64,000 nt of DNA, taken from positions 419,263 to 483,262 of the IMG/VR virus record IMGVR_UViG_3300027996_002186, one strand, 5' to 3'. A program made the position numbers and the translations under genes. The notes beneath the pieces were generated by a model. It worked only from the letters and a program-made list of their open reading frames with translations. It was not told where the DNA came from and searched no databases. Below, piece by piece: positions 1-64,000 of the stretch; position 1 is the stretch's first letter, and every line of letters begins with the position of its first letter.

Positions 1-852
1 GAATGTGAAATTATCACCATCAATTTTAGTAATTGATTTACTACCAACTTGAACATCATCCCACTTATCCTCATCTGTTTTTTCTTCATCTGAAAGTTTA
101 TTCCATTCCTCTTCTTTGAAATCCTTTCTTTTATAAATAACAACATCATCTTCTTTATACTCAACTGGTTTTCCAGTTTTTTCAAATTTAACCCAGTCTT
201 CTCTTTGTTTCTCTCCAAGTGTTTTAGCTTCTATTTGTTTAGCTGCGGCTAGTTTCTTAGATTCTGGATCCTCTGATTTTTCTAAAGATGATATTTCAGC
301 ATTCAATAAATCCAATGTGAATTGATCCTTTTTAATATTAATTATTATTTGTAATTGTGGGTTCTTAGAACCACCACCCTGTTTTACTAATACAGCATCC
401 ATCTCTTTAATAGCCATACCTTTCATTTGTACAATTATCTTTTTTAAGATATCTTGCTTTTGTTTTAATATCTTAGGATCTACAGCTGGTTTCTTTTCGG
501 CCTCTCCTGGTTTTTTATCAGTAGTTTCCTCTGCTCCTTCTTCTGCTACTGCTCCTTCTTCTCCTTCTTCTGCTACTGCTTCTTCTGCTTCGAATACTTT
601 AGACTCTTTGACAGAAACTTTACCTAATTCTAAGTTTAAACCAGTTTGTTTAACAATAGCATCATTTATCAACTTCAGATATTTTTTATAAATAACCTCA
701 ATCTCATTACCACCCTGCGTCTTTCTTATATTTTCTCCAGCTTTTTTAAACATTTTTCCGAAGAATTTACCAATAGCACCAAGAAATTCTTCATTGACTG
801 GTTTATTATTATTATTATTCTTGAAAGATTCAAAGGTTCTTACATATTTCAT
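1..852 (-). CDS. Hypothetical virion-internal protein, runs off the left edge of the window (not in ORF track)
   Basis: Manual translation from CAT at 850-852: MKYVRTFESFKNNNNKPVNEEFLGAIGKFFG..., open to position 1; TAATATATA motif at 878-886(-). Confidence 0.75.
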   Translation of the reverse strand, partial: MKYVRTFESFKNNNNNKPVNEEFLGAIGKFFGKMFKKAGENIRKTQGGNEIEVIYKKYLKLINDAIVKQTGLNLELGKVSVKESKVFEAEEAVAEEGEEGAVAEEGAEETTDKKPGEAEKKPAVDPKILKQKQDILKKIIVQMKGMAIKEMDAVLVKQGGGSKNPQLQIIINIKKDQFTLDLLNAEISSLEKSEDPESKKLAAAKQIEAKTLGEKQREDWVKFEKTGKPVEYKEDDVVIYKRKDFKEEEWNKLSDEEKTDEDKWDDVQVGSKSITKIDGDNFTF

Positions 853-940
853 AATTTTATAATATTTTTATATAATCTATATATTAGTTTTCTAAACTAT
901 AATTTAATTTAAACATATAAACAAAAAGTATTATATAATT

Positions 941-1411
941 ATGGAAAAGATAGATTCTTTAAATCAAGTGGCTGAATTCCACAAAACTTTCAAAGCTCCC
1001 ATTTTAGATACCCCACAAATACCAGGTGAGGATAGATGTGAACTACGTGTAAACCTTCTACAAGAAGAATTAGATGAGTTATCACAAGCAATAAAAGAAA
1101 ACGACCTTGTTGAGGTAGCTGATGCTCTTTGTGACTTACAATATGTATTGTCTGGTGCAGTTCTTGAATTTGGTTTAGGTGATAAATTTGTTGAGTTATT
1201 CGATGAGGTACAAAGAAGTAATATGTCAAAGGCATGTGATACAATGAAAGAAGCTTTGGCTACATTATCACACTACAAAAAGAAAGATGGTACAGAGGGT
1301 AATTATAAAGAAGTAAATGGTAAATATGTTGTTTACAGAAACTCTGATAATAAAGTATTGAAGTCAATTAACTACTCACCTACTAGTTTAAAAAACATAA
1401 TAGAAGGATGA
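941..1411 (+). CDS. MazG/PRA-PH-like nucleoside triphosphate pyrophosphohydrolase
   Basis: LLQEELDEL...EVADALCDLQYV...EVQRSNMSK motifs. Confidence 0.85.
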   Translation: MEKIDSLNQVAEFHKTFKAPILDTPQIPGEDRCELRVNLLQEELDELSQAIKENDLVEVADALCDLQYVLSGAVLEFGLGDKFVELFDEVQRSNMSKACDTMKEALATLSHYKKKDGTEGNYKEVNGKYVVYRNSDNKVLKSINYSPTSLKNIIEG

Positions 1412-2409
1412 AAACAATTTTAGTCACTGGTGGTGCTGGGTATATTGGATCACACACAATTTTAGAATTATTGAAAGAAGGAAGTGAAGAATGTGAAGTT
1501 TTAATACTTGATGACTTTTCTAATTCAAACCCTTTGATTATTAATAAACTTAATAAGATGGTTAATAATGTAAAAGTGTATGCTAGAGATTGTAGAGATA
1601 CAATAGATGATATATTAACTAATCATAAGATTGATGGTGTTATACATTTTGCAGCATCTAAAGCAGTTGGTGAATCGGTTAATAACCCATTAGAATATTA
1701 TGATAATAACATTAATTCTTTATTAAATATTTTGGATGCTTGTAAAAGATTTGATATTAGAAGTTTAGTATTTTCATCTTCTTGTTCTCTTTATGGTGAT
1801 GTTGATAAATTACCAGTAAATGAAGATACTGAGTTATCTGATCCACAATCACCATACGCTTATACTAAGTTGGTTGGTGAGAGAATAATATCAGATTTTT
1901 GTAATTCAAATTCGAATATTAGTGTTGTATCACTTAGATACTTTAATCCTGTTGGTGCTCACGAAAGTGGAGAGATAGGAGAATATCCAATAACAAAACC
2001 AAATAATATACTTCCGGTTATATGTAACTCTGCTGATACAGGAGAAGAAATGGTGGTGTTTGGTGATACTTATGATACTCGTGATGGTTCTTGTATAAGG
2101 GATTATGTTCATGTCTCAGATATAGCTAGAGCTCATGTTGACTCTCTTAATTATATGTCATCAAATGTTGGTATTTGTGATGTTATTAATTTAGGATCAG
2201 GTGATGGTGTTTCTGTTTTAGAGTTGATTAAAACATTTGAAGAGGTAAATGGTGTTAATATAAACTATAAAATAAGTGATGCGAGAGAAGGTGATATAGT
2301 TCAAATATACTCTGATTCATCAAAAGCTAAAAAACTTTTGGGATGGGAAACTAAATATGATATTAAAGATATGGTATCATCTGCTTGGAAATGGCATAAA
2401 AACTTGTAA
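1408..2409 (+). CDS. galE: UDP-glucose 4-epimerase
   Basis: TGGAGYIGSH, FAASKAVGES, YxxxK (YAYTK), LRYFNPVGAH, RDYVHV. Confidence 0.95.
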   Translation: MKTILVTGGAGYIGSHTILELLKEGSEECEVLILDDFSNSNPLIINKLNKMVNNVKVYARDCRDTIDDILTNHKIDGVIHFAASKAVGESVNNPLEYYDNNINSLLNILDACKRFDIRSLVFSSSCSLYGDVDKLPVNEDTELSDPQSPYAYTKLVGERIISDFCNSNSNISVVSLRYFNPVGAHESGEIGEYPITKPNNILPVICNSADTGEEMVVFGDTYDTRDGSCIRDYVHVSDIARAHVDSLNYMSSNVGICDVINLGSGDGVSVLELIKTFEEVNGVNINYKISDAREGDIVQIYSDSSKAKKLLGWETKYDIKDMVSSAWKWHKNL

Positions 2410-2433
2410 TAACTAATAATTTTAATTACCTTT

Positions 2434-2814
2434 ATGTATATGATTTCAAATAAATCGAAAAAAAGAAAACAACATCAAAAAGAATTAAACTCTCTTAGAA
2501 ATAGGATGGGTTCTAATATCGTTTGGTTTAATTCTCTTTCTGAAAAAAACCAGTGTGATATATTATTTCAATGGAAAAAAGAAAAATATCATAATAAATT
2601 AACACAACCAGAAAAGGTTATAGATAAACTATTCCTACCAAGAAATAGAAAACCACTAAGATATGGATATGGTAATAAAAGGTTCAAATGGGTTGAGCGA
2701 ATAAATTACCCACCAAATATAAAACATTTCATCAATAGTGTGAAGTTACGTTACAAACCAAATGTGGTTCAGTTACGTGAATCTGCTATTGACTTACTTT
2801 TAAAAAATAAATAA
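2434..2814 (+). CDS. Basic hypothetical protein with a variant C-terminal tag
   Basis: In operon; ends LRESAIDLLLKNK. Confidence 0.6.
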   Translation: MYMISNKSKKRKQHQKELNSLRNRMGSNIVWFNSLSEKNQCDILFQWKKEKYHNKLTQPEKVIDKLFLPRNRKPLRYGYGNKRFKWVERINYPPNIKHFINSVKLRYKPNVVQLRESAIDLLLKNK

Positions 2815-2819
2815 ATAAT

Positions 2820-3803
2820 ATGAAAATTTTCAACGGATCAACTAGTGAGAAATTAGCAAATAGTATTTGTAATATACTATGTGTAGAGTTTGACATCGAT
2901 ATCAAACCAGGCAAACTAAAGATAGACAAGTTCTTAGATGGTGAGATATTGCCATTATTCGAAGAGACTGTTAGAGATGAAGATGTTTTCTTTATTCAAT
3001 CAACAATGTCTTCTGATACAATTATGGAAACTCTATTAATAATAGATGCTGCTAAGAGAGCAGGGTGTAAATCATTTACGTTAGTTTCTCCGTTTCAAGG
3101 ATATTCAAGACAAGATAAAACAGACCATTTGAGATCATCTATTGGTTCTAAACTATTAGCCGATATATTAGAGAAAGCTGGTATGACGAGAATTATCACT
3201 ATTGACTTACACGCATCTGCTATTCAGGGATTTTATAATGTTCCGGTTGTTCACCTTAATGGTAACAAGATATTCATTGAACATATCAAAAATAACCAAA
3301 TTGATGATTTAACTATTATTGCACCTGATCAAGGAGCTGTTAAGAGAGCAACAGATTTCTGTAAAGCTTTCCCTGAAGCAACATTTGCAATGATTAATAA
3401 GAAAAGAATTAAACCAAATGAAATTCACTCTATGGAATTGGTTGGTGATGTTGAGGGTAGAAATGTTGTTATCGTTGATGATATGGCTGATACACTTGGT
3501 ACATTAAAAAAAGCTAGTGAATTGGTTATGAAGATGGGAGCTAAGAGTGTTAGAGCAATAGCTACACATGGAGTATTGAGTGGTAAAGCACTTGATAATT
3601 TAGAAACATCTATGTTAACTGAGTTAATGGTTTCTGATAGTATCTCAACAGTTGTTGATAAAAAGTTTAATGAGTCATTGAAAAACAGAGAAGGTGTTAT
3701 GGGTGGTCAAAAATTAAACATCATTTCTTGTGATAGAATTTTAGCTAAGTCTATTAATTTTATCTCAAAGAAAAAGAGTATTCATGAATTGAATATAGTG
3801 TAA
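2820..3803 (+). CDS. prs: Ribose-phosphate pyrophosphokinase (PRPP synthetase family)
   Basis: FLDGE, YSRQDK, IDLHA, APDQGA, GDVEGR, VDDMADTLGT, THGVLSG. Confidence 0.93.
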   Translation: MKIFNGSTSEKLANSICNILCVEFDIDIKPGKLKIDKFLDGEILPLFEETVRDEDVFFIQSTMSSDTIMETLLIIDAAKRAGCKSFTLVSPFQGYSRQDKTDHLRSSIGSKLLADILEKAGMTRIITIDLHASAIQGFYNVPVVHLNGNKIFIEHIKNNQIDDLTIIAPDQGAVKRATDFCKAFPEATFAMINKKRIKPNEIHSMELVGDVEGRNVVIVDDMADTLGTLKKASELVMKMGAKSVRAIATHGVLSGKALDNLETSMLTELMVSDSISTVVDKKFNESLKNREGVMGGQKLNIISCDRILAKSINFISKKKSIHELNIV

Positions 3804-3818
3804 AAAATAATAATTAGT

Positions 3819-4184
3819 ATGAAAGTATTTTTAGTAGATATAGATGGAACCTGTTGTGATGATATTAGTAATGAAGATTCACACTTATATGCAACTGCAA
3901 AAGTTATTGAGGGTTCATTAGAACAAATTAATAAGTGGTATGATGATGGACATCATATTACATTTTTCACGGCTCGTGAATCAAAAGATAGAGATGTTAC
4001 AATAAAATGGTTAGATGATAATGGGTTTAAATATAATGGCCTAATAACAGATAAACCAAGGTGTAAAGGTGAGGATGATGAATATATCTGGATAGATAAT
4101 CGTAAAGTACGCGGGATAACATATAGTGAAGTGTGGGGAGATTTGAAGAAAGTGAATAAAGAAATTTTAACATTCGGAGACTAA
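3819..4184 (+). CDS. Small HAD-superfamily phosphatase
   Basis: VDIDGT motif I, FTAR motif II, KP...IDNR. Confidence 0.8.
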   Translation: MKVFLVDIDGTCCDDISNEDSHLYATAKVIEGSLEQINKWYDDGHHITFFTARESKDRDVTIKWLDDNGFKYNGLITDKPRCKGEDDEYIWIDNRKVRGITYSEVWGDLKKVNKEILTFGD

Positions 4185-4198
4185 AAATAACCTTTGTA

Positions 4199-4492
4199 AT
4201 GAATGAGTGGGTAATAAAAGATATGATAAAACGAGGAATAATCTCCTTTAGTAAGGGAGATGAGGTCGTTCTATTGAAGAGAAAAAAAAATGGTTATCCA
4301 AAATCTGTTAAGGGAGATGAGGTTTATATAATCACTCATATAGAAAATGATAATATAACTATTGCTCAACATTCCACTGATGGTGTTGGTTGGGTAAACC
4401 ATAATAAAGTAAATAAAATATATCTAATAAATAAATCAAAATTAAGAGATATCAAAATAAACTCTATACTGAATGAAACAAATCGGTTATAG
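4199..4492 (+). CDS. Hypothetical SH3-like protein with C-terminal tag
   Basis: FSKGDEV beta-barrel-like start; ends LRDIKINSILNETNRL. Confidence 0.6.
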   Translation: MNEWVIKDMIKRGIISFSKGDEVVLLKRKKNGYPKSVKGDEVYIITHIENDNITIAQHSTDGVGWVNHNKVNKIYLINKSKLRDIKINSILNETNRL

Positions 4493-4522
4493 TAGATATA
4501 AATAAAAAATAATAATATTTAA

Positions 4523-5701
4523 ATGGGGAAATTAGCGCTTAATTTCATATGTAAGGACGAATCACATGTGATAGGAAAGATGTTAGAAAGTGCAAAATCA
4601 TTCACTGATCTAATTGTCGTAACAGATACCGGATCTACTGATGGTACACAGGATATAATAAGAAAGTTCGGAGAAGATAACAACATACCAACGTATGTTT
4701 ATGATAGACCGTTTGATAACTTTGAAAATAGTAGAAACCATTCAATGGAGAAGCTAAGAGAGGTTGTTAAAGAATTGGATTGGAATGCAGATAAAACATA
4801 CGGGTATTGGTTTGATTGTGATGAAACTGTAATCATACAGCCAAAATTCGATAAGAGACAATTCACAAAAGATTTATATATGATGAATACGTATATCGGT
4901 CAAATGAAATATACTAGAAATACTTTCTTTAGAGTGTCTAAGCCATTTAAGTGGTATGGTCCTGTTCATGAATTTATCATATGTGAAGATAAGAATATTA
5001 CCTCGGCACTTGCTGAGAATATTCATGTTGATGTTAAGATGACTGGTAACTCTTGGCAAGGTGATATACCAGCTAAATATAAATCTCATGCTCACGTATT
5101 AGAAAATTATATTGATAATGATAGAAAAGATCCAAGGTGGATTTTCTATACAGCTCAATCATATCATGATTCAGCATCTTTACCAAATAACAAAGACGAG
5201 AATGAAGAAAGGTTAAGAAGATCTCTTAAATATTATAGAGAAAGAACTTCTAGGCCTGATGGTTATGCTGAAGAAATTTACTATTCACAATTTAGAATAG
5301 GAACAGTTATGAGACTTCTTGAAGAACCTTGGTCTTTAACACATCAAGAGTGTTTGAAAGCTTATTCTATGGATCCAATGAGAGGTGAGTCTATAAAAAC
5401 AATAATAGATTATTACTTACAAGTTGGTGAATGGCATATGGCTTATCTTTATACGAAGTTCTGTAAGGTTAATTTCCACGGTAAAAATCCTTATCCTAAG
5501 AGATTATTATTTGTTGATGAGGCTCTTTATACTTGGAAGTTTGCTGAGGCACACGCCGCGGCTAGTTTTTATACTGGTAGAATGGATGAAGCTAAGGCTA
5601 ATTTTCAAGAGATAGTCAATTTAGTTAAAACACAACCACAATCTTTTACTCCGGATGATTTGAAGAAGATTGAAACAAATGGTCAATTCTTTAATAAATA
5701 A
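4523..5701 (+). CDS. GT2 glycosyltransferase with TPR-like helical C-terminus
   Basis: ICKDE, DTGSTDGT, DxD (FDCDE), WYGPVHE, followed by TPR-like repeats (FYTAQSYHD, YYSQFRIG). Confidence 0.85.
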   Translation: MGKLALNFICKDESHVIGKMLESAKSFTDLIVVTDTGSTDGTQDIIRKFGEDNNIPTYVYDRPFDNFENSRNHSMEKLREVVKELDWNADKTYGYWFDCDETVIIQPKFDKRQFTKDLYMMNTYIGQMKYTRNTFFRVSKPFKWYGPVHEFIICEDKNITSALAENIHVDVKMTGNSWQGDIPAKYKSHAHVLENYIDNDRKDPRWIFYTAQSYHDSASLPNNKDENEERLRRSLKYYRERTSRPDGYAEEIYYSQFRIGTVMRLLEEPWSLTHQECLKAYSMDPMRGESIKTIIDYYLQVGEWHMAYLYTKFCKVNFHGKNPYPKRLLFVDEALYTWKFAEAHAAASFYTGRMDEAKANFQEIVNLVKTQPQSFTPDDLKKIETNGQFFNK

Positions 5702-5744
5702 TATATCATATACTGGTAAATTATGTTAGTAACAATAAGTAGAT

Positions 5745-6224
5745 ATGATTAAGATAATTGTAGCAACTTCGAAAAATAGAGTCATTGGTAATGATAACTC
5801 TTTGATATGGAATTTACCATCAGATTTGAAGCACTTCAAGAAACTAACAACTGATAATTCAATTGTTATGGGTAGGAAGACTTATGAATCAATTGGTAGA
5901 CCTTTACCAAATAGAAGAAATATAATAATAACAAGACAAGAAGATTATGAGGTGGATGATTGTGAGGTTGTTGGTTCATTAGAAGAAGCTTTATTATTAT
6001 GTGGTTCTAATTGTTTTATAATTGGTGGAGGTGAGATATATAAACAGTCAATTAATATAGCTGATAAAATATATCTCACCCTTATTGATGAGGAGTTTGA
6101 AGGAGATACTTATTTTCCTGAGATTGATGAGGATTGGGTAGAAGTGATAAGAGAGAATAAAGAACAGGATGATAAAAACGAGTATAATTATTCATTTATA
6201 GAATATGAAAGATATAAATTTTAA
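5745..6224 (+). CDS. folA: Dihydrofolate reductase
   Basis: VIG...W.LPSDLKHFK, VMGRKTYESIGRPLPNR, IGGGEIY, GDTYFP. Confidence 0.97.
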   Translation: MIKIIVATSKNRVIGNDNSLIWNLPSDLKHFKKLTTDNSIVMGRKTYESIGRPLPNRRNIIITRQEDYEVDDCEVVGSLEEALLLCGSNCFIIGGGEIYKQSINIADKIYLTLIDEEFEGDTYFPEIDEDWVEVIRENKEQDDKNEYNYSFIEYERYKF

Positions 6225-6780
6225 GGGTAAATTAATAATGATAATGGGTCCTCCTGCTAGTGGTAAATCAACATTAGCTTCTGAGGTACACACTGAATTG
6301 AAAAAGAGAAATATTAATTCTGTTTTTGTAGGTGAATCTGCAACTGATTATATTGCTGAGTATGGTATTCCAGATTCACCTAATGATCAAATGGTTATCT
6401 TTTATAAACAATTGAATAAGGAATTAATGTTTTTAGATAGTAAGGATTATATAATATGTGATTCTAGTTCGATTCTAAATTATTTCTATTTCAGAAATTT
6501 ATTCGATTCTAAACTATCTAATAAAGATATAGCATCAATAAATCATTTACAGAAGGAAATATTAAAACACATAAATACGATTGATGAAATATTTTATGTA
6601 CCAGCTATGTCAGTTAATGATAGTGATGATGGTATTAGATTTCATGATAAAGGTGAGATTGAGAAGTTAGGAACTTGGATAAAGTCTTATTTAGAAATAG
6701 AAAATATAAAACATATTGATTTATCTAATGAGAATATGGATAATAGAGTTGATTTTATAATAAAAAGTTTAATAAAATAA
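6205..6780 (+). CDS. P-loop kinase, NadR/AAA_28-like
   Basis: GPPASGKST, ESAT, IICDSS, DGIR. Confidence 0.7.
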   Translation: MKDINFKGKLIMIMGPPASGKSTLASEVHTELKKRNINSVFVGESATDYIAEYGIPDSPNDQMVIFYKQLNKELMFLDSKDYIICDSSSILNYFYFRNLFDSKLSNKDIASINHLQKEILKHINTIDEIFYVPAMSVNDSDDGIRFHDKGEIEKLGTWIKSYLEIENIKHIDLSNENMDNRVDFIIKSLIK

Positions 6781-6782
6781 AT

Positions 6783-6977
6783 ATGATAATAATTAAAACA
6801 GAAAAGAAAATTGGTGAATTTTTAGATAACTCATCCGTTGATAATATTCCTTTAAGAAGAATCAATTCTTTGGATGAATTAAAAGAATTTGAAGATGACG
6901 ATTACCAAATAATAAAAATGCCATCGACACCGATTATAGATATAGAAAAGGCTAAAGGAAATTCTTTTAGAAGGTAG
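6783..6977 (+). CDS. Hypothetical protein
   Basis: Fills gap at end of operon. Confidence 0.5.
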   Translation: MIIIKTEKKIGEFLDNSSVDNIPLRRINSLDELKEFEDDDYQIIKMPSTPIIDIEKAKGNSFRR

Positions 6978-6978
6978 A

Positions 6979-7410
6979 TTATTTATAAACCTTAAATGGA
7001 AGACTTTTAGATTTATAACCTTTAAAATCCTCTCTAAACTCTTCAAGTCTAGGTTCTATCTCGTCAGATTTTATTATCCAAAATTGAGCACCAGCTGCTA
7101 TTGCTTTCGCTTTTTCGGATTCCTCGTTGGATGAGGATATTATTCCGACAACCACCTCATTTCCGTATTCAAAATTTATCTTTCTAATCAATTCTATACC
7201 ATCGAAAGAACTACCTAATATATTTAAATCTATAAAGGCACAACTAGGTTTTCCTTTACCACTCTCAAACCATTCTTTAAACATATTACTAGCATCATCT
7301 GAACTAGACACACTTGTAAGGCTTAATGTTATATCTAAAAGACTGCAAGCGTCTTCGAAGACTAGGTGGAATAAGTCTTCATCATCTACTAATAATATTG
7401 AATCAATCAT
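6979..7410 (-). CDS. Single-domain response regulator (receiver only)
   Basis: LLVDDED, phosphoacceptor FIDLN, DGIELI, ISSS, IIKS. Confidence 0.9.
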   Translation of the reverse strand: MIDSILLVDDEDLFHLVFEDACSLLDITLSLTSVSSSDDASNMFKEWFESGKGKPSCAFIDLNILGSSFDGIELIRKINFEYGNEVVVGIISSSNEESEKAKAIAAGAQFWIIKSDEIEPRLEEFREDFKGYKSKSLPFKVYK

Positions 7411-8663
7411 AATGGTATTTCTATTTTTATTTTAGTTCCTATTTTTATTTTTTCACTACTAACACCAAAACCATGTTCTTTCATTATCGCTAAACATATG
7501 TTTAACCCTAATCCCGTTCCAGACTCTTGTTGTTTATTTTTTCTTATATATGGTTTAGATAAGTCTTCAAATTCCTTTTGCGACATCCCTCTTCCATTGT
7601 CTTCTATTATTAGTAAATTTCTATACGAACCTCTATCTTTATTGTATTTCGCTTCATCCATATATATCTTAACTAACTTTGAATCACTGTCATTATATTT
7701 TAACCCATTTCTTATTAGGTTATCTACAGCAGTACAAAATAAAGATTCATTAACGTTACATTCTATTAAATTTTCTATAATAACTTGTTTTGAGTATGCG
7801 GTAGTACTTAGGTGTGATTTTAATATATCCTTTAAATTAAAAATTTCTCTTTCTAATGTAGCATCTTTTTTAACAAGATTTGTAAATTCTTTAACACCAG
7901 TATATACTTTTTGTGAGTGTTTTAACCCTTCCTCTATTAACTTTAAAGAGGATTCTAGTTTTAATTTTTTAATAATTTCGGGAGACATCTTTCTTTTTAA
8001 AGAACGTAAACCTCTTGGCATATAGGTGTTTATCCCACTATGCATATCGTGTCTTAATATTTTTGCAGCATGTTCTAGGTAGGAGTTGGTTTTTTCTATC
8101 TCAGCTTTTTGTTCTACCATTTCTGTTATATTGTTTACTACTTTTAGTATCTTATAACATTTACCATTACCATCTAGAATAGGGTTGTAATTACCATTGA
8201 TGTGAACCTCATCACCTTCACTATCTATTCTCACAAATTCACCACTTTTAAATTCACCATCTCTTAAATCTTTCCAAAACTTTTTATATTTAAGTGTGTT
8301 TTTATATTCATGTTTAACGAACATACTATGATGTTTACCTTTAACCTCTTCTATTGTATAACCAAATATGTCTAGGAAATTTTGGTTTGCTTTAATTACG
8401 TGTCCATCAGGACAAAATTCTATTACAGAATTAGATTTGTTAATAGCGTCTAACATGTTGGAATTGAAATTGGAGTTATTACCTATATTTTCTTTTAGTA
8501 TAATACAAAAAGGTGGTAAAAATAATAACAAACTAATAAACTCATACCAATCTGTATATACCGAAGAATTAATAAATCCAGATAACAACATAACTTTAAC
8601 TACAAAAAAAGTAATTATAATAAGGAAAGATGTGTAAATTGATATGTGGAAACTTTTGTTCAT
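7407..8663 (-). CDS. Membrane PAS-domain sensor histidine kinase
   Basis: Two N-terminal hydrophobic segments; PAS (ANQNFLDIFGY...GKHHSMF...FW..L..GEF); H-box LRHDM; N-box NLIRNGLKY; DNGRG; GTGLGL. Confidence 0.92.
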   Translation of the reverse strand: MNKSFHISIYTSFLIIITFFVVKVMLLSGFINSSVYTDWYEFISLLLFLPPFCIILKENIGNNSNFNSNMLDAINKSNSVIEFCPDGHVIKANQNFLDIFGYTIEEVKGKHHSMFVKHEYKNTLKYKKFWKDLRDGEFKSGEFVRIDSEGDEVHINGNYNPILDGNGKCYKILKVVNNITEMVEQKAEIEKTNSYLEHAAKILRHDMHSGINTYMPRGLRSLKRKMSPEIIKKLKLESSLKLIEEGLKHSQKVYTGVKEFTNLVKKDATLEREIFNLKDILKSHLSTTAYSKQVIIENLIECNVNESLFCTAVDNLIRNGLKYNDSDSKLVKIYMDEAKYNKDRGSYRNLLIIEDNGRGMSQKEFEDLSKPYIRKNKQQESGTGLGLNICLAIMKEHGFGVSSEKIKIGTKIKIEIPL

Positions 8664-8736
8664 AACTTATTAATTTTATTTAATCGATGAACAGGTTTGA
8701 GTTATATCGGAAATCTATCCCAAACCATCTCGAACA

Positions 8737-9015
8737 TCACATTTGGTCAAGATTATCATCGGTATATTCACCCGGATAGTCGTCTTCGTCCTCACCAAGT
8801 ATAGTATTGATTACTTCTCTAGTATATTTATCTGTCAGAAATGAGACAAAATTATCTAAGGTTGTATGACAAGATGAGTGTACATCATTTTCTTTATGAA
8901 AATCATCTAAGTCTGTGAAAAAATCTAAGGTTTTCCATGGTCCTTCTTCCTCTTCTTGCATCTCTAAAATTCGATTGACTTTAGTATTTTCATTAAACCT
9001 ATTTATATGTTTCAT
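8737..9015 (-). CDS. Acidic hypothetical protein with N-terminal capsid-targeting-like motif
   Basis: Starts MKHINRFNE. Confidence 0.65.
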   Translation of the reverse strand: MKHINRFNENTKVNRILEMQEEEEGPWKTLDFFTDLDDFHKENDVHSSCHTTLDNFVSFLTDKYTREVINTILGEDEDDYPGEYTDDNLDQM

Positions 9016-9027
9016 AATCTTTTATTT

Positions 9028-9687
9028 TTATTTTGAAAGTAATCTAATTAAATCCTCAGTTATTATAGTTATAAGCTTTTTACCTTCAACTGTAACAAGT
9101 GGTATATTTTTAACCATTGAATACTTATCATTACCATCAACATAAACAGATTCTAGTAATTTTTTAAGTTTAGGTTCATTTTTATATTTATCAATATAAT
9201 AAGATTTTAATTCAGTTACAAATTTACCTAAATCAACACCTTCTTTATAGTTATATTTAACCATTTGAAGTTCGTTATCTTGTTTCTCAACCATTATATA
9301 CCAGATTGATTTCTTAGGTACTTTAACATTTTCAAGGAAGTTATAAGCTTTAGAAGCTTTAATATTCTTAGGGAATTTAGCAATTTTACCAAAAGTCTCA
9401 ACCTCTTTATTTTCATTCTCCTCTTCAAACTCATATCCGAAATCTTCGTTTTCATCATCATTAGATAAATTAATATCTTGATCTTCTGGCATCAGATTCT
9501 TTCTAGATGCTGGTTTCTCAATCTTTTTAGAGTCAAGTGGTAAATTTGGATTCATAGGAATATCAGAATCTTTAAATCCATTAAAGGGTAATGATGGATC
9601 TATTTCCTTAATCTTTTTAGATTCGGTTTTAATATCAGAGAATTTTCTGAAACCTACTATTTTCTTATTGTTTGACTTATCTGACAT
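9028..9687 (-). CDS. Hypothetical protein, possibly head-associated
   Basis: KKIVGFRKFSD near N-terminus, acidic linker, TAATATATA upstream. Confidence 0.6.
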   Translation of the reverse strand: MSDKSNNKKIVGFRKFSDIKTESKKIKEIDPSLPFNGFKDSDIPMNPNLPLDSKKIEKPASRKNLMPEDQDINLSNDDENEDFGYEFEEENENKEVETFGKIAKFPKNIKASKAYNFLENVKVPKKSIWYIMVEKQDNELQMVKYNYKEGVDLGKFVTELKSYYIDKYKNEPKLKKLLESVYVDGNDKYSMVKNIPLVTVEGKKLITIITEDLIRLLSK

Positions 9688-9736
9688 TCGTTTAAATTAC
9701 TTTTGTTTATTATATATTAAAATTTGAAATGGTTTT

Positions 9737-9991
9737 TTATCCTTGTTGTTTATAGTAATATTTATCCACCATGTAGTTCTTAAAATTCTTCATAACATTC
9801 ATATGGTCGAAATTTATAGAAACTAAGGGTTGTAATTTTTTAAGGAAAGTATTCATGACATCATTCTCATACATATAAGGTGATAATGATTTATCAAGTA
9901 AATTATTTTCATAATCAAAATTTGAATCATCATCATCATGTCTGTGTTTCATGTAATTAAGTTCACTAAGTTGTTGTCTATCGTATAACAT
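9737..9991 (-). CDS. Hypothetical protein coupled to the baseplate gene
   Basis: Start overlaps stop of upstream gene. Confidence 0.6.
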   Translation of the reverse strand: MLYDRQQLSELNYMKHRHDDDDSNFDYENNLLDKSLSPYMYENDVMNTFLKKLQPLVSINFDHMNVMKNFKNYMVDKYYYKQQG

Positions 9992-11718
9992 TATATACCC
10001 GCTCTATTTTTTGAATCAACAATACCCTTTTTAATAATATTTACTGATTTTAAACCACCACCATCTATATTATCAGAATAATATAGACCGTTTCTATCAT
10101 ACCAACCACCTCTAATAACCGGTATTTCATCTGCTTCAAATATTATATCATCAAGAACCGGATCTAAACCAATAACTTTATTTGAAATATAATTTGGATC
10201 AGCTTTTGGTGTTGATATATCAACATTTATCTTAGAATCAAAATTTGATAATTTGTTTTCAACATTTATTTTATTTTCTTTGTGGTAATCCTCATTCTTT
10301 TTACACATGAATTGAAGATCAATAGAGTGTACATCATTTATTGTTGATAGTTCTCTTATTATATCAAGCTTTGGTATTCTATCTATTCTTTTTAAGTCTA
10401 AAAAGTATTCTGATATCTTATCTAATATTTGTGCATTAACCGAATCGTCAGTTGCATCCGAATAATTCATAACGAATATATTCATTATATAATATGATAT
10501 TTTTGGTGAATCTACTCTATATTTTCTTGTTAATTGTAACTGTCCTCCTGTCCTAAGATATTTATCTATCTTAGATTTCTCATATCTATCAAGCTCAAAA
10601 GCTTTTATATCAATTGTGAAATAATCAGCATTTCGATTCTTAAATAATCTTATATTTGGTGTAGCGACAATAAATATTGTTCCGAATCTCTCATAAGCAT
10701 TTACATGTGAGAAAACTCCTAACTTCTTAATCTCATACGCATATTGTTGTGGTAATCCTAAAACAAAGTTATTACTCGATATTGGTAATATATTTTTTGT
10801 AAATAATAGATTTTCAGCATCAGCACCAAAGTTTATATCTGTATAAATATCTATGTTGAATACATCAGCGACATCCATGGTTTCACCATTTCCATCTAAT
10901 ACATTTCCAACAAACTCCCAATCATCTCTTGTTCTTCTAAATATGTTACCAGTCGATCCATCAGATACTAAATAATTTACCTCTATTGAGGAACCAATTG
11001 GTGGTTTCAATCCGAACCCACCATTACCAAAAACAATATCTACACCACCGTTAAATCCAGTTCTAACAACACAAGCTTGTTCATCAGGCAACATTTCATA
11101 AATATGCTTTTTTAATGACCAAAAATCACCATTAACCAATATTTCAACGTTGAAGTTCTCGATATCTTTTTGGCTTATTTCTGATAATGATAATGTTTGT
11201 AATTGTGTTCCATCACCTGTATAAGTTTTTCTCATCCATTTACCTTGTATTATTGGTACGAAGAATTTATAATTAGGAGTTATTTTGTGTGTTACTTTTT
11301 CAGTTCCAATACTAAATGAGTAATCAAGAGCGTTTGTTTTATTCTTAATCAATAATCTATTATTAAATGTCAATCTTGATCCAGGTATTTGATCGGCCAC
11401 ATCAAGATTTGATTTTAAGGTAAACTTCAAAGTACCAGTAGCACTTATTGATCTACCCGGGATATGTCCAGCAAAAATTGCCGCATTTCTTATAACTTTC
11501 CTATTTAAAGCATTTGGGTTACTTAAATCAAATTGGTCAATTGAATTCTTCAAATATAAGATTGACATTTGGTGTAAATTTTCAATAACAGATAATATCT
11601 GACCATATGGAGAAGCAGGACTAAAAAGAAGACCCGCTTTGTTATGTTCTTTTTTTAAATACCTTTCTATCTCAGCCTTAATACCGGTAAAAGTTATTGA
11701 TGAAAAATTAGTAGCCAT
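9991..11718 (-). CDS. Baseplate wedge subunit, T4 gp6-like
   Basis: F..IK....YL start; V.VNG..W; IVFGNGGFG.KP..GS.I.V.YLVSDG..GN. Confidence 0.75.
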   Translation of the reverse strand: MATNFSSITFTGIKAEIERYLKKEHNKAGLLFSPASPYGQILSVIENLHQMSILYLKNSIDQFDLSNPNALNRKVIRNAAIFAGHIPGRSISATGTLKFTLKSNLDVADQIPGSRLTFNNRLLIKNKTNALDYSFSIGTEKVTHKITPNYKFFVPIIQGKWMRKTYTGDGTQLQTLSLSEISQKDIENFNVEILVNGDFWSLKKHIYEMLPDEQACVVRTGFNGGVDIVFGNGGFGLKPPIGSSIEVNYLVSDGSTGNIFRRTRDDWEFVGNVLDGNGETMDVADVFNIDIYTDINFGADAENLLFTKNILPISSNNFVLGLPQQYAYEIKKLGVFSHVNAYERFGTIFIVATPNIRLFKNRNADYFTIDIKAFELDRYEKSKIDKYLRTGGQLQLTRKYRVDSPKISYYIMNIFVMNYSDATDDSVNAQILDKISEYFLDLKRIDRIPKLDIIRELSTINDVHSIDLQFMCKKNEDYHKENKINVENKLSNFDSKINVDISTPKADPNYISNKVIGLDPVLDDIIFEADEIPVIRGGWYDRNGLYYSDNIDGGGLKSVNIIKKGIVDSKNRAGI

Positions 11719-11779
11719 TTTAATTTATTAATTTATTTTAGTTGTAATTTAGTTATCCTTTATCACTCGATTTATTTTA

Positions 11780-12520
11780 TTATAGTAATGATAATAAATC
11801 ATCTATATTACTATTTAACCAAGTAGTTAATTGTTTAGCAATAATTGTTTTAGCTTCATCATCATTAACATTTATCCAGTCCCCAACCTTTTTAGTGAAT
11901 AAACCATGAGTATCACCTAAGTACAACCCATCAGTTCTGTTTCTACCATAGTCATTAACACCAACATTAGACTTAATTTTTTTAACTAAATCTAATTTAT
12001 CAATTTTATTAAAATGTTTTATAAGTTTTTCATTGGATAATATATCATCTAGTACTGTGTTAAGTTGATTAAGAACATTGATAGATACATCAGCCATATC
12101 CCAAGTAATTTGACCATCACTAATTTTATCCATTTCTATCTTCATATTACTAACTAAGTCTCGTGACTTATCAATCATTTCTCCTGTTCTATTGAATATA
12201 GATAGTTCATTTATATATTCTGAGTTAAATCTATTTTTTTCAAAAATATCTTTAACATCTTCTATGAATAAACTAATTGAAGAGTTTCTATTCACTAAAT
12301 CTGAATTCTCATTCAATGGGTTGGTAAAATATTTCCAATTGAAATTATCACCTTCTAAATCGGTTTTAGAAACAATTAATTTTAGATTCTTATCACCTTC
12401 TAAAATAGACAATTCAATATAGTTTCCTAGTTTTATGTCACTTTTCTCGAATATAATAACTTCATCGAAGTTATTCGATAACTCAATGTGTATCCTGTTT
12501 ATATTTTGTTTAAGGTTCAT
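11780..12520 (-). CDS. Hypothetical protein
   Basis: 246-aa ORF preceded by TAATATATA at 12537-12545(-). Confidence 0.65.
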   Translation of the reverse strand: MNLKQNINRIHIELSNNFDEVIIFEKSDIKLGNYIELSILEGDKNLKLIVSKTDLEGDNFNWKYFTNPLNENSDLVNRNSSISLFIEDVKDIFEKNRFNSEYINELSIFNRTGEMIDKSRDLVSNMKIEMDKISDGQITWDMADVSINVLNQLNTVLDDILSNEKLIKHFNKIDKLDLVKKIKSNVGVNDYGRNRTDGLYLGDTHGLFTKKVGDWINVNDDEAKTIIAKQLTTWLNSNIDDLLSLL

Positions 12521-12645
12521 GTGAAACTTTTTCTTTTATATATTAAAAAATTCTTACTCTTAATGTGTTTTTTGAATTATGAGTACATTTCAAAAATTTT
12601 TGAAAAACCATATTAAATATATATATAACAAGAAAATACAAATAT

Positions 12646-13362
12646 ATGGGAATAAACGATATAACATCATTAATAGACAAGTATGGTATTAAAGGAGCAA
12701 TTTTTGTGATATTCCTATTTTTACTTATTGCGATTTTTAAAAGTAAATGGTTTAGTATGGCATTATCTAAGCTATCAGATAAGTTCATAGAAAGGTTTAT
12801 GAAAAATAAAACAAAGGATTTAGATAAAGTTAGAAATATAAATGTTTCAGATATATCAAATCATGATATATTTAACTACATTGATTTCTGGATGTATTCA
12901 AAGATACCAACATTTCAATTCTCTACTGAGTATAGAACAATAGTATTTAGAAAATATTTAACACTATATCTTAAAAGTTATAAATCAAATATATCAAAAT
13001 TTGTTACCAATAAAGATTATCAAGATATGGATGATCCAAAGGTTTGGAAAGCTTTATTAGATTTAATAAACACAATTGTTTATGATTATGAAAGAGAAAT
13101 GGTAGAAGCAGGTATACCTAAGGTTGTTATAGAAAAGATGAAAGCTAGAAATAATGATACTATAACATTAACAATTGATTTAATACAAGGTGTTTGTAAT
13201 TCACAATTTTATTCATCTGATAAGAATTATTTGAAAGTTTATTCGGTGGTAAATATATTACTATCTGTGTTAGAAAACACAATAAGTAATTCCGAAAATA
13301 TTTGTAATAGTATAAATGGCCAATTAAAAGGACTAGAATTTGGTGGTAAAAAAGAGCCTTAA
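12646..13362 (+). CDS. Membrane-anchored hypothetical protein (possibly holin-like)
   Basis: Single N-terminal TM helix GAIFVIFLFLLIAIF followed by soluble domain. Confidence 0.55.
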   Translation: MGINDITSLIDKYGIKGAIFVIFLFLLIAIFKSKWFSMALSKLSDKFIERFMKNKTKDLDKVRNINVSDISNHDIFNYIDFWMYSKIPTFQFSTEYRTIVFRKYLTLYLKSYKSNISKFVTNKDYQDMDDPKVWKALLDLINTIVYDYEREMVEAGIPKVVIEKMKARNNDTITLTIDLIQGVCNSQFYSSDKNYLKVYSVVNILLSVLENTISNSENICNSINGQLKGLEFGGKKEP

Positions 13363-13364
13363 TT

Positions 13365-13793
13365 ATGAAACACATTAAAAAGTTTAATGAAGAATTAGTA
13401 CCAAGATTTCCCACTCATAATAAGGGGGAGGTTATTGTTTATGCTAAGGATTTAGATTATAGAAATGTTCAAGTATTTGCTAAGAAGCTTGGTTATGAAG
13501 TAGTTGGTGAGGTTAGAGATGATGGTTATTTAGTGAAGACACCAGTTGGTCAAGAAGAACAAGCCGGTGCTGATTTTGTTGATAACTATCCAGAATTTTT
13601 CTATAACCACGAAAGAGAAGATATCAAAGATACTATGGCTTATGAAGAGTTAGATGATATCAAAAATGATGTTGAAAATTTAAGAGATTCTCTTGGTAGT
13701 CTAAATAAGTTTGGAAAAAGTATGTTACCTGATGGTTGGAATGAGGACATCGACAAAATTATTAATAGATTACAAAATGCCAAACACGAATAA
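13365..13793 (+). CDS. Hypothetical protein with N-terminal capsid-targeting-like motif
   Basis: Starts MKHIKKFNEE. Confidence 0.7.
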   Translation: MKHIKKFNEELVPRFPTHNKGEVIVYAKDLDYRNVQVFAKKLGYEVVGEVRDDGYLVKTPVGQEEQAGADFVDNYPEFFYNHEREDIKDTMAYEELDDIKNDVENLRDSLGSLNKFGKSMLPDGWNEDIDKIINRLQNAKHE

Positions 13794-14145
13794 ATACATA
13801 AAATCATTTATATTGTTTGAATCTGATAACATAAATTCGGATGAAATACCTTGGGAGGTCTTTTGGGAATTTATACAAGATTCTCAAGACGTTTTTATGG
13901 AAATAATGGATGATGATTTATTATTAAGTGATTATGGTAAATACTCTTTTGATTATCAAGATGATTTTATTTTCTTAAAGTTTAAAAAGCCAACAGATTT
14001 AGAAACAATTTCTTTTTTATGGGAAGATATTAAAATAGCAATTAATAGATTGAGTGATAAATATAATATTACTCATAAAGTATCCGATTTACCTGGTATA
14101 ATTAAGTTAGTTGTTACGTTGGAGAATCAATCCATTAAACCATAA
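13777..14145 (+). CDS. Paralogous-domain family protein (start revised from 13711)
   Basis: MPNTNKYIKSFILFES; DSQDVFMEIMDD...AINRL. Confidence 0.6.
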   Translation: MPNTNKYIKSFILFESDNINSDEIPWEVFWEFIQDSQDVFMEIMDDDLLLSDYGKYSFDYQDDFIFLKFKKPTDLETISFLWEDIKIAINRLSDKYNITHKVSDLPGIIKLVVTLENQSIKP

Positions 14146-14666
14146 ACATCATCAGCATTAAACTCTGGGTCGGTTATTTTCAAATCACAATCGATGAAAT
14201 TGTTAAAATCTATTTCATCCGAATCTAATCTACGTTTGATAGAATCATTCTTATCTTCTCTTGTATGTAATCTAGATTCTCTTATATTTCTATCAATATC
14301 TAAATAAACAACAAAACAACACTTTCTTTGTTCTTCTGTGATGTCTTTGAATTCACCAGGAGTCATTATCATAACTTGTGATGAGTTAAACTCATCTTTA
14401 GTTAATCCATAATACCACTTTTCTTTATCAGAATCTTCTGGTGTAACCTCAAATTCTTGGTGTGTTAGGAATTTATTTTCATTGATTGATTGTAAAAATT
14501 CAGAATCATCTACGAAGTTATAAGTAGAACCTTGTTCTTCAAATTTTCTTTTTGGTCTTGTTGTCCACTTTAGACAGGGTTTTAGACCTTTATCAGATAA
14601 TTTTCTTAATAGAAAGTCTTTCCCCGATCCACTAGGTCCCATTATTATACATTTTTCATTTTTCAT
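14127..14666 (-). CDS. gmk: Guanylate kinase-like protein
   Basis: GPSGSGKD, TTRPKR..E..G..YNF, WYYG, IKRRL. Confidence 0.85.
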   Translation of the reverse strand: MKNEKCIIMGPSGSGKDFLLRKLSDKGLKPCLKWTTRPKRKFEEQGSTYNFVDDSEFLQSINENKFLTHQEFEVTPEDSDKEKWYYGLTKDEFNSSQVMIMTPGEFKDITEEQRKCCFVVYLDIDRNIRESRLHTREDKNDSIKRRLDSDEIDFNNFIDCDLKITDPEFNADDVYGLMD

Positions 14667-14677
14667 TTCTAATTATA

Positions 14678-15487
14678 TTATCTTTTATCAATTTGTTCAT
14701 ATCTCCAATAGAATCCACGAGATTTCCTATTAATATTCTTACAACAAAATGAAATATTAGAAGAGTTACTACCTACATGATTTGCAGCTTCTTTGATAGA
14801 TTTAAATTCCCCAACTAGTTGATTATCATTATCATATTGATATACTTTCTTACCTATTTTTTCTTTCCTAGTCATATCCACTTTCACCAATTCACTACCG
14901 TCATCATATTTCCAAATGAACTTTCTGTGGTGCTTTCTTATACCGGTTAAACAAGCTGATATTTTACCTGTGCTAAAAAAACCATCACTTTCAACAACAG
15001 CGTCTTTAATACACTTATACTTCTTTATTATGTTATAGTTTATATCATATTGTATTATTGATTTATAACTATTGATATTAGGAATCCCAATTAATTTATT
15101 TTTAATTTTCTGCTTGGTTTCTTCACTACAAGGAACTCCTTTGTTATGTGGTGTATTTCCTTTCTTAAAGGATCCTTTATTACCAAAGGTAGATCCATCA
15201 CCACCTGATGTATAATTAACTAATGAAAATCCCCATGTTTTGAATAATGATATATAGAACATTTCCCAATATTGCCATTCAGATACCGGAACCTCATCTA
15301 TAATAATTAACTCAGGTCTAAATCCATCCTTTCTAACGTTGTTAATCCAATTTCTTTTATGTGTATTCTTATCCCTAGCAGAATTAAAGTGATTTGTGTA
15401 TCTATCTTTCGGATTGTTGGCTTTCCCAATATACCTAATTTGGTTATTTCTGGGATCAGATAGAGCATATATAAAAACATTTTTCAT
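14678..15487 (-). CDS. Free-standing GIY-YIG homing endonuclease with NUMOD3/NUMOD1-type repeats
   Basis: FIYAL...YIGKA..R...H, N.T.GGDG, HNKG...SEETKQKI, two QYD...F.SI.EA...W.Y repeats. Confidence 0.9.
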   Translation of the reverse strand: MKNVFIYALSDPRNNQIRYIGKANNPKDRYTNHFNSARDKNTHKRNWINNVRKDGFRPELIIIDEVPVSEWQYWEMFYISLFKTWGFSLVNYTSGGDGSTFGNKGSFKKGNTPHNKGVPCSEETKQKIKNKLIGIPNINSYKSIIQYDINYNIIKKYKCIKDAVVESDGFFSTGKISACLTGIRKHHRKFIWKYDDGSELVKVDMTRKEKIGKKVYQYDNDNQLVGEFKSIKEAANHVGSNSSNISFCCKNINRKSRGFYWRYEQIDKR

Positions 15488-15539
15488 TTCTTATATATAA
15501 AAACACCCAGTACCTCTTTTACCTAAAATTATAACATTT

Positions 15540-15923
15540 TTAATTTGGTATGAATTGAAGGCTTATTGATTGTAGGATCCATTCTGGGAATTCTTCAATC
15601 CTCTTGATATTTATAAATCTAGCACTGCCATTAGATAATACAATGTGTATATTTTTAATCTTACAATCCTCTGATATTATAATATCGTTAATTCGTTTAA
15701 GATATTCATTGACATCATTCAAACTAAATAAATACTTATCTGGATAAACTCCTATTTGGTTGGTTGATTTATCAATATCTATTGTTATTCTTTCTAATGA
15801 ATCGGATCTCTTTGTAACACTAGTTTTGAAATTTATATCATCTAATTCAAGTAATACATCTCTTATATTATTCATCAGAGAATCTTCGTCATTAAATGAC
15901 TCAAACATCTTTAGATAATTCAT
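15540..15923 (-). CDS. Paralogous-domain family protein
   Basis: MNYLKMFESF; NIRDVLLELDDINF...EYLKRI. Confidence 0.7.
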   Translation of the reverse strand: MNYLKMFESFNDEDSLMNNIRDVLLELDDINFKTSVTKRSDSLERITIDIDKSTNQIGVYPDKYLFSLNDVNEYLKRINDIIISEDCKIKNIHIVLSNGSARFINIKRIEEFPEWILQSISLQFIPN

Positions 15924-16186
15924 TATAATGGTTTATAATTTGGGATAGCTCCTTTGTAATTCTTATTACCACTCTTTAGTTGTTCTCTTTCTGCTTCAGA
16001 TGCAGCTCCATATTCTGGATCTTTCTTTTCTTTATCTTTACAATCCATACAGATTATATCTTCATTGAACATACTCATTGTGGTCATATTATTAGTTGAT
16101 TCACCACATCTATCACAATTATCTCTTCTCATGTCGAAGGAACCATGTCGTGCTGAATAATCTTCAAATGTTTTTAAGTTTTTCAT
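15923..16186 (-). CDS. Zn-finger protein with N-terminal capsid-targeting-like motif
   Basis: MKNLKTFE; CDRC...MSMFNEDIICMDC. Confidence 0.7.
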   Translation of the reverse strand: MKNLKTFEDYSARHGSFDMRRDNCDRCGESTNNMTTMSMFNEDIICMDCKDKEKKDPEYGAASEAEREQLKSGNKNYKGAIPNYKPL

Positions 16187-16542
16187 TCACCTAATTTAGT
16201 TTTTAATTCTTCTATGAATGGTTGAAAATTATGTTTACCATAATCATCTTTAAGTACTGTTGCAACAGCATCTGCGAAATCTTTATATGACATACTATCA
16301 TCAATTTGATTGATTGATTTACTTATATCACTTGATAATAAATCTGATTCATTTGATTCATTGAATCTTTTAAATTTTTTAATTTCATTCACATCATCAC
16401 TGACTGTTAATTTTTTAACAACCTTTAAGAGAAAATCTACATCTTCTATAGCAGCACTTGGATTATCATAGTAATAATCATCACCCCTTTCTTGTAAATG
16501 GGTAAATATATATTCTCTTTCCCAATCAGTTAGTTTATCCAT
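16183..16542 (-). CDS. Hypothetical protein with an internal copy of the targeting motif
   Basis: Internal IKKFKRFNESNES. Confidence 0.6.
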   Translation of the reverse strand: MDKLTDWEREYIFTHLQERGDDYYYDNPSAAIEDVDFLLKVVKKLTVSDDVNEIKKFKRFNESNESDLLSSDISKSINQIDDSMSYKDFADAVATVLKDDYGKHNFQPFIEELKTKLGE

Positions 16543-17089
16543 TATCTAAAACCTTTATTTTTAATGAATCTAACCATTGTTTAGCATCTTCTTCTGAATC
16601 AAAATATATCTCACCACCATCTACTGGATGGTTTTGAAATTCATAATGATATCCTTCTGTTCCAAAGGATTCTTTTGGTAAAGATATGTAGTGTGTTGGT
16701 TCACTAACTTCTGGTTCAATTTCTTTAATTATAGCCATCAATAATTGATAAACATCATCACCAGCATCTACATATTCGAAATCACTATCTCTTGAACTTT
16801 TAGAATATGATTCACCGTTTGGTAAGTCATAAGTAATAACTAGTTTATCATTATGTGGGTGGAAGGTATAATCAGTTCTAATAGAACTACCATCATCCAA
16901 CTCTATTTCATAATCCATCTCGGTCTCACCCGACACACCACTTATTTCAGTTACCTTTTTACCAGTGGCTCTTTCGACCTCACCAACAGTACCTTCAGTA
17001 TAATCAAGATAGTTTTCTTTATCATATTCACTATGTGGAACAACACCACTATAATCTATTGTTTCGTTGAATTTTTTTAAATGTTTCAT
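16535..17089 (-). CDS. Acidic hypothetical protein with N-terminal capsid-targeting-like motif
   Basis: Starts MKHLKKFNE. Confidence 0.7.
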   Translation of the reverse strand: MKHLKKFNETIDYSGVVPHSEYDKENYLDYTEGTVGEVERATGKKVTEISGVSGETEMDYEIELDDGSSIRTDYTFHPHNDKLVITYDLPNGESYSKSSRDSDFEYVDAGDDVYQLLMAIIKEIEPEVSEPTHYISLPKESFGTEGYHYEFQNHPVDGGEIYFDSEEDAKQWLDSLKIKVLDNG

Positions 17090-17607
17090 TATTTCTTTAT
17101 TGTATTTACATCACTCTTAGCGAAGTCATTGAAGTCCATAACTTTCTTTTCGCCTGGTTTCTTCTTTTCACCATCTTTTGAAAAGTCAGGACGATTAGCA
17201 AAAATATTCTTTAGAGTTTTCATATCCAATCTCTTCTTTCTACTTTTCTTTCCTGTTCTAGCTCCGTGGTTTTTACCCATGGAATCTATTTTTATTTTCT
17301 GATCCATATTATTCTTAGCTGATCCACTATTGTAAGGTACTGAAACATCTCCTGACCCAGTAGTTCCTCCGTTGTTTGACCAATTTGGTCCTATTGTAGA
17401 ACCAGCTAATCCAGAGGGTTGTGATGAAACAACTGCTCCAGAACCACCACCAACAGCAGGGCCACCAGTAGCAGAAGTTTCTAGTATTAATTGTTCTCTA
17501 TACTCGATTGCTTCTAATATCTCATCCATCAGAATGTCACCAGACATACCTTCTTTAATAATTCTCCTTTTGATGTTATAAAGTTCTATGATATTTAATT
17601 CTTTCAT
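17089..17607 (-). CDS. Hypothetical low-complexity head/core-like protein
   Basis: LILE then Gly/Ser-rich segment and basic tail ending KVMDFNDF; TAATATATA upstream. Confidence 0.55.
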   Translation of the reverse strand: MKELNIIELYNIKRRIIKEGMSGDILMDEILEAIEYREQLILETSATGGPAVGGGSGAVVSSQPSGLAGSTIGPNWSNNGGTTGSGDVSVPYNSGSAKNNMDQKIKIDSMGKNHGARTGKKSRKKRLDMKTLKNIFANRPDFSKDGEKKKPGEKKVMDFNDFAKSDVNTIKK

Positions 17608-17618
17608 AAGATTATATA

Positions 17619-17930
17619 TTAATAATTAAATCTGTCAATTTCACCAATCACATATCCATTCTTTTTAATCCATTCCTTAGATTTATCTAAATTATCACCA
17701 ACACCAAAATCTATCCCCAATTTTGGATCTTTTAGATTTATATCATCTGAATATACTTCAAATATCAATTTCTTTAATCCACTAAAATATATAACCAATT
17801 CAAAATCTTTAGATTTTCTAAAAAAGCCACGATTAATTGTTCCACTTACGAACAACTTGTTTAACATTTTCCATTTTCTTTTTTTACCACAAATTCTACA
17901 AATTTTATTATAGGACTTGTCGTGACTCAT
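17619..17930 (-). CDS. Hypothetical protein
   Basis: ORF track; start uncertain. Confidence 0.5.
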   Translation of the reverse strand: MSHDKSYNKICRICGKKRKWKMLNKLFVSGTINRGFFRKSKDFELVIYFSGLKKLIFEVYSDDINLKDPKLGIDFGVGDNLDKSKEWIKKNGYVIGEIDRFNY

Positions 17931-17965
17931 ATAATATTATATATAAATTAATATAATAAAAAGTT

Positions 17966-18625
17966 ATGGATAAATTAAAAATACTTGAAATTAAAAAGTT
18001 ATTAAAAGAGTTGGATTATATAGAGTCTGACTTTGAGTATAGATCAGAAGTAATAAGTGACGCTGATTCTGAATTCATTAATTCAGTTAATAACTTTTTA
18101 TCATTACACCCAGAATTGAAAGAAATATATGATCAAAAAATAACAGATAAAATTAATGAATCTATTAAAAAATCCACTGAAGAAACTGAAGAAACTGAAG
18201 ATAACATCGAGGAAGACGGAGAAGATGTTTCAGACCTTGTTGATGAAGATGAAAGACAAGAGGTTGAGGAGGTTGAGGAAGATAGAGGAGTTATTTCACC
18301 TAAAATAAAAAAACTTTATAGAGAAATAGTTAAGATAACACACCCAGATAAAGTAAAAAAGAAAAAACTAAATGATATTTATATAAAGGCAACTGATTTT
18401 TATAACCTAAATGATAAGATTGGTATCTATAAAATATGTAATGAATTAAGTATTAATTATGATATAGAAGAGGATGATGAATTATTCATATCAATGAAAA
18501 TATCTTCACTTAAAAAAAGAATTGTTTTTTTAGAGACCACATTTACTTGGAAATGGACAAGAACAGAAAATGAAGAAGAAAGAAATCAAATATTGATTAA
18601 TTATATTAAATTAAGAATTCAGTGA
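17966..18625 (+). CDS. Coiled-coil protein with J-domain-like HPD motif
   Basis: IKKLYREIVKITHPDK. Confidence 0.7.
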   Translation: MDKLKILEIKKLLKELDYIESDFEYRSEVISDADSEFINSVNNFLSLHPELKEIYDQKITDKINESIKKSTEETEETEDNIEEDGEDVSDLVDEDERQEVEEVEEDRGVISPKIKKLYREIVKITHPDKVKKKKLNDIYIKATDFYNLNDKIGIYKICNELSINYDIEEDDELFISMKISSLKKRIVFLETTFTWKWTRTENEEERNQILINYIKLRIQ

Positions 18626-19261
18626 TATCTTTTCTTTATTAGTTATATTAATGGTTATATCAGTTACTTTGCTTCTCATCAATGAAGTGATTCTAATTAT
18701 ATCAGAATCATTATCTGGGTGGTATGAGTTAGCATCAATTGAAAGTTTATCTGATAAGTTATATTCTGAATACCATTTTACATATTTTTCATTCAATCTT
18801 TTCCAATAATTTTCATCAACTGATTGTTCCATTTCTCTACCTCTTATTTGTATTCTTTTCATAGCAGTTTCTAAATCACAATCAATATAAAGTAAAGCTT
18901 CAGGACCTTTAATATGTTGATTCATATTATTCAATAGTGATTTATAAGTATCATATTCATCATCTGTCATATACCCATCTTCATTTAACATTTCTGCGAA
19001 AATCTTATCACCGAAAATAGAACGATCTAATATACCTGATCCATTTTTGTGTATTTCTTTAATCATTCTAAATCTTTCATTTAGAAAATGAATTTGTAAA
19101 GCAAAAGACCATCTCTTTTTATCTTTATAGAATTCTTCAAGAAGATTCATTGTAGTTTGGTTATGTAATTCATAGAAGATAGGTATGTTTAAAACTTCCC
19201 CAATTTTTTCAGACAAAGTGGACTTACCACAACCTACAACACCTTCGATATATAAAATCAT
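18611..19261 (-). CDS. Deoxynucleoside kinase
   Basis: IEGVVGCGKST, FALQIHFL..RF, DRSIFGD..FA, RGREME. Confidence 0.92.
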   Translation of the reverse strand: MILYIEGVVGCGKSTLSEKIGEVLNIPIFYELHNQTTMNLLEEFYKDKKRWSFALQIHFLNERFRMIKEIHKNGSGILDRSIFGDKIFAEMLNEDGYMTDDEYDTYKSLLNNMNQHIKGPEALLYIDCDLETAMKRIQIRGREMEQSVDENYWKRLNEKYVKWYSEYNLSDKLSIDANSYHPDNDSDIIRITSLMRSKVTDITINITNKEKISLNS

Positions 19262-19446
19262 TATTAAAAATTATTTTTTATTTTTATATAAAAAAGTGAT
19301 TTTGTTTAAAATAAAAATGAAGAAGAACATTAATTATCTTAAATTAAGAATTCAATAATTATTAACTCATCTTATCATTAAGTGTGTTTATTAAATTTTT
19401 ACAATCTTTCATAAATTCAATAGCTGGCCAATCACTTGGTATAGAC

Positions 19447-20082
19447 TCATAGTATGTTTACTTTAACATTTCTATCTGATAATAGATCTTGTAACTCTTC
19501 TCTTCTGAATATTTTCTTATAAACATCAGTTTCCGCATCAGCATTTTGTAATATCCATTCATTACCATTTGATGTTTCATAGATATAGTTCTCATCACCA
19601 TCGATTATTTCAATAACCTTTGATGTTAGTTTGTCATAAAATTTCTTAACATCATCATTTATCTTATAAAGTTTAACATCTTCCCATTTCTTTATAGTTT
19701 CATTCCAAACTTGAAATAATAAATAGATTGGGTTTTCCAACTCATTTGTATTTATATCAAAAATAAACATAAACTTACATGGTTTGTTCAAAAATGTTTG
19801 AAAATCCTCTGAGTTCTTTAATTCTGACTTTTTAAGAGCTATACTTGATAATGAATTGATAAACTCAACATTATCACTTAAAGTATCTAAATCTAATTTA
19901 TCAGCGAAATCATCATTAGGCAATTTGAATGTGTCATAGATATCTACCTCTTCCGCGGATATTGAGTTTAGTAGAGCATCGTGCCATAAACTTAAAGATT
20001 CAAGTAGTTCTTCTACATTTTGGAATGTTAAATCAACAACTACCGATTCTTTGTGTTGTTTATATTTCTTTAAGTATTTCAT
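19447..20082 (-). CDS. Hypothetical protein with N-terminal capsid-targeting-like motif (start revised from 20094)
   Basis: Second Met gives MKYLKKYKQHKES. Confidence 0.65.
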   Translation of the reverse strand: MKYLKKYKQHKESVVVDLTFQNVEELLESLSLWHDALLNSISAEEVDIYDTFKLPNDDFADKLDLDTLSDNVEFINSLSSIALKKSELKNSEDFQTFLNKPCKFMFIFDINTNELENPIYLLFQVWNETIKKWEDVKLYKINDDVKKFYDKLTSKVIEIIDGDENYIYETSNGNEWILQNADAETDVYKKIFRREELQDLLSDRNVKVNIL

Positions 20083-20083
20083 A

Positions 20084-20497
20084 TTAACCTTCACTTTCTT
20101 TTTTAGCTATGAACAATAGGTTTCTAACAACTTTAATAGAAGAAATAAAGTCATTATAAGTATCCTGACCGACTTGAGAATTCCAAATCAATTGCTGTCC
20201 ACCACCACTAACATACCTAACATATATATTATATCCTAATGATTCTAAATAATCATTCAATCTATTAAACTCATCAATGACATCATTTTTTATTTCTAAT
20301 GGATAATCCGTATATGTAACAATCCTTATTATTATCTCAGTAGGGTCTTTGGTAAAAGGTTCCCAATCAACCGTATTATCTTTAACACTTGGACTATATC
20401 CCATATCCGATATTGGTAATAAAATATCCTTTATTGTTTGTAACATGATATTTACTTTTTCAGATTCAAATATTTTATATGATTTTATGTAACGCAT
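20084..20497 (-). CDS. Paralogous-domain family protein
   Basis: MRYIKSYKIFES; TIKDILLPISDMGY...EFNRLNDYLESLG. Confidence 0.7.
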   Translation of the reverse strand: MRYIKSYKIFESEKVNIMLQTIKDILLPISDMGYSPSVKDNTVDWEPFTKDPTEIIIRIVTYTDYPLEIKNDVIDEFNRLNDYLESLGYNIYVRYVSGGGQQLIWNSQVGQDTYNDFISSIKVVRNLLFIAKKESEG

Positions 20498-20515
20498 TAA
20501 CCTTTTGGGTTTATA

Positions 20516-20535
20516 TTTTTAATATATATTAAAAA
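20516..20535. promoter_or_regulatory. Palindromic double TAATATATA motif (putative divergent late promoters)
   Basis: TTTTTAATATATATTAAAAA is a perfect palindrome between divergent genes that both carry the N-terminal motif. Confidence 0.6.
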
Positions 20536-20552
20536 TTCATTACGGAAATCAT

Positions 20553-21929
20553 ATGAAGTGGTTAAGAAATTACGAACTATTCAAAGAGTCTAAAACATAT
20601 TCTAATAAGAACTTGTTAAGTGAGATGTGTATCTCAATGGTTCTATTAAACAATGAATTCCTAGATAATATATTAGATAGAGGATTAAAAGCTAGATACT
20701 CTGATAACTCACAAATATTTTTAACAGATTTGAAGAATCTTTTACTTGCTAAGAATAGATTAAAGCTTGGTAAATTCGTTGATAACAAATGTGTTGTTGA
20801 TGATGAGATATCAAAGGTTAATGGTATGTTTAGTGACGTTACTTTTGATATAGAAAAGGATTGGAAAATTCTAGTTAATTCTAGAATCGCTGCTAGAAAT
20901 ATCATAGATAAATTAATACCAGATGAGAAATTAGAATCAGATAGAATAAGAAATATATTCTGGGTTGGTCCTAATAAAGATGGTGATTACCAAGAAGATA
21001 TTGTTATCGAATTAACAGATGGTAGACAATATTCATTTTTCTTAAATAAGAATCTTACTTCAAGTAAGACATCATCATTTAACTTATTTGCTGAAGAATT
21101 AATTGGATCTGATTTAGATAGATTATTCAAAGCAGATTACTTACCTAGATGGGATAAGTTAACACAAGAATGGGTAAGAGTAATTTATGAAAATGCTAAC
21201 AAGAATATACAGCTACACATTGAGAAGTTCATAGACCCTAAAAGGATTGATTCTATGGGTTACTTTGAGTATTTTGATATAAGACATAGTGATGTTAGAT
21301 TCAAGCACTTAGGTGAGTTTATAAGAGATTTTGATAAAAACATATTAAAGTTCCAAGATTTAATGACTGAGATTTGGAAGAAGAGAGACATTTGTTTTTC
21401 TGATCCTGAAAAAGTTTATAAAGAATGGACTGAGAGTAAGATAGTTATTCTTAACTCTAAGATATTGGAAAATTTATTAACAACATCATTGAAAGCAAAC
21501 TTCGCTGAGAACATCGAGAGAATGGAAGATGGGTTTAAGTTAGCAAGTGGTACAGTTAAAATGAAATTATTCAAAACACTTGTTGAGAAAATAGGATGTT
21601 TAGAAAGACCTCTGTATTTCTTAGGTAATAATGGTAACGTATTTCATATGGTACCATCAAGAGAATTCTTTAGAGAGAATTATGATGACTTAAAAATAAA
21701 ATTTGATTACCACGTTAACTTCACAGTTAGTGAAGAAGAAGATAATAATGATTTTAATGTTAAGATTAAATTAGAATTGGATGATACCACTTTAATTGAG
21801 ATGTTTATTCTTGTTAAATTCTCTGGTGGTGAGATGTCTGGTAAGCTATCTGCTAAGCACAAATTCGAATTACCTGAAAATTTCAATTATTTAATTTCTA
21901 AGAAACAATTAGGAGAGAACGAGGAATAG
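20553..21929 (+). CDS. Hypothetical protein with N-terminal capsid-targeting-like motif
   Basis: MKWLRNYELFKES; 458 aa. Confidence 0.7.
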   Translation: MKWLRNYELFKESKTYSNKNLLSEMCISMVLLNNEFLDNILDRGLKARYSDNSQIFLTDLKNLLLAKNRLKLGKFVDNKCVVDDEISKVNGMFSDVTFDIEKDWKILVNSRIAARNIIDKLIPDEKLESDRIRNIFWVGPNKDGDYQEDIVIELTDGRQYSFFLNKNLTSSKTSSFNLFAEELIGSDLDRLFKADYLPRWDKLTQEWVRVIYENANKNIQLHIEKFIDPKRIDSMGYFEYFDIRHSDVRFKHLGEFIRDFDKNILKFQDLMTEIWKKRDICFSDPEKVYKEWTESKIVILNSKILENLLTTSLKANFAENIERMEDGFKLASGTVKMKLFKTLVEKIGCLERPLYFLGNNGNVFHMVPSREFFRENYDDLKIKFDYHVNFTVSEEEDNNDFNVKIKLELDDTTLIEMFILVKFSGGEMSGKLSAKHKFELPENFNYLISKKQLGENEE

Positions 21930-21957
21930 AAATATATACCTTAAAATTTCTAAAATT

Positions 21958-24900
21958 ATGCCTTTACCCTTCGGATCCGGAACCATACCCGGAACTTATT
22001 ATGAAATTGAATTCTCACTACCTGGGCTACCTAGTATAATATCTGAAGGTGAAGACACACTTTTGTTGATACCCAATTCAGATTATATTGCTGAGTTTAT
22101 TGGTGGTAATATTGGTATATCCGATAGTATGCAGAAAGCTACTATGTTTAAGAATTTAAACTCACCAATAGCATCATCAGATGAAATGGTCTTTCGAAGT
22201 TTTGCTAAAACCAACAAAATTGACATTAGCGAAGATATAAATTTATATAAAAAACCAAATGGTAAATTAACTTTCCCTGAGAGTGAAATAAAACTTAGTA
22301 CTGAGAATGATTTAGTCGGTATTAAAGGATTAGAAGTAACTGTATTAAAATCAATATTTGAAACACAGAAACCTTATTTAGAAATAGCTGAGATGGTTAT
22401 TGGTACTCTAGCTAAGTTAGAAGATATAACAGCAAGGATTATGCCACTACTTGGTATTCCTTTAGTTGCAACTTCTAAGAAACCAAAGGGTAATCCAAAT
22501 GCTATTGGATATAAAAGCGGTGCTGCAGTAAAGGAAGAATTAGCCAAAATGAAAGCTATACAAAAAAAAGGAGGTAGTATTAAAGTTGGTAATGATGGTA
22601 CGGTTAGTAAACTAGATGATACAACTGGAGGAGATGCTGGTGCTAGTGGTGCTAGTGCTAGTGGTGCTGGGGATGATGGTAATAATGGGGATGATGGTAA
22701 TAATGGGGGTGATGCAAATTGGGAAATAATATCAACTGTTTATTCAACTGGTCAATTTGATCCAAAAGTTGATTATAAATATGAATATGTTTATTTACCT
22801 AAGGATCCTGGTCTAGGTACGGATGTATCTGATTTAGATTTAGATGAAAAAGATCCTTATCACAAACATAAACCCGAGTCGATAATATTTGGAATATTTA
22901 ATTCCAAAGGAATACCAATCAACCCAGCAAGTCCGTTAAAGGGTATTGATAATGCCGGAAACGAATCAGACTCAGGTTTTCAAATAGCTAGTTGGTTACT
23001 TAATTCACCTAAGTGGGCATTTGGTGAAGGACTTTTTAATTGGCCAGGATTTGGTGATCCTATTTATGTGAGATATCCCAATAACCTAGATGGTAGTCAG
23101 GGAGCAGTTAAGTATTATAATAATGGTAATATAAACATATTGAATGGTGAAAAAGCGATACCTGGTACACCAAAAATAAAGGGGTTTCAGGCAAATGAAG
23201 TCTCTGAGTATAGTGATTTTTTCAATGACCTAATAGGTATAAAACTTTTGGATAATGAGGATTTAACACAAGCGGAAAGAAATAATATTGGGCTTGAGGT
23301 AGCAAGTAAATTGAATATACCAGCACACTTAGAAAATGTTTTCCTTTGGGGTCAGGCAAAATCATCTGTTTATAATAAAATACCCATACCATCAGAAGCT
23401 TTCTTATCTACTGGTAGTTTAGATGGTTTATCAGCTGGGATAGATGATCCTTATCCAAGTGCGATGAAGAAATCATTCAAACCATACAAGATATATTCTG
23501 AGAGTGCAAAGAATGATGAAAAATTAAAAGCTTATGCTAAATCTAAAGGTAAACCTGAGAGTGATGCTGCTTGGGTATGGATTGATCCAGAATCGGATTA
23601 TGTTACTAAGATAATAAGAATCGATCCAACAACTAAGATAACATATAAATATGCTGAGGGTGAACCAGAAATAGAAACTGTGATAAAATCATTTGTTAAG
23701 AATGTTACTACCTTTCAAGTATCAGATAATAGAGAATTTAATATTGAGATTACTAGGTCTCCTGGGTTTGTAGGAACGTCAACCACTGATCAAGCACCGT
23801 TTGTTGAGTATGATAATGTAGAAAACGTAACAAGTTATGAGTTAGAAAACTGGAATTATACAGACAATGATGAACTATTAAGTAGTTTTGGTACTCTTAA
23901 TTTGGCACCAACAAATGTTCCAAATGCTCGATTCGAGGTGACGATGTGGGGTGACACACCACCACCTTATTATAGTGATGGTCAAGACTACTATATGTAT
24001 GGTGAAATTATTGGAGATGATTTATTTATTTATGAAGTCCAGAAAATTGGAGGAGACTGGAAATCACAGGTATTAAGGTTTGATACTATTATCACTTCTG
24101 TGGATTATGATTTATCTCAATTAACCGAGACCGAACTCACTGAATTTTATAGTGATTATAAATCCAATAACACTGCATTCATTTCTAAACCGAGTGATAG
24201 TGATTCCGATATATACATAAACATTTATGGACGTGACATTTTTGATTATCCAGATGATGTAACAGAAGATGGAAAAATAAGATTACTACCTAATGTAGAT
24301 AATTCACTAGTTGAAATTGAAAATAATACCATTATAAAATGGTATTATATGGATCCTTCGGATTATGGTAATGGTGATATATCCAATACCGATCTTCCAA
24401 ATAATGGAATTAAAAAAACAATATCCGTTGATATTAGCACGGTAGGTAATGGTACATCAGTTCCAACTAGTTCGGATAGCAATGTTACTTTAGACGAATT
24501 CCAAATAAGAGTTATTGATGAGGATTCGGATGGTCGTATAATTGATCCATCCAAAGTTCTTAATTCACAATTAACAATAGCCGATCCATTTTCTTTAGGT
24601 AAATATGGACATGGTTCACCGGCCGCAGATGGAGGCACACCACAAAATATTGATTTTATCAAAAGGTTTATGTTAACTGAGTTAGACACCGAATCATATT
24701 ATATCATCGAGGGTGTATTAGCGGATCTGGTTGATGACAATGGTATTTTTGGAGGTGATGCAACTGCTGGTTCTGATGGATCTGCTGCTGGTTCTGGTGC
24801 TGAAGACGGTGGTGGAACTTATAAATTACCTGATGCTATTGGAGCAATAAAGGTTTTTATAAGCATATTAGCTGATATTTTTGGTAAGTTAATACCCCTC

Positions 24901-26634
24901 ATTACAAAAGTTATTGCTTTATTTACAGATCCACCTGGATTTGTGACTAGTATAATATCGGATAAAATGAAAGATGCGTTTATTTTTGTATCTGAGGATT
25001 CTATAAAAGCTTTTATAAAAGGTCAAAATTTTAAAAAAAGTATACCAAGTGGAGATGTAAGCGTACCGGATGCACCAAACGCTCCGGATGCACAAAACAC
25101 TCCAGATGCACCAAACGTAGATGAAAAAGAAAAGAAAAGAAAAGTTCAAGAATTAACAGACCTATTTAAGAATTCATCTCTATCAAATTATGTATTTGTT
25201 AGAGAGGATGGTGAGTTTGGTAGTGTAATAGATGGTATAGCTGGTATCCCCTTTGGTATATTCGGTACTTCATTACCTTTTGGATTAGAAATGGATCTTA
25301 GTAAGATACCTGGTTCACCAATAAACTTAATTTACCCATCAAAGATTAATTTTGATAAAGTTAAAAACTTACAATCATTTGTTAGTCCACAAAAATTTGA
25401 TGATACGAATGCTTCTAATTTAGCTAGTCAAATAAAAGAAGCTAATAAACCGCCTGATAAAATTGATGATTTAAATCTAAATACAAGTGGAGATAAAACT
25501 GATGGTAAAAACGATAACAAAACAAAAATAGAATTTGCTGATGGATCAACAATATTTATCGATGATGGATCAGTTAATGATTATGTTATAGATAACAGTA
25601 GTAAATATAATTTTGTTTATATTTCTGAGAATGCAAAAAAACAATTTGATGAAGTTGACGCTTTGGTAGAAACTGGTACACCAGAAAACTTAAAGAAGGC
25701 TCTTAGTATTTTAGATGATATCGATGAAATACCTGGAAATGATAAAGAAGTTGATTTAAAAAAGAAATCAATAAAGGATAAACTGGATAAGATAGATGGT
25801 GGTGAACAACCTTTATTGAAATTTATATTAGGGTTAGTAACATTACCAATTAAAATAATAGGTGGAATAATAGAATGGATAATGGAATTCTTTAAGAAAC
25901 TGAGTAATCCTCTTAATTTACCAACACTAATTGCTGAATTTTTATCATTCTCTTGGATAATGGATTTCTTCACACCAGTCGGTCTATTAGATATGATTGG
26001 TATAACAATAAACCCTGCTAAAGTAGCAGAGTGGGCCTCTTCAATTAAGTCAAAAAAACAATCGGCAGAAGGATCGGTAGATCCATCGGTAGATCCATCG
26101 GTAGATCCATCAGAAGAGGAAGCGGCGGAAGCTTCTAAAAAGGCAGCAGCACTAGAGGAACCTTTTGCAGATTTGACTGAATTTTTAGATATTGATTTTT
26201 TTGTTAAGTTACCAACTTTAACCACAGAACAATTCTCAGCTATCAAACCAGATTTACCATTAAATTTAATGAAAGGATTGTTTTGTTTTATAGAGAAGAT
26301 GATAAATGGTATAATAGATCTTATTTGGTCATCATTGGGTATCGAGGCTATTATACCACCACCACATATAAAACTATGTTCTAATTCAGATAATATGAGC
26401 CCAGAAGAGATATCAGCGATATTAAATGGACAAGGTGTGGTCACGGATGACAAGGCTGATCTTGATGGTGATGGGGTATTAAGTGAAGATGAAAATAATG
26501 CTGCCAACGCAATTTCTAATTTCTATTACGAAATTGAATTACCTAATGGCGAGAAGAAACAATTCTTAGATAGAGTAGAGTTGGATTCTTTCATATCGGA
26601 GAATAAAGACTTGAATTACGACTTCACTTTTTAA
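21958..26634 (+). CDS. Large acidic putative structural protein
   Basis: 1558 aa with Gly/Asp-rich linkers and amphipathic helical segments; AAATATATA upstream. Confidence 0.65.
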   Translation: MPLPFGSGTIPGTYYEIEFSLPGLPSIISEGEDTLLLIPNSDYIAEFIGGNIGISDSMQKATMFKNLNSPIASSDEMVFRSFAKTNKIDISEDINLYKKPNGKLTFPESEIKLSTENDLVGIKGLEVTVLKSIFETQKPYLEIAEMVIGTLAKLEDITARIMPLLGIPLVATSKKPKGNPNAIGYKSGAAVKEELAKMKAIQKKGGSIKVGNDGTVSKLDDTTGGDAGASGASASGAGDDGNNGDDGNNGGDANWEIISTVYSTGQFDPKVDYKYEYVYLPKDPGLGTDVSDLDLDEKDPYHKHKPESIIFGIFNSKGIPINPASPLKGIDNAGNESDSGFQIASWLLNSPKWAFGEGLFNWPGFGDPIYVRYPNNLDGSQGAVKYYNNGNINILNGEKAIPGTPKIKGFQANEVSEYSDFFNDLIGIKLLDNEDLTQAERNNIGLEVASKLNIPAHLENVFLWGQAKSSVYNKIPIPSEAFLSTGSLDGLSAGIDDPYPSAMKKSFKPYKIYSESAKNDEKLKAYAKSKGKPESDAAWVWIDPESDYVTKIIRIDPTTKITYKYAEGEPEIETVIKSFVKNVTTFQVSDNREFNIEITRSPGFVGTSTTDQAPFVEYDNVENVTSYELENWNYTDNDELLSSFGTLNLAPTNVPNARFEVTMWGDTPPPYYSDGQDYYMYGEIIGDDLFIYEVQKIGGDWKSQVLRFDTIITSVDYDLSQLTETELTEFYSDYKSNNTAFISKPSDSDSDIYINIYGRDIFDYPDDVTEDGKIRLLPNVDNSLVEIENNTIIKWYYMDPSDYGNGDISNTDLPNNGIKKTISVDISTVGNGTSVPTSSDSNVTLDEFQIRVIDEDSDGRIIDPSKVLNSQLTIADPFSLGKYGHGSPAADGGTPQNIDFIKRFMLTELDTESYYIIEGVLADLVDDNGIFGGDATAGSDGSAAGSGAEDGGGTYKLPDAIGAIKVFISILADIFGKLIPLITKVIALFTDPPGFVTSIISDKMKDAFIFVSEDSIKAFIKGQNFKKSIPSGDVSVPDAPNAPDAQNTPDAPNVDEKEKKRKVQELTDLFKNSSLSNYVFVREDGEFGSVIDGIAGIPFGIFGTSLPFGLEMDLSKIPGSPINLIYPSKINFDKVKNLQSFVSPQKFDDTNASNLASQIKEANKPPDKIDDLNLNTSGDKTDGKNDNKTKIEFADGSTIFIDDGSVNDYVIDNSSKYNFVYISENAKKQFDEVDALVETGTPENLKKALSILDDIDEIPGNDKEVDLKKKSIKDKLDKIDGGEQPLLKFILGLVTLPIKIIGGIIEWIMEFFKKLSNPLNLPTLIAEFLSFSWIMDFFTPVGLLDMIGITINPAKVAEWASSIKSKKQSAEGSVDPSVDPSVDPSEEEAAEASKKAAALEEPFADLTEFLDIDFFVKLPTLTTEQFSAIKPDLPLNLMKGLFCFIEKMINGIIDLIWSSLGIEAIIPPPHIKLCSNSDNMSPEEISAILNGQGVVTDDKADLDGDGVLSEDENNAANAISNFYYEIELPNGEKKQFLDRVELDSFISENKDLNYDFTF
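26073..26111 (+). repeat. 12-bp tandem repeat x3 (SVDP)
   Basis: ATCGGTAGATCC three times in tandem. Confidence 0.9.
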
Positions 26635-26682
26635 ACTTATTCAAAGTTAGTGTGTATAAAATAAAAATTAAACAATTTAATT

Positions 26683-26904
26683 ATGCCAAAGTCAAGAAAT
26701 AGAAAAGACCACAAGAAAAAATTAGCAGCTCGTAATCTTAAAATAAAGAATGATAAGAGACGTGCTGAAAAAGCTCAAAGAGAATTCATAATGGATTTAA
26801 TTAAGAAGGAACAAGAAAATGGTGCTTTTGAGAATACACCAGATATATCTATTGTTGATGGGCCAAGTATTGATGGACCAAGTATTGATGGACCTTCGAT
26901 ATAA
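26683..26904 (+). CDS. Small basic protein ending in DGPSI x3
   Basis: MPKSRNRKDHKKK...; 15-bp imperfect tandem repeat at 26857-26901. Confidence 0.7.
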   Translation: MPKSRNRKDHKKKLAARNLKIKNDKRRAEKAQREFIMDLIKKEQENGAFENTPDISIVDGPSIDGPSIDGPSI

Positions 26905-27151
26905 GATAGTTTAAAATGGTAATGGTGAAGTTTTCTTTGGTTGAGTTTTAGTACGACCAACCAAAACTTCATTTATTTTCATTGTCAGGTATTTTCTAGC
27001 AGCATTAGTTTTTGGACACCCTACTCCATTGTTTTTTACACAATTGACGATGTACCAATTAGCTAATAAAATTGAATCAATATCTGAATTCATACATAAC
27101 AAACATTTTTATATGTCATTATATATAAAATATAAAATATAATTTTTTATC

Positions 27152-28222
27152 GTGGGTAAAAATCCGAAAATTAACATAAATATAAATAAAGATGATTCCG
27201 AGTTAAATGACTTTTTGCATTGCTGGGGTCAATTTGGTACAAGACCAAATAAAATAATCATTTATAATTCATATTCCAAAGATGAGTTTATTGAAGTATT
27301 AAGCGAATTCTCAAAAGAGAAAAACGTTTTCACTGAAATAATACCCACGGAAGAATCAAGTATAATAAATGATAAGGTATTAGCTATGGTTAGTGAGGAC
27401 TTATACGTATCATACTTATTACTTGATAGTAATAATGAAAATTCAGTTATACATGAAATAACTTTCTTCTTTAGAGATTATGAGAAAGAGTTAGAAACTA
27501 TCAATGTGATATTAGAAAAGTTAAACTCCTGTATAATAGATTTTAAAGAAGAAATTAAAGATACAAAATTAAATACTCTTTTTGTTGGTCAATCAGGATT
27601 AGAAATGGAGTCATTGGAATTGAAAGAAATGGATTCAGAGTTAGATATGTATTATAACTCATTATCACTAAAAAAGGTTAACAAACTAATAAAAACTATT
27701 AAGAAATCAGAAAAGGGTTTAAGTATATTTTATGGACCAAGAGGATCAGGTAAGACGAGTATAATAAATCATCTTTCTTCTAAACTTGATAGAGTTGTTA
27801 TATTTATACCAAATAATTTAATAGAAAACACAATAAATAACCCAGAATTCAAAAGATTTTTATTAAATCACCCCAAGCCGATAATCATATTGGATGATTG
27901 TGAGATTATGTTCAGTGATTTTTATCATAAATCAAATATAGTTGTTAATAATTTATTACAAATTATAGATGGGTTTTTATCTGATAGTATTGAATTAAAT
28001 GTTATATCTATATTTAACACAGATAATGTTGAAGAAATCGACAAGTCTTTGTTAGATTGTAATAATCTACTAGATGTTATTAAATTTGACCTTTTAGACA
28101 TAGAGGAGTCAAATGAGTTAGCTAAACATCTCGGTAGTAGAAAAAAATATAAAAACAAAGCAAGACTTATTGATATAATAAAGAAGAAAGGTTGTATTGG
28201 AAATAAAAAGGTTGGCTTCTAA
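27152..28222 (+). CDS. AAA ATPase
   Basis: Walker A GPRGSGKT, Walker B IIILDDCE, NLLQIIDG, SIFN, C-terminal KVGF. Confidence 0.85.
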   Translation: MGKNPKINININKDDSELNDFLHCWGQFGTRPNKIIIYNSYSKDEFIEVLSEFSKEKNVFTEIIPTEESSIINDKVLAMVSEDLYVSYLLLDSNNENSVIHEITFFFRDYEKELETINVILEKLNSCIIDFKEEIKDTKLNTLFVGQSGLEMESLELKEMDSELDMYYNSLSLKKVNKLIKTIKKSEKGLSIFYGPRGSGKTSIINHLSSKLDRVVIFIPNNLIENTINNPEFKRFLLNHPKPIIILDDCEIMFSDFYHKSNIVVNNLLQIIDGFLSDSIELNVISIFNTDNVEEIDKSLLDCNNLLDVIKFDLLDIEESNELAKHLGSRKKYKNKARLIDIIKKKGCIGNKKVGF

Positions 28223-28236
28223 AATATATATAGACT

Positions 28237-28572
28237 ATGATATCAGAACTTAAAGATGATGAAATAATGGATTTTCTTATGACATCCGAATTTGAAAACG
28301 ATTACAAACCAGAGGAATTCAAGTACCTTCTATATAAATGGAGATATTTTTATAGGCTTTTGGATGGTAAGAATGATAGATTAAGAGATGATAGTGAGTT
28401 TGTAATTAAAAAATTAAAAGAGGAATCATCTTCTAATGAAAGTAAATACCAAAGATCATTAATCGATGTGGCTAATAAACAAAATATCATAGATAGTTTG
28501 AAAAACAGAAAACTAACTTTCAAAGAAAGATTTTCTGGAAAAATTATTATGGGTGAAGATGAAAATAAGTGA
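28237..28572 (+). CDS. Hypothetical coiled-coil protein
   Basis: ORF; ends RKLTFKERFSGKII. Confidence 0.65.
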   Translation: MISELKDDEIMDFLMTSEFENDYKPEEFKYLLYKWRYFYRLLDGKNDRLRDDSEFVIKKLKEESSSNESKYQRSLIDVANKQNIIDSLKNRKLTFKERFSGKIIMGEDENK

Positions 28573-29695
28573 ATTTAAAAAATTAGAAAAGAAAATAACA
28601 GGACAGAACTTTGGTGAAAGCTATAAGGGAATAAATGTCATGATGACGATATTGAGTTATCTTGGTAACCTAGGTTCTATATTTTTGGCATATTTCTTTA
28701 TGTCAAAGGTAATAGGTTCTGCTATGACAGATAACCCAGTTGCAGTATTTATATCATCTGTTGTTATATTAGCAGGTATAGAATTATTAAAGAGAGATAT
28801 ATTTGATAAATTTTCTATTTCCTTTTTGAAGGAAGGAAGTATAGCAAGGGGTGTTCTACCACTTTTGATATTCAGTATGTTATTAATATCTGCCTCATTT
28901 TACTCATCACTTAATGGTGCTAAAGAATTTTCATCAAAGTCTGCTCAGATGGATGAGAGTAAAGATAATATAGTCCAAGTTTATAGTGATAGTATTTCGA
29001 ATATTTATGAAACTAAGATAGTTTTGATAGAAGATGAGATAAAAGCATATAAGATTAAAATAGATGAGAAGGATGTTGAGCAAGCATTAATCAACAAAGA
29101 CTTACAGGATAGAGGTTATTTATATAATTCTCAGAAAAGTAGAAATAAACAACTAACAGAAGAAAAAAAATACTTAGATGAAAAAGTAGATGAGTCTGAA
29201 ATTAAAATCGATGGATTGAAAGAAGAAAGAGATATTGATATATCTGAGTATGAAAAAGATTTAACTAATGAAACAGATTCAAAGAAAGAAGATAATAGTA
29301 AAAATTCATTTATATTCATTATTATATCGACAATTATTGAGTTTGTAATACTTGGTGGTGTATTCTTTAATGAGTATTATAAATTTAGATCATATAGAGA
29401 GTTTAGAGATAGAATCGATAAAGATCCTAATTACCAAAAGTGGATGTTGTACGAAGAAATACTTAAAGTCGTTTATCCTGAAAGTGCTCTTAATAGTCAG
29501 AAGTTACCATCCAATAAAGCAATGATTGAGATGTGTAAAGTTAATGGTATGATTGTTTTACCTAGAGATATGATTAACTTCTTAAAGATTATAAACAGTT
29601 TAGATATAATAAAAACAAGTGGGTCATCAAGATATATTAATAAGACAAGAGATTTATCGTTTGATGTGTTGAAATCTCACTTTAATATAGATTAA
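28553..29695 (+). CDS. Multi-TM membrane protein with long coiled coil
   Basis: Three N-terminal TM segments, coiled coil, fourth TM, soluble C-terminus. Confidence 0.7.
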   Translation: MKMKISEFKKLEKKITGQNFGESYKGINVMMTILSYLGNLGSIFLAYFFMSKVIGSAMTDNPVAVFISSVVILAGIELLKRDIFDKFSISFLKEGSIARGVLPLLIFSMLLISASFYSSLNGAKEFSSKSAQMDESKDNIVQVYSDSISNIYETKIVLIEDEIKAYKIKIDEKDVEQALINKDLQDRGYLYNSQKSRNKQLTEEKKYLDEKVDESEIKIDGLKEERDIDISEYEKDLTNETDSKKEDNSKNSFIFIIISTIIEFVILGGVFFNEYYKFRSYREFRDRIDKDPNYQKWMLYEEILKVVYPESALNSQKLPSNKAMIEMCKVNGMIVLPRDMINFLKIINSLDIIKTSGSSRYINKTRDLSFDVLKSHFNID

Positions 29696-29728
29696 TTTGT
29701 TTTTGAGAGAACCATCAAGAGAATTTAT

Positions 29729-30571
29729 ATGATACAAACACCATTCAATTACACCGGATCTAAATTTAAATTATTAGAACAAATACTACCTGAGTTTGAT
29801 TATACAAAACCTTATTTTGTTGATGTCTTTGCAGGTGGCGGGTCAGTTTATACTAATGTATTAGATAAATATGAAAAAATAATAGCAAATGATATAATTG
29901 GTGACCTTATAGGGGTACACGACTCTCTATTACAGTCCAATGACATCATTTCATCGACTAAATCACTTTGCCCAGGTAAATCCAACCCAGAGGGGTTTGG
30001 AGCTCTTAGGAGTGATTATAACGAGAATCCAACTCCTGATAAACTATGGGCTTTGATGTTATCATCAACTAATAATATGATGAGGTTTAATCAAAAATTC
30101 AAATATAACCAAAGTTATGGTAATAGAGGATGGAATCCAAACACCGATAAAAAAGTGGAGGCGTTCACCGAACACATCAGAAAATATAAAGAAAATATAA
30201 AGTTCTCATCAAAGACATTCGATGATATAAAAGTATCATCAGATAAGATTATGTTTTATTGTGACCCACCATACGGACGTATAAAGAATGTTGATGGAAC
30301 AATGGGTAAAAAGCAGATATCCGAAGCTGGATACAATGCTTTTTGGAAGAAAGATGATGATTTAAGACTTTATGATTACTTAAAGTTAATAGATGAGTCT
30401 GGATCTTCGTTTATGGTATCTGGTGTTCTAAACCATGATAATAAGACTTGTTGGATGTTAGATAAATTAATATCTGATGGATATAATTATAAAGTCCTAT
30501 CGTTTGATTATAATAAAGTCTCTCGAAAAGGTAATAAGGAAACAACAGAGATTATCATCAAAAACTACTAA
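29729..30571 (+). CDS. DNA adenine methyltransferase (D12/Dam class); target sequence unknown
   Basis: PFNYTGSK, DVFAGGGSV, ND, YCDPPY. Confidence 0.92.
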   Translation: MIQTPFNYTGSKFKLLEQILPEFDYTKPYFVDVFAGGGSVYTNVLDKYEKIIANDIIGDLIGVHDSLLQSNDIISSTKSLCPGKSNPEGFGALRSDYNENPTPDKLWALMLSSTNNMMRFNQKFKYNQSYGNRGWNPNTDKKVEAFTEHIRKYKENIKFSSKTFDDIKVSSDKIMFYCDPPYGRIKNVDGTMGKKQISEAGYNAFWKKDDDLRLYDYLKLIDESGSSFMVSGVLNHDNKTCWMLDKLISDGYNYKVLSFDYNKVSRKGNKETTEIIIKNY

Positions 30572-30626
30572 AAACGACTAAGAAACCACATTTTTTTAAT
30601 ATATACAAAAAAATAAAGAAAAAATT

Positions 30627-30842
30627 ATGGAATATCAAGACAAATATGACTCTTTGGTTAAGTTATTAACAGAAGAAGTTGAGATTGATGGTAAGAAATA
30701 CAATCTAAAAGATGACTTTGATAAGTTCTTCGTACGCGGGAATAAGACAGCCGGCACGCGTATTCGTAAAATGATGCAGGAAGTTAAGAAAATGTCACAG
30801 GAAGTTAGAACAGATGTTCAAGACTATAAAAGTAAAATTTAA
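30627..30842 (+). CDS. Histone H1-like (Hc1-type) protein
   Basis: KF...GNKTAGTRIRK.MQEVK...QEVR. Confidence 0.8.
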   Translation: MEYQDKYDSLVKLLTEEVEIDGKKYNLKDDFDKFFVRGNKTAGTRIRKMMQEVKKMSQEVRTDVQDYKSKI

Positions 30843-30860
30843 TCACTATTAAATTTATAC

Positions 30861-30893
30861 AAAAACCGAATCATAATTTGATTCGGTTTTTTT
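30861..30893. terminator. Bidirectional intrinsic terminator
   Basis: AAAAACCGAATCA-taatt-TGATTCGGTTTTT between convergent genes. Confidence 0.85.
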
Positions 30894-31467
30894 ATTCGTA
30901 ATAAACCCACTTATCTTTATAGTTATTATGACTTGCGCAGTAACGAGCATATTCATTAATCATTACTTTACCAGTATTATATTTACCGCAAACAATAGCC
31001 CAATTCCCATGTTTATCATAAGCTCTTCTTAATATCTTCATACTCAACATAACATTAAGTTCGATATTATTTCTTAAATCTTCATTGGTTATTTGATCCT
31101 CGAATCCCATTATCTTATAGATAGCTCTACCGGTCGCTGGCATTATTTGCATAGGTCCTAATGCACCAGCATAAGAACCTTGCTCAGGAACATAGTTCCA
31201 GTGGAAAGGTCCTTTATATCGAGTCTCTCGATAAGCTACGTTATAAGCTATATACTTTGGTATTTCATATATGTCGGAATACTTCTCAATCATCTCATAC
31301 ATAATAATTGATTTTGGGATATTAACTTCGCCTCTTGAAGGTTCTAGATTTAATTTCTCCACTATTACAACACTCTCCTTTGTATTATATGAGAATAAGA
31401 ATATTAATGATAGTAAGAATAATGAATACTTTATTAAAAAATTCATTATTTTGTCTCCGGTCTCCAA
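30892..31467 (-). CDS. Membrane-anchored lytic transglycosylase (SLT-type)
   Basis: N-terminal TM; catalytic RET; SYAGALGPMQIMPATG; KYNTG. Confidence 0.85.
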   Translation of the reverse strand: METGDKIMNFLIKYSLFLLSLIFLFSYNTKESVVIVEKLNLEPSRGEVNIPKSIIMYEMIEKYSDIYEIPKYIAYNVAYRETRYKGPFHWNYVPEQGSYAGALGPMQIMPATGRAIYKIMGFEDQITNEDLRNNIELNVMLSMKILRRAYDKHGNWAIVCGKYNTGKVMINEYARYCASHNNYKDKWVYYE

Positions 31468-31772
31468 ATATTCTTGGCATATAACTTGAATATAGTTTGA
31501 CCAATTGAATCCTGATAGATTGTGTATTTACCACTCTCATTATCAATTATGATAAGGTTATTACTTTCATCAATAGCTATGTTAACTTCATCCTTATTTA
31601 CTTTAGTGACATTTGATTCTATAATTATCACATCGTCATTCTTGTGTCTTTCTGTGAATTTACCTTGGTAGAATGAAGCGAATGCAACAAGTCCTACTAT
31701 AACCATTCTAGCAACATATACGATAAAGGGTTTAACTTTTTTACTCAAATTATTTAATTTTTCTTTATTCAT
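31446..31772 (-). CDS. Single-TM membrane protein overlapping the SLT gene
   Basis: Hydrophobic IVYVARMVIVGLVAFASF. Confidence 0.6.
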   Translation of the reverse strand: MNKEKLNNLSKKVKPFIVYVARMVIVGLVAFASFYQGKFTERHKNDDVIIIESNVTKVNKDEVNIAIDESNNLIIIDNESGKYTIYQDSIGQTIFKLYAKNIWRPETK

Positions 31773-31821
31773 GTTTAGATATTATGTTTTTAATATATAT
31801 GTTAAATTGTAGTAGATTATA

Positions 31822-32379
31822 ATGAAAAAGTTTAGCAAGATAACAAATCAGAAAGTTGGTGAAGAACCAAAAGTAGAGGTTGGTGTAGATGAATCAACTT
31901 CTATTAAATATAAAATGATAGATTTGATGGATAGATTACTATCTGTTACTACTTATGGTCCAGTTATTAACTATGATCTAGCTGGAACAATTAAAATTTC
32001 TGGTAAAGAAATGTTAGCTGAAGCAATTGCTGATATGTTAGCTGATGTTTCAGTGAGTGATAAAACTATATTATTAGAATCACTTAAATCAGAAATTAGA
32101 GACTGGGAATTTATTGATGATAAGATCAGATCTTTAACTAAAGAAAGAGCATCACTTAATAATAAAAGTAAAATGTATAAGTTATTAGAAATGTATGGTG
32201 ATGATGAGGATATGTTGGTAACTTTAGTTGAGGCTAAATCATTGAAAATAACAAATACAAATACATTACTAGATTATAATCTATTAATATCGGAAAACAA
32301 AACCCTGAGTGATGAAACTAAATCTAAATTAGTGGGAATATATTCCGAAAGAATTAAACAAATAGATTCTGTGGAGTAA
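31822..32379 (+). CDS. Hypothetical head-core-like protein
   Basis: MKKFSKI start, LLES/LVEA/ISEN-type motifs, TAATATATA at 31791-31799. Confidence 0.55.
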   Translation: MKKFSKITNQKVGEEPKVEVGVDESTSIKYKMIDLMDRLLSVTTYGPVINYDLAGTIKISGKEMLAEAIADMLADVSVSDKTILLESLKSEIRDWEFIDDKIRSLTKERASLNNKSKMYKLLEMYGDDEDMLVTLVEAKSLKITNTNTLLDYNLLISENKTLSDETKSKLVGIYSERIKQIDSVE

Positions 32380-32386
32380 AACTCTT

Positions 32387-32881
32387 ATGATTACAGAACT
32401 AAATTGGGAAAGTGTTTGTGTTGAGGATATATTCAATAATATCACATACACAACCGAAAATCCACTAATACTCAAAACAGAATCGGTCTTCAAAGAAGGT
32501 GGTGAAATCAAAAGAATTAAAAAAGAAGAAATATTTGATTTAACTAAAAATGATTTATTGTCAGAATTATTAGAAAATGGTGATGAAAAAGATATTCACT
32601 TTCACCAAAAAGGAATTCTTAGACTATTCAGAAAATATAATAATAAGCCTATTACTGAGATATTATATGGTTTATCAGAAGATGATTGGGTAATAATGGG
32701 TCCTGATGTTAGGAAAATATTAGAAATATCACCAAATAGATTCTGTGGTAATTTAATAATCGATTCTAGACTGGAAAATAAATGTATTCTTGGTGACAGA
32801 AGCACACGATGTTTTATGAATAAAGAAACTTTTGAATATTATTTTGATAAAGACCCGATTAGTGTGTTAGTTTTAATATGA
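32387..32881 (+). CDS. Hypothetical protein
   Basis: ORF track. Confidence 0.6.
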   Translation: MITELNWESVCVEDIFNNITYTTENPLILKTESVFKEGGEIKRIKKEEIFDLTKNDLLSELLENGDEKDIHFHQKGILRLFRKYNNKPITEILYGLSEDDWVIMGPDVRKILEISPNRFCGNLIIDSRLENKCILGDRSTRCFMNKETFEYYFDKDPISVLVLI

Positions 32882-33001
32882 GAATATAGCATATGAAGTT
32901 TCGTACTGTCTCTAATTTATTCAATTCATCTATTCTAACTAAATAATTCTGATCAATCCAGTATCAACTAATCTACTTTGTATTTACTTCAATTAACTTG
33001 C

Positions 33002-33919
33002 TCATTTTGATAGTAATTGTTCTAGTAATTGTTCTCTCTTTATGGCCATATCTTCAAACAAAATATAGTCATACCACTCTAATCTATCAACATCATTACG
33101 AATCATAACTGTTAAGTGTCCTTGTTGAATATATGAATTTTCAACAGTATAAAATTTACCCTCTGTTAAACTCGAAAGCTTATGGAAACCAGTGTAGTTT
33201 TTTATGGATTGACACTTTATATTAGTGCCCACTTTTATCTTCATAAGATTTTTAAATCTCGTAACTAATGTATCTGTTATATAATCAATATTTAATTTTC
33301 TGAAATCTATTTTTGAAACTTCTATAATATCAATAAAATTATTTATTAAGTCCTTTGTCAATTCTATTTCCTTTATCTTAATATTATCATATTCCAACTC
33401 TGTTTTTATATACCATCTAATGTCATTATTTATGAGATGTGAAGTGTTAGTAAATATTGAAGATGATACTTCAATATCATTTGATATTAAATAATTTAAT
33501 ATGGGTATTATTGAGTAGGTTAAACCTTCTATTCTTTCATGTGATCTATTATCACCTCTTCTATTTCTTGATATAATTCTACCTTCCAAAAGTCTGTTAA
33601 ACTTTTTATAATTATTAAAAATTCCGATAAATTGTTTTTGTGGTCGATTTTTTATATAAGTTTTGAATCTTTCAGTTATTGTATTTTCTATTATAAGTGG
33701 TTTTAACTTACGATAAGTTATTTTAATAATTGGTTCAAATCCTTTATCAATTAATCTCATTTTAAAATCATGAAAATCCGCAAAGTTTATTAACCCAACT
33801 TTCGTCATTGTTGCTCTACTGATAGTTTTATTTTCATAATCAAGTATAATTGGGAACTTTTCCCTAGCTTCATTATAAATTTTTAAATTTTTGTCAATTA
33901 AATTATAAGTTAATTTCAT
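33002..33919 (-). CDS. Hypothetical protein with SH3-like end and variant C-terminal tag
   Basis: LTEGKFYTV...ND...Y...F; ends KREQLLEQLLSK. Confidence 0.65.
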   Translation of the reverse strand: MKLTYNLIDKNLKIYNEAREKFPIILDYENKTISRATMTKVGLINFADFHDFKMRLIDKGFEPIIKITYRKLKPLIIENTITERFKTYIKNRPQKQFIGIFNNYKKFNRLLEGRIISRNRRGDNRSHERIEGLTYSIIPILNYLISNDIEVSSSIFTNTSHLINNDIRWYIKTELEYDNIKIKEIELTKDLINNFIDIIEVSKIDFRKLNIDYITDTLVTRFKNLMKIKVGTNIKCQSIKNYTGFHKLSSLTEGKFYTVENSYIQQGHLTVMIRNDVDRLEWYDYILFEDMAIKREQLLEQLLSK

Positions 33920-34212
33920 TAGTATTTTTTATACCACTTGTCTTGTGATTGGTTAATTAATATGAATAATTCATTTTCTGGAATGTTTGGCTTATGTTTG
34001 GCTTCTTTATAATATTCTTTATAATCTCCTTGTAATACCAATTGATATTTATCTGTATTATCTAAAGTAAAATTTATCATCAGAGTAAATGGGTTAATTA
34101 ATTTACAAGATGGGTTGGTTATTTTTGGTCTAAATCGATTATCAAATACATTGATACCAAATTTCTCGATAATCCTAACGATTAATCTACCAAAAAATTT
34201 ACCATTTTTCAT
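33919..34212 (-). CDS. Hypothetical protein
   Basis: Translationally coupled ORF. Confidence 0.6.
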   Translation of the reverse strand: MKNGKFFGRLIVRIIEKFGINVFDNRFRPKITNPSCKLINPFTLMINFTLDNTDKYQLVLQGDYKEYYKEAKHKPNIPENELFILINQSQDKWYKKY

Positions 34213-34479
34213 TTATATAGTATAATACATTTCTGAAAATATTGGAGATCTTTTTATAATTTCTTTTATTAGTTCGATATCAATATTTTGTAATAATATT
34301 TTGAACAATTCACCACCAACATCTTTTGTTAGTATTTCTCCTTTTGTTAAAACTTCCATATCAATTTTAGTGATATGTACATCAATAGATCCATACATTG
34401 GACTCTTTTGTGTGATAAATCCTGATTTACAAAGATTTGTAAATGTTATTTCTGTTAGTAAAATTCTATTTTCTTTCAT
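34213..34479 (-). CDS. Hypothetical protein
   Basis: ORF in operon. Confidence 0.6.
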   Translation of the reverse strand: MKENRILLTEITFTNLCKSGFITQKSPMYGSIDVHITKIDMEVLTKGEILTKDVGGELFKILLQNIDIELIKEIIKRSPIFSEMYYTI

Positions 34480-34489
34480 ATTATATTTA

Positions 34490-34705
34490 TTAATTTTTGA
34501 AACTAAGTTTAGCTCCTACACAAATATTTTTATTATTAATTTTTGATTCATATCCCCATATGTCCTTTGTTATCATGTGACAACCGTGTTTTTTGTCTTG
34601 TATTTTACCAATATTTTCAATGGATTTAACATAACTTGGGAATTTTTTGCTATGTGGGTTACTATTCGTCCAAGGGCACTGTTTACAAGGCTTTCTACAA
34701 CTCAT
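34490..34705 (-). CDS. Small Cys/His metal-binding protein (start revised from 34786)
   Basis: MSCRKPCKQCPW...CHM...CVG. Confidence 0.6.
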   Translation of the reverse strand: MSCRKPCKQCPWTNSNPHSKKFPSYVKSIENIGKIQDKKHGCHMITKDIWGYESKINNKNICVGAKLSFKN

Positions 34706-34842
34706 TTGTATATTTTTTATAAAGGTAAGGATAAATATTTGATAAAAAAAGTAAAAAAAGATTAAACTTTTTAAAACATAAGCCACATCGGTGATATAAG
34801 AATTATACGAAATTAATCGTTAACAAAAAAACAAAAACGGCA

Positions 34843-35115
34843 ATGAATAAAGCAGATTTAGTAAATTCAATTTCTGGGAAGACAGGCCTCACAAAAACAA
34901 AGTCAAACGAATTTATTGATGCTTTTTTATCATCAATAACAGAGTCTCTTAGTGAAGGTGAGAAAGTTACTTTAGTTGGGTTTGGTACTTTTACAACATC
35001 TAATAGAGATGCTCGTAAAGGAAGAAATCCAAAGACTGGTGAATCTATTGACATTCCGGCTAAAACGGTGGCACGTTTCAAAGCAGGATCAGATTTATCG
35101 AAAAGTGTTAATTAA
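34843..35115 (+). CDS. hup: HU-family DNA-binding protein
   Basis: MNKADLV...VTLVGFGTF...R.ARKGRNPKTGE.I.IPA...FKAG. Confidence 0.97.
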   Translation: MNKADLVNSISGKTGLTKTKSNEFIDAFLSSITESLSEGEKVTLVGFGTFTTSNRDARKGRNPKTGESIDIPAKTVARFKAGSDLSKSVN

Positions 35116-35137
35116 TTAACTACTCAGAATCAAAATT

Positions 35138-35169
35138 AAAAACCCTTGGATTATTCCAGGGGTTTTTTT
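35138..35169. terminator. Bidirectional intrinsic terminator
   Basis: AAAAACCCTTGGA-ttat-TCCAGGGGTTTTT. Confidence 0.8.
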
Positions 35170-35336
35170 GTATAGTCCCAAGGACAGTTTATACAACCAG
35201 ATTTGCAACATGATGGTCTCACCATCAATAAATATTCTTTTGTGAAAACTCTTATTCTAAGTCCATCAACTTCCTTCCAATTGAAGTCAACACCTTCTAT
35301 TAATTCATCAATTCTAAATCTTTTAGTATCACACAT
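35151..35336 (-). CDS. Small Cys-rich protein (DUF5522-like)
   Basis: VFTKEYLL..R..CCKSGCINCPW. Confidence 0.7.
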   Translation of the reverse strand: MCDTKRFRIDELIEGVDFNWKEVDGLRIRVFTKEYLLMVRPSCCKSGCINCPWDYTKKPLE

Positions 35337-35339
35337 AGT

Positions 35340-36473
35340 TTATATATTATCTTTATATTCTGGTATATAATCTAATATATCTTCATCTAATATTTTGTCT
35401 ATTTTCAAATCACGATTAGTAGCAACACCTGGGTTTACTTCTTCCCAGCCTCTACCTATTAGCTTAGTTGTTCTATGTATTATCCTTTTATTAGAATACA
35501 TCTTAGCCTCTTTGTTAATAATGAATATTCCATTTTTACAATGTGATACAGCACTCTCGTAGTTCTCATATACCTTTTCTCCATCATAAGAAACACCACA
35601 ACAACTTATATCAACATTTCGTATCAAATCAATGAATGATTTTTTGTAAATACTTTCTCTAATCTCTGGTTTTTGTATCTCTTTAAGAGCATCACTAGCA
35701 TGTATCAAAATATTGGCCAAGCCAATTACCCGTCTCTTTTGCTCGCACCCAGGTGTGGTTTCTCGCGTCTTCAGAAGACCGCCCGCTGGTCTTATCAATT
35801 GTATTATTTTATCTTCTTTAACCCAACTATGTGGTTCGTTTATAATTTTTATATCTGTATATATGGATGATAAATCCTTTGGTGTTAAAGATTCCATATA
35901 TTTATACCCATTTTGTGTTAGTATATTCTCTACATAATCTAGTGAACCTGATCCTAATATTATATCAACATCGTGTATCTCTCTATCAGAAATACTATCC
36001 CTAACAGATCCTCCAAATATTCTGACTAATGAATTTATTGGGAATAATTCATCTGAATCAAATCCAATATATTCATTTATATTCTTTCTAACCTTATCAC
36101 CAAGTGTCACACCAAGAGACTTAATCTTTTGATTTCTATTCTCAGTTATATAATCATTGTATGATATTTTTACTGACTTAACTATTTCTTCAAATTTATC
36201 TGGGAAAGAAGATGATTTAATCTTCATAGTATATCCTATCCAAATACTTGGATTGAGTATGCTCTTGAAATTAGCACTAGCAAGTCTATTATCAACTCCA
36301 TCAGCACCAATCGATGTACTATCTCTATATTTAACAATATTGATATTAAATGGTATTAACTTAATAGATCTACTTTGTCTATTAAATGTTGGAGCAATTT
36401 CAGACTCGATGTGTCTGTGTACTATTCTTTTTATGGCACTATCGTTAATCGATAAGTCTTCTAATTTCGGCAT
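35340..36473 (-). CDS. Class II (CCA/poly(A) polymerase-like) nucleotidyltransferase
   Basis: IFGGSVRD...HDVDI and NVDISCC; tag motifs RNQKIKSLG (internal) and RDLKIDKIL (C-terminal). Confidence 0.7.
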   Translation of the reverse strand: MPKLEDLSINDSAIKRIVHRHIESEIAPTFNRQSRSIKLIPFNINIVKYRDSTSIGADGVDNRLASANFKSILNPSIWIGYTMKIKSSSFPDKFEEIVKSVKISYNDYITENRNQKIKSLGVTLGDKVRKNINEYIGFDSDELFPINSLVRIFGGSVRDSISDREIHDVDIILGSGSLDYVENILTQNGYKYMESLTPKDLSSIYTDIKIINEPHSWVKEDKIIQLIRPAGGLLKTRETTPGCEQKRRVIGLANILIHASDALKEIQKPEIRESIYKKSFIDLIRNVDISCCGVSYDGEKVYENYESAVSHCKNGIFIINKEAKMYSNKRIIHRTTKLIGRGWEEVNPGVATNRDLKIDKILDEDILDYIPEYKDNI

Positions 36474-36714
36474 TTCTAATTTCTAATTTAAAGTGATATT
36501 CTATATTTCCAGGTATTTTTCGATAAAGAATTTTTAATAATTCTTCATCTGATACAAGACTTCTATTCACTTTATACTTTATAGTTCTCTTTTTCCGTTT
36601 GGTTAAAATAGATATAAGTAAATCCTTATCAGTTAGATTATAACCAATGATTTCCTTCGATCCTTTTTTCCTATTTAGAATCTCCTTTATCCTTGTCTTT
36701 GTGAATATATTCAT
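36445..36714 (-). CDS. Basic hypothetical protein
   Basis: ORF track. Confidence 0.5.
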   Translation of the reverse strand: MNIFTKTRIKEILNRKKGSKEIIGYNLTDKDLLISILTKRKKRTIKYKVNRSLVSDEELLKILYRKIPGNIEYHFKLEIRNAEIRRLID

Positions 36715-36803
36715 TTAAACAAATATAGTGAAAAAAATCGAATGATAAAAGATTTTGATAAAATCATTTTAATATATAAAGATATCAAATAAATAATAAA
36801 ATT

Positions 36804-38483
36804 ATGAAGTGGATAAAGGACCGAAATAAATTCTTAAAAGAAGCTAAACTTCGAGACGTTTTGTACCCTAGTCAATCAAAGGAAGTCGCTAGTTCTTGGA
36901 GTGAGAGATATCTTGATTATGAAGAAGTAGCTGCAACTGATAAAATAAAACAAGGTAAGTGGAAATTAGAAGAAGAAGATAAGTTAAAAGTACTTGGAGA
37001 GTTCTTCGATTGTAATATGAGTAATATATTTGAGTTATTTGAAAATTTACCAGATAAATTTAATGAGATTATTTCACAATCAATTGATTTTGATTTAATC
37101 AATAATCGAGATAAAGAAAAGTATAGTGTTATATTTAAGGAATTTGATATTAAAAAGCCTACGATAGACCAAATTGTTTTACTATTTGACAATGTTTTCA
37201 GAAAACTTTCTGTAAATGAAACAAACTCTTCTGAGATGATTCAGAAGGATGAGAATGGTAGACCAATGAGAGATGATAGTGGTAATATGATTAAAATACA
37301 GAAAGAACCGGGATCTCCTATATTCTCAACTAACTTAGTTAATATTAATTCATTTATATCTGATTATAATAGATGTTTTAGAAGTGATGAAGTACAAACA
37401 GATACATTTAATCAAAATGATATTCAAAATTTGAAAAGTTATGCTTCAGATCATTGTAATGATTACCAGGCTGATTTTGAGATATTTAATAGAGATATGT
37501 ACCTTTCTATATCACATAACCCAAAAGACATATTAAATATGTCAATATCTAAGTTTTATTCATCTTGTCAACATTTATACAATGGTGGATATAGAAGCCA
37601 GTTATTAGCTAATGTATTTGATCCTAATAGTATGCCAGCTTATTTAATATTTGATACTCCTTTATTTTGGAATGATAAAAAGATATCTGAATTTTTACCA
37701 TTGACAAGAATGATAATTAGAAATATCGAAACTTATGATGAGAGTGATGGTAAAGAGCCTCAAATATATTTTGATAGAGCTTATCCAGATAGGATGAAAG
37801 ATATCTTTGATGAAATTATAACAAAATATAGTGAGAATAAAAAAAGTGAGAATAATCCTAGGGACTATTACTATACACCAGATATTGATATCGAGACTGA
37901 TAAAGATATAAAAGAACCTTATATGGATAGAATTCGATTAAAACAGAGGCCTTATATAGGTATTAACACCAAAACACTTCACTTAAACAGAAATTATGAT
38001 TGGAGTAAAGTTAAAATAGCTCCAAATGCTAAGATTAAAGAATTGATAATTGAGACTGATGATATTCCAGAAAATATGTTAGATATTGATATTAAATTGG
38101 AGTGGGTAAAGTTCAAATATTTGAAAATTAATACATTGAAAAATTTCTCACATATTAAAACAAATGCTATTGCCTTTGATAAATGTAAATTTGATAACAA
38201 GGTATTAGAAGATATAAGTAAGATAAACAAAAATATAGATAAATTACAAATTGTTAGTTGTGATGCTAATAATTTGAATATTTCTGTTTTCGAAAATCTC
38301 GAAGAGTTACATATGATTTATACATTAGACTCATTAGAAGAATTAAAATCAACATTATCAAATTTAAAAAACATTAAAAAACTTGTTATATCAGGTGATT
38401 TATTAAGTGATAAAGAATCTAAAGCATTTGTTAATTCATTGAAATCTAGAATGAGAGTTGAAATAGTAGGACCAGTAATATGA
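36804..38483 (+). CDS. Protein with targeting-like N-terminus, SC(M/Q)-type domain and LRR-like C-terminus
   Basis: MKWIKDRNKFLKEA; SSCQ...RMII...FDRAYP...PYMD; IKELII/LEELHM/IKKLVI repeats. Confidence 0.65.
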   Translation: MKWIKDRNKFLKEAKLRDVLYPSQSKEVASSWSERYLDYEEVAATDKIKQGKWKLEEEDKLKVLGEFFDCNMSNIFELFENLPDKFNEIISQSIDFDLINNRDKEKYSVIFKEFDIKKPTIDQIVLLFDNVFRKLSVNETNSSEMIQKDENGRPMRDDSGNMIKIQKEPGSPIFSTNLVNINSFISDYNRCFRSDEVQTDTFNQNDIQNLKSYASDHCNDYQADFEIFNRDMYLSISHNPKDILNMSISKFYSSCQHLYNGGYRSQLLANVFDPNSMPAYLIFDTPLFWNDKKISEFLPLTRMIIRNIETYDESDGKEPQIYFDRAYPDRMKDIFDEIITKYSENKKSENNPRDYYYTPDIDIETDKDIKEPYMDRIRLKQRPYIGINTKTLHLNRNYDWSKVKIAPNAKIKELIIETDDIPENMLDIDIKLEWVKFKYLKINTLKNFSHIKTNAIAFDKCKFDNKVLEDISKINKNIDKLQIVSCDANNLNISVFENLEELHMIYTLDSLEELKSTLSNLKNIKKLVISGDLLSDKESKAFVNSLKSRMRVEIVGPVI

Positions 38484-40147
38484 GATATTTAAAACACATA
38501 AAAATATTTGAAGCTTTTAAATCTGATAAGTTATCTAAAACACTTGGATATATCGATTCGAAAAGAGACAAAGATGTCTTTTTAGATAAAATAAAAAGAA
38601 TATGTAATATAATTGATTTCCCTTATTCTGAATTATCAGATGAGTATTTTGAATATTTACCATTCAACTCAGCGCTCAAAAAGGCTGATACGATAAAAGA
38701 TGAACCTTGTGTAGCTACAAGTTCTGAAGAGTTCCCAGAATATGCTATTGCTGGAGAAGTTTGTAAGGAAGGTAAAATTAGAAGAAGATGGGGTAGTCGA
38801 ATTAGAGCTGTCTCTTGTCCTGTGTGTAATGGTACTGGTGTTAAGCCTAAACGAGGCGAGCCTAAGTTAGTTAAATTTTGGTTTAATAAAGATGGTAAAT
38901 ATATAGAAACTACTTGTGTGGATGGTATCATTAGAAATTATGGTGGTAGTTCTTCGGGGTCTGATATTCCATTACCACAAACATCATCTTCATATACGGT
39001 ATCTGGTGAAAAAATTTATCGATCAGGAGGAGCCCGAACTTTACAAACCGGACAATATATACATATAAAGATAAATGGTGAAGAGATGTATGCTTATATT
39101 CTTTCAGAAAGAAGAGATGTATATGCTATACAACCAAAGATGAATGGTGGTATTCCTAATAATACAAGTTCTAGGGTATGGAAAAAAATATCAAGTTATT
39201 CTTGGGATATTGGTGATGGTGATTTTGAATGGTTAATACCAGTTAGTCTTAATAATATGGATAATGATGATGCAGAACCAGAAGCTGATCCATATACTTG
39301 GAACACAGGACTCACTTTTAATTATAGGGGTATAAATTCGAATGGTAGGAATATTGAGCGTTTTATTAAAGATTCTCACTTTGCTATTGTTATGGATTTT
39401 GGGAAATTGAAAAAGTCTGAATTTCAAACTAGAACACACACCAAACATGGAAGAGAGGATAATAAAGTTGGAGCTTTATCTTTTATGAGTGATGATGAAA
39501 TTAAAAAAGAAAATATAGAAAGATATATTAAAAAATTAGCTTCTAGATTAGAAGTTGATGGTAAAGATGTAACTAACCTACCAAAGGTTATAAAAAGATT
39601 ATTAGGATATAGAAATTTAGTATATTTTTTAAGACAAGGACATACAGATCGTTATATATCTACAATTCTAAAAGGTTATATACTTTTATTAAAGAGTCCT
39701 GATGATCGTAAAGAAAGATATTTGAAAGAATTGAATGATAATATTAAATATTCTTTTAAGCAAAGCGTCGATAATAATAAGGATTTAACTAACATTCTAA
39801 AAGAGGTTAAGGATAGGTTAAAAAGAGAGGATAAGGAAGAATATATTGAAGTATTAGATCTTTTAAGTGAATTAAGTTTAGTCATTTATGATAAAATAAA
39901 TAGTTTTGAGCTTGAAACAATTGAAGATTTAGAAATTTTATATCAAAAGATAATGAGTATGAAGAATATTGTTAGATCTGATAGATATTCACTATCTAAA
40001 TTATCATATCATATGGATTACTCATTCAGACGTAGTTCTGATTATTCATATAGATACTTAACTGATAGATATTATATAGAACCTTCGAAGATGCCTAACT
40101 TAATAGAAGATATAAAAACAGCAATGCGAATAATTAAAAAAATGTAA
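38480..40147 (+). CDS. Protein with targeting-like N-terminus and DnaJ-type Zn-finger motif
   Basis: MRYLKHIKIFEA; CKEG...CPVCNGTG. Confidence 0.65.
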   Translation: MRYLKHIKIFEAFKSDKLSKTLGYIDSKRDKDVFLDKIKRICNIIDFPYSELSDEYFEYLPFNSALKKADTIKDEPCVATSSEEFPEYAIAGEVCKEGKIRRRWGSRIRAVSCPVCNGTGVKPKRGEPKLVKFWFNKDGKYIETTCVDGIIRNYGGSSSGSDIPLPQTSSSYTVSGEKIYRSGGARTLQTGQYIHIKINGEEMYAYILSERRDVYAIQPKMNGGIPNNTSSRVWKKISSYSWDIGDGDFEWLIPVSLNNMDNDDAEPEADPYTWNTGLTFNYRGINSNGRNIERFIKDSHFAIVMDFGKLKKSEFQTRTHTKHGREDNKVGALSFMSDDEIKKENIERYIKKLASRLEVDGKDVTNLPKVIKRLLGYRNLVYFLRQGHTDRYISTILKGYILLLKSPDDRKERYLKELNDNIKYSFKQSVDNNKDLTNILKEVKDRLKREDKEEYIEVLDLLSELSLVIYDKINSFELETIEDLEILYQKIMSMKNIVRSDRYSLSKLSYHMDYSFRRSSDYSYRYLTDRYYIEPSKMPNLIEDIKTAMRIIKKM

Positions 40148-40151
40148 AATT

Positions 40152-41120
40152 ATGGAAAGATACAACACAAACACAAAAGTAGCTAATTTTGGTGACTACT
40201 GTAATAACTTTGAAAAAGAAAAAGAAGAGTTGAAGAAAGTTAGAAGGTCTATTAAACCTAATACACCAGATACACAGAAGTATCCTAAGAACTCTAAATT
40301 AAAATTCAACAACATCACTAGAAAGATGGATGATTTGACACCAGACATCATTGATGATACATTAAAATCGATGGAAGAGGAAACAAACGAGGAATTTAAT
40401 TTAGGTATTAAAAGTGCTTGGAATAAATTAATGGGCAGAGATACTGATGAATATAAAATAACAAAATCTTTGATTGATATGATAAAATCCAACACCGAAA
40501 AATTCATACGCCGAAACGATTTGGATTCTATAAAGTATCAAAAAGCAACACAAGAAAACCCAGAGGGTATATTATCTGTTGAATTAAATACTGACAAAAC
40601 CTCACACCCACACACAGGAATTGAAAATAGTCCAGAATATAAACTTAAAAACTTTATTCAATTGGTAGTTAAGAATTTGGTTTCTATGGATGATGGTAAT
40701 GATGGTTTTGTGATTGAGATAATTAGCGAAGGGGAAAGATTGGATGTTGAAATAAGTAGTTCAAATATTGAAAAAATATGGAATGAATTAATGAAATCCA
40801 AAAATGAATTATTATCGACTCAAAAAATGAATATTGATAGTTCTCACCCATATTCTAAATTTAAAAGTAAATTGGGTATCAGAGAATCTAAAATAAAATC
40901 ATTTAATGAGTCATCTACTGACTTAGAGGTTTTGAATAAACTAAAACAACTACCAGCTTATGGTAAGTTAAAAGAAGATTTTAGAAAATCTATTCATGAG
41001 TTTACTAACGAAGTAGATTCATCTGCGGCTGATACTGGTTATGATGAAGGTGATAGTGACCACGATATGGCTTTTCACGAGGCTATACAAGAAGCAATCA
41101 ATGAATTAGTAGGTTGGTAA
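40152..41120 (+). CDS. Multi-segment hypothetical protein with an internal targeting motif
   Basis: TNEE and IRESKIKSFNES at apparent segment boundaries. Confidence 0.6.
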   Translation: MERYNTNTKVANFGDYCNNFEKEKEELKKVRRSIKPNTPDTQKYPKNSKLKFNNITRKMDDLTPDIIDDTLKSMEEETNEEFNLGIKSAWNKLMGRDTDEYKITKSLIDMIKSNTEKFIRRNDLDSIKYQKATQENPEGILSVELNTDKTSHPHTGIENSPEYKLKNFIQLVVKNLVSMDDGNDGFVIEIISEGERLDVEISSSNIEKIWNELMKSKNELLSTQKMNIDSSHPYSKFKSKLGIRESKIKSFNESSTDLEVLNKLKQLPAYGKLKEDFRKSIHEFTNEVDSSAADTGYDEGDSDHDMAFHEAIQEAINELVGW

Positions 41121-41129
41121 AATAATATT

Positions 41130-41330
41130 ATGAAAAATAAGATAGTTTATACATTAGTTCTAGGAATATTAGTTCTATTGGGATTCATCGTAGTAGGTGA
41201 TTTTTTTGTTGCATTAAACGAAAATAGACCGGTTGATGATTCTGTAATTAATTTATTACAAGTAACAATAACAGGACTTATTGGTATAATTGGTACTTAT
41301 TTTGGTATGAAACACAAGAATGAAGAATAA
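41130..41330 (+). CDS. Small two-TM membrane protein (holin-like)
   Basis: Two hydrophobic helices, GTYFG, charged tail. Confidence 0.6.
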   Translation: MKNKIVYTLVLGILVLLGFIVVGDFFVALNENRPVDDSVINLLQVTITGLIGIIGTYFGMKHKNEE

Positions 41331-41338
41331 AATTGTGG

Positions 41339-42802
41339 TTATTGACTTACCATCTTTATCACTTCTCCATTTGAATAATGATAAAGTAATAATCCCTCAG
41401 AATATTCATTAACTTCTTGTCCCATAAAATTTAATACTTTAATCAATTTCCTTTCTTTAATTTCATTATTTATTGTTATTATATCAAATGTTTTTGATAA
41501 ACCATTAAAATCAAACTGTGTTAATTTATAATAATTAACTCCTCTCTTTATACTCACATCAATATATTTATAACTTTTCGTCATTATTGAATTACCAGCA
41601 CCACTAAGAGTGTGTATAGTTTCCCAGTTATATCCATCAATTGATCTTTCTATATTATAATAATCATTATTTATTTCTGTGGCAGTTACCCATTTTAATA
41701 ACCCCTGTCGGCCGCTAGTACCGATTATCAATTCACCATTAAAAAAAACTAAGTCAATTGGTAATGGGGCTAAGTTACAACCACCTGATATATTATTAAG
41801 TATGTATTGATAATCACACTGGTCTCCAGCAAATCCATCAACAACTAAGAAGATACATTCACCAGCTGCTACATTGAAATTGCTAGAGGACCAACTAGAT
41901 CCTGGATTTGATGGACTCGGAGCAGATTCAATAAATGTTAGATTATTTGCAGTTCCGCTAAATATTGTCATCTGTAATCCATAGTTAGGAGACGGGTTAA
42001 CACAGTTTGTTATTCCACTAAAGTCTATGTTATAAACCCCTGCCAATGTTGTGCAGAAACTAAACCAAGAACTATTGTTAACCACATAAGGAACATCATC
42101 TCCCGGTGTGCATGTTGGACAAGTTGTTCCAATATTACCATCTAAATTTTCACCACCTGATATTAAATCTTCTGGTGTGTATCCGGTATTAGTACCGTTG
42201 TATGTTTGGCCACAAGAATCTATACCAGCTGATCCACTAGAAATATTATTAACCAAGGGACTAAAAACACCAATACAAAATTCTGTGTGTCTATCATTTG
42301 GTCCTCCACAATACAAATCAACGACTTGTACTAAGTATGTTGCTCCGATAGTAAGACTGGTGAGCATCGTGTTTTGTCCGGGATCCCCGTTATGTAAATA
42401 ATTATAAATTTCAGTACCACACACAGGTAAACACCCTAAGTTAGCATCATATATTCTAATATGTGGACTAACACAATTAGTGTAATTAATCTTATTAAAA
42501 GCGAATACTAGAGAATCGTTATTTGCTGTGAAACTATACCAAACAGAATGTTCAGTTGATCCTCCACCATAATTAGTATAACATTCACCAACTTGTAAAG
42601 TTGCGTCAAATGTTGTTCCTGTACAATTTAAACCAGCATCAATAACTAGTATTGATGCTGATGAACAATCATCATTCATAGGAGCAGCTTTAAGTTGTAT
42701 ATTAACAACTTTTTTATCAGGCATAAACCATTCTGTTGAATCATATTGAGAATATCCAATTGTTGATATCAACAGTATTAGTACTAATACTATTTTATTC
42801 AT
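41339..42802 (-). CDS. Secreted Cys-rich protein with T9SS type-A-like C-terminal region
   Basis: Signal peptide ending GYS|Q; NDDC..A and VWYSF.A domains; PLPIDL..F...W.TATEINND...IERS.DG; C-terminal LNFMGQEV...YSNG...K. Confidence 0.8.
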   Translation of the reverse strand: MNKIVLVLILLISTIGYSQYDSTEWFMPDKKVVNIQLKAAPMNDDCSSASILVIDAGLNCTGTTFDATLQVGECYTNYGGGSTEHSVWYSFTANNDSLVFAFNKINYTNCVSPHIRIYDANLGCLPVCGTEIYNYLHNGDPGQNTMLTSLTIGATYLVQVVDLYCGGPNDRHTEFCIGVFSPLVNNISSGSAGIDSCGQTYNGTNTGYTPEDLISGGENLDGNIGTTCPTCTPGDDVPYVVNNSSWFSFCTTLAGVYNIDFSGITNCVNPSPNYGLQMTIFSGTANNLTFIESAPSPSNPGSSWSSSNFNVAAGECIFLVVDGFAGDQCDYQYILNNISGGCNLAPLPIDLVFFNGELIIGTSGRQGLLKWVTATEINNDYYNIERSIDGYNWETIHTLSGAGNSIMTKSYKYIDVSIKRGVNYYKLTQFDFNGLSKTFDIITINNEIKERKLIKVLNFMGQEVNEYSEGLLLYHYSNGEVIKMVSQ

Positions 42803-42884
42803 TTTTTATTATGTTTAATTTGTAGTTATGTACCTTATATATTAAAAATATACAATTGTTATATGAGGTTTTAATATATAAGTT

Positions 42885-43436
42885 ATGAAATTTTTAAAAA
42901 AATATAAATTTTTTGAATTAAAAACAAGTACATATTTATCAGCTGCTGATAAGCTAGAAGGATTACATCCAACAAGAGCTAAGAATATTAGGAAATATGT
43001 AGATGATCAACAAAGAGTTGATGTTGATTATCTTGACCCAAGACCATTTCATATAAATAATGATATCTATTATATCACCGGTATTACCAAAGATGAATAT
43101 GGGGTTGGATCATTACCAGAAGGTGAGTTAGTATTTAGAATCGATGTTGAGTTTAAATCATCAACCACAAGTGACGAAAGAATTGAGATGATTATATTTA
43201 ACAATGAGAAATTTATCAAGGATGATATAGAATTAGATGGATCACCAATCAATAGGGTAAACCTTAAATTTAAAAGACTAATAGGTACTGAACATGAACA
43301 AGAACAAGAAAGAACATTATCCAGAAGATTCTTTTTTGAAACTAGAAAAGAAGCAAGAGCCTTTCTTTCTATTATAGAAAGTGAATTGGGTATTAAAATG
43401 CTTATTAAAATAAATCAAATATATAAAACTAACTAA
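42885..43436 (+). CDS. Hypothetical protein with N-terminal capsid-targeting-like motif
   Basis: MKFLKKYKFFE; TAATATATA at 42872-42880. Confidence 0.7.
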   Translation: MKFLKKYKFFELKTSTYLSAADKLEGLHPTRAKNIRKYVDDQQRVDVDYLDPRPFHINNDIYYITGITKDEYGVGSLPEGELVFRIDVEFKSSTTSDERIEMIIFNNEKFIKDDIELDGSPINRVNLKFKRLIGTEHEQEQERTLSRRFFFETRKEARAFLSIIESELGIKMLIKINQIYKTN

Positions 43437-43443
43437 GTTTACG

Positions 43444-43668
43444 TTATTGATTCTTCAATTTAACAATTTCTCTTTTAATAGAAAAAATTTCAGAATATTT
43501 TTCTTTTTTGAAATCCACCATTAATGAATCGGTGTCAAGTTTACCTTTGTGATAATCTCTATTACGATCATACAAAGCAAAATGATATTCAGGAATACTT
43601 TTTCTAATCTTATTAATCTTCTTTGTTAGAAGACATATCTTGTATGCTTTTACAATCTCATTTTTCAT
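43444..43668 (-). CDS. Basic hypothetical protein
   Basis: ORF track. Confidence 0.5.
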   Translation of the reverse strand: MKNEIVKAYKICLLTKKINKIRKSIPEYHFALYDRNRDYHKGKLDTDSLMVDFKKEKYSEIFSIKREIVKLKNQ

Positions 43669-43730
43669 ATTGAGTATATATAATATTTTAATCTAAGGTT
43701 TTAAGTATGTTTATCAAAATTCAAAACAAT

Positions 43731-43776
43731 TATACAAATATAAGTATAAATATACAAATATACAAATATACAAATA
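43731..43776 (+). repeat. TATACAAA octamer x4 (three in tandem) upstream of a tagged-ORF operon
   Basis: Copies at 43731, 43751, 43759, 43767. Confidence 0.7.
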
Positions 43777-44055
43777 ATGGAATCGGATTATATAATAGAT
43801 TTTAAAAGACTTAATGAATTAACTTCACATGAAAATGACAACCCATCATCAAATCAGGGAGGGTTTGGTGCGATGTACATCCACACAACTACTAGAAAAC
43901 TTATCAAAGAATATATGGAAATATACCAAGGTAGGTATAGCAGAAGTAGTGATGGGAAGAAAGTAGATGAGGTTATAGAAACTCTACACTTTAATCGAAT
44001 ACTTATATCAAAATCTGATATAAGAGATGGTAAAATAAAAGAAATATTAGAATGA
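43777..44055 (+). CDS. Hypothetical protein with C-terminal tag
   Basis: Ends IRDGKIKEILE. Confidence 0.7.
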   Translation: MESDYIIDFKRLNELTSHENDNPSSNQGGFGAMYIHTTTRKLIKEYMEIYQGRYSRSSDGKKVDEVIETLHFNRILISKSDIRDGKIKEILE

Positions 44056-44262
44056 ACAAAGACAAAGAAATTTAATTTATGGTAATGAGGAATTATAAAA
44101 AAATGTTATCAAACTTAGTAGCAAATATTGTTGCTTATGATAATTGGTCAGATGAATTTTCACGAAAGGAAATAAACAAACTTTATAAATTATTAATTGC
44201 AATCCGAACAGGAACTCCTGTTAAGAGAATCTAAATTAGAAGGTGTTTTAGATGAGAATTAA
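44052..44262 (+). pseudogene. Disrupted tagged ORF (in-frame TAA plus frameshift)
   Basis: MNKDKEI*FMVMRNY...KLL in one frame; LQSEQELLLRESKLEGVLDEN* in the +1 frame; overlaps both neighbours like an operon gene. Confidence 0.6.
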
Positions 44263-44473
44263 ACTAAAAGATATGCATGATAATATAACTTATAACGAAC
44301 AACACCAAGTAATTTATAAAGGTATTAATTTAGGAATAACAAGAGAAAATATAACAGACTATCAATTTCAAACCGGATTCGACCCAGTTGAAATGGTAGA
44401 AAATTTATACAAACAATCTTTACCAGTGGTTAGAGATAAAAAACTAAATCAAATATTAGATGAAGAAAATTAA
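44252..44473 (+). CDS. Hypothetical protein with C-terminal tag
   Basis: Ends VRDKKLNQILDEEN. Confidence 0.7.
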   Translation: MRIKLKDMHDNITYNEQHQVIYKGINLGITRENITDYQFQTGFDPVEMVENLYKQSLPVVRDKKLNQILDEEN

Positions 44474-44804
44474 AATGTACGATTTCTTATCGTCAAAAGA
44501 AGGTATTTATATCTCATACTTAATCAAAGAGGTTGATAAAAATGAATCAATTTGGAAATCAACCTATGAAAGCAGAGATAAAAAGCTAACCTTATTATTA
44601 AACGAAGACTTACTCATAGTTAGTGAGAACGTGGCGGAACATTACAAATCAATAAAAAATAAGATTAATGATTTAGATTTTGTTAGTTCGGATATTATAA
44701 AAAATATGGATGCGCTGGTTGAAGAACTTGATAAGACAGTACAATATACAGAATACGTAACAGACAAAATAAAGGAATGTGAATGTCAGGATATAAAGGA
44801 ATAA
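44460..44804 (+). CDS. Hypothetical protein with internal tag
   Basis: Internal SRDKKLTLLL. Confidence 0.65.
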   Translation: MKKIKMYDFLSSKEGIYISYLIKEVDKNESIWKSTYESRDKKLTLLLNEDLLIVSENVAEHYKSIKNKINDLDFVSSDIIKNMDALVEELDKTVQYTEYVTDKIKECECQDIKE

Positions 44805-45061
44805 TTAAATATGTAGAAGAACATTTCGATAATAGATTTACTTTTATTTCGACCACATTCTTACACTCACACTCACCAAGTTATAGGAATAATGAATTTT
44901 TCACAAAAATGGAAATGATTATACTCGATAACTTTGATGGGGAAACACATAATATAAAAATTATGTATAAAACAAACAAGATTTTAATAAATAAACTTAA
45001 TAAAATAATCCGTGATAAAAGGGGCGATGTTATAGATAATATTATTAAAGTGTATGAGTGA
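44783..45061 (+). CDS. Hypothetical protein with variant tag
   Basis: Ends KRGDVIDNIIKVYE. Confidence 0.6.
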   Translation: MSGYKGIIKYVEEHFDNRFTFISTTFLHSHSPSYRNNEFFTKMEMIILDNFDGETHNIKIMYKTNKILINKLNKIIRDKRGDVIDNIIKVYE

Positions 45062-45272
45062 TGGTATTAGATTACACAAAATAGGAGCCGAGAAGACTAG
45101 AGTATTTGAGGTTAACTTTGATGAAGTTTATGACCATTATAAACAAAAAGCAGAAGATGCTGGTTATTTTGGAGATCTTAAATTCATTAAAGAGAGGGGC
45201 AAAATAATAGTTTATTCTGTGATAGAGTTACCACCTGATGATGATGAATTAATCATCCGAGTTTCCTCTTAA
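45054..45272 (+). CDS. Hypothetical protein
   Basis: Coupled ORF. Confidence 0.55.
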   Translation: MSDGIRLHKIGAEKTRVFEVNFDEVYDHYKQKAEDAGYFGDLKFIKERGKIIVYSVIELPPDDDELIIRVSS

Positions 45273-45731
45273 ACGCTTAGTCATTTCCTCATAAGAGATT
45301 GGTATTCTCCAATAAAGTGATACATGAGAACATTCTTTATTTGAGTACCTTTCTAAATCATCTATTTTTATGAATTGACTATCATCATCTTTACGTTTAC
45401 CACCACCCACATGAACTTTAATAGCAAATATTGGTTGTATTATATATGAATATGTCTTTAAGAATTCATTTGATCTGTATATAACATCGAAAACATCACC
45501 AAATCTAAATGTTGGTACGGAAAAATCTTGTACGTGATCCTCATTAAAAATACCGTGTATTTCAACTCTTAAGCTATCACCAATAACTTCACCCCTTCTT
45601 TCAGAAGTTACAGTAGCCTCTAGATTTTGATCACGAGCATCGCATAATATATCATTAAGGTCATCAATTATAATTGACTCTTCCTCTTTGGTTATATCCT
45701 CAAATATTTTATATTTAATCAGGTACTTCAT
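45249..45731 (-). CDS. Paralogous-domain family protein
   Basis: MKYLIKYKIFED; DLNDILCDARDQNL...VIYRSNEFLK. Confidence 0.7.
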   Translation of the reverse strand: MKYLIKYKIFEDITKEEESIIIDDLNDILCDARDQNLEATVTSERRGEVIGDSLRVEIHGIFNEDHVQDFSVPTFRFGDVFDVIYRSNEFLKTYSYIIQPIFAIKVHVGGGKRKDDDSQFIKIDDLERYSNKECSHVSLYWRIPISYEEMTKRLRGNSDD

Positions 45732-46797
45732 TTATAAATTTCATACTTATTTCTTTTACGACTGGTCTAACATCAGTCTCTAAATCTGATTCCGATATAG
45801 ATATTTCAAAATCATCAAACTGCATTTCAGATTTAAATTTATATTCACCATCTTTCTTACCAACATATGAAAATTCTTCTTTCCACTCATTCATACCATT
45901 ATCAAGTACTTGAAATTCTATTGGGATTGATCCATTTGGATCAAAAGATGGGTTTCTTGCTTCTTCTCTCGATTTGTGTGAAGTGTTATTGTTTATTCCG
46001 TTAGGAAAATGTTTATCTAAAAAATCTAATAAACCCTTTATATTGAAATCATCTAAGCTTTTTAATTTCTCTGGATGAGGTGGGTAACTAAATGTCCCTC
46101 TTTTGTTATGTTGGCTAAACCTAATTGTAATGTTTTCAACATCATATTTAATTATATCCTTTATTTGGTTGATTCTATAATCGACATCATCTAATAGAAT
46201 AGTATTTTGTCCTCTTTTATAAAGAAGTACACCTATACCATATTTTGTAAATCCATTGGATGGCATACTTCTTTCCCTACTTGGGGTGACCATATAACCA
46301 TATCCCAAATCTTCCATATCATACAACATACTCTCAACATCACCACCGACATCATTATTATCTATATTTGTAATAGACTCATTTAGACTACAATCAGTTA
46401 CGTTTATATCAATATACCAAACTTCTGTCCCAATATAATCCAAAATATCTGAACTACTTAATTGGTACCATTCATTACCACTTAGATGTATCTCATATGT
46501 GCAAAAATTACAACCCTTTGACTTAACATATTGTGAAACTCTATATAAAGAATCAGATAGTTCTTTTGTTATTTCAAATTTCCCAGACATACTACCATCC
46601 TTGGTTGGTGTTATCTGAAAAAATATTCTATCAACCCCACGATTCGATCGTGTAATTTTCTTATTTATGAAAAGACCTAAATCCTCCACTTCTAATAAAA
46701 TATCTTTGATATCATCAAATAAATCCAAGAGGATTGCTTGAGGAAATTGAGGATATTTTGATTTCTCAAATAATTTATATGTTTCTAAATATTTCAT
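45715..46797 (-). CDS. Paralogous-domain family protein, two domain copies
   Basis: MKYLETYKLFE; DIKDILLEVEDLGL; SLNES linker; DVESMLYDMEDLGY. Confidence 0.7.
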   Translation of the reverse strand: MKYLETYKLFEKSKYPQFPQAILLDLFDDIKDILLEVEDLGLFINKKITRSNRGVDRIFFQITPTKDGSMSGKFEITKELSDSLYRVSQYVKSKGCNFCTYEIHLSGNEWYQLSSSDILDYIGTEVWYIDINVTDCSLNESITNIDNNDVGGDVESMLYDMEDLGYGYMVTPSRERSMPSNGFTKYGIGVLLYKRGQNTILLDDVDYRINQIKDIIKYDVENITIRFSQHNKRGTFSYPPHPEKLKSLDDFNIKGLLDFLDKHFPNGINNNTSHKSREEARNPSFDPNGSIPIEFQVLDNGMNEWKEEFSYVGKKDGEYKFKSEMQFDDFEISISESDLETDVRPVVKEISMKFINEVPD

Positions 46798-47774
46798 ATC
46801 TTAAATCTTAATCTAATATTGAAGCTGTGATAATGGCAATTCATTAACTCATCTATTGATTTCATATCTGCCCATTTATTTTGAAAGGATGCCGTTGCGA
46901 CCGAGATGAATAACTCATAACCAAGAGTTGTCATATAAGCATCTAGTCTTCTAACTACTTCACCGAACCATTCTGGTAAATCAAGTGATCCACTTCTATC
47001 AACCTCATCCCTCATATTAATTGTATCTATATTAATATAGAATGGTATGAAATAACCCTCTTTAATCTCATAATCAACATCATTATCAATAAACTCAATA
47101 CAAATATCATCAAGATCTCTTCTTAACTCAGATTTCTCGGTGTTCCGGAAGTTTTGATTTAAGTGGGTGTCCGAAAACAAATGTTGCTTCCGTTCGGTAA
47201 ATCTTACCAGACCAAACTGAGGTGATTCTACTTTACTCTCTGTGTAATATCCCGATGAAATTCTAATCGGAGGCCTTGTTTTTTTTGTTTTTATATCTAT
47301 TTGTGATATCTTAAAATAACCACTATCGAATTCAGAAATATTCTCTAGTTTTTCTAGATTTATATCTAAATCACACACACCCATTTCTGTATAATCAACG
47401 TTAAAAGCGGAGTTTTGATAAAATGCTCCAAACCTTAAATCACTATCTAAATATTCATCAAGTCTCATAATAATATCTATCAATTCTTCTGTTATTTTTA
47501 TATCACCAGAGTCACTCCCAGCACCAGAAGAAATATCATACTTATCATATATCTCAATCATCATATCATTATAAATACCTGATTTAGAATGCATTGAAGT
47601 TTGTTGATTGTAATCAACAAACAAATGACCTGTTAAAGATTCACCATCCATTGTTGATGATATTATACGATATTGTAGCCCTAAATCAATAAGATCCAAA
47701 CAGATATCATTGATATTATCCATTTCATCTGCACTTATCCCAACACTTTCATTAAAACTTTTTAAGTATTTCAT
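46794..47774 (-). CDS. Paralogous-domain family protein, two domain copies
   Basis: MKYLKSFNES; NINDICLDLIDLGL; YTES linker; DLDDICIEFIDND...RRLDAYMTTLG. Confidence 0.7.
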   Translation of the reverse strand: MKYLKSFNESVGISADEMDNINDICLDLIDLGLQYRIISSTMDGESLTGHLFVDYNQQTSMHSKSGIYNDMMIEIYDKYDISSGAGSDSGDIKITEELIDIIMRLDEYLDSDLRFGAFYQNSAFNVDYTEMGVCDLDINLEKLENISEFDSGYFKISQIDIKTKKTRPPIRISSGYYTESKVESPQFGLVRFTERKQHLFSDTHLNQNFRNTEKSELRRDLDDICIEFIDNDVDYEIKEGYFIPFYINIDTINMRDEVDRSGSLDLPEWFGEVVRRLDAYMTTLGYELFISVATASFQNKWADMKSIDELMNCHYHSFNIRLRFKI

Positions 47775-47811
47775 ATATAAATCTATATATTAATATGGTA
47801 AACCCATTACA

Positions 47812-48456
47812 ATGGTAAAAAGATATCTTGATGAAATTAATCTAAATAAAACACAAGGCCACATAACTTGTTATGTTAATAACCCCAGATACAACCTATT
47901 AAAGATACATAGTGATGTAGTCCGTATAGACTTCACACACTTATATAATCGTGTTTTGATACAGATGGATGATGAAGGACTTATACCTGATGAGAAGGTA
48001 AATATAGAATCAATAAAATATTTATTAAGTATTAAGGAAGATGTAGAAGAATCTGATATGTCTAATTGGAGATACGTTTTCAACTCGATATGGAGTAGGG
48101 TTTTTCGAAGAAATCAAAATGGTGCTAATATTGTGTGTGATTACTTACACCATTTTTACAAAGAACTTTTATACAAAAATAATAATGAAATTATTTATAT
48201 AGACACTGATAGTATTATTTTAAATGGGTTAAGCCAAGATGTTAAAAAACTAATAGATGAGTTAGAACTACCATATAAAATTGTTGATGTAGATTATTTT
48301 TATTTAATTGCTAAAAAGCGTTACGCTTATACAGATGAGAATCATAATATTAAAATAAAAGGATTACTTAAAAAGGAATTAAACCGTTTTGAAAAACTAG
48401 AATCTATGATGAGAACACATATAAGAGAAGATAAACTTATAAGTATTGGGTTATAA
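47812..48456 (+). CDS. Minimal family-B DNA polymerase palm-like protein with C-terminal tag
   Basis: IDFTHLYN (motif A), RYVFNSIWS (motif B-like), YIDTDSI (motif C), KKRYAY...IKGL; ends IREDKLISIGL. Confidence 0.75.
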   Translation: MVKRYLDEINLNKTQGHITCYVNNPRYNLLKIHSDVVRIDFTHLYNRVLIQMDDEGLIPDEKVNIESIKYLLSIKEDVEESDMSNWRYVFNSIWSRVFRRNQNGANIVCDYLHHFYKELLYKNNNEIIYIDTDSIILNGLSQDVKKLIDELELPYKIVDVDYFYLIAKKRYAYTDENHNIKIKGLLKKELNRFEKLESMMRTHIREDKLISIGL

Positions 48457-48570
48457 TGTGGTGGGGAAAAAGAAGAGAGAAAGGAAGACGAAAATCATAG
48501 GATATACCAGAGGTTCTAGACAGACCCGAACATAGAGATAGAAGAGTTAGAAAATTAAAAAAATATTCAA

Positions 48571-50601
48571 ATGAAAATGTATAAATACCCAGAATTTAAA
48601 TACCCAAACTTAGAAACATATATATCAGAACTTGAGAGTATATTAAATAAGTCAGAATTAGTAATAAATGAATTGTTAAAAATTGATAATAAAACATATG
48701 ATACTTTCCTAAAGCCATATTTCATGGCTTATGAAGATATAAACAATCATTACTTTTATCTATCACACATAAATTCAGTTAAGAATACTGATGATACACA
48801 ACGTGTTGAAACTGAGAGCTTACCAATTATGAGTGATTGGTACACAAAGATAGGTCAACGAGATGACATTCATCAAGCATTATTGGAGGTTTCGAAAACA
48901 AATCTTAACCCAAGTCAGCGCATAGTAATCGAACAATCATTGCTTAGTAACAAACTAAAGGGTATTGGTCAAGAAGATTCAATTAAGAAAAGGCTTGGTG
49001 AAATTAGCAAAGAGTTATCTGAGTTATCTGATTCATTTTCTACAAACCTACTAAAAGCTACAAAGGATTTCAAACTAGAAGTAAAAAATCCAGAAGATGT
49101 TAGTGAGTTCCCTGATGATGAATTACAAAGACATGTAAAAGAGGATACTGATCATTGGGAATTTACCTTACAAGCACCATCATACTCAGCTTACTTAAAG
49201 TATGGATCTAACACAGATATAAGAGAGAAATTATCCAAAGCATTATCAACAAGAGCTACTGAAAATGAAGAACTTATTGAAAAAATATTAACTCTTAAAA
49301 ACGAAAAGGCTAAAATATTAGGATATAAAAATTACGCTGAGATATCGATATTAACAAAAATGGCTGATAGTCCAAATGAAATAGTTGGGTTTTTGGATAG
49401 GTTAGCAACAATCGCCTTACCTATTAAGTCAAAAGAAGATGATGAATTATTATCATTCACTGAAAGAAAGTATGGCGTAACACATTTAAACTCTTGGGAT
49501 AAAGGTTATTACACAAATAAATATAAGGAAAGTGTTTATGATTTTAAGTCAGAAGATTTGAAACCATATTTTGAACAATCAATGGTGTTAAATGGTTTAT
49601 TTGACTTTCTGTATGAAAAATTCAAGCTTAAATTTACTAAAGTAGATACTTATGTTTGGGATGAAAAGGTTACTGTGTATGATATAACACGTAATGGTGA
49701 AGAACATTCAAGAGTTTATATCGATCTAGAATCTAGAGATGATAAAAGATCCGGTGCTTGGATGAATAATTCAGAAGTTGGTTATGTAAAGGAAAATGGT
49801 GAAAAGGTTTTACCAATTGCTTATATAACTTGCAATTTCACACCATCAACTGATAAGTTACCATCATTACTTTCACACTATGAAGTAGAAACACTATTTC
49901 ATGAGATGGGACATGTATTACAACACGTCTGTTCAGAAGTGGAAGATTTCACATACGCTGGTATAGGTGGTATCGAGTGGGATGCTGTTGAGTGGAGTTC
50001 TCAATTTTTAGAACTATTTGTTTATGAAGGAGATGTATTAAGGAAATTTGGTAAACACCATGAAACTGGTGAAATAATACCGGATGAGTTCATTAAAAAG
50101 ATTAACGATTTAAGAACATACAGAGCAGCTAATGGAATCATAGGACAAGTGAAGAATGGTAAATTCGATATGACAATTTTCCAATCAGATGATACGTCAA
50201 AGGAATATGTACAATCAACACTTGATAAGATAATAGAAGATTTTGGATTGGAATCTTTTGATGGTAATAAATGGCAATGTGGGTTTAGTCATATTTTTGC
50301 TGGTGGATACTCAGCAGGGTATTACTCTTATAAATGGTCAGAAGTTCTTTCAGTTGATACTTTCTTAAAATTTAGAGAAAATGATGATAGTGATAAGTAT
50401 TATGAAGAATTTTTGAGTAAGGGCTCATCTCTGCCAAGTATGGATATGTTTGTTAATTATATGGGTAGAAAGCCTAGTGAAGAATCATTAGTAAACTACC
50501 TAATCGGATTACAACCTGTTTCGTCAGGTCGAGAGTTTGAATCCCTTCAAGCGAAGTTTGATTCAAAAAGAATTAATAATGAACTTAGAGGGTTGGGGTA
50601 A
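48571..50601 (+). CDS. prlC: M3A metallopeptidase, oligopeptidase A (OpdA/PrlC)-like
   Basis: KRSGAWM, TLFHEMGH, WDAVE.SSQFLE, FSHIFAGGYSAGYYSYKWSEV. Confidence 0.93.
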   Translation: MKMYKYPEFKYPNLETYISELESILNKSELVINELLKIDNKTYDTFLKPYFMAYEDINNHYFYLSHINSVKNTDDTQRVETESLPIMSDWYTKIGQRDDIHQALLEVSKTNLNPSQRIVIEQSLLSNKLKGIGQEDSIKKRLGEISKELSELSDSFSTNLLKATKDFKLEVKNPEDVSEFPDDELQRHVKEDTDHWEFTLQAPSYSAYLKYGSNTDIREKLSKALSTRATENEELIEKILTLKNEKAKILGYKNYAEISILTKMADSPNEIVGFLDRLATIALPIKSKEDDELLSFTERKYGVTHLNSWDKGYYTNKYKESVYDFKSEDLKPYFEQSMVLNGLFDFLYEKFKLKFTKVDTYVWDEKVTVYDITRNGEEHSRVYIDLESRDDKRSGAWMNNSEVGYVKENGEKVLPIAYITCNFTPSTDKLPSLLSHYEVETLFHEMGHVLQHVCSEVEDFTYAGIGGIEWDAVEWSSQFLELFVYEGDVLRKFGKHHETGEIIPDEFIKKINDLRTYRAANGIIGQVKNGKFDMTIFQSDDTSKEYVQSTLDKIIEDFGLESFDGNKWQCGFSHIFAGGYSAGYYSYKWSEVLSVDTFLKFRENDDSDKYYEEFLSKGSSLPSMDMFVNYMGRKPSEESLVNYLIGLQPVSSGREFESLQAKFDSKRINNELRGLG

Positions 50602-50643
50602 TAATCTTTTAAGCGTTTTGTAAAAAATAAATAAATAATAGAT

Positions 50644-51396
50644 ATGATAACAGATAAATACGTATTTTTTTGGGGTGGAATCTGCAGCCAATGGGCCGCA
50701 TCTGAATTTGAAATTGATGGACAAAAATATACTTGTGCAGAACAGTATATGATGTATAAGAAAGCTTCTTTATTTGAAGATGAAGATGTAGAAAATGCTA
50801 TAATGAGAACCAATAACCCCAGAGAGCAAAAAGCTTTAGGAAGAAAAGTTAGAGGTTTTGACAAAGATAAGTGGGAAGAAGTTTGTAAAGAATATGTTTA
50901 TGAAGCTAACTATGCTAAGTTCACACAAAACTCATTCATGCTTGAAGAGTTAAAAACTTATGGTGATAGAGAAATTGTAGAAGCATCACCAGAAGACTCT
51001 ATTTGGGGGATTGGAATGCATGAGACTGACCCTGATATCCTTGACAAGACCAAGTGGAGGGGAACAAACTGGCTTGGAGAAGCAATAATGCGAGTTAGAG
51101 ATGAATTATTAACTGAAAATGTAAAGACTTTAAATTTAATATACAGACATACAGGCGATGGTAAGTTCGTTGCTGAAATGGAAGACGGTTCTTTTAAGGA
51201 CTTGGGCCCTAATGCTGTCGGGATGATTAGGTATACTTATTTTGAAGAAGATACACTACCATCAAATGGATGGGAAGTTACAAGAGGTAAGCTATTAGAA
51301 GATTACCAACCAAAGATGTTAAAAGATTATCAGGATGGTAAGTTTGAAGTTTCTCACATAGATGAACATGGGATGAAACACTTTAAAGAAAAATGA
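50644..51396 (+). CDS. NADAR (YbiA-like) protein with C-terminal extension
   Basis: SQW, AEQYMM..KA..F.D, KALGRKV, KFTQN, VEASP.D.IWGIG, W.G.N.LG...M.VR. Confidence 0.9.
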   Translation: MITDKYVFFWGGICSQWAASEFEIDGQKYTCAEQYMMYKKASLFEDEDVENAIMRTNNPREQKALGRKVRGFDKDKWEEVCKEYVYEANYAKFTQNSFMLEELKTYGDREIVEASPEDSIWGIGMHETDPDILDKTKWRGTNWLGEAIMRVRDELLTENVKTLNLIYRHTGDGKFVAEMEDGSFKDLGPNAVGMIRYTYFEEDTLPSNGWEVTRGKLLEDYQPKMLKDYQDGKFEVSHIDEHGMKHFKEK

Positions 51397-51450
51397 CAAG
51401 TAAAGAGGAAAATAATTATTAGATATATAATTAAAATATAAATAATTATT

Positions 51451-52107
51451 ATGATTAAGAATAAATTAGGATATGAAATGGATGGGTTATTAAATAACCT
51501 AGATAATTATGATATAACAGAAGAAGAAATCCTTGAGATGAAGGAAAAGATGAAAGAGATGGATAGAAAGTTGAAGGAAAAGAATAAACCTAAGACTATA
51601 ACCATAAGTGCCCAAACACACTCATCTATAAAAAAGTATTGTAATTCAATGGACTTAAACATTGGTGATTGGGTAACTAAAGTTCTTATTAATGAGATTA
51701 ATGAAGAAAGATGTACTGAGGAATTTGAACAAGAAGACTATGTTAAGACTGAAACAAAGGAAATACTTGAAAGATACGAAGCTTCTAAGAAATATAAAAG
51801 CTTATACAAAACTGATAAGTTAATATTTCATAAGAAGTTTGCGTTCAAAGGATATTCATCACTTGATGGTAAACCAGTATATGAATGTGATTTCAAAAAT
51901 GTATTAACTTTATTATATGAGTATGATGTTGACTGTGTTGTTGCAAACAAACGTGAGATAGGTAATGGGATATATCATAACCTTGATTTAGAAGTAGAAT
52001 TATTAATACCAGAAAAACAAACTGAGGGACTTACTTTTGAAGAAATGAAGGCTCGAATTAAAGAAACCGATGAAATTTATGGGAAGAAGGGCTGGGTAAC
52101 GCCATAG
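51451..52107 (+). CDS. Hypothetical protein with ribbon-helix-helix-like segment
   Basis: KTITISAQTHSSIKKYC....I..WV..LI. Confidence 0.55.
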   Translation: MIKNKLGYEMDGLLNNLDNYDITEEEILEMKEKMKEMDRKLKEKNKPKTITISAQTHSSIKKYCNSMDLNIGDWVTKVLINEINEERCTEEFEQEDYVKTETKEILERYEASKKYKSLYKTDKLIFHKKFAFKGYSSLDGKPVYECDFKNVLTLLYEYDVDCVVANKREIGNGIYHNLDLEVELLIPEKQTEGLTFEEMKARIKETDEIYGKKGWVTP

Positions 52108-52224
52108 AAGTACTTTCCACTTGTCACATCTTCAAAAATATATTCCCAAAATTTACTGCAATGGATAGAAAGAAAAAGATACGCAAAATATTTAACTTAC
52201 CAGAAGAAAAATTACCATTTTAAG

Positions 52225-52824
52225 ATGAAAAATAATATAGATTCTAAACAAAATAATAGTGATGAAAAAGAGTTGGTTAAAAAATATTTAAATGGAGACA
52301 CAAGAGCTTTTACAACATTGTTCAAAACATATAAACCTATTTTCTTCACTAACGCGATAAAATGGTACGGTAACAACAACTACAATAACGAAGAGATTGA
52401 GGATATGGCTATGGAATTCTTAGGTAGGATATCATCAAAATTACATTTATATGATCCAGAAAAAAGTATTTTTGGTACTTGGATTACCAATTCGATGAAG
52501 AATTTTATGATAGAGTGTCACCGGAAAAGAACTCGACAAAAAAGAATACCAAGTAATAAAAAGATTTCTTTTGACGAAATCATAACAGAACCTTCAATTA
52601 ATGAGACATATAAAAATATAGAGATTAAAACCTATCGAAAATTAATTAAAATGATGGTAGAGTCTTTAGGTAGTGATGATACACGAATATTTAACGAAAT
52701 ATTTCTAAAAGGTAGAACAAAATCAGAAGTAGCTAAAGAAATGGGTATAATATATAGCACTTTAGAGTATAGAATTAAGAGAGTAAAAAGAAGATTAGAG
52801 AAATTTAGACCAGAAGATATGTAG
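52225..52824 (+). CDS. ECF-type sigma-70 family factor
   Basis: GD..AF..LF..Y, EIEDMA.E, F.TWI....N...E..R, C-terminal HTH (SEVAKEMGI..ST...RI.R). Confidence 0.85.
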   Translation: MKNNIDSKQNNSDEKELVKKYLNGDTRAFTTLFKTYKPIFFTNAIKWYGNNNYNNEEIEDMAMEFLGRISSKLHLYDPEKSIFGTWITNSMKNFMIECHRKRTRQKRIPSNKKISFDEIITEPSINETYKNIEIKTYRKLIKMMVESLGSDDTRIFNEIFLKGRTKSEVAKEMGIIYSTLEYRIKRVKRRLEKFRPEDM

Positions 52825-52925
52825 GTTTGTGTGCAAAACCACGGAAAATTTTATAAAAGAGGTAATAATTATTAAATATATAATTAAAATATAAAGATGA
52901 GTAAAAAGGAAGAAGGTGGTTTATT

Positions 52926-54251
52926 ATGAGATATTTTTTAACATTGGTAATATTATTATTTTCATTAACAAATGTCAATTCACAAGTAGCTAATGATGAT
53001 TGTCTTAACGCAATACCATTAGGTAATCTACCAAACCCATCTAATTGTGGTCCAGGACCTATGAATAATGGACAAGGTTCTCCAATCACATTTAATAATC
53101 TTACAAATGTAAACTCATTAACAGAGGCTCCATATACTACACTAATAAATTGCCAAGGAACTCCAGGAAATAATATGTCTTCTCCAGCTACCGATGTTTG
53201 GTATTCATTCGTTGCAACAGGAAATTCATTAGATGTTACAATTAATGGAAATATAAACCAACCGAATGTAGGTATATGGACAGGAAATTGTGGAGCATTA
53301 ATAGGGGTCGGTTGTGATATTGGTGGAGGAGGAAACTTAAATACTACATCTCAATTAACACCCGGACAAACATATTACATTCAAATCAGTGGAGGAAACC
53401 CTGCAGATCAAGGAACATTCGATTTAACACTACAAAATAATAATAGTTGTGATGATTGTTTATTATCATCTAATATGACCGTCACTCCATTACCAATAAA
53501 TGGAACCTATCAACCAGGAACTACTGTAACATTTTGTTTTACAGTAACAGAATGGTCACAAGAAAATCAAAATTGGTTTCATGGTGTTGTTCCTATAATG
53601 GCATCTGGTTGGGGTCCTATCACACCAATAAGTGGAGCAAATACTTGTGACACTGGTCCAGGGGTTTGGACTTGGTTTAATGGTATCAACACACCAAACG
53701 GAAATTCAAATGGGTTTTTCTTTGATGGTGATTTGTTTAACAATCCAAATGGAAATCCTACAAACAATTTCGGAGATAATTGTAATGGTAATGTCAATTG
53801 GGAATTTTGTTGGGAAGCAACAACAACTAGTTGTCCACCTGGTCAAGATGGAGATAACCTAAGTGTTTTTATAGAAACTTACGCTGATGGTGAAACTGGT
53901 AGCTGGACGAATATAGCTTGTCAAAATGATCCTATATTTGCATTCAGTGGTAGTCTTACGTGCTGTCCGATACCAACTGAAATACACACAGATGAAATAT
54001 GTTTAGGTGAAAATGATGGAACAATAACAGTAACAGGACAAGGTAGTGCACCATTCGATTATGTTTGGGAAGACTCTAATGGAAATATAATACAAACATC
54101 AAATAATATAAATGGTTCGGATAATATGTTAAATCTTGCACCAGATATATATACTATCACCGTCACAGATAATGATGGATGTGTACAAACAATAACAATA
54201 ACTATATTAGCAGGAGGCCAAGCCAGTATAGTGGGTATATGGCATAATTAA
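52926..54251 (+). CDS. Secreted Cys/Asn/Gly-rich adhesin-like protein with a SprB-like repeat
   Basis: Signal peptide ending NS|Q; NDDC..A, DVWYSF.A; C...NDG.I....G..PF.Y.W...Y..TVTD..GC; ends IVGIWHN. Confidence 0.8.
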   Translation: MRYFLTLVILLFSLTNVNSQVANDDCLNAIPLGNLPNPSNCGPGPMNNGQGSPITFNNLTNVNSLTEAPYTTLINCQGTPGNNMSSPATDVWYSFVATGNSLDVTINGNINQPNVGIWTGNCGALIGVGCDIGGGGNLNTTSQLTPGQTYYIQISGGNPADQGTFDLTLQNNNSCDDCLLSSNMTVTPLPINGTYQPGTTVTFCFTVTEWSQENQNWFHGVVPIMASGWGPITPISGANTCDTGPGVWTWFNGINTPNGNSNGFFFDGDLFNNPNGNPTNNFGDNCNGNVNWEFCWEATTTSCPPGQDGDNLSVFIETYADGETGSWTNIACQNDPIFAFSGSLTCCPIPTEIHTDEICLGENDGTITVTGQGSAPFDYVWEDSNGNIIQTSNNINGSDNMLNLAPDIYTITVTDNDGCVQTITITILAGGQASIVGIWHN

Positions 54252-54274
54252 AAATAAAAAAAAACAATGAAAAA

Positions 54275-54832
54275 ATGAAAAAACTATTATTAATTTTAGG
54301 AATTATAGCACTATTTGTGAGTAATTCTTATTCGCAAATAACAACCAACCCTGACACTGTATGTGTTGGTGCAGTTGGTGAAAACTATTGGGTGACCAAT
54401 ACACCAGGATCAACCTATGATTGGACATTGAATGGTGGGGGTGGTTCAATTACATCTGGACAAGGAACTGACGCAATCACAGTTGATTGGGGTAATGTTC
54501 CAGGGTTATACCCAACAGCGGTAACTGTGGTAGAAACAAACGCTGCAGGATGTACTGATACGGTTGATTTGGATATCTTTATTTTACTACCAGCATTTAT
54601 ACAAATAGGACCTTTCTGTGAGGGTGACCCTTGTGTAACATTGACAGGAACTCCAGCTGGAGGTGCTTGGAGTGGAACAGGTGTTACATTAACGGCAGGT
54701 GTTTACGAATTTTGTCCTGTAACGTCAGGTAATGGTGTATTTAACTTAACTTACACAGTTGGTGGGTGTTCAATCGTGATGGTCGTAACTGTAAATGCTG
54801 CACCCGTATTGGGACCAATTATACATAATTAA
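54275..54832 (+). CDS. Secreted PKD/Ig-like protein
   Basis: Signal peptide ending SYS|Q; YDW...GG.I.SGQGT..ITV.W; ends LGPIIHN. Confidence 0.8.
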   Translation: MKKLLLILGIIALFVSNSYSQITTNPDTVCVGAVGENYWVTNTPGSTYDWTLNGGGGSITSGQGTDAITVDWGNVPGLYPTAVTVVETNAAGCTDTVDLDIFILLPAFIQIGPFCEGDPCVTLTGTPAGGAWSGTGVTLTAGVYEFCPVTSGNGVFNLTYTVGGCSIVMVVTVNAAPVLGPIIHN

Positions 54833-55425
54833 TGAAATATTTACTATCCATATTACTTTTAATACCTCTTTGGTTGTCTGCGCAAAATGTGCAGACAATT
54901 AAAGTGTGTACCGAAGACCAGTCATATATACAAGATTATTGGGTGGATAACCCCACGACAAGTAGTGTATATGAGTGGGTTGTGGAGGGTGGATCTATTG
55001 TTAATGGGCAAGGTACTGATTTTATTACAGTAAATTGGTTAAATATACCTTATGATATATACCAAATATCAGTTTCGGTTATTAGTAACATGTGTATTGG
55101 TGATACTTCATATTTATTAGTAGATATTGATGAATGTTCTTTTGATGGTGTTTACGTACCTAATTGCTTTACTATTAATGGTGATGGTATGAATGATACA
55201 TGGGGACCAGTATTTAATGGTGAGTGGGATGATTCACAATATATTATGTACATTTTTAATCGATGGGGTGAAATGATATGGGAATCACATAATCCACTAG
55301 AAACTTGGAATGGGTATTATCAAAATAAGTTATGTCAAAACGGAGTTTATGTTTGGAAGATGTACTACAAACCACTTAATAGTTATCAATTACAAACTCA
55401 CGGACACGTCACGCTATTAAAGTAA
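54832..55425 (+). CDS. Secreted PKD-like protein with T9SS type-B (gliding-motility-associated) C-terminal domain
   Basis: Signal peptide ending LSA|Q; YVPNCFTINGDGMND.W...IFNRWGE...WNG.Y...GVY.W...GHVTLLK. Confidence 0.9.
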   Translation: MKYLLSILLLIPLWLSAQNVQTIKVCTEDQSYIQDYWVDNPTTSSVYEWVVEGGSIVNGQGTDFITVNWLNIPYDIYQISVSVISNMCIGDTSYLLVDIDECSFDGVYVPNCFTINGDGMNDTWGPVFNGEWDDSQYIMYIFNRWGEMIWESHNPLETWNGYYQNKLCQNGVYVWKMYYKPLNSYQLQTHGHVTLLK

Positions 55426-55432
55426 TTCAACA

Positions 55433-55918
55433 TCAGATATCCAAGGGAATAAAATAGATGTATAATTTTTTTACTCTATCTGGTAAATCATCAAAGTTTT
55501 CGAAATAACAATTATTACCAAATCTATCTGTATTATTCAAAGCGGGTGTTGTTATGAAATAGCAATCCAATCTATGAGTATCAGATACCATATCTATTGA
55601 TGTTATTATTGTTTCTTTTATATCTGATAAATTAAATCCCCTCTCACTTCTTCTAAGGTCAAACGGTTCATGTCTTGGACTTCCGGGCTTAATTTCGATT
55701 ACTATTTGTATCAAATTAACAGCATGTTCACTAATAAAGTATTCCTGAATATCATCAGAGTGTATCATTTTCTTACCTTTGAATGATATTGGTATATCAG
55801 TAACATTATTAATATCTACATGATAACCATCATCTTCTAAATCAAGAAACCTATCTGAAATATCTTCTATTAAACTTTCTTGTACTTTATATAATTTATA
55901 TGATTTTAAATAATCCAC
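55433..55918 (-). CDS. Paralogous-domain family protein (GTG start proposed)
   Basis: (M)DYLKSYKLYKVQES; DISDRFLDLEDDGY; TAATATATA at 55923-55931(-). Confidence 0.6.
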   Translation of the reverse strand: MDYLKSYKLYKVQESLIEDISDRFLDLEDDGYHVDINNVTDIPISFKGKKMIHSDDIQEYFISEHAVNLIQIVIEIKPGSPRHEPFDLRRSERGFNLSDIKETIITSIDMVSDTHRLDCYFITTPALNNTDRFGNNCYFENFDDLPDRVKKLYIYFIPLDI

Positions 55919-55928
55919 TACATATATA

Positions 55929-56279
55929 TTAATAATCAGATTTGTTAATATTATTTTTAATATACATAGCATCTAAGATAACATCACTTAAAACTAATAC
56001 AAATCCTGGATTTTCACCTTTTATATTTGCATATTCAACTGCTAATAAATTAGGTCTGTGATCTAAACTGATGATATAATCACCATCATCATGTTCAGTA
56101 ACTATATCATAGTATTTAGTTAACATACTAATACTATCTCCCCTTTCTAGAATAATACATTCTTTATTAAAAATATACTTAGCTATTATCATATTCCCAA
56201 CTTTTTTAATTTTTGGTCTCTTAATACCTTCTAGTGAAAACTGGCCTCCATATCTTTGGGTAATTAATAAAATCCCCAT
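55929..56279 (-). CDS. Hypothetical protein
   Basis: ORF track. Confidence 0.5.
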   Translation of the reverse strand: MGILLITQRYGGQFSLEGIKRPKIKKVGNMIIAKYIFNKECIILERGDSISMLTKYYDIVTEHDDGDYIISLDHRPNLLAVEYANIKGENPGFVLVLSDVILDAMYIKNNINKSDY

Positions 56280-56439
56280 TTATATTTGATTCAAAATAAC
56301 CAACCTTTTCACGACAACCTGGATACTCTATTAATAATTTGAAACCCCTTATATCTTCAATACTATACATCTATATATTTACTATTCTTATGCCTCGTTA
56401 GTTTAACACTTTTTACTATGTTAAAGTGATTTAATGAAA

Positions 56440-56889
56440 TTAATCCTTTATACCCAATTCTTTTAATTTTGATTCTCTAATCAATCTCTTTGTTTCTGGA
56501 TAATTATCATATATATAATCCACCATTGTGTGTATTTCGTTAATAACATAATCTTTATCTCTATAAGTACCAGTCATTTCAAATGGAGACCGCGTGGATA
56601 AATATTCATCTAGTATATAATAAGGAGAAAAGTCATTAGAATGAGCAGTATCAAATCCTATTTTCAATTCATTATCAACCACCTCACAATAAGTAACACT
56701 ACCATGACAAGGTATAGACTCTGCTTCATCATTATCGAAAAGTGGATGCCAGTTTGGTATGAAAATATATCCACACCAATTTTTCATCTGATTCCTTATC
56801 ATCTCACATTTGATATGTAAATATTCAAATTTGAGATTATCTCCTTCTTTATCTAAAATATCTAATATTTCCTCTTTATTCATATTCAC
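56440..56889 (-). CDS. Conserved phage-type protein (WCGY/HG/GFD.AH) with C-terminal tag
   Basis: WCGYIFIP..HP, CHGSVTY, IGFDTAH..D; ends IRESKLKELGIKD. Confidence 0.7.
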   Translation of the reverse strand: MNMNKEEILDILDKEGDNLKFEYLHIKCEMIRNQMKNWCGYIFIPNWHPLFDNDEAESIPCHGSVTYCEVVDNELKIGFDTAHSNDFSPYYILDEYLSTRSPFEMTGTYRDKDYVINEIHTMVDYIYDNYPETKRLIRESKLKELGIKD

Positions 56890-57434
56890 TAGTTTATTAT
56901 TTTAAAAAATTCTAATCGAGTAATATATACACGACCCTTGCGTTTATTTATAATCCTTTTCAAGGATAAAAACCATTTTTTACTAGACCAAATGGATTCA
57001 CGAACATTTCTTATATTGTTATGATGTGAACTACATTTATCATAAGTCTTTATTACTTTAGTGGTATAACCATTACCACACATAAATAAAGTTATTCTTT
57101 CAACAACCTCATCTAAAAAGTCCTCATTCATAAATTTATAATCATTATCAAATACCCTTTGTGTAGATATATTCGATTTGTATTGAAATTCTATATAAAG
57201 TCTTGATCCTGTCCATCGCTCAGCTTTAGAATCTTCTGGAATTAGTGGCGTATGAAAAATATGAGCATTTATACCATCATCAGTAACTTCTAAACAAATA
57301 TCTTTTAAGTCGTTTTTTAAATTATGAAATTTTGCATAATCATCCACGACAATCTTTACTGCATTGTTCCTCCAAATTGTTGGGTAATGTCTACCATTTC
57401 TATTAAACATCGGCTTAGATTCTAATGATTTCAT
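56889..57434 (-). CDS. Paralogous-domain family protein lacking the N-terminal motif
   Basis: DLKDICLEVTDDGI...EVVERITLFMCGNGY. Confidence 0.6.
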   Translation of the reverse strand: MKSLESKPMFNRNGRHYPTIWRNNAVKIVVDDYAKFHNLKNDLKDICLEVTDDGINAHIFHTPLIPEDSKAERWTGSRLYIEFQYKSNISTQRVFDNDYKFMNEDFLDEVVERITLFMCGNGYTTKVIKTYDKCSSHHNNIRNVRESIWSSKKWFLSLKRIINKRKGRVYITRLEFFKIIN

Positions 57435-57512
57435 CTTAGTTATTGTATTATATGTTTTATTTATATGTTATACTTTATTTTAACTTATGGTTTCTTAATT
57501 GTTTCAATTCAT

Positions 57513-58166
57513 TTAATCACCTATAATCTTGTCTCTGTTTGCACACCACCAATTAATATCTGTATCTATGAATATATTCGCATTGATAGGAGCCCCTTGA
57601 ATTAGTTTATGTTCTAGTTCTATTATCTTTTTTGGATAAGGCACTGTATTTGCAGGGTAGTAAAGTCTTACCAAATGATCTGTGACCATCTCAGCCGTTG
57701 GACCTACTGGATATGCTTTGAACTTTTCTGTATATTTATTTTCCCAATCAATCAGCCTTTCTGGATTTCTAAAATCCTTTTTCACTCTAGTATTATGCTT
57801 TATCATACCGATTTCATAATCTCTTGTAAACTCAACTTTTTGTTGTTTAGTATAGGCTCGTACTCTTGGATGGTTTTCATATAACGAAAGGTCTAATAAA
57901 AGACGCTTATCAAATGCCATTTTATACATTGTATCCATATCATGTTCTAGTGAATACATATCATTACAAGGTCCGTATAAGTACAAATCTACATCCCACG
58001 TATGCCAATCAAATAAACACTTACCATGTATATAAATCTCAAATTTATCCATGATATCAGTATTATCTCGGATATCTATCAAGTATGTTTTTAACGTATC
58101 ATACGTAGGCCTTATCCAGGGCGTGCTAGTTTCTACTGACCCTACCTTATAATGAAATTTACTCAT
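57513..58166 (-). CDS. Putative Pol-beta-superfamily nucleotidyltransferase
   Basis: IYIHG...TWDVDLYL and later LLDL. Confidence 0.5.
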   Translation of the reverse strand: MSKFHYKVGSVETSTPWIRPTYDTLKTYLIDIRDNTDIMDKFEIYIHGKCLFDWHTWDVDLYLYGPCNDMYSLEHDMDTMYKMAFDKRLLLDLSLYENHPRVRAYTKQQKVEFTRDYEIGMIKHNTRVKKDFRNPERLIDWENKYTEKFKAYPVGPTAEMVTDHLVRLYYPANTVPYPKKIIELEHKLIQGAPINANIFIDTDINWWCANRDKIIGD

Positions 58167-58330
58167 TTGATTTTATTATTATCTTTTTGATTAGCTCTAT
58201 TATTAGTTTTAGTTATATTTATATAGTTCTACTTTGTTATAAGTTATTCTGAGTATCGAAGAAAATTTTTTGACCTTAGTCGAAGACGTTTAAAATTTTT
58301 TTTGAGATTACCCGCATGCCGACCACAGTC

Positions 58331-60034
58331 CTAAAAAGGAAGATCATCTCCATCACCATATCCAAAGTTAACATCTGATTGATCATCATCTAAATTAAAA
58401 ACCGGCTCAGAAGGCGGCGGTGTAGGATCAACCTCACGAGGTATATTATCAAAGTATCTCCTTGGTACTCTACTAGACTCTATTATAAGTTCACGAACCC
58501 TATCCAAGTCCCCTGCCGTTAACCTATCGATATGAAGGATAGACTGAACCTCTGATACATTACTTTCCCTTCTTATACGTCCGATTGATTGCTCAACACA
58601 CTCACCTTCATCCATCTGATCTATTGGCATCTCAACTTCATCCTCAACTTCATCAGGGTCGAAGTCTTCATTATACTCCGGATCAGGGTCGAAGTCTTCA
58701 TTATACTCCGGATATAAAAAATCCGCATCAATCCCACCATATCCAACTTCCCTATTATCCCTTATCTTTAAGTATGTACCATTCGTACACCTAAACTCCC
58801 TTGTATGACCCAACTCTTTATCATTCGTAATAATTAAACAACCATCCTCATTTATACAAAAACACATCGTATCCATATAAGGAAAGTAATCCATATCAAC
58901 CGTGTCTAATTCAACCTCAAACCTATCATCAATCTCATTTCCATCTAAAGTAACACAAGCCTCTGGATACATCGTTTGCTCTACCTTACGATACCAACCC
59001 TTATTCTTAGCATAAGTCTTGAATAACTCTATATCACTATCAACATTACAGTAGATTCTATCTAAAAACTTTACCATACGCCCATTATACTTTACATCCC
59101 ATAATAACGCCCTACCCTTGATTCTATCAGATTCATATGAACCTTGTTTCAAAATTCCATCATCACTATATAAAATTACCATCGAACAACAACTGTTCTT
59201 AGAATAGATGTTAAAAAATTCCTTTGGCTTATTAGCCATACAAGAATTACTTAACTGACCTCCACCACCTACATAATTATCTCCATTATACCAAAAAGCA
59301 ATTTTATCACCAGTAACTATATTAAACTGTATATCCTTATTAGTAGAAAAATCATATGAAGACTTATATAAATTTACAAAGTCCTCGATATCCTTAGTAA
59401 TAAACTTTATACCCGCCGTAGTAAGTATAAGCCTAACTAACCTACCCACCTTTATCGAATTCCTATTCACCGTGAAAATAACATCACTATTGTCAGAAAT
59501 AATAATAGCCTTTTTATTTACTACCGATAACCTACCAGTATCTAAACACTTGAATAAAACATAAACCTTATCAGTAGAAGGACTTACAACCTCATTTATA
59601 ATTTTACCCTTATCTCCAATACCACAACCACACGATAACCCACCATCCATAAGAACACTATCTATACAATCACACGATGGCTCCGGATACCAATAATCGT
59701 TAACACTCTTATCATATCCTATTAAACCGAAAATAGTATTATTAGAATTACTATGAGTTAAATTCCTAATCGAACTAACACCATATACCTTAGGTAAATC
59801 ACTAAGTATCTTTTCTACCTTATCAGATGGAGTAAAAGTAACTAACCTATTCGTATCACCTATACTTATAAAGTTATAATCAAAACTATCAAACGCCATT
59901 CCAACTGCTGCAAGCCCAGGATGTCTGTGGTCAGGTTCTCCAGATAACCTTTCTATAAGCAAAAGATTTTTAGATACCTTATTATACGATACCCTTTGTA
60001 GTAACTCCCGAAACTTCTTTGAAAATTTTAACAT
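58331..60034 (-). CDS. SCM-motif phage protein with acidic tail (start revised from 60088)
   Basis: GQLSNSCMA, IKGRALLW, FLDRIY, FPYMDT; ends DDLPF. Confidence 0.65.
   Translation of the reverse strand: MLKFSKKFRELLQRVSYNKVSKNLLLIERLSGEPDHRHPGLAAVGMAFDSFDYNFISIGDTNRLVTFTPSDKVEKILSDLPKVYGVSSIRNLTHSNSNNTIFGLIGYDKSVNDYWYPEPSCDCIDSVLMDGGLSCGCGIGDKGKIINEVVSPSTDKVYVLFKCLDTGRLSVVNKKAIIISDNSDVIFTVNRNSIKVGRLVRLILTTAGIKFITKDIEDFVNLYKSSYDFSTNKDIQFNIVTGDKIAFWYNGDNYVGGGGQLSNSCMANKPKEFFNIYSKNSCCSMVILYSDDGILKQGSYESDRIKGRALLWDVKYNGRMVKFLDRIYCNVDSDIELFKTYAKNKGWYRKVEQTMYPEACVTLDGNEIDDRFEVELDTVDMDYFPYMDTMCFCINEDGCLIITNDKELGHTREFRCTNGTYLKIRDNREVGYGGIDADFLYPEYNEDFDPDPEYNEDFDPDEVEDEVEMPIDQMDEGECVEQSIGRIRRESNVSEVQSILHIDRLTAGDLDRVRELIIESSRVPRRYFDNIPREVDPTPPPSEPVFNLDDDQSDVNFGYGDGDDLPF
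58652..58713 (-). repeat. Perfect 30-bp tandem duplication within the CDS
   Basis: ATCAGGGTCGAAGTCTTCATTATACTCCGG x2 (PEYNEDFDPD). Confidence 0.95.
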
Positions 60035-60149
60035 ATGTAATACGATTAATTGATTTTTAATATCACAAATATAGTGTTTATTTTTCAATAAACAACTCTA
60101 AGTAAGAACAATTTTACAAACTTACAAGAACTTACAACATATAAATTAT

Positions 60150-60317
60150 ATGAAAATAACAGCTAAACATTTATACCCTATGAGAACAGTAACAGGACTA
60201 AATTATAAATCTCCTTGGAGCGGAAATAAGATTAGAATGGCTAAACTTAATAACATCTTTAAATTAACAATAACCAAAGAACCTAAAACATTACTAACAA
60301 CATATGAAAACTTATGA
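60150..60317 (+). CDS. 55-aa ORF with tag-like motif (not in ORF track)
   Basis: MKITAKHLYP...IRMAKLNNIFK...; ATGA overlap with next ORF. Confidence 0.5.
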   Translation: MKITAKHLYPMRTVTGLNYKSPWSGNKIRMAKLNNIFKLTITKEPKTLLTTYENL

Positions 60318-60436
60318 ATAAACAAAGCACTTGGAATGATAATAATCCTTATGATTATGAATTACCTTGGAAAGATAATAAACCTAATAAAACGATAATA
60401 AGAATGCGTAAGATTCTAAAGATATATGATGAGTGA
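60314..60436 (+). CDS. 40-aa ORF with C-terminal tag-like motif (not in ORF track)
   Basis: MNKQSTW...IRMRKILKIYDE. Confidence 0.5.
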   Translation: MNKQSTWNDNNPYDYELPWKDNKPNKTIIRMRKILKIYDE

Positions 60437-60462
60437 TAGAATAGAAAGTGATAAGAAGTTAA

Positions 60463-60624
60463 ATGAATATAATGAAGTTTAAAAGTCCAGGAGTAAGCAC
60501 TAAAGAGAAAGACTTGGCGATAATGCAGATAAAGAGCACAAATTCGAATTACCTGACACAAACATTTATAAGGTACAAACCTAATAAAAGGAAAACATCT
60601 ATAATTAAAATATATGGTGAATAG
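60463..60624 (+). CDS. 53-aa ORF with SPGV motif and tag-like end (not in ORF track)
   Basis: MNIMKFKSPGVSTKEKDL...KRKTSIIKIYGE. Confidence 0.5.
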   Translation: MNIMKFKSPGVSTKEKDLAIMQIKSTNSNYLTQTFIRYKPNKRKTSIIKIYGE

Positions 60625-60852
60625 TTAAGTAAAAAGAAAGAATCAATTAAGAAAAGTAAATTGAAGTAAATTGATACATAGTGAACTTAGTACAGAATAA
60701 TGGTTGTATTTCTGTAAGATTTTGAGTTGATCCTATCAGATCCTATCAGTCTCTCTTGATTTACCTTTTTAGGTACTTACGTGTATATGCAGCCATCGTC
60801 TGAACACCGTACACCCATTAGATCACAGACGGGTACTTTTTTGAGATAAAAT

Positions 60853-61287
60853 TTGAAAGATATGAAGAATGAATTAACAGTGCGTACTGAGGTTATAAGT
60901 GTTGAATTTACTTGTAGTAATTACAATAGAATGGCTACTATCTTGGCGCCAAAATTTTCTAATCATGTACTGAGTGTAAAGGCTACTTGGTCAAACATTT
61001 CTTTTGACGCCAACAGTAAGTTTACCAGACGGAGAAAGTCCTATGCAAATTCTGTTAGTACTGATATTTTACTAGCACCTCCTGGAGGTTCTCGTTTCAA
61101 ATATAACGCCAAGTGTTTTTTAACGGGTGAATACAAATTAGATTTGAGGTGGTATGAATATTTTGGTTTAAATTCAGATGTTGATATTGAAATACAGAAG
61201 GAGGGTACTATGGAGTTACCGGTTGAGATATATTATACTTCTGTTATCTTGGATAGGCAGGATAAATTGGAGACGTTAGGAGTGTAG
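60853..61287 (+). CDS. Hypothetical protein with C-terminal tag
   Basis: Ends DRQDKLETLGV. Confidence 0.65.
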   Translation: MKDMKNELTVRTEVISVEFTCSNYNRMATILAPKFSNHVLSVKATWSNISFDANSKFTRRRKSYANSVSTDILLAPPGGSRFKYNAKCFLTGEYKLDLRWYEYFGLNSDVDIEIQKEGTMELPVEIYYTSVILDRQDKLETLGV

Positions 61288-61290
61288 TTA

Positions 61291-61557
61291 TTATTTTGTA
61301 CCTCTTTTTTGATTGTTGAATTTATCTGCGGCTTCCCAGCCGAATATTTGTTTAGTAGCTATATATGAATCATCTTCCATTCCTTCTATGTTAAGTGAGA
61401 TACTTTTCCCAAAGCAAGATACTTTATCACTATGTACATAACAGAACCCTGCTGATATAGGATTCAGATATCTAAAAGTGGAGTGTTCGGTGCATGTGTG
61501 AAAGATTATAATCTGGTTATATTCTTTTAGTCTTACGTATTTTTGTTTTGTATCCAT
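61291..61557 (-). CDS. Conserved phage-type hypothetical protein
   Basis: KYV...IIF....H...PISAGF...C.G.S.SL. Confidence 0.65.
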   Translation of the reverse strand: MDTKQKYVRLKEYNQIIIFHTCTEHSTFRYLNPISAGFCYVHSDKVSCFGKSISLNIEGMEDDSYIATKQIFGWEAADKFNNQKRGTK

Positions 61558-61596
61558 TTAGTATTTGGTTTACTTTGATGTAAGTTATGTGTTTTG

Positions 61597-61669
61597 TTGT
61601 CCCACTAGGGCTCGAACCTAGACTCTTCTGTACCAAAAACAGACGTGTTGCCAGTTACACCATGGGACA
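61597..61669 (-). tRNA. tRNA-Gln (anticodon UUG), 3' CCA not encoded
   Basis: TGTCCCA/TGGGACA acceptor stem, TCTGT-TTTTGGT-ACAGA anticodon arm, CTAGG-TTCGAGC-CCTAG T arm; followed by CAA rather than CCA. Confidence 0.93.
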
Positions 61670-61705
61670 GGATTTAATAATCCCTTTTACTATTCTTTCT
61701 ATTCC

Positions 61706-61735
61706 ATAAAGATACGGAATCTATATTAATATATC
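61706..61735 (-). promoter_or_regulatory. Putative host-RNAP promoter for tRNA-Gln
   Basis: CCGTATCTTTAT on minus strand, similar to Bacteroidota -7 element TAnnTTTG; related copies at 62267, 62349, 63288. Confidence 0.55.
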
Positions 61736-61943
61736 AAGTTAATATATACATTAATAAAAAAACTATATAAAATGGCAAGAGGAATAATATTTAAGGATAA
61801 TGGTATAAGCTCATTGAGAGGTATTTTATTAAACTTAATTTATATTGGACTTATACAAAATTCCGTGTGGATTTCTGTATATTTCTAAATTATATAAGCA
61901 GGTTGGAGTCCACTCTGTGGTTTTCTGTAATTTATGGCACATA

Positions 61944-62000
61944 AACTTCACTTGGTAGTTTTAATATCTTCTGCTATAAATAAAACTACCAAGTGAAGTT
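61944..62000. terminator. 20-bp perfect inverted repeat (terminator or cruciform)
   Basis: AACTTCACTTGGTAGTTTTA (61944-61963) / TAAAACTACCAAGTGAAGTT (61981-62000), 17-nt loop. Confidence 0.7.
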
Positions 62001-62005
62001 AATTA

Positions 62006-62227
62006 TTATTGTGCGTTAGTCACAGCCGTAGCTTCAGCTAAACTTTTAATACCTGCTTTGATTACTTTTCTTCCACGACAAACAACATACTCAGAAGATC
62101 CAACTTGTCTACCTTTGTTCCCTCTGCCTACTTCAGCCTTTTTATAAGACACTTTTTGTCTGATGTCGTAGTTATTTACTTTAGTGATGTAATTTCCGAT
62201 TGTGGTTGCTTTTGTTTTTGAGGCCAT
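62006..62227 (-). CDS. Small basic protein
   Basis: ORF flanked by promoter-like motif and hairpin. Confidence 0.7.
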   Translation of the reverse strand: MASKTKATTIGNYITKVNNYDIRQKVSYKKAEVGRGNKGRQVGSSEYVVCRGRKVIKAGIKSLAEATAVTNAQ

Positions 62228-62266
62228 TGTGTTATATTTTAAATTGTTTATATTTCTTTAATCCTC

Positions 62267-62370
62267 GTAAAGATACAATAAATTATTATAATTAACAAAA
62301 ATATGTGTGTTTTTCTGTACTTTTATTATATTATAATAAAGGCATCATGTAAATATACGGATAATATTTG
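62267..62370 (-). promoter_or_regulatory. Two putative host-RNAP promoters
   Basis: TTGTATCTTTAC (62267-62278) and CCGTATATTTAC (62349-62360) on minus strand. Confidence 0.5.
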
Positions 62371-62624
62371 ACATATACAAGTAATGAAGCTGTTTTATTC
62401 CACTTAGTTAAGTATCTAAGATAATATAATACGAATTCTCCTGATGTTAATTTCATTTATCCCATTTATCTAAGGGTTTAATCCCTACTATTTTTTCTAA
62501 TCCTTTTATAATTGGCTTCGCGAATATTATAAATATCGACATACCCAATAACCAACCCATAAACATTATACATAAATCACACATCATTTCCATTTATATT
62601 GTTTGAATAAACTTTTCTTTAATA

Positions 62625-62900
62625 TCATCTTCTGACCACCTTTGTTTTGTAAGCTAAATCACATTCAGACTTTTCTACATCACTGTTACATTCACAAGAT
62701 TTACCATAAGAACATTTCCATTCGCTTTGGTTTAATAATTCAATTCTTGCTAATATTACTTTAAGATTACATTCATCACAGCATCTTCCTTTGTTAAGAG
62801 GTTCTGCATTGTTACCATATCCTTCATATGTTGATAAACATATAGAACATTTTTTTTCTTTGTTATCCATAAAATCCCATTCTTTAGTACTGTTAATCAT
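62625..62900 (-). CDS. Small Zn-finger protein
   Basis: CSIC...GYGNNAEP...GRCCDECN. Confidence 0.7.
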   Translation of the reverse strand: MINSTKEWDFMDNKEKKCSICLSTYEGYGNNAEPLNKGRCCDECNLKVILARIELLNQSEWKCSYGKSCECNSDVEKSECDLAYKTKVVRR

Positions 62901-62928
62901 ATCTCTATATTATTTATAAGTTTTTTTA

Positions 62929-63261
62929 TTATCTAATTGAAATTACTATTCCACCTGTGAACACCAATGCTCCTGTTAAAATTGGCCATATCTTTGCTTG
63001 TTGAAAAAATGGTTTCATTTCGGTTGTTGATCCACCTACATAACTTGGTGGTGTAAGTAATCCAGCAACAATGAATGTAGCACCACCTAACATCATTCCA
63101 ACACCAATTGGTATATTAGATTCCTCAGGATATCCATATGATGTGTTTAGATTTAATTCGATGGGTTCTAATGGTTCGATGAACATTAAAGGTTGGTAGG
63201 AGTCTTGTGCGCCTAGATTAAAGCTTAGTATCAGTACAATTGTTAATATAATATTTTTCAT
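62929..63261 (-). CDS. Secreted/membrane protein
   Basis: Signal peptide ending LGA|Q plus two C-terminal hydrophobic helices. Confidence 0.7.
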   Translation of the reverse strand: MKNIILTIVLILSFNLGAQDSYQPLMFIEPLEPIELNLNTSYGYPEESNIPIGVGMMLGGATFIVAGLLTPPSYVGGSTTEMKPFFQQAKIWPILTGALVFTGGIVISIR

Positions 63262-63287
63262 ATGTTTGTTTTTGGGTTATACAATAT

Positions 63288-63317
63288 CACAAGATACGGA
63301 TAATATATTGATTATAT
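63288..63317 (-). promoter_or_regulatory. Putative host-RNAP promoter
   Basis: CCGTATCTTGTG about 27 nt upstream of the 63261 start. Confidence 0.5.
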
Positions 63318-63617
63318 GGTGTTTTTTATATCCAATTTTTTAGATAAGCACCATATAATCATTTCCTTTAACAGTTGATGTATTGGATGTAATACCAAAA
63401 GTATTGCTTTTATTTACAATTTTCGCAAATCCTACCCTTGTTATAATCTTGCATTGCACCGTCCCTGACGTGTTTGGATTTCTTTATTCCAATCTATATC
63501 CTTAATAATAAGGTAATAAAATACTATTGCTAGTACTAATGTAGGTAATCCACACACTAATATAGTAATAATAAGAAAAATATCCGTTAATATGTTAGTT
63601 ATAGCTTTCATATCATT

Positions 63618-63809
63618 TTATCTTTCATCATCTTTCATTTTTTGTACTTTCAGAGTCATATCACCATTAACTAATCCAGATTGACTTAGGGTTTTGAATT
63701 GTTCTTTGGTAAAGACTTTTAAATCTCCCTCGTCCATCTGCCATCGGTACATCTGTCCATAGCTTTGTAAAGACAGAAACACCAATAGCAGTATAAGACA
63801 TCTATTCAT
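63618..63809 (-). CDS. Small secreted protein
   Basis: Signal peptide ending SYG|Q. Confidence 0.55.
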   Translation of the reverse strand: MNRCLILLLVFLSLQSYGQMYRWQMDEGDLKVFTKEQFKTLSQSGLVNGDMTLKVQKMKDDER

Positions 63810-64000
63810 CTTCTTTGTTTTTGTTTAATTCTTTTTTACTAACTCTTTTCAGAATAGTAACACAAAATAAATTATCTCTATCTTTAATTCTTTCTGCAAA
63901 CTCAATAGCACGTTCCTTTGTTAATGGATTGCTCTGTTGTATTAATGCCTCTTGCATCATAGCAGTTGAATCTTCCGCAAATACTATGTAGTTATTATCT

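What the first reader, a model, noticed from the sequence alone, without database searches (positions are those of the whole stretch)
52926..55425. Three-gene secreted operon: two subunits end in IxHN and only the third has a T9SS signal
Seen: all three ORFs have their own signal peptide cleaved before Gln, so this is not one broken gene. ORF1 ends IVGIWHN, ORF2 ends LGPIIHN; ORF2 and ORF3 start with the same PKD-like domain (VC...Y.V....S.Y.W...GG.I..GQGT..ITV.W); ORF3 ends in a type-B T9SS CTD. Known: type-B CTDs export SprB-like adhesins with PorP/SprF partners. Inference: a tip-shaft-anchor surface filament in which each IxHN tail docks into the next subunit's PKD domain, so ORF2 could polymerise and ORFs 1-2 piggyback on ORF3. 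A phage-encoded T9SS appendage could mask receptors or alter host adhesion.
Basis: partly seen in the sequence, partly recalled or inferred. Interest (0 to 1): 0.75.

Follow-up and report, generated by a model that had tools for sequence, protein, structure and literature searches.

The report
Three-piece phage-encoded T9SS surface adhesin
A large marine phage carries a three-gene cassette for a secreted adhesin split into head, adaptor and anchor; only the anchor has the type IX secretion domain, and the other two end in a strictly conserved four-residue tail that most likely plugs each piece into the next, an assembly principle not yet described for this secretion system.

Summary
ORF1 (52926-54251), ORF2 (54275-54832) and ORF3 (54832-55425) each have a Sec signal peptide cleaved before Gln. 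ORF1 and ORF2 end in IWHN and IIHN. ORF3 is one PKD-like domain plus a type-B T9SS CTD. The window lies in a 312.7-kb virus record.

The same cassette occurs in more than 70 distinct viral loci and in Flavobacteriales and Bacteroidales-like chromosomes. It has a variable head A, a PKD_6 adaptor B and a PKD_6+CHU_C anchor C. The tail Ile and His are kept in 188/188 and 187/188 unique B proteins, and in 67/67 unique A proteins, always with one residue after His. No A or B has a CTD; every C does.

Single-chain A-B-C homologues exist (about 600 aa, more than 2,000 relatives). In these the A-tail motif sits directly before the B PKD domain, and the B-tail equivalent sits before the C PKD domain. 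AlphaFold models show the tail disordered in split ORF2. In the fused protein the equivalent segment is structured and counted within the next Ig domain.

Best reading: a split T9SS adhesin held together by C-terminal donor strands, with the CTD supplied in trans. ORF2 polymerisation and the phage's benefit remain untested.

The parts
52926..54251 (+). ORF1 = subunit A (head), 441 aa. Signal peptide aa 1-19, mature protein starts at Gln20.
   Evidence: Full-length homologues at 76-81% identity in L003/L004, and a 425-aa homologue in L066.
52983..53450 (+). ORF1 N-terminal domain (aa 20-175). Present only in the long A forms. The same ~170-aa domain precedes the core in many large type-B CTD adhesins.
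   Evidence: Alignment A3. In one search many hits carry the core at about residues 160-360 of the protein.
53451..53960 (+). ORF1 conserved head core domain (aa ~176-345), with no Pfam family. Shared by all short A proteins and by 895 representative clusters.
   Evidence: The fused-protein model shows a beta-sandwich with weak likeness to Gram-positive pilin and adhesin domains (Z about 9).
53961..54224 (+). ORF1 Ig-like domain with a SprB repeat (aa ~346-433).
   Evidence: Pfam SprB repeat at 352-385, 27.6 bits against a cut-off of 28. L040 has the same repeat at 36.4 bits.
54225..54248 (+). ORF1 C-terminal tail (aa 434-441, ends IWHN): proposed donor strand for the ORF2 PKD_6 domain.
   Evidence: I and H are invariant in 67/67 unique A proteins whatever domain precedes the tail. 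The motif I-T-H-N is kept at the A|B junction of 114 fused homologues.
54275..54832 (+). ORF2 = subunit B (adaptor), 185 aa. Signal peptide aa 1-20, PKD_6 Ig domain aa ~21-104, second Ig domain aa ~105-175, tail aa 176-185.
   Evidence: AF2 model with pLDDT 88 shows two sandwiches.
54800..54829 (+). ORF2 C-terminal tail (ends GPIIHN): proposed donor strand for the ORF3 PKD-like domain.
   Evidence: P, I and H are invariant. The tail is coil with pLDDT about 49 in the monomer model. The equivalent GPEIVHD in fused P0216 is a strand with pLDDT about 90 and falls within the next Ig domain.
54832..55425 (+). ORF3 = subunit C (anchor), 197 aa. Signal peptide aa 1-17, PKD_6-like domain aa 18-~103. 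The start codon overlaps the ORF2 stop.
55156..55419 (+). ORF3 type-B T9SS C-terminal domain (aa 109-196).
   Evidence: PF13585 at 5.4e-14 and TIGR04131 at 2.6e-11, both above their cut-offs. It is the only CHU_C domain in the phage genome. The homologous CTD in the fused model matches T9SS substrate CTDs 8glk_D and 8glj_D, rmsd 1.9 A.

Best explanation
The locus is a phage-borne, miniaturised copy of a three-subunit ('split') type-B T9SS surface adhesin found in Flavobacteriales.

Proposed mechanism. All three proteins enter the periplasm through Sec and lose their signal peptides before Gln. ORF3 (C) is a minimal anchor made of one PKD-like Ig domain and a type-B CTD. A host PorP/SprF-type carrier must recognise this CTD for export through the T9SS translocon and attachment to the cell surface. 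ORF1 (A, a variable binding head) and ORF2 (B, a two-Ig adaptor) have no CTD. Each ends in a free tail, ...[G/S/T][P]-I-x-H-[N/Y/F/W/D]-COOH. This tail acts as a donor beta-strand that completes or extends the N-terminal edge of the PKD-like domain of the next subunit: A tail into B, B tail into C. The result is a 1:1:1 A-B-C stalk whose CTD is supplied in trans. Because A and B cannot cross the outer membrane alone, assembly would happen in the periplasm and the complex would leave as one folded cargo.

The phage presumably expresses the cassette in the infected cell to change what the cell surface binds.

Shown: gene structure, signal peptides, domains, tail conservation, synteny, the absence of a CTD in A and B, cellular and fused homologues, and colinearity. 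Inferred: strand docking (from fusions and predicted models), co-export, carrier use, and the benefit to the phage.
For: (1) The A-B-C cassette is conserved in 71 loci with distinct B proteins. A lies upstream or downstream of B-C, and some loci have two A genes. No other gene family accompanies it in more than 12 of 61 viral loci.
(2) The tail is kept although the A heads are unrelated (SprB repeat, ALK/LTK Gly-rich, GEVED, PKD; 153-615 aa, and up to more than 1,600 aa in cells).
(3) The motif is specific to the C-terminus. In the bacterial loci there were 18 terminal cases, and in a second set internal matches were at chance level (7 seen, 6.8 expected).
(4) None of 67 A and none of 71 B proteins has a type-B CTD anywhere, while 61 of 61 C proteins do. 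Of the 150 best proteins sharing the A core, 80 end in a type-B CTD and 20 end in the tail, and those 20 have no CTD.
(5) Rosetta-stone fusions: P0216, P0269, P0137 and P0140 are single-chain A-B-C proteins. The P0216 family has 2,485 relatives at E<=1e-10. In 114 full-length members the A|B junction reads I(110)-T-H(95)-N(91) followed at once by the PKD_6 start ..PDTTC. The B|C junction reads P-x-I-x-[Y/F] followed by the C domain. ORF2 aligns end to end, tail included, with P0216 residues 265-431.
(6) Models: the ORF2 tail is coil with pLDDT below 50. In fused P0216 the junction residues are short strands with pLDDT 70-93. The solved Ig domain 2yhg_A matches ORF2 20-104 from chain residue 840, but matches the fused protein 257-351 from chain residue 823. 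Single PKD/FN3 domains align to the fused model from residue 419-425, a range that includes the B-tail equivalent.
(7) Cellular versions in L095 and L102 are followed by a PorP/SprF gene (E 3e-36), as known type-B systems are (PMC12618676).
(8) The ORF2 stop overlaps the ORF3 start.
Against: There is no direct evidence of binding, and the only complex-prediction job returned no verdict. The docking geometry rests on aligned ranges of predicted models of a homologue that is only 28-34% identical; contacts could not be inspected. His is replaced by Tyr or Phe at the fused B|C junction and is lost in P0137, so the exact role of His is unknown. Export of a non-covalent multi-protein cargo through the T9SS has not been described in the literature I could search. 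The phage encodes no PorP/SprF carrier, so secretion depends on an unidentified host carrier.
Confidence: 0.58

Rival explanations
1. The IxH[NYFWD] tail is a short sorting or recognition signal of its own. A T9SS component, a PorP/SprF-type carrier or another envelope factor would read it, not the neighbouring subunit. A, B and C would then be three separately handled cargoes that merely act together.
For: The tail is invariant whatever domain precedes it. It ends exactly one residue after His, which suggests recognition of a free carboxylate. No binding between the subunits has been demonstrated.
Against: Known T9SS signals are folded domains of 70-100 aa (PMC10994853, PMC12618676). Fused homologues place the same motif at internal domain junctions, where it cannot be a free C-terminal signal. 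A small PKD+CTD protein C is always co-encoded and is translationally coupled to B.
Confidence: 0.13
2. One reading: the ORF2 tail also inserts into the PKD_6 domain of another ORF2. B would polymerise into a shaft of variable length, capped by A and anchored by C, as in a pilus.
For: The PKD_6 domains of B and C are homologous. Donor-strand polymers are known in Bacteroidota type V pili (PMC13655056).
Against: Every fused homologue has one B unit between A and C. Cellular systems lengthen B by internal Ig repeats (296-527 aa). A tails and B tails have different preferred residues at -3 and -5/-6, and can differ in the last residue within one locus (N with W, Y with N), which points to two specific junctions.
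Confidence: 0.12
3. The three proteins are independent secreted or periplasmic proteins. The tail would be a structural remnant of gene fission (the former inter-domain linker) with no present docking role.
For: Fused and split forms are sister groups, so the tail is historically a domain junction.
Against: A neutral remnant would not keep I and H in 254 of 255 unique A and B proteins that are otherwise only 40-60% identical. It would also not keep termination at exactly +1 after His. Conservation of His is stricter in split forms than at the fused B|C junction.
Confidence: 0.06
4. The locus is one adhesin gene broken by mutations (a pseudogene of a fused form).
For: Fused ~600-aa homologues exist.
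Against: Each ORF has its own start codon and a full signal peptide with a Gln cleavage site. The split layout is conserved in more than 70 divergent loci, including ones where A lies downstream of C.
Confidence: 0.02

Closest known systems
Type-B CTD adhesins of the T9SS with PorP/SprF carriers (SprB/SprF, Fjoh_3952/Fjoh_3951, PG1035/PorP; PMC12618676, PMC10994853)
   Same: ORF3 has a bona fide type-B CTD preceded by Ig/PKD-like domains. Cellular versions of the cassette are followed by a PorP/SprF gene. The A head core and Ig_7/PKD domains are the ones found in single-chain type-B adhesins.
   Different: Known substrates carry cargo and CTD on one polypeptide. Here the cargo (A, B) and the CTD (C) are on separate proteins, each with its own signal peptide, linked by a conserved tail. 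The phage copy is an orphan with no carrier gene.
Type V pili of Bacteroidia (FimA/Mfa1): protease-mediated strand exchange (PMC13655056)
   Same: The phylum is the same. In both, a C-terminal donor strand of one subunit replaces or supplies an N-terminal strand of the acceptor. Both have a tip-stalk-anchor logic.
   Different: Type V pilins are lipoproteins with a transthyretin-like two-domain fold. They are exported by the lipoprotein route, activated by Rgp cleavage, and polymerise. The present proteins are SPI/Q-rule proteins with PKD/Ig folds, are anchored by a T9SS CTD, have no lipobox or FimA/Mfa family match, and probably assemble 1:1:1.
Chaperone-usher pili (donor-strand exchange)
   Same: An incomplete Ig-like fold is completed by a strand from the neighbouring subunit.
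   Different: In chaperone-usher pili the donor is an N-terminal extension and the missing strand is the C-terminal G strand. A chaperone and an usher are needed. No such genes occur near the cassette.
Hitchhiker/piggyback export (Tat PaoABC, hydrogenases; peroxisomal PTS1 piggybacking; PMC4273604, PMC9251779)
   Same: Signal-less subunits ride on a partner that carries the targeting signal through a translocon that accepts folded proteins.
   Different: The translocon is different. I found no report of this for the T9SS.
Phage-encoded T9SS cargo in 'Cryophage' (PMC7468147)
   Same: A phage genome encodes proteins with T9SS CTDs that are variable between phage variants, presumably secreted by the host system.
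   Different: Those are single-chain type-A CTD enzymes and a PA14 protein. No multi-subunit cassette, no type-B CTD and no tail motif were described.
GhpA grappling hooks of Aureispira (PDB 9fls, 9flp)
   Same: It is a Bacteroidota surface appendage made of Ig-like domains. The ORF2 model matches GhpA fragments at 21-23% identity.
   Different: The likeness is at domain level only. GhpA is one very large polypeptide.

Membership tests
T9SS type-B CTD substrate (TIGR04131 / PF13585) | N-terminal Sec signal peptide | tested here: met
   By inspection only, since no SignalP tool was available. All three ORFs and about 65 homologues have an n-region, an h-region and a small-x-small|Gln site. This fits the Q-rule of PMC5837995.
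T9SS type-B CTD substrate (TIGR04131 / PF13585) | C-terminal type-B sorting domain above the curated cut-off | tested here: met
   Met for ORF3: 52.5 bits (cut-off 27) and 43.5 bits (cut-off 35). NOT met for ORF1 or ORF2, nor for any of 67 A and 71 B homologues. Only ORF3 is a member.
T9SS type-B CTD substrate (TIGR04131 / PF13585) | Cognate PorP/SprF-like carrier | tested here: not met
   No PF11751 match in the 312.7-kb phage genome. It is present directly after C in the cellular loci L095 and L102. Orphan type-B substrates that use an unlinked carrier are known (PMC12618676).
T9SS type-B CTD substrate (TIGR04131 / PF13585) | Secretion depends on the T9SS | not testable with these tools
   Needs expression in wild type and in a T9SS mutant.
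PKD_6 (PF19408) PKD-like domain | Profile match above the gathering score of 25 bits | tested here: met
   ORF2 scores 36.4 bits. ORF3 scores 24.8 bits, just under the cut-off, but it is homologous to the ORF2 domain (E 2e-12).
SprB repeat (PF13573) | Profile match above 28 bits | tested here: inconclusive
   ORF1 352-385 scores 27.6 bits. The A protein of L040 scores 36.4 bits.
Type V pilins (FimA/Mfa1) | Lipoprotein signal with lipidated Cys, and a FimA/Mfa-type fold or family match | tested here: not met
   Cleavage exposes Gln and there is no lipobox. There is no FimA/Mfa Pfam match. The models are generic Ig/PKD sandwiches.
Type V pilins (FimA/Mfa1) | C-terminal donor strand inserted into the neighbour's groove | tested here: inconclusive
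   Suggested by fused homologues and by the aligned ranges of predicted models. No complex structure or verdict was obtained.
Chaperone-usher pili | Periplasmic chaperone and outer-membrane usher genes in the operon; N-terminal donor extension | tested here: not met
   No conserved neighbours beyond A, B and C. The conserved element is C-terminal.
Tailed phage genome (context) | Virus record with phage hallmark genes | tested here: met
   IMG/VR virus record with CheckV completeness 91%. It has a tail-fibre-like ORF (phrog_6921, 1.3e-18) and an ORF matching terminase-large-subunit PHROGs, although its best hit is PhoH-like. Pfam Terminase_6N and 6C were not found.

The most novel reading that the evidence does not exclude
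The T9SS can export and anchor non-covalent multi-subunit cargo. A family of Bacteroidota adhesins has been split so that the secretion domain sits on a minimal anchor. Interchangeable heads and adaptors would attach through a four-residue-core C-terminal donor strand (I-x-H-x-COOH) that completes the next subunit's PKD-like domain. Aquatic phages, including jumbo phages, have captured and miniaturised this plug-in system. Because phage and host parts are homologous (48% identity between ORF2 and a cellular B), phage heads or adaptors might even dock onto the host's own anchor, or the phage anchor might capture host heads. That would re-tip or mask a surface structure during infection.
Probability: 0.4. 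Interest if true: 0.85.

Novelty: new variant of a known kind. Interest (0 to 1): 0.72.

Why it matters
If the tails are docking strands, this is the first case of a T9SS secretion domain supplied in trans, meaning hitchhiker export through the type IX translocon. It would also be a new modular way of building Bacteroidota surface adhesins. It would explain hundreds of 'hypothetical' or 'gliding motility-associated-like' proteins in marine and freshwater Flavobacteriales and their phages. It would give a compact, portable tag (a tail plus an ~85-aa PKD domain plus a CTD) for surface display. For phage biology, the cassette is a widespread three-gene moron with a hypervariable head that puts phage-chosen binding domains on the infected cell. 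That makes questions about superinfection exclusion, particle attachment or interference with gliding directly testable.

Tried and rejected
(1) Complex prediction with ORF1 345-441, mature ORF2 and mature ORF3, partner ORF2: NO VERDICT. One control did not separate from the test score, so the job is not used as evidence for or against binding.
Transcription is therefore unverified. Runs X24 and X25 hold only about 6% of sampled words.
(4) Alignments A4 and A5, which mixed split fragments with fused proteins, were misaligned by global MAFFT and were discarded. A6, made of fused homologues only, was used instead.
(5) Profile searches of the PDB by sequence with A1 and A3 found nothing meaningful.
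(6) NCBIfam and PHROGs have no family for ORF1 or ORF2.
(7) The hypothesis that the tail is an ordinary inter-domain linker of PKD arrays is rejected, because internal occurrences are at chance level.
(8) The 'mutual exclusivity' of tail and CTD is partly true by construction, since both are terminal features. The meaningful statement is that tail proteins have no CTD anywhere.
(9) Covariation between tail residues and acceptor-domain columns was considered and not run, because the few tail states follow the main clades and phylogeny would confound the result.
(10) The sigma-70 promoter and terminator scan was uninformative: 28 sites found against 27.6 expected.
(11) blastn against the phage collection found no close relative of this region.
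(12) The upstream ECF-like sigma factor was considered as a module member and rejected, because it is not conserved beside the cassette.
Full report
**What is in the window.**
On the + strand lie three tightly packed ORFs. ORF1 is 52926-54251 (441 aa), ORF2 is 54275-54832 (185 aa) and ORF3 is 54832-55425 (197 aa). The ORF1-ORF2 gap is 23 nt. The ORF2 stop overlaps the ORF3 start (TAATG). Each protein begins with a typical Sec signal peptide whose cleavage exposes Gln (VNS|Q, SYS|Q, LSA|Q). This is the Bacteroidota 'Q-rule' for signal peptidase I substrates (PMC5837995).

ORF1 ends IVGIWHN and ORF2 ends LGPIIHN. ORF2 has a PKD_6 domain (36.4 bits). ORF3 has a PKD_6-like domain (24.8 bits against a cut-off of 25) that is homologous to that of ORF2 (44% over 68 aa, E 2e-12). 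ORF3 then runs straight into a type-B T9SS sorting domain (CHU_C 5.4e-14; TIGR04131 2.6e-11). ORF1 has a near-threshold SprB repeat and otherwise no family match.

**Context.**
The window is part of a 312,709-bp IMG/VR virus record with CheckV completeness 91% and about 29% GC. The genome has a tail-fibre-like ORF and an ORF matching terminase-large-subunit PHROGs, plus many ORFans. Near-identical DNA is present in at least 20 marine, seawater or brine metagenome runs from several studies between 2012 and 2020.

ORF3 holds the only CHU_C domain in the genome, and the genome has no PorP/SprF carrier gene. An ECF-like sigma factor lies just upstream, but it is not conserved next to the cassette elsewhere.

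**Is the tail more than chance?**
Only ORF1 and ORF2, of 465 ORFs in the genome, end in [ILVM]xH[NYF]. The composition-based expectation is 5.7e-4 per ORF. ORF2 has 527 homologues in the large protein collection, and all 120 listed end in PIxH[N/Y/F] with nothing after.

Pooling those with the loci described below gives 188 unique B proteins. Pro(-5) is kept in 187, Ile(-4) in 188 and His(-2) in 187. Among 67 unique A proteins, Ile and His are kept in all 67. The last residue varies (N, Y, F, W, D). The rest of B is only 50-60% identical between clades.

**A conserved three-gene cassette.**
A pattern search with the B alignment found 105 viral stretches. In the 80 loci fetched, almost every one has B immediately followed by a C protein of 176-197 aa (PKD_6-like plus CHU_C). 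Within a few kb there is also an A protein ending in the tail.

A may be upstream or downstream of B-C. Some loci have two A genes (L004/L012, L059). A is modular. Most are ~190 aa, consisting of a signal peptide, a conserved ~165-aa core and the tail. Others carry SprB repeats, an ALK/LTK glycine-rich domain, GEVED or PKD domains, and all end in I-x-H-x. No other gene family travels with the cassette, with at most 12 of 61 loci sharing any neighbour. It therefore behaves as a mobile three-gene moron. Atlas clusters for the A core and for B are labelled mostly viral.

**Cellular counterparts.**
The cassette also occurs in bacterial chromosomes. In several Flavobacteriales MAGs it sits at a conserved place downstream of guaA (L091-L094, L097, L099, L101). 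There A is 505-904 aa, B is 190-437 aa and C is 355-427 aa.

In a sample of 401 genomes of that order, 11 had a B-like match at E<=1e-25. A phylum-wide sample of 400 others had none (not found in those searched). Cellular B proteins are longer because of internal Ig repeats (PKD_6 plus K319L-like PKD plus Ig_7), and they still end ..GPINHW or ..SPIYHY. In two Bacteroidales-like MAG loci (L095, L102) the order is A-B-C-PorP/SprF (PF11751, 3e-36). This is the arrangement known for type-B substrates and their carriers (PMC12618676). The phage version is thus a miniaturised copy of a cellular system. ORF2 is 48% identical to the B protein of L091.

**The tail stands in for a CTD.**
A profile of the A core finds 895 representative clusters among 1.84 billion proteins. 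Many are adhesins of 1,000-3,800 aa with the core at the N-terminus, or after a ~170-aa domain as in ORF1. Of the best 150, 80 end in a type-B CTD, several look like type-A CTD proteins, and 20 end in the tail. None of those 20 has a CTD anywhere.

In the surveyed loci, 0 of 67 A and 0 of 71 B proteins have a type-B CTD, and 61 of 61 C proteins do. Proteins with the architecture of T9SS adhesins therefore lack the secretion domain exactly when they carry the tail and sit beside a minimal PKD+CTD protein.

**Rosetta-stone fusions.**
Four of the A-core hits (P0216, P0269, P0137, P0140) are single polypeptides that align in order with A core, B and C. P0216 heads a large family: 2,485 relatives at E<=1e-10, about 600 aa, named at most 'gliding motility-associated-like protein', on contigs up to 310 kb. 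One of these contigs carries a phage holin.

In 114 full-length members the A|B junction reads ...G-D-I-T-H-N-F-I-P-C-P-D-T-T-C. Ile is kept in 110, His in 95 and Asn in 91. This is an A-type tail followed at once by the start of PKD_6. The B|C junction reads A-P-x-I-x-[Y/F]-S-S-E-L-I-D-L-C.

ORF2 aligns with P0216 residues 265-431 right through its tail (GP-IIHN against GPEIVHD), and the C-like part starts four residues later. The subunit order is therefore A then B then C, and each tail is the segment that precedes the next PKD-like domain. On a tree of the C part, the fused forms make one well-supported clade beside the split forms. P0140 is nested next to L034, the one split locus with degenerate tails.

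**Structure predictions.**
The AF2 model of ORF2 has mean pLDDT 88. It shows two Ig-like sandwiches (strands 27-104 and 131-174). The last ten residues are coil with pLDDT about 49, and the first mature residues are also uncertain.

The model of fused P0216 has mean pLDDT 78, and its Cys-rich repeats at 189-262 are unmodelled. Short strands appear at 270-271 and 274-275 (the ITHN junction, pLDDT 70-87) and at 427-429 (the EIV of GPEIVHD, pLDDT about 90).

Exhaustive structural alignment gives a useful comparison. The same solved Ig domain (2yhg_A) aligns to ORF2 residues 20-104 from chain residue 840, but to the fused protein residues 257-351 from chain residue 823. The tail-equivalent segment therefore occupies about 17 N-terminal residues of the canonical domain that mature ORF2 lacks. 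Single PKD or FN3 domains align to the third Ig domain of the fused model from residue 419-425 (for example 4xed_A 0-96 to 419-508), a range that includes the B-tail equivalent.

The CTD of the fused model superposes on T9SS substrate CTDs seen in translocon complexes (8glk_D, 8glj_D; rmsd 1.9 A). These are aligned ranges on predicted models, not contacts. I treat them as supporting inference.

**Mechanism proposed.**
Shown: three secreted proteins, only C with a type-B CTD, an invariant free tail on A and B, colinear fused homologues, and cellular homologues with a PorP/SprF neighbour.

Inferred:
- The tail is a donor strand that completes the N-terminal edge of the next subunit's PKD-like domain (A to B, B to C).
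- The complex forms in the periplasm and leaves through the T9SS on C's CTD. The translocon carries folded proteins and hands type-B substrates to carriers that anchor them (PMC10994853, PMC12618676).
- The orphan phage CTD uses a host carrier, as orphan type-B substrates of F. johnsoniae do (PMC12618676).

Termination exactly one residue after His suggests that the carboxylate is part of the recognition. The replacement of His by Tyr or Phe at the covalent B|C junction suggests a ring that packs into a pocket. Both points are speculation.

**Comparison with known systems.**
The nearest mechanistic analogue is the type V pilus of Bacteroidia, where a C-terminal donor strand of one pilin replaces the N-terminal anchor strand of the next (PMC13655056). 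Those pilins, however, are lipoproteins with a different fold, need gingipain cleavage and polymerise. Chaperone-usher pili use an N-terminal donor.

Hitchhiker export is known for Tat and for peroxisomes (PMC4273604, PMC9251779). I found no report of it for the T9SS. Phage-encoded T9SS cargo has been noted once, as single-chain type-A CTD proteins (PMC7468147). I found nothing on this tail, and Pfam, NCBIfam and PHROGs have no family for A or for the tail.

Polymerisation of ORF2 is not favoured. There is one B unit in every fusion, B is lengthened by internal repeats in cells, and A and B tails have distinct preferences. It is not excluded.

What the phage gains is unknown. The hypervariable head on a conserved adaptor and anchor is what one expects of a binding protein under diversifying selection. 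Candidate roles are receptor masking (superinfection exclusion), making the infected cell stick to particles or cells, or occupying gliding-track carriers. None was tested.

**Verdict.**
I class the finding as a new variant of a known kind: a T9SS type-B adhesin that is split and has its CTD in trans. It is widespread and unannotated, and it can be tested with simple experiments.

Noticed in passing
window 52225-52824 (+): An ECF-like sigma-70 family factor (TIGR02937 4.6e-17; phrog_1740) lies directly upstream of the cassette. It is not conserved beside the cassette in other loci.
   Followed up: partly
window 48571-50601 and 50644-51396 (+): A peptidase M3 (oligopeptidase A-like, 1.2e-105) and a NADAR-domain protein (1.7e-49) are encoded by the phage just upstream. 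They look like auxiliary genes.
   Followed up: no
window 7407-8663 (-): A PAS plus HATPase_c (histidine-kinase-like) ORF of 418 aa in a phage genome.
   Followed up: no
window 21958-26634 (+): A 1,558-aa ORF with no Pfam match. Several other ORFs of 450-590 aa in the window are also ORFans.
   Followed up: no
L187:1-877 and L187:6001-7797: A 66-kb phage-like contig with a holin carries both a fused A-B-C type-B CTD protein (P0216) and a separate HYR protein with a type-A Por_Secre_tail. Some phages therefore encode cargo for both branches of the T9SS.
   Followed up: no
P0216 residues 189-262; P0269 residues ~200-410: Fused homologues carry 3-8 copies of a ~24-aa Cys-rich repeat (GCTDxxACNYxxxAxCDDGSC) between the head and the PKD_6 domain. 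AF2 models it with pLDDT below 50.
   Followed up: no
L034:4404-5555 and L035: This split locus has aberrant tails (A ends ..SPIFH, B ends ..SPIYKQ). Its C protein groups with the fused protein P0140 on the tree, so it may be an intermediate or a decaying system.
   Followed up: partly
P0131, P0151, P0256 (A-core proteins): These have tail-like C-termini without His (..PPPILSD, ..PPPIISN, ..LPAITYN). The motif family may be broader than I-x-H-x.
   Followed up: no
L094, L097, L099, L101, L091-L093: In Flavobacteriales MAGs the cassette sits at a conserved chromosomal place: guaA, then a ~441-aa secreted protein, then A, B and C. One such contig is labelled Thalassomonas (L094), probably a binning error.
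   Followed up: partly
window 52926-55425: Near-identical DNA occurs in at least 20 marine, seawater or brine metagenome runs from 2012-2020. Two metatranscriptome runs of one study hold about 6% of sampled words, a hint of transcription that could not be checked.
   Followed up: partly
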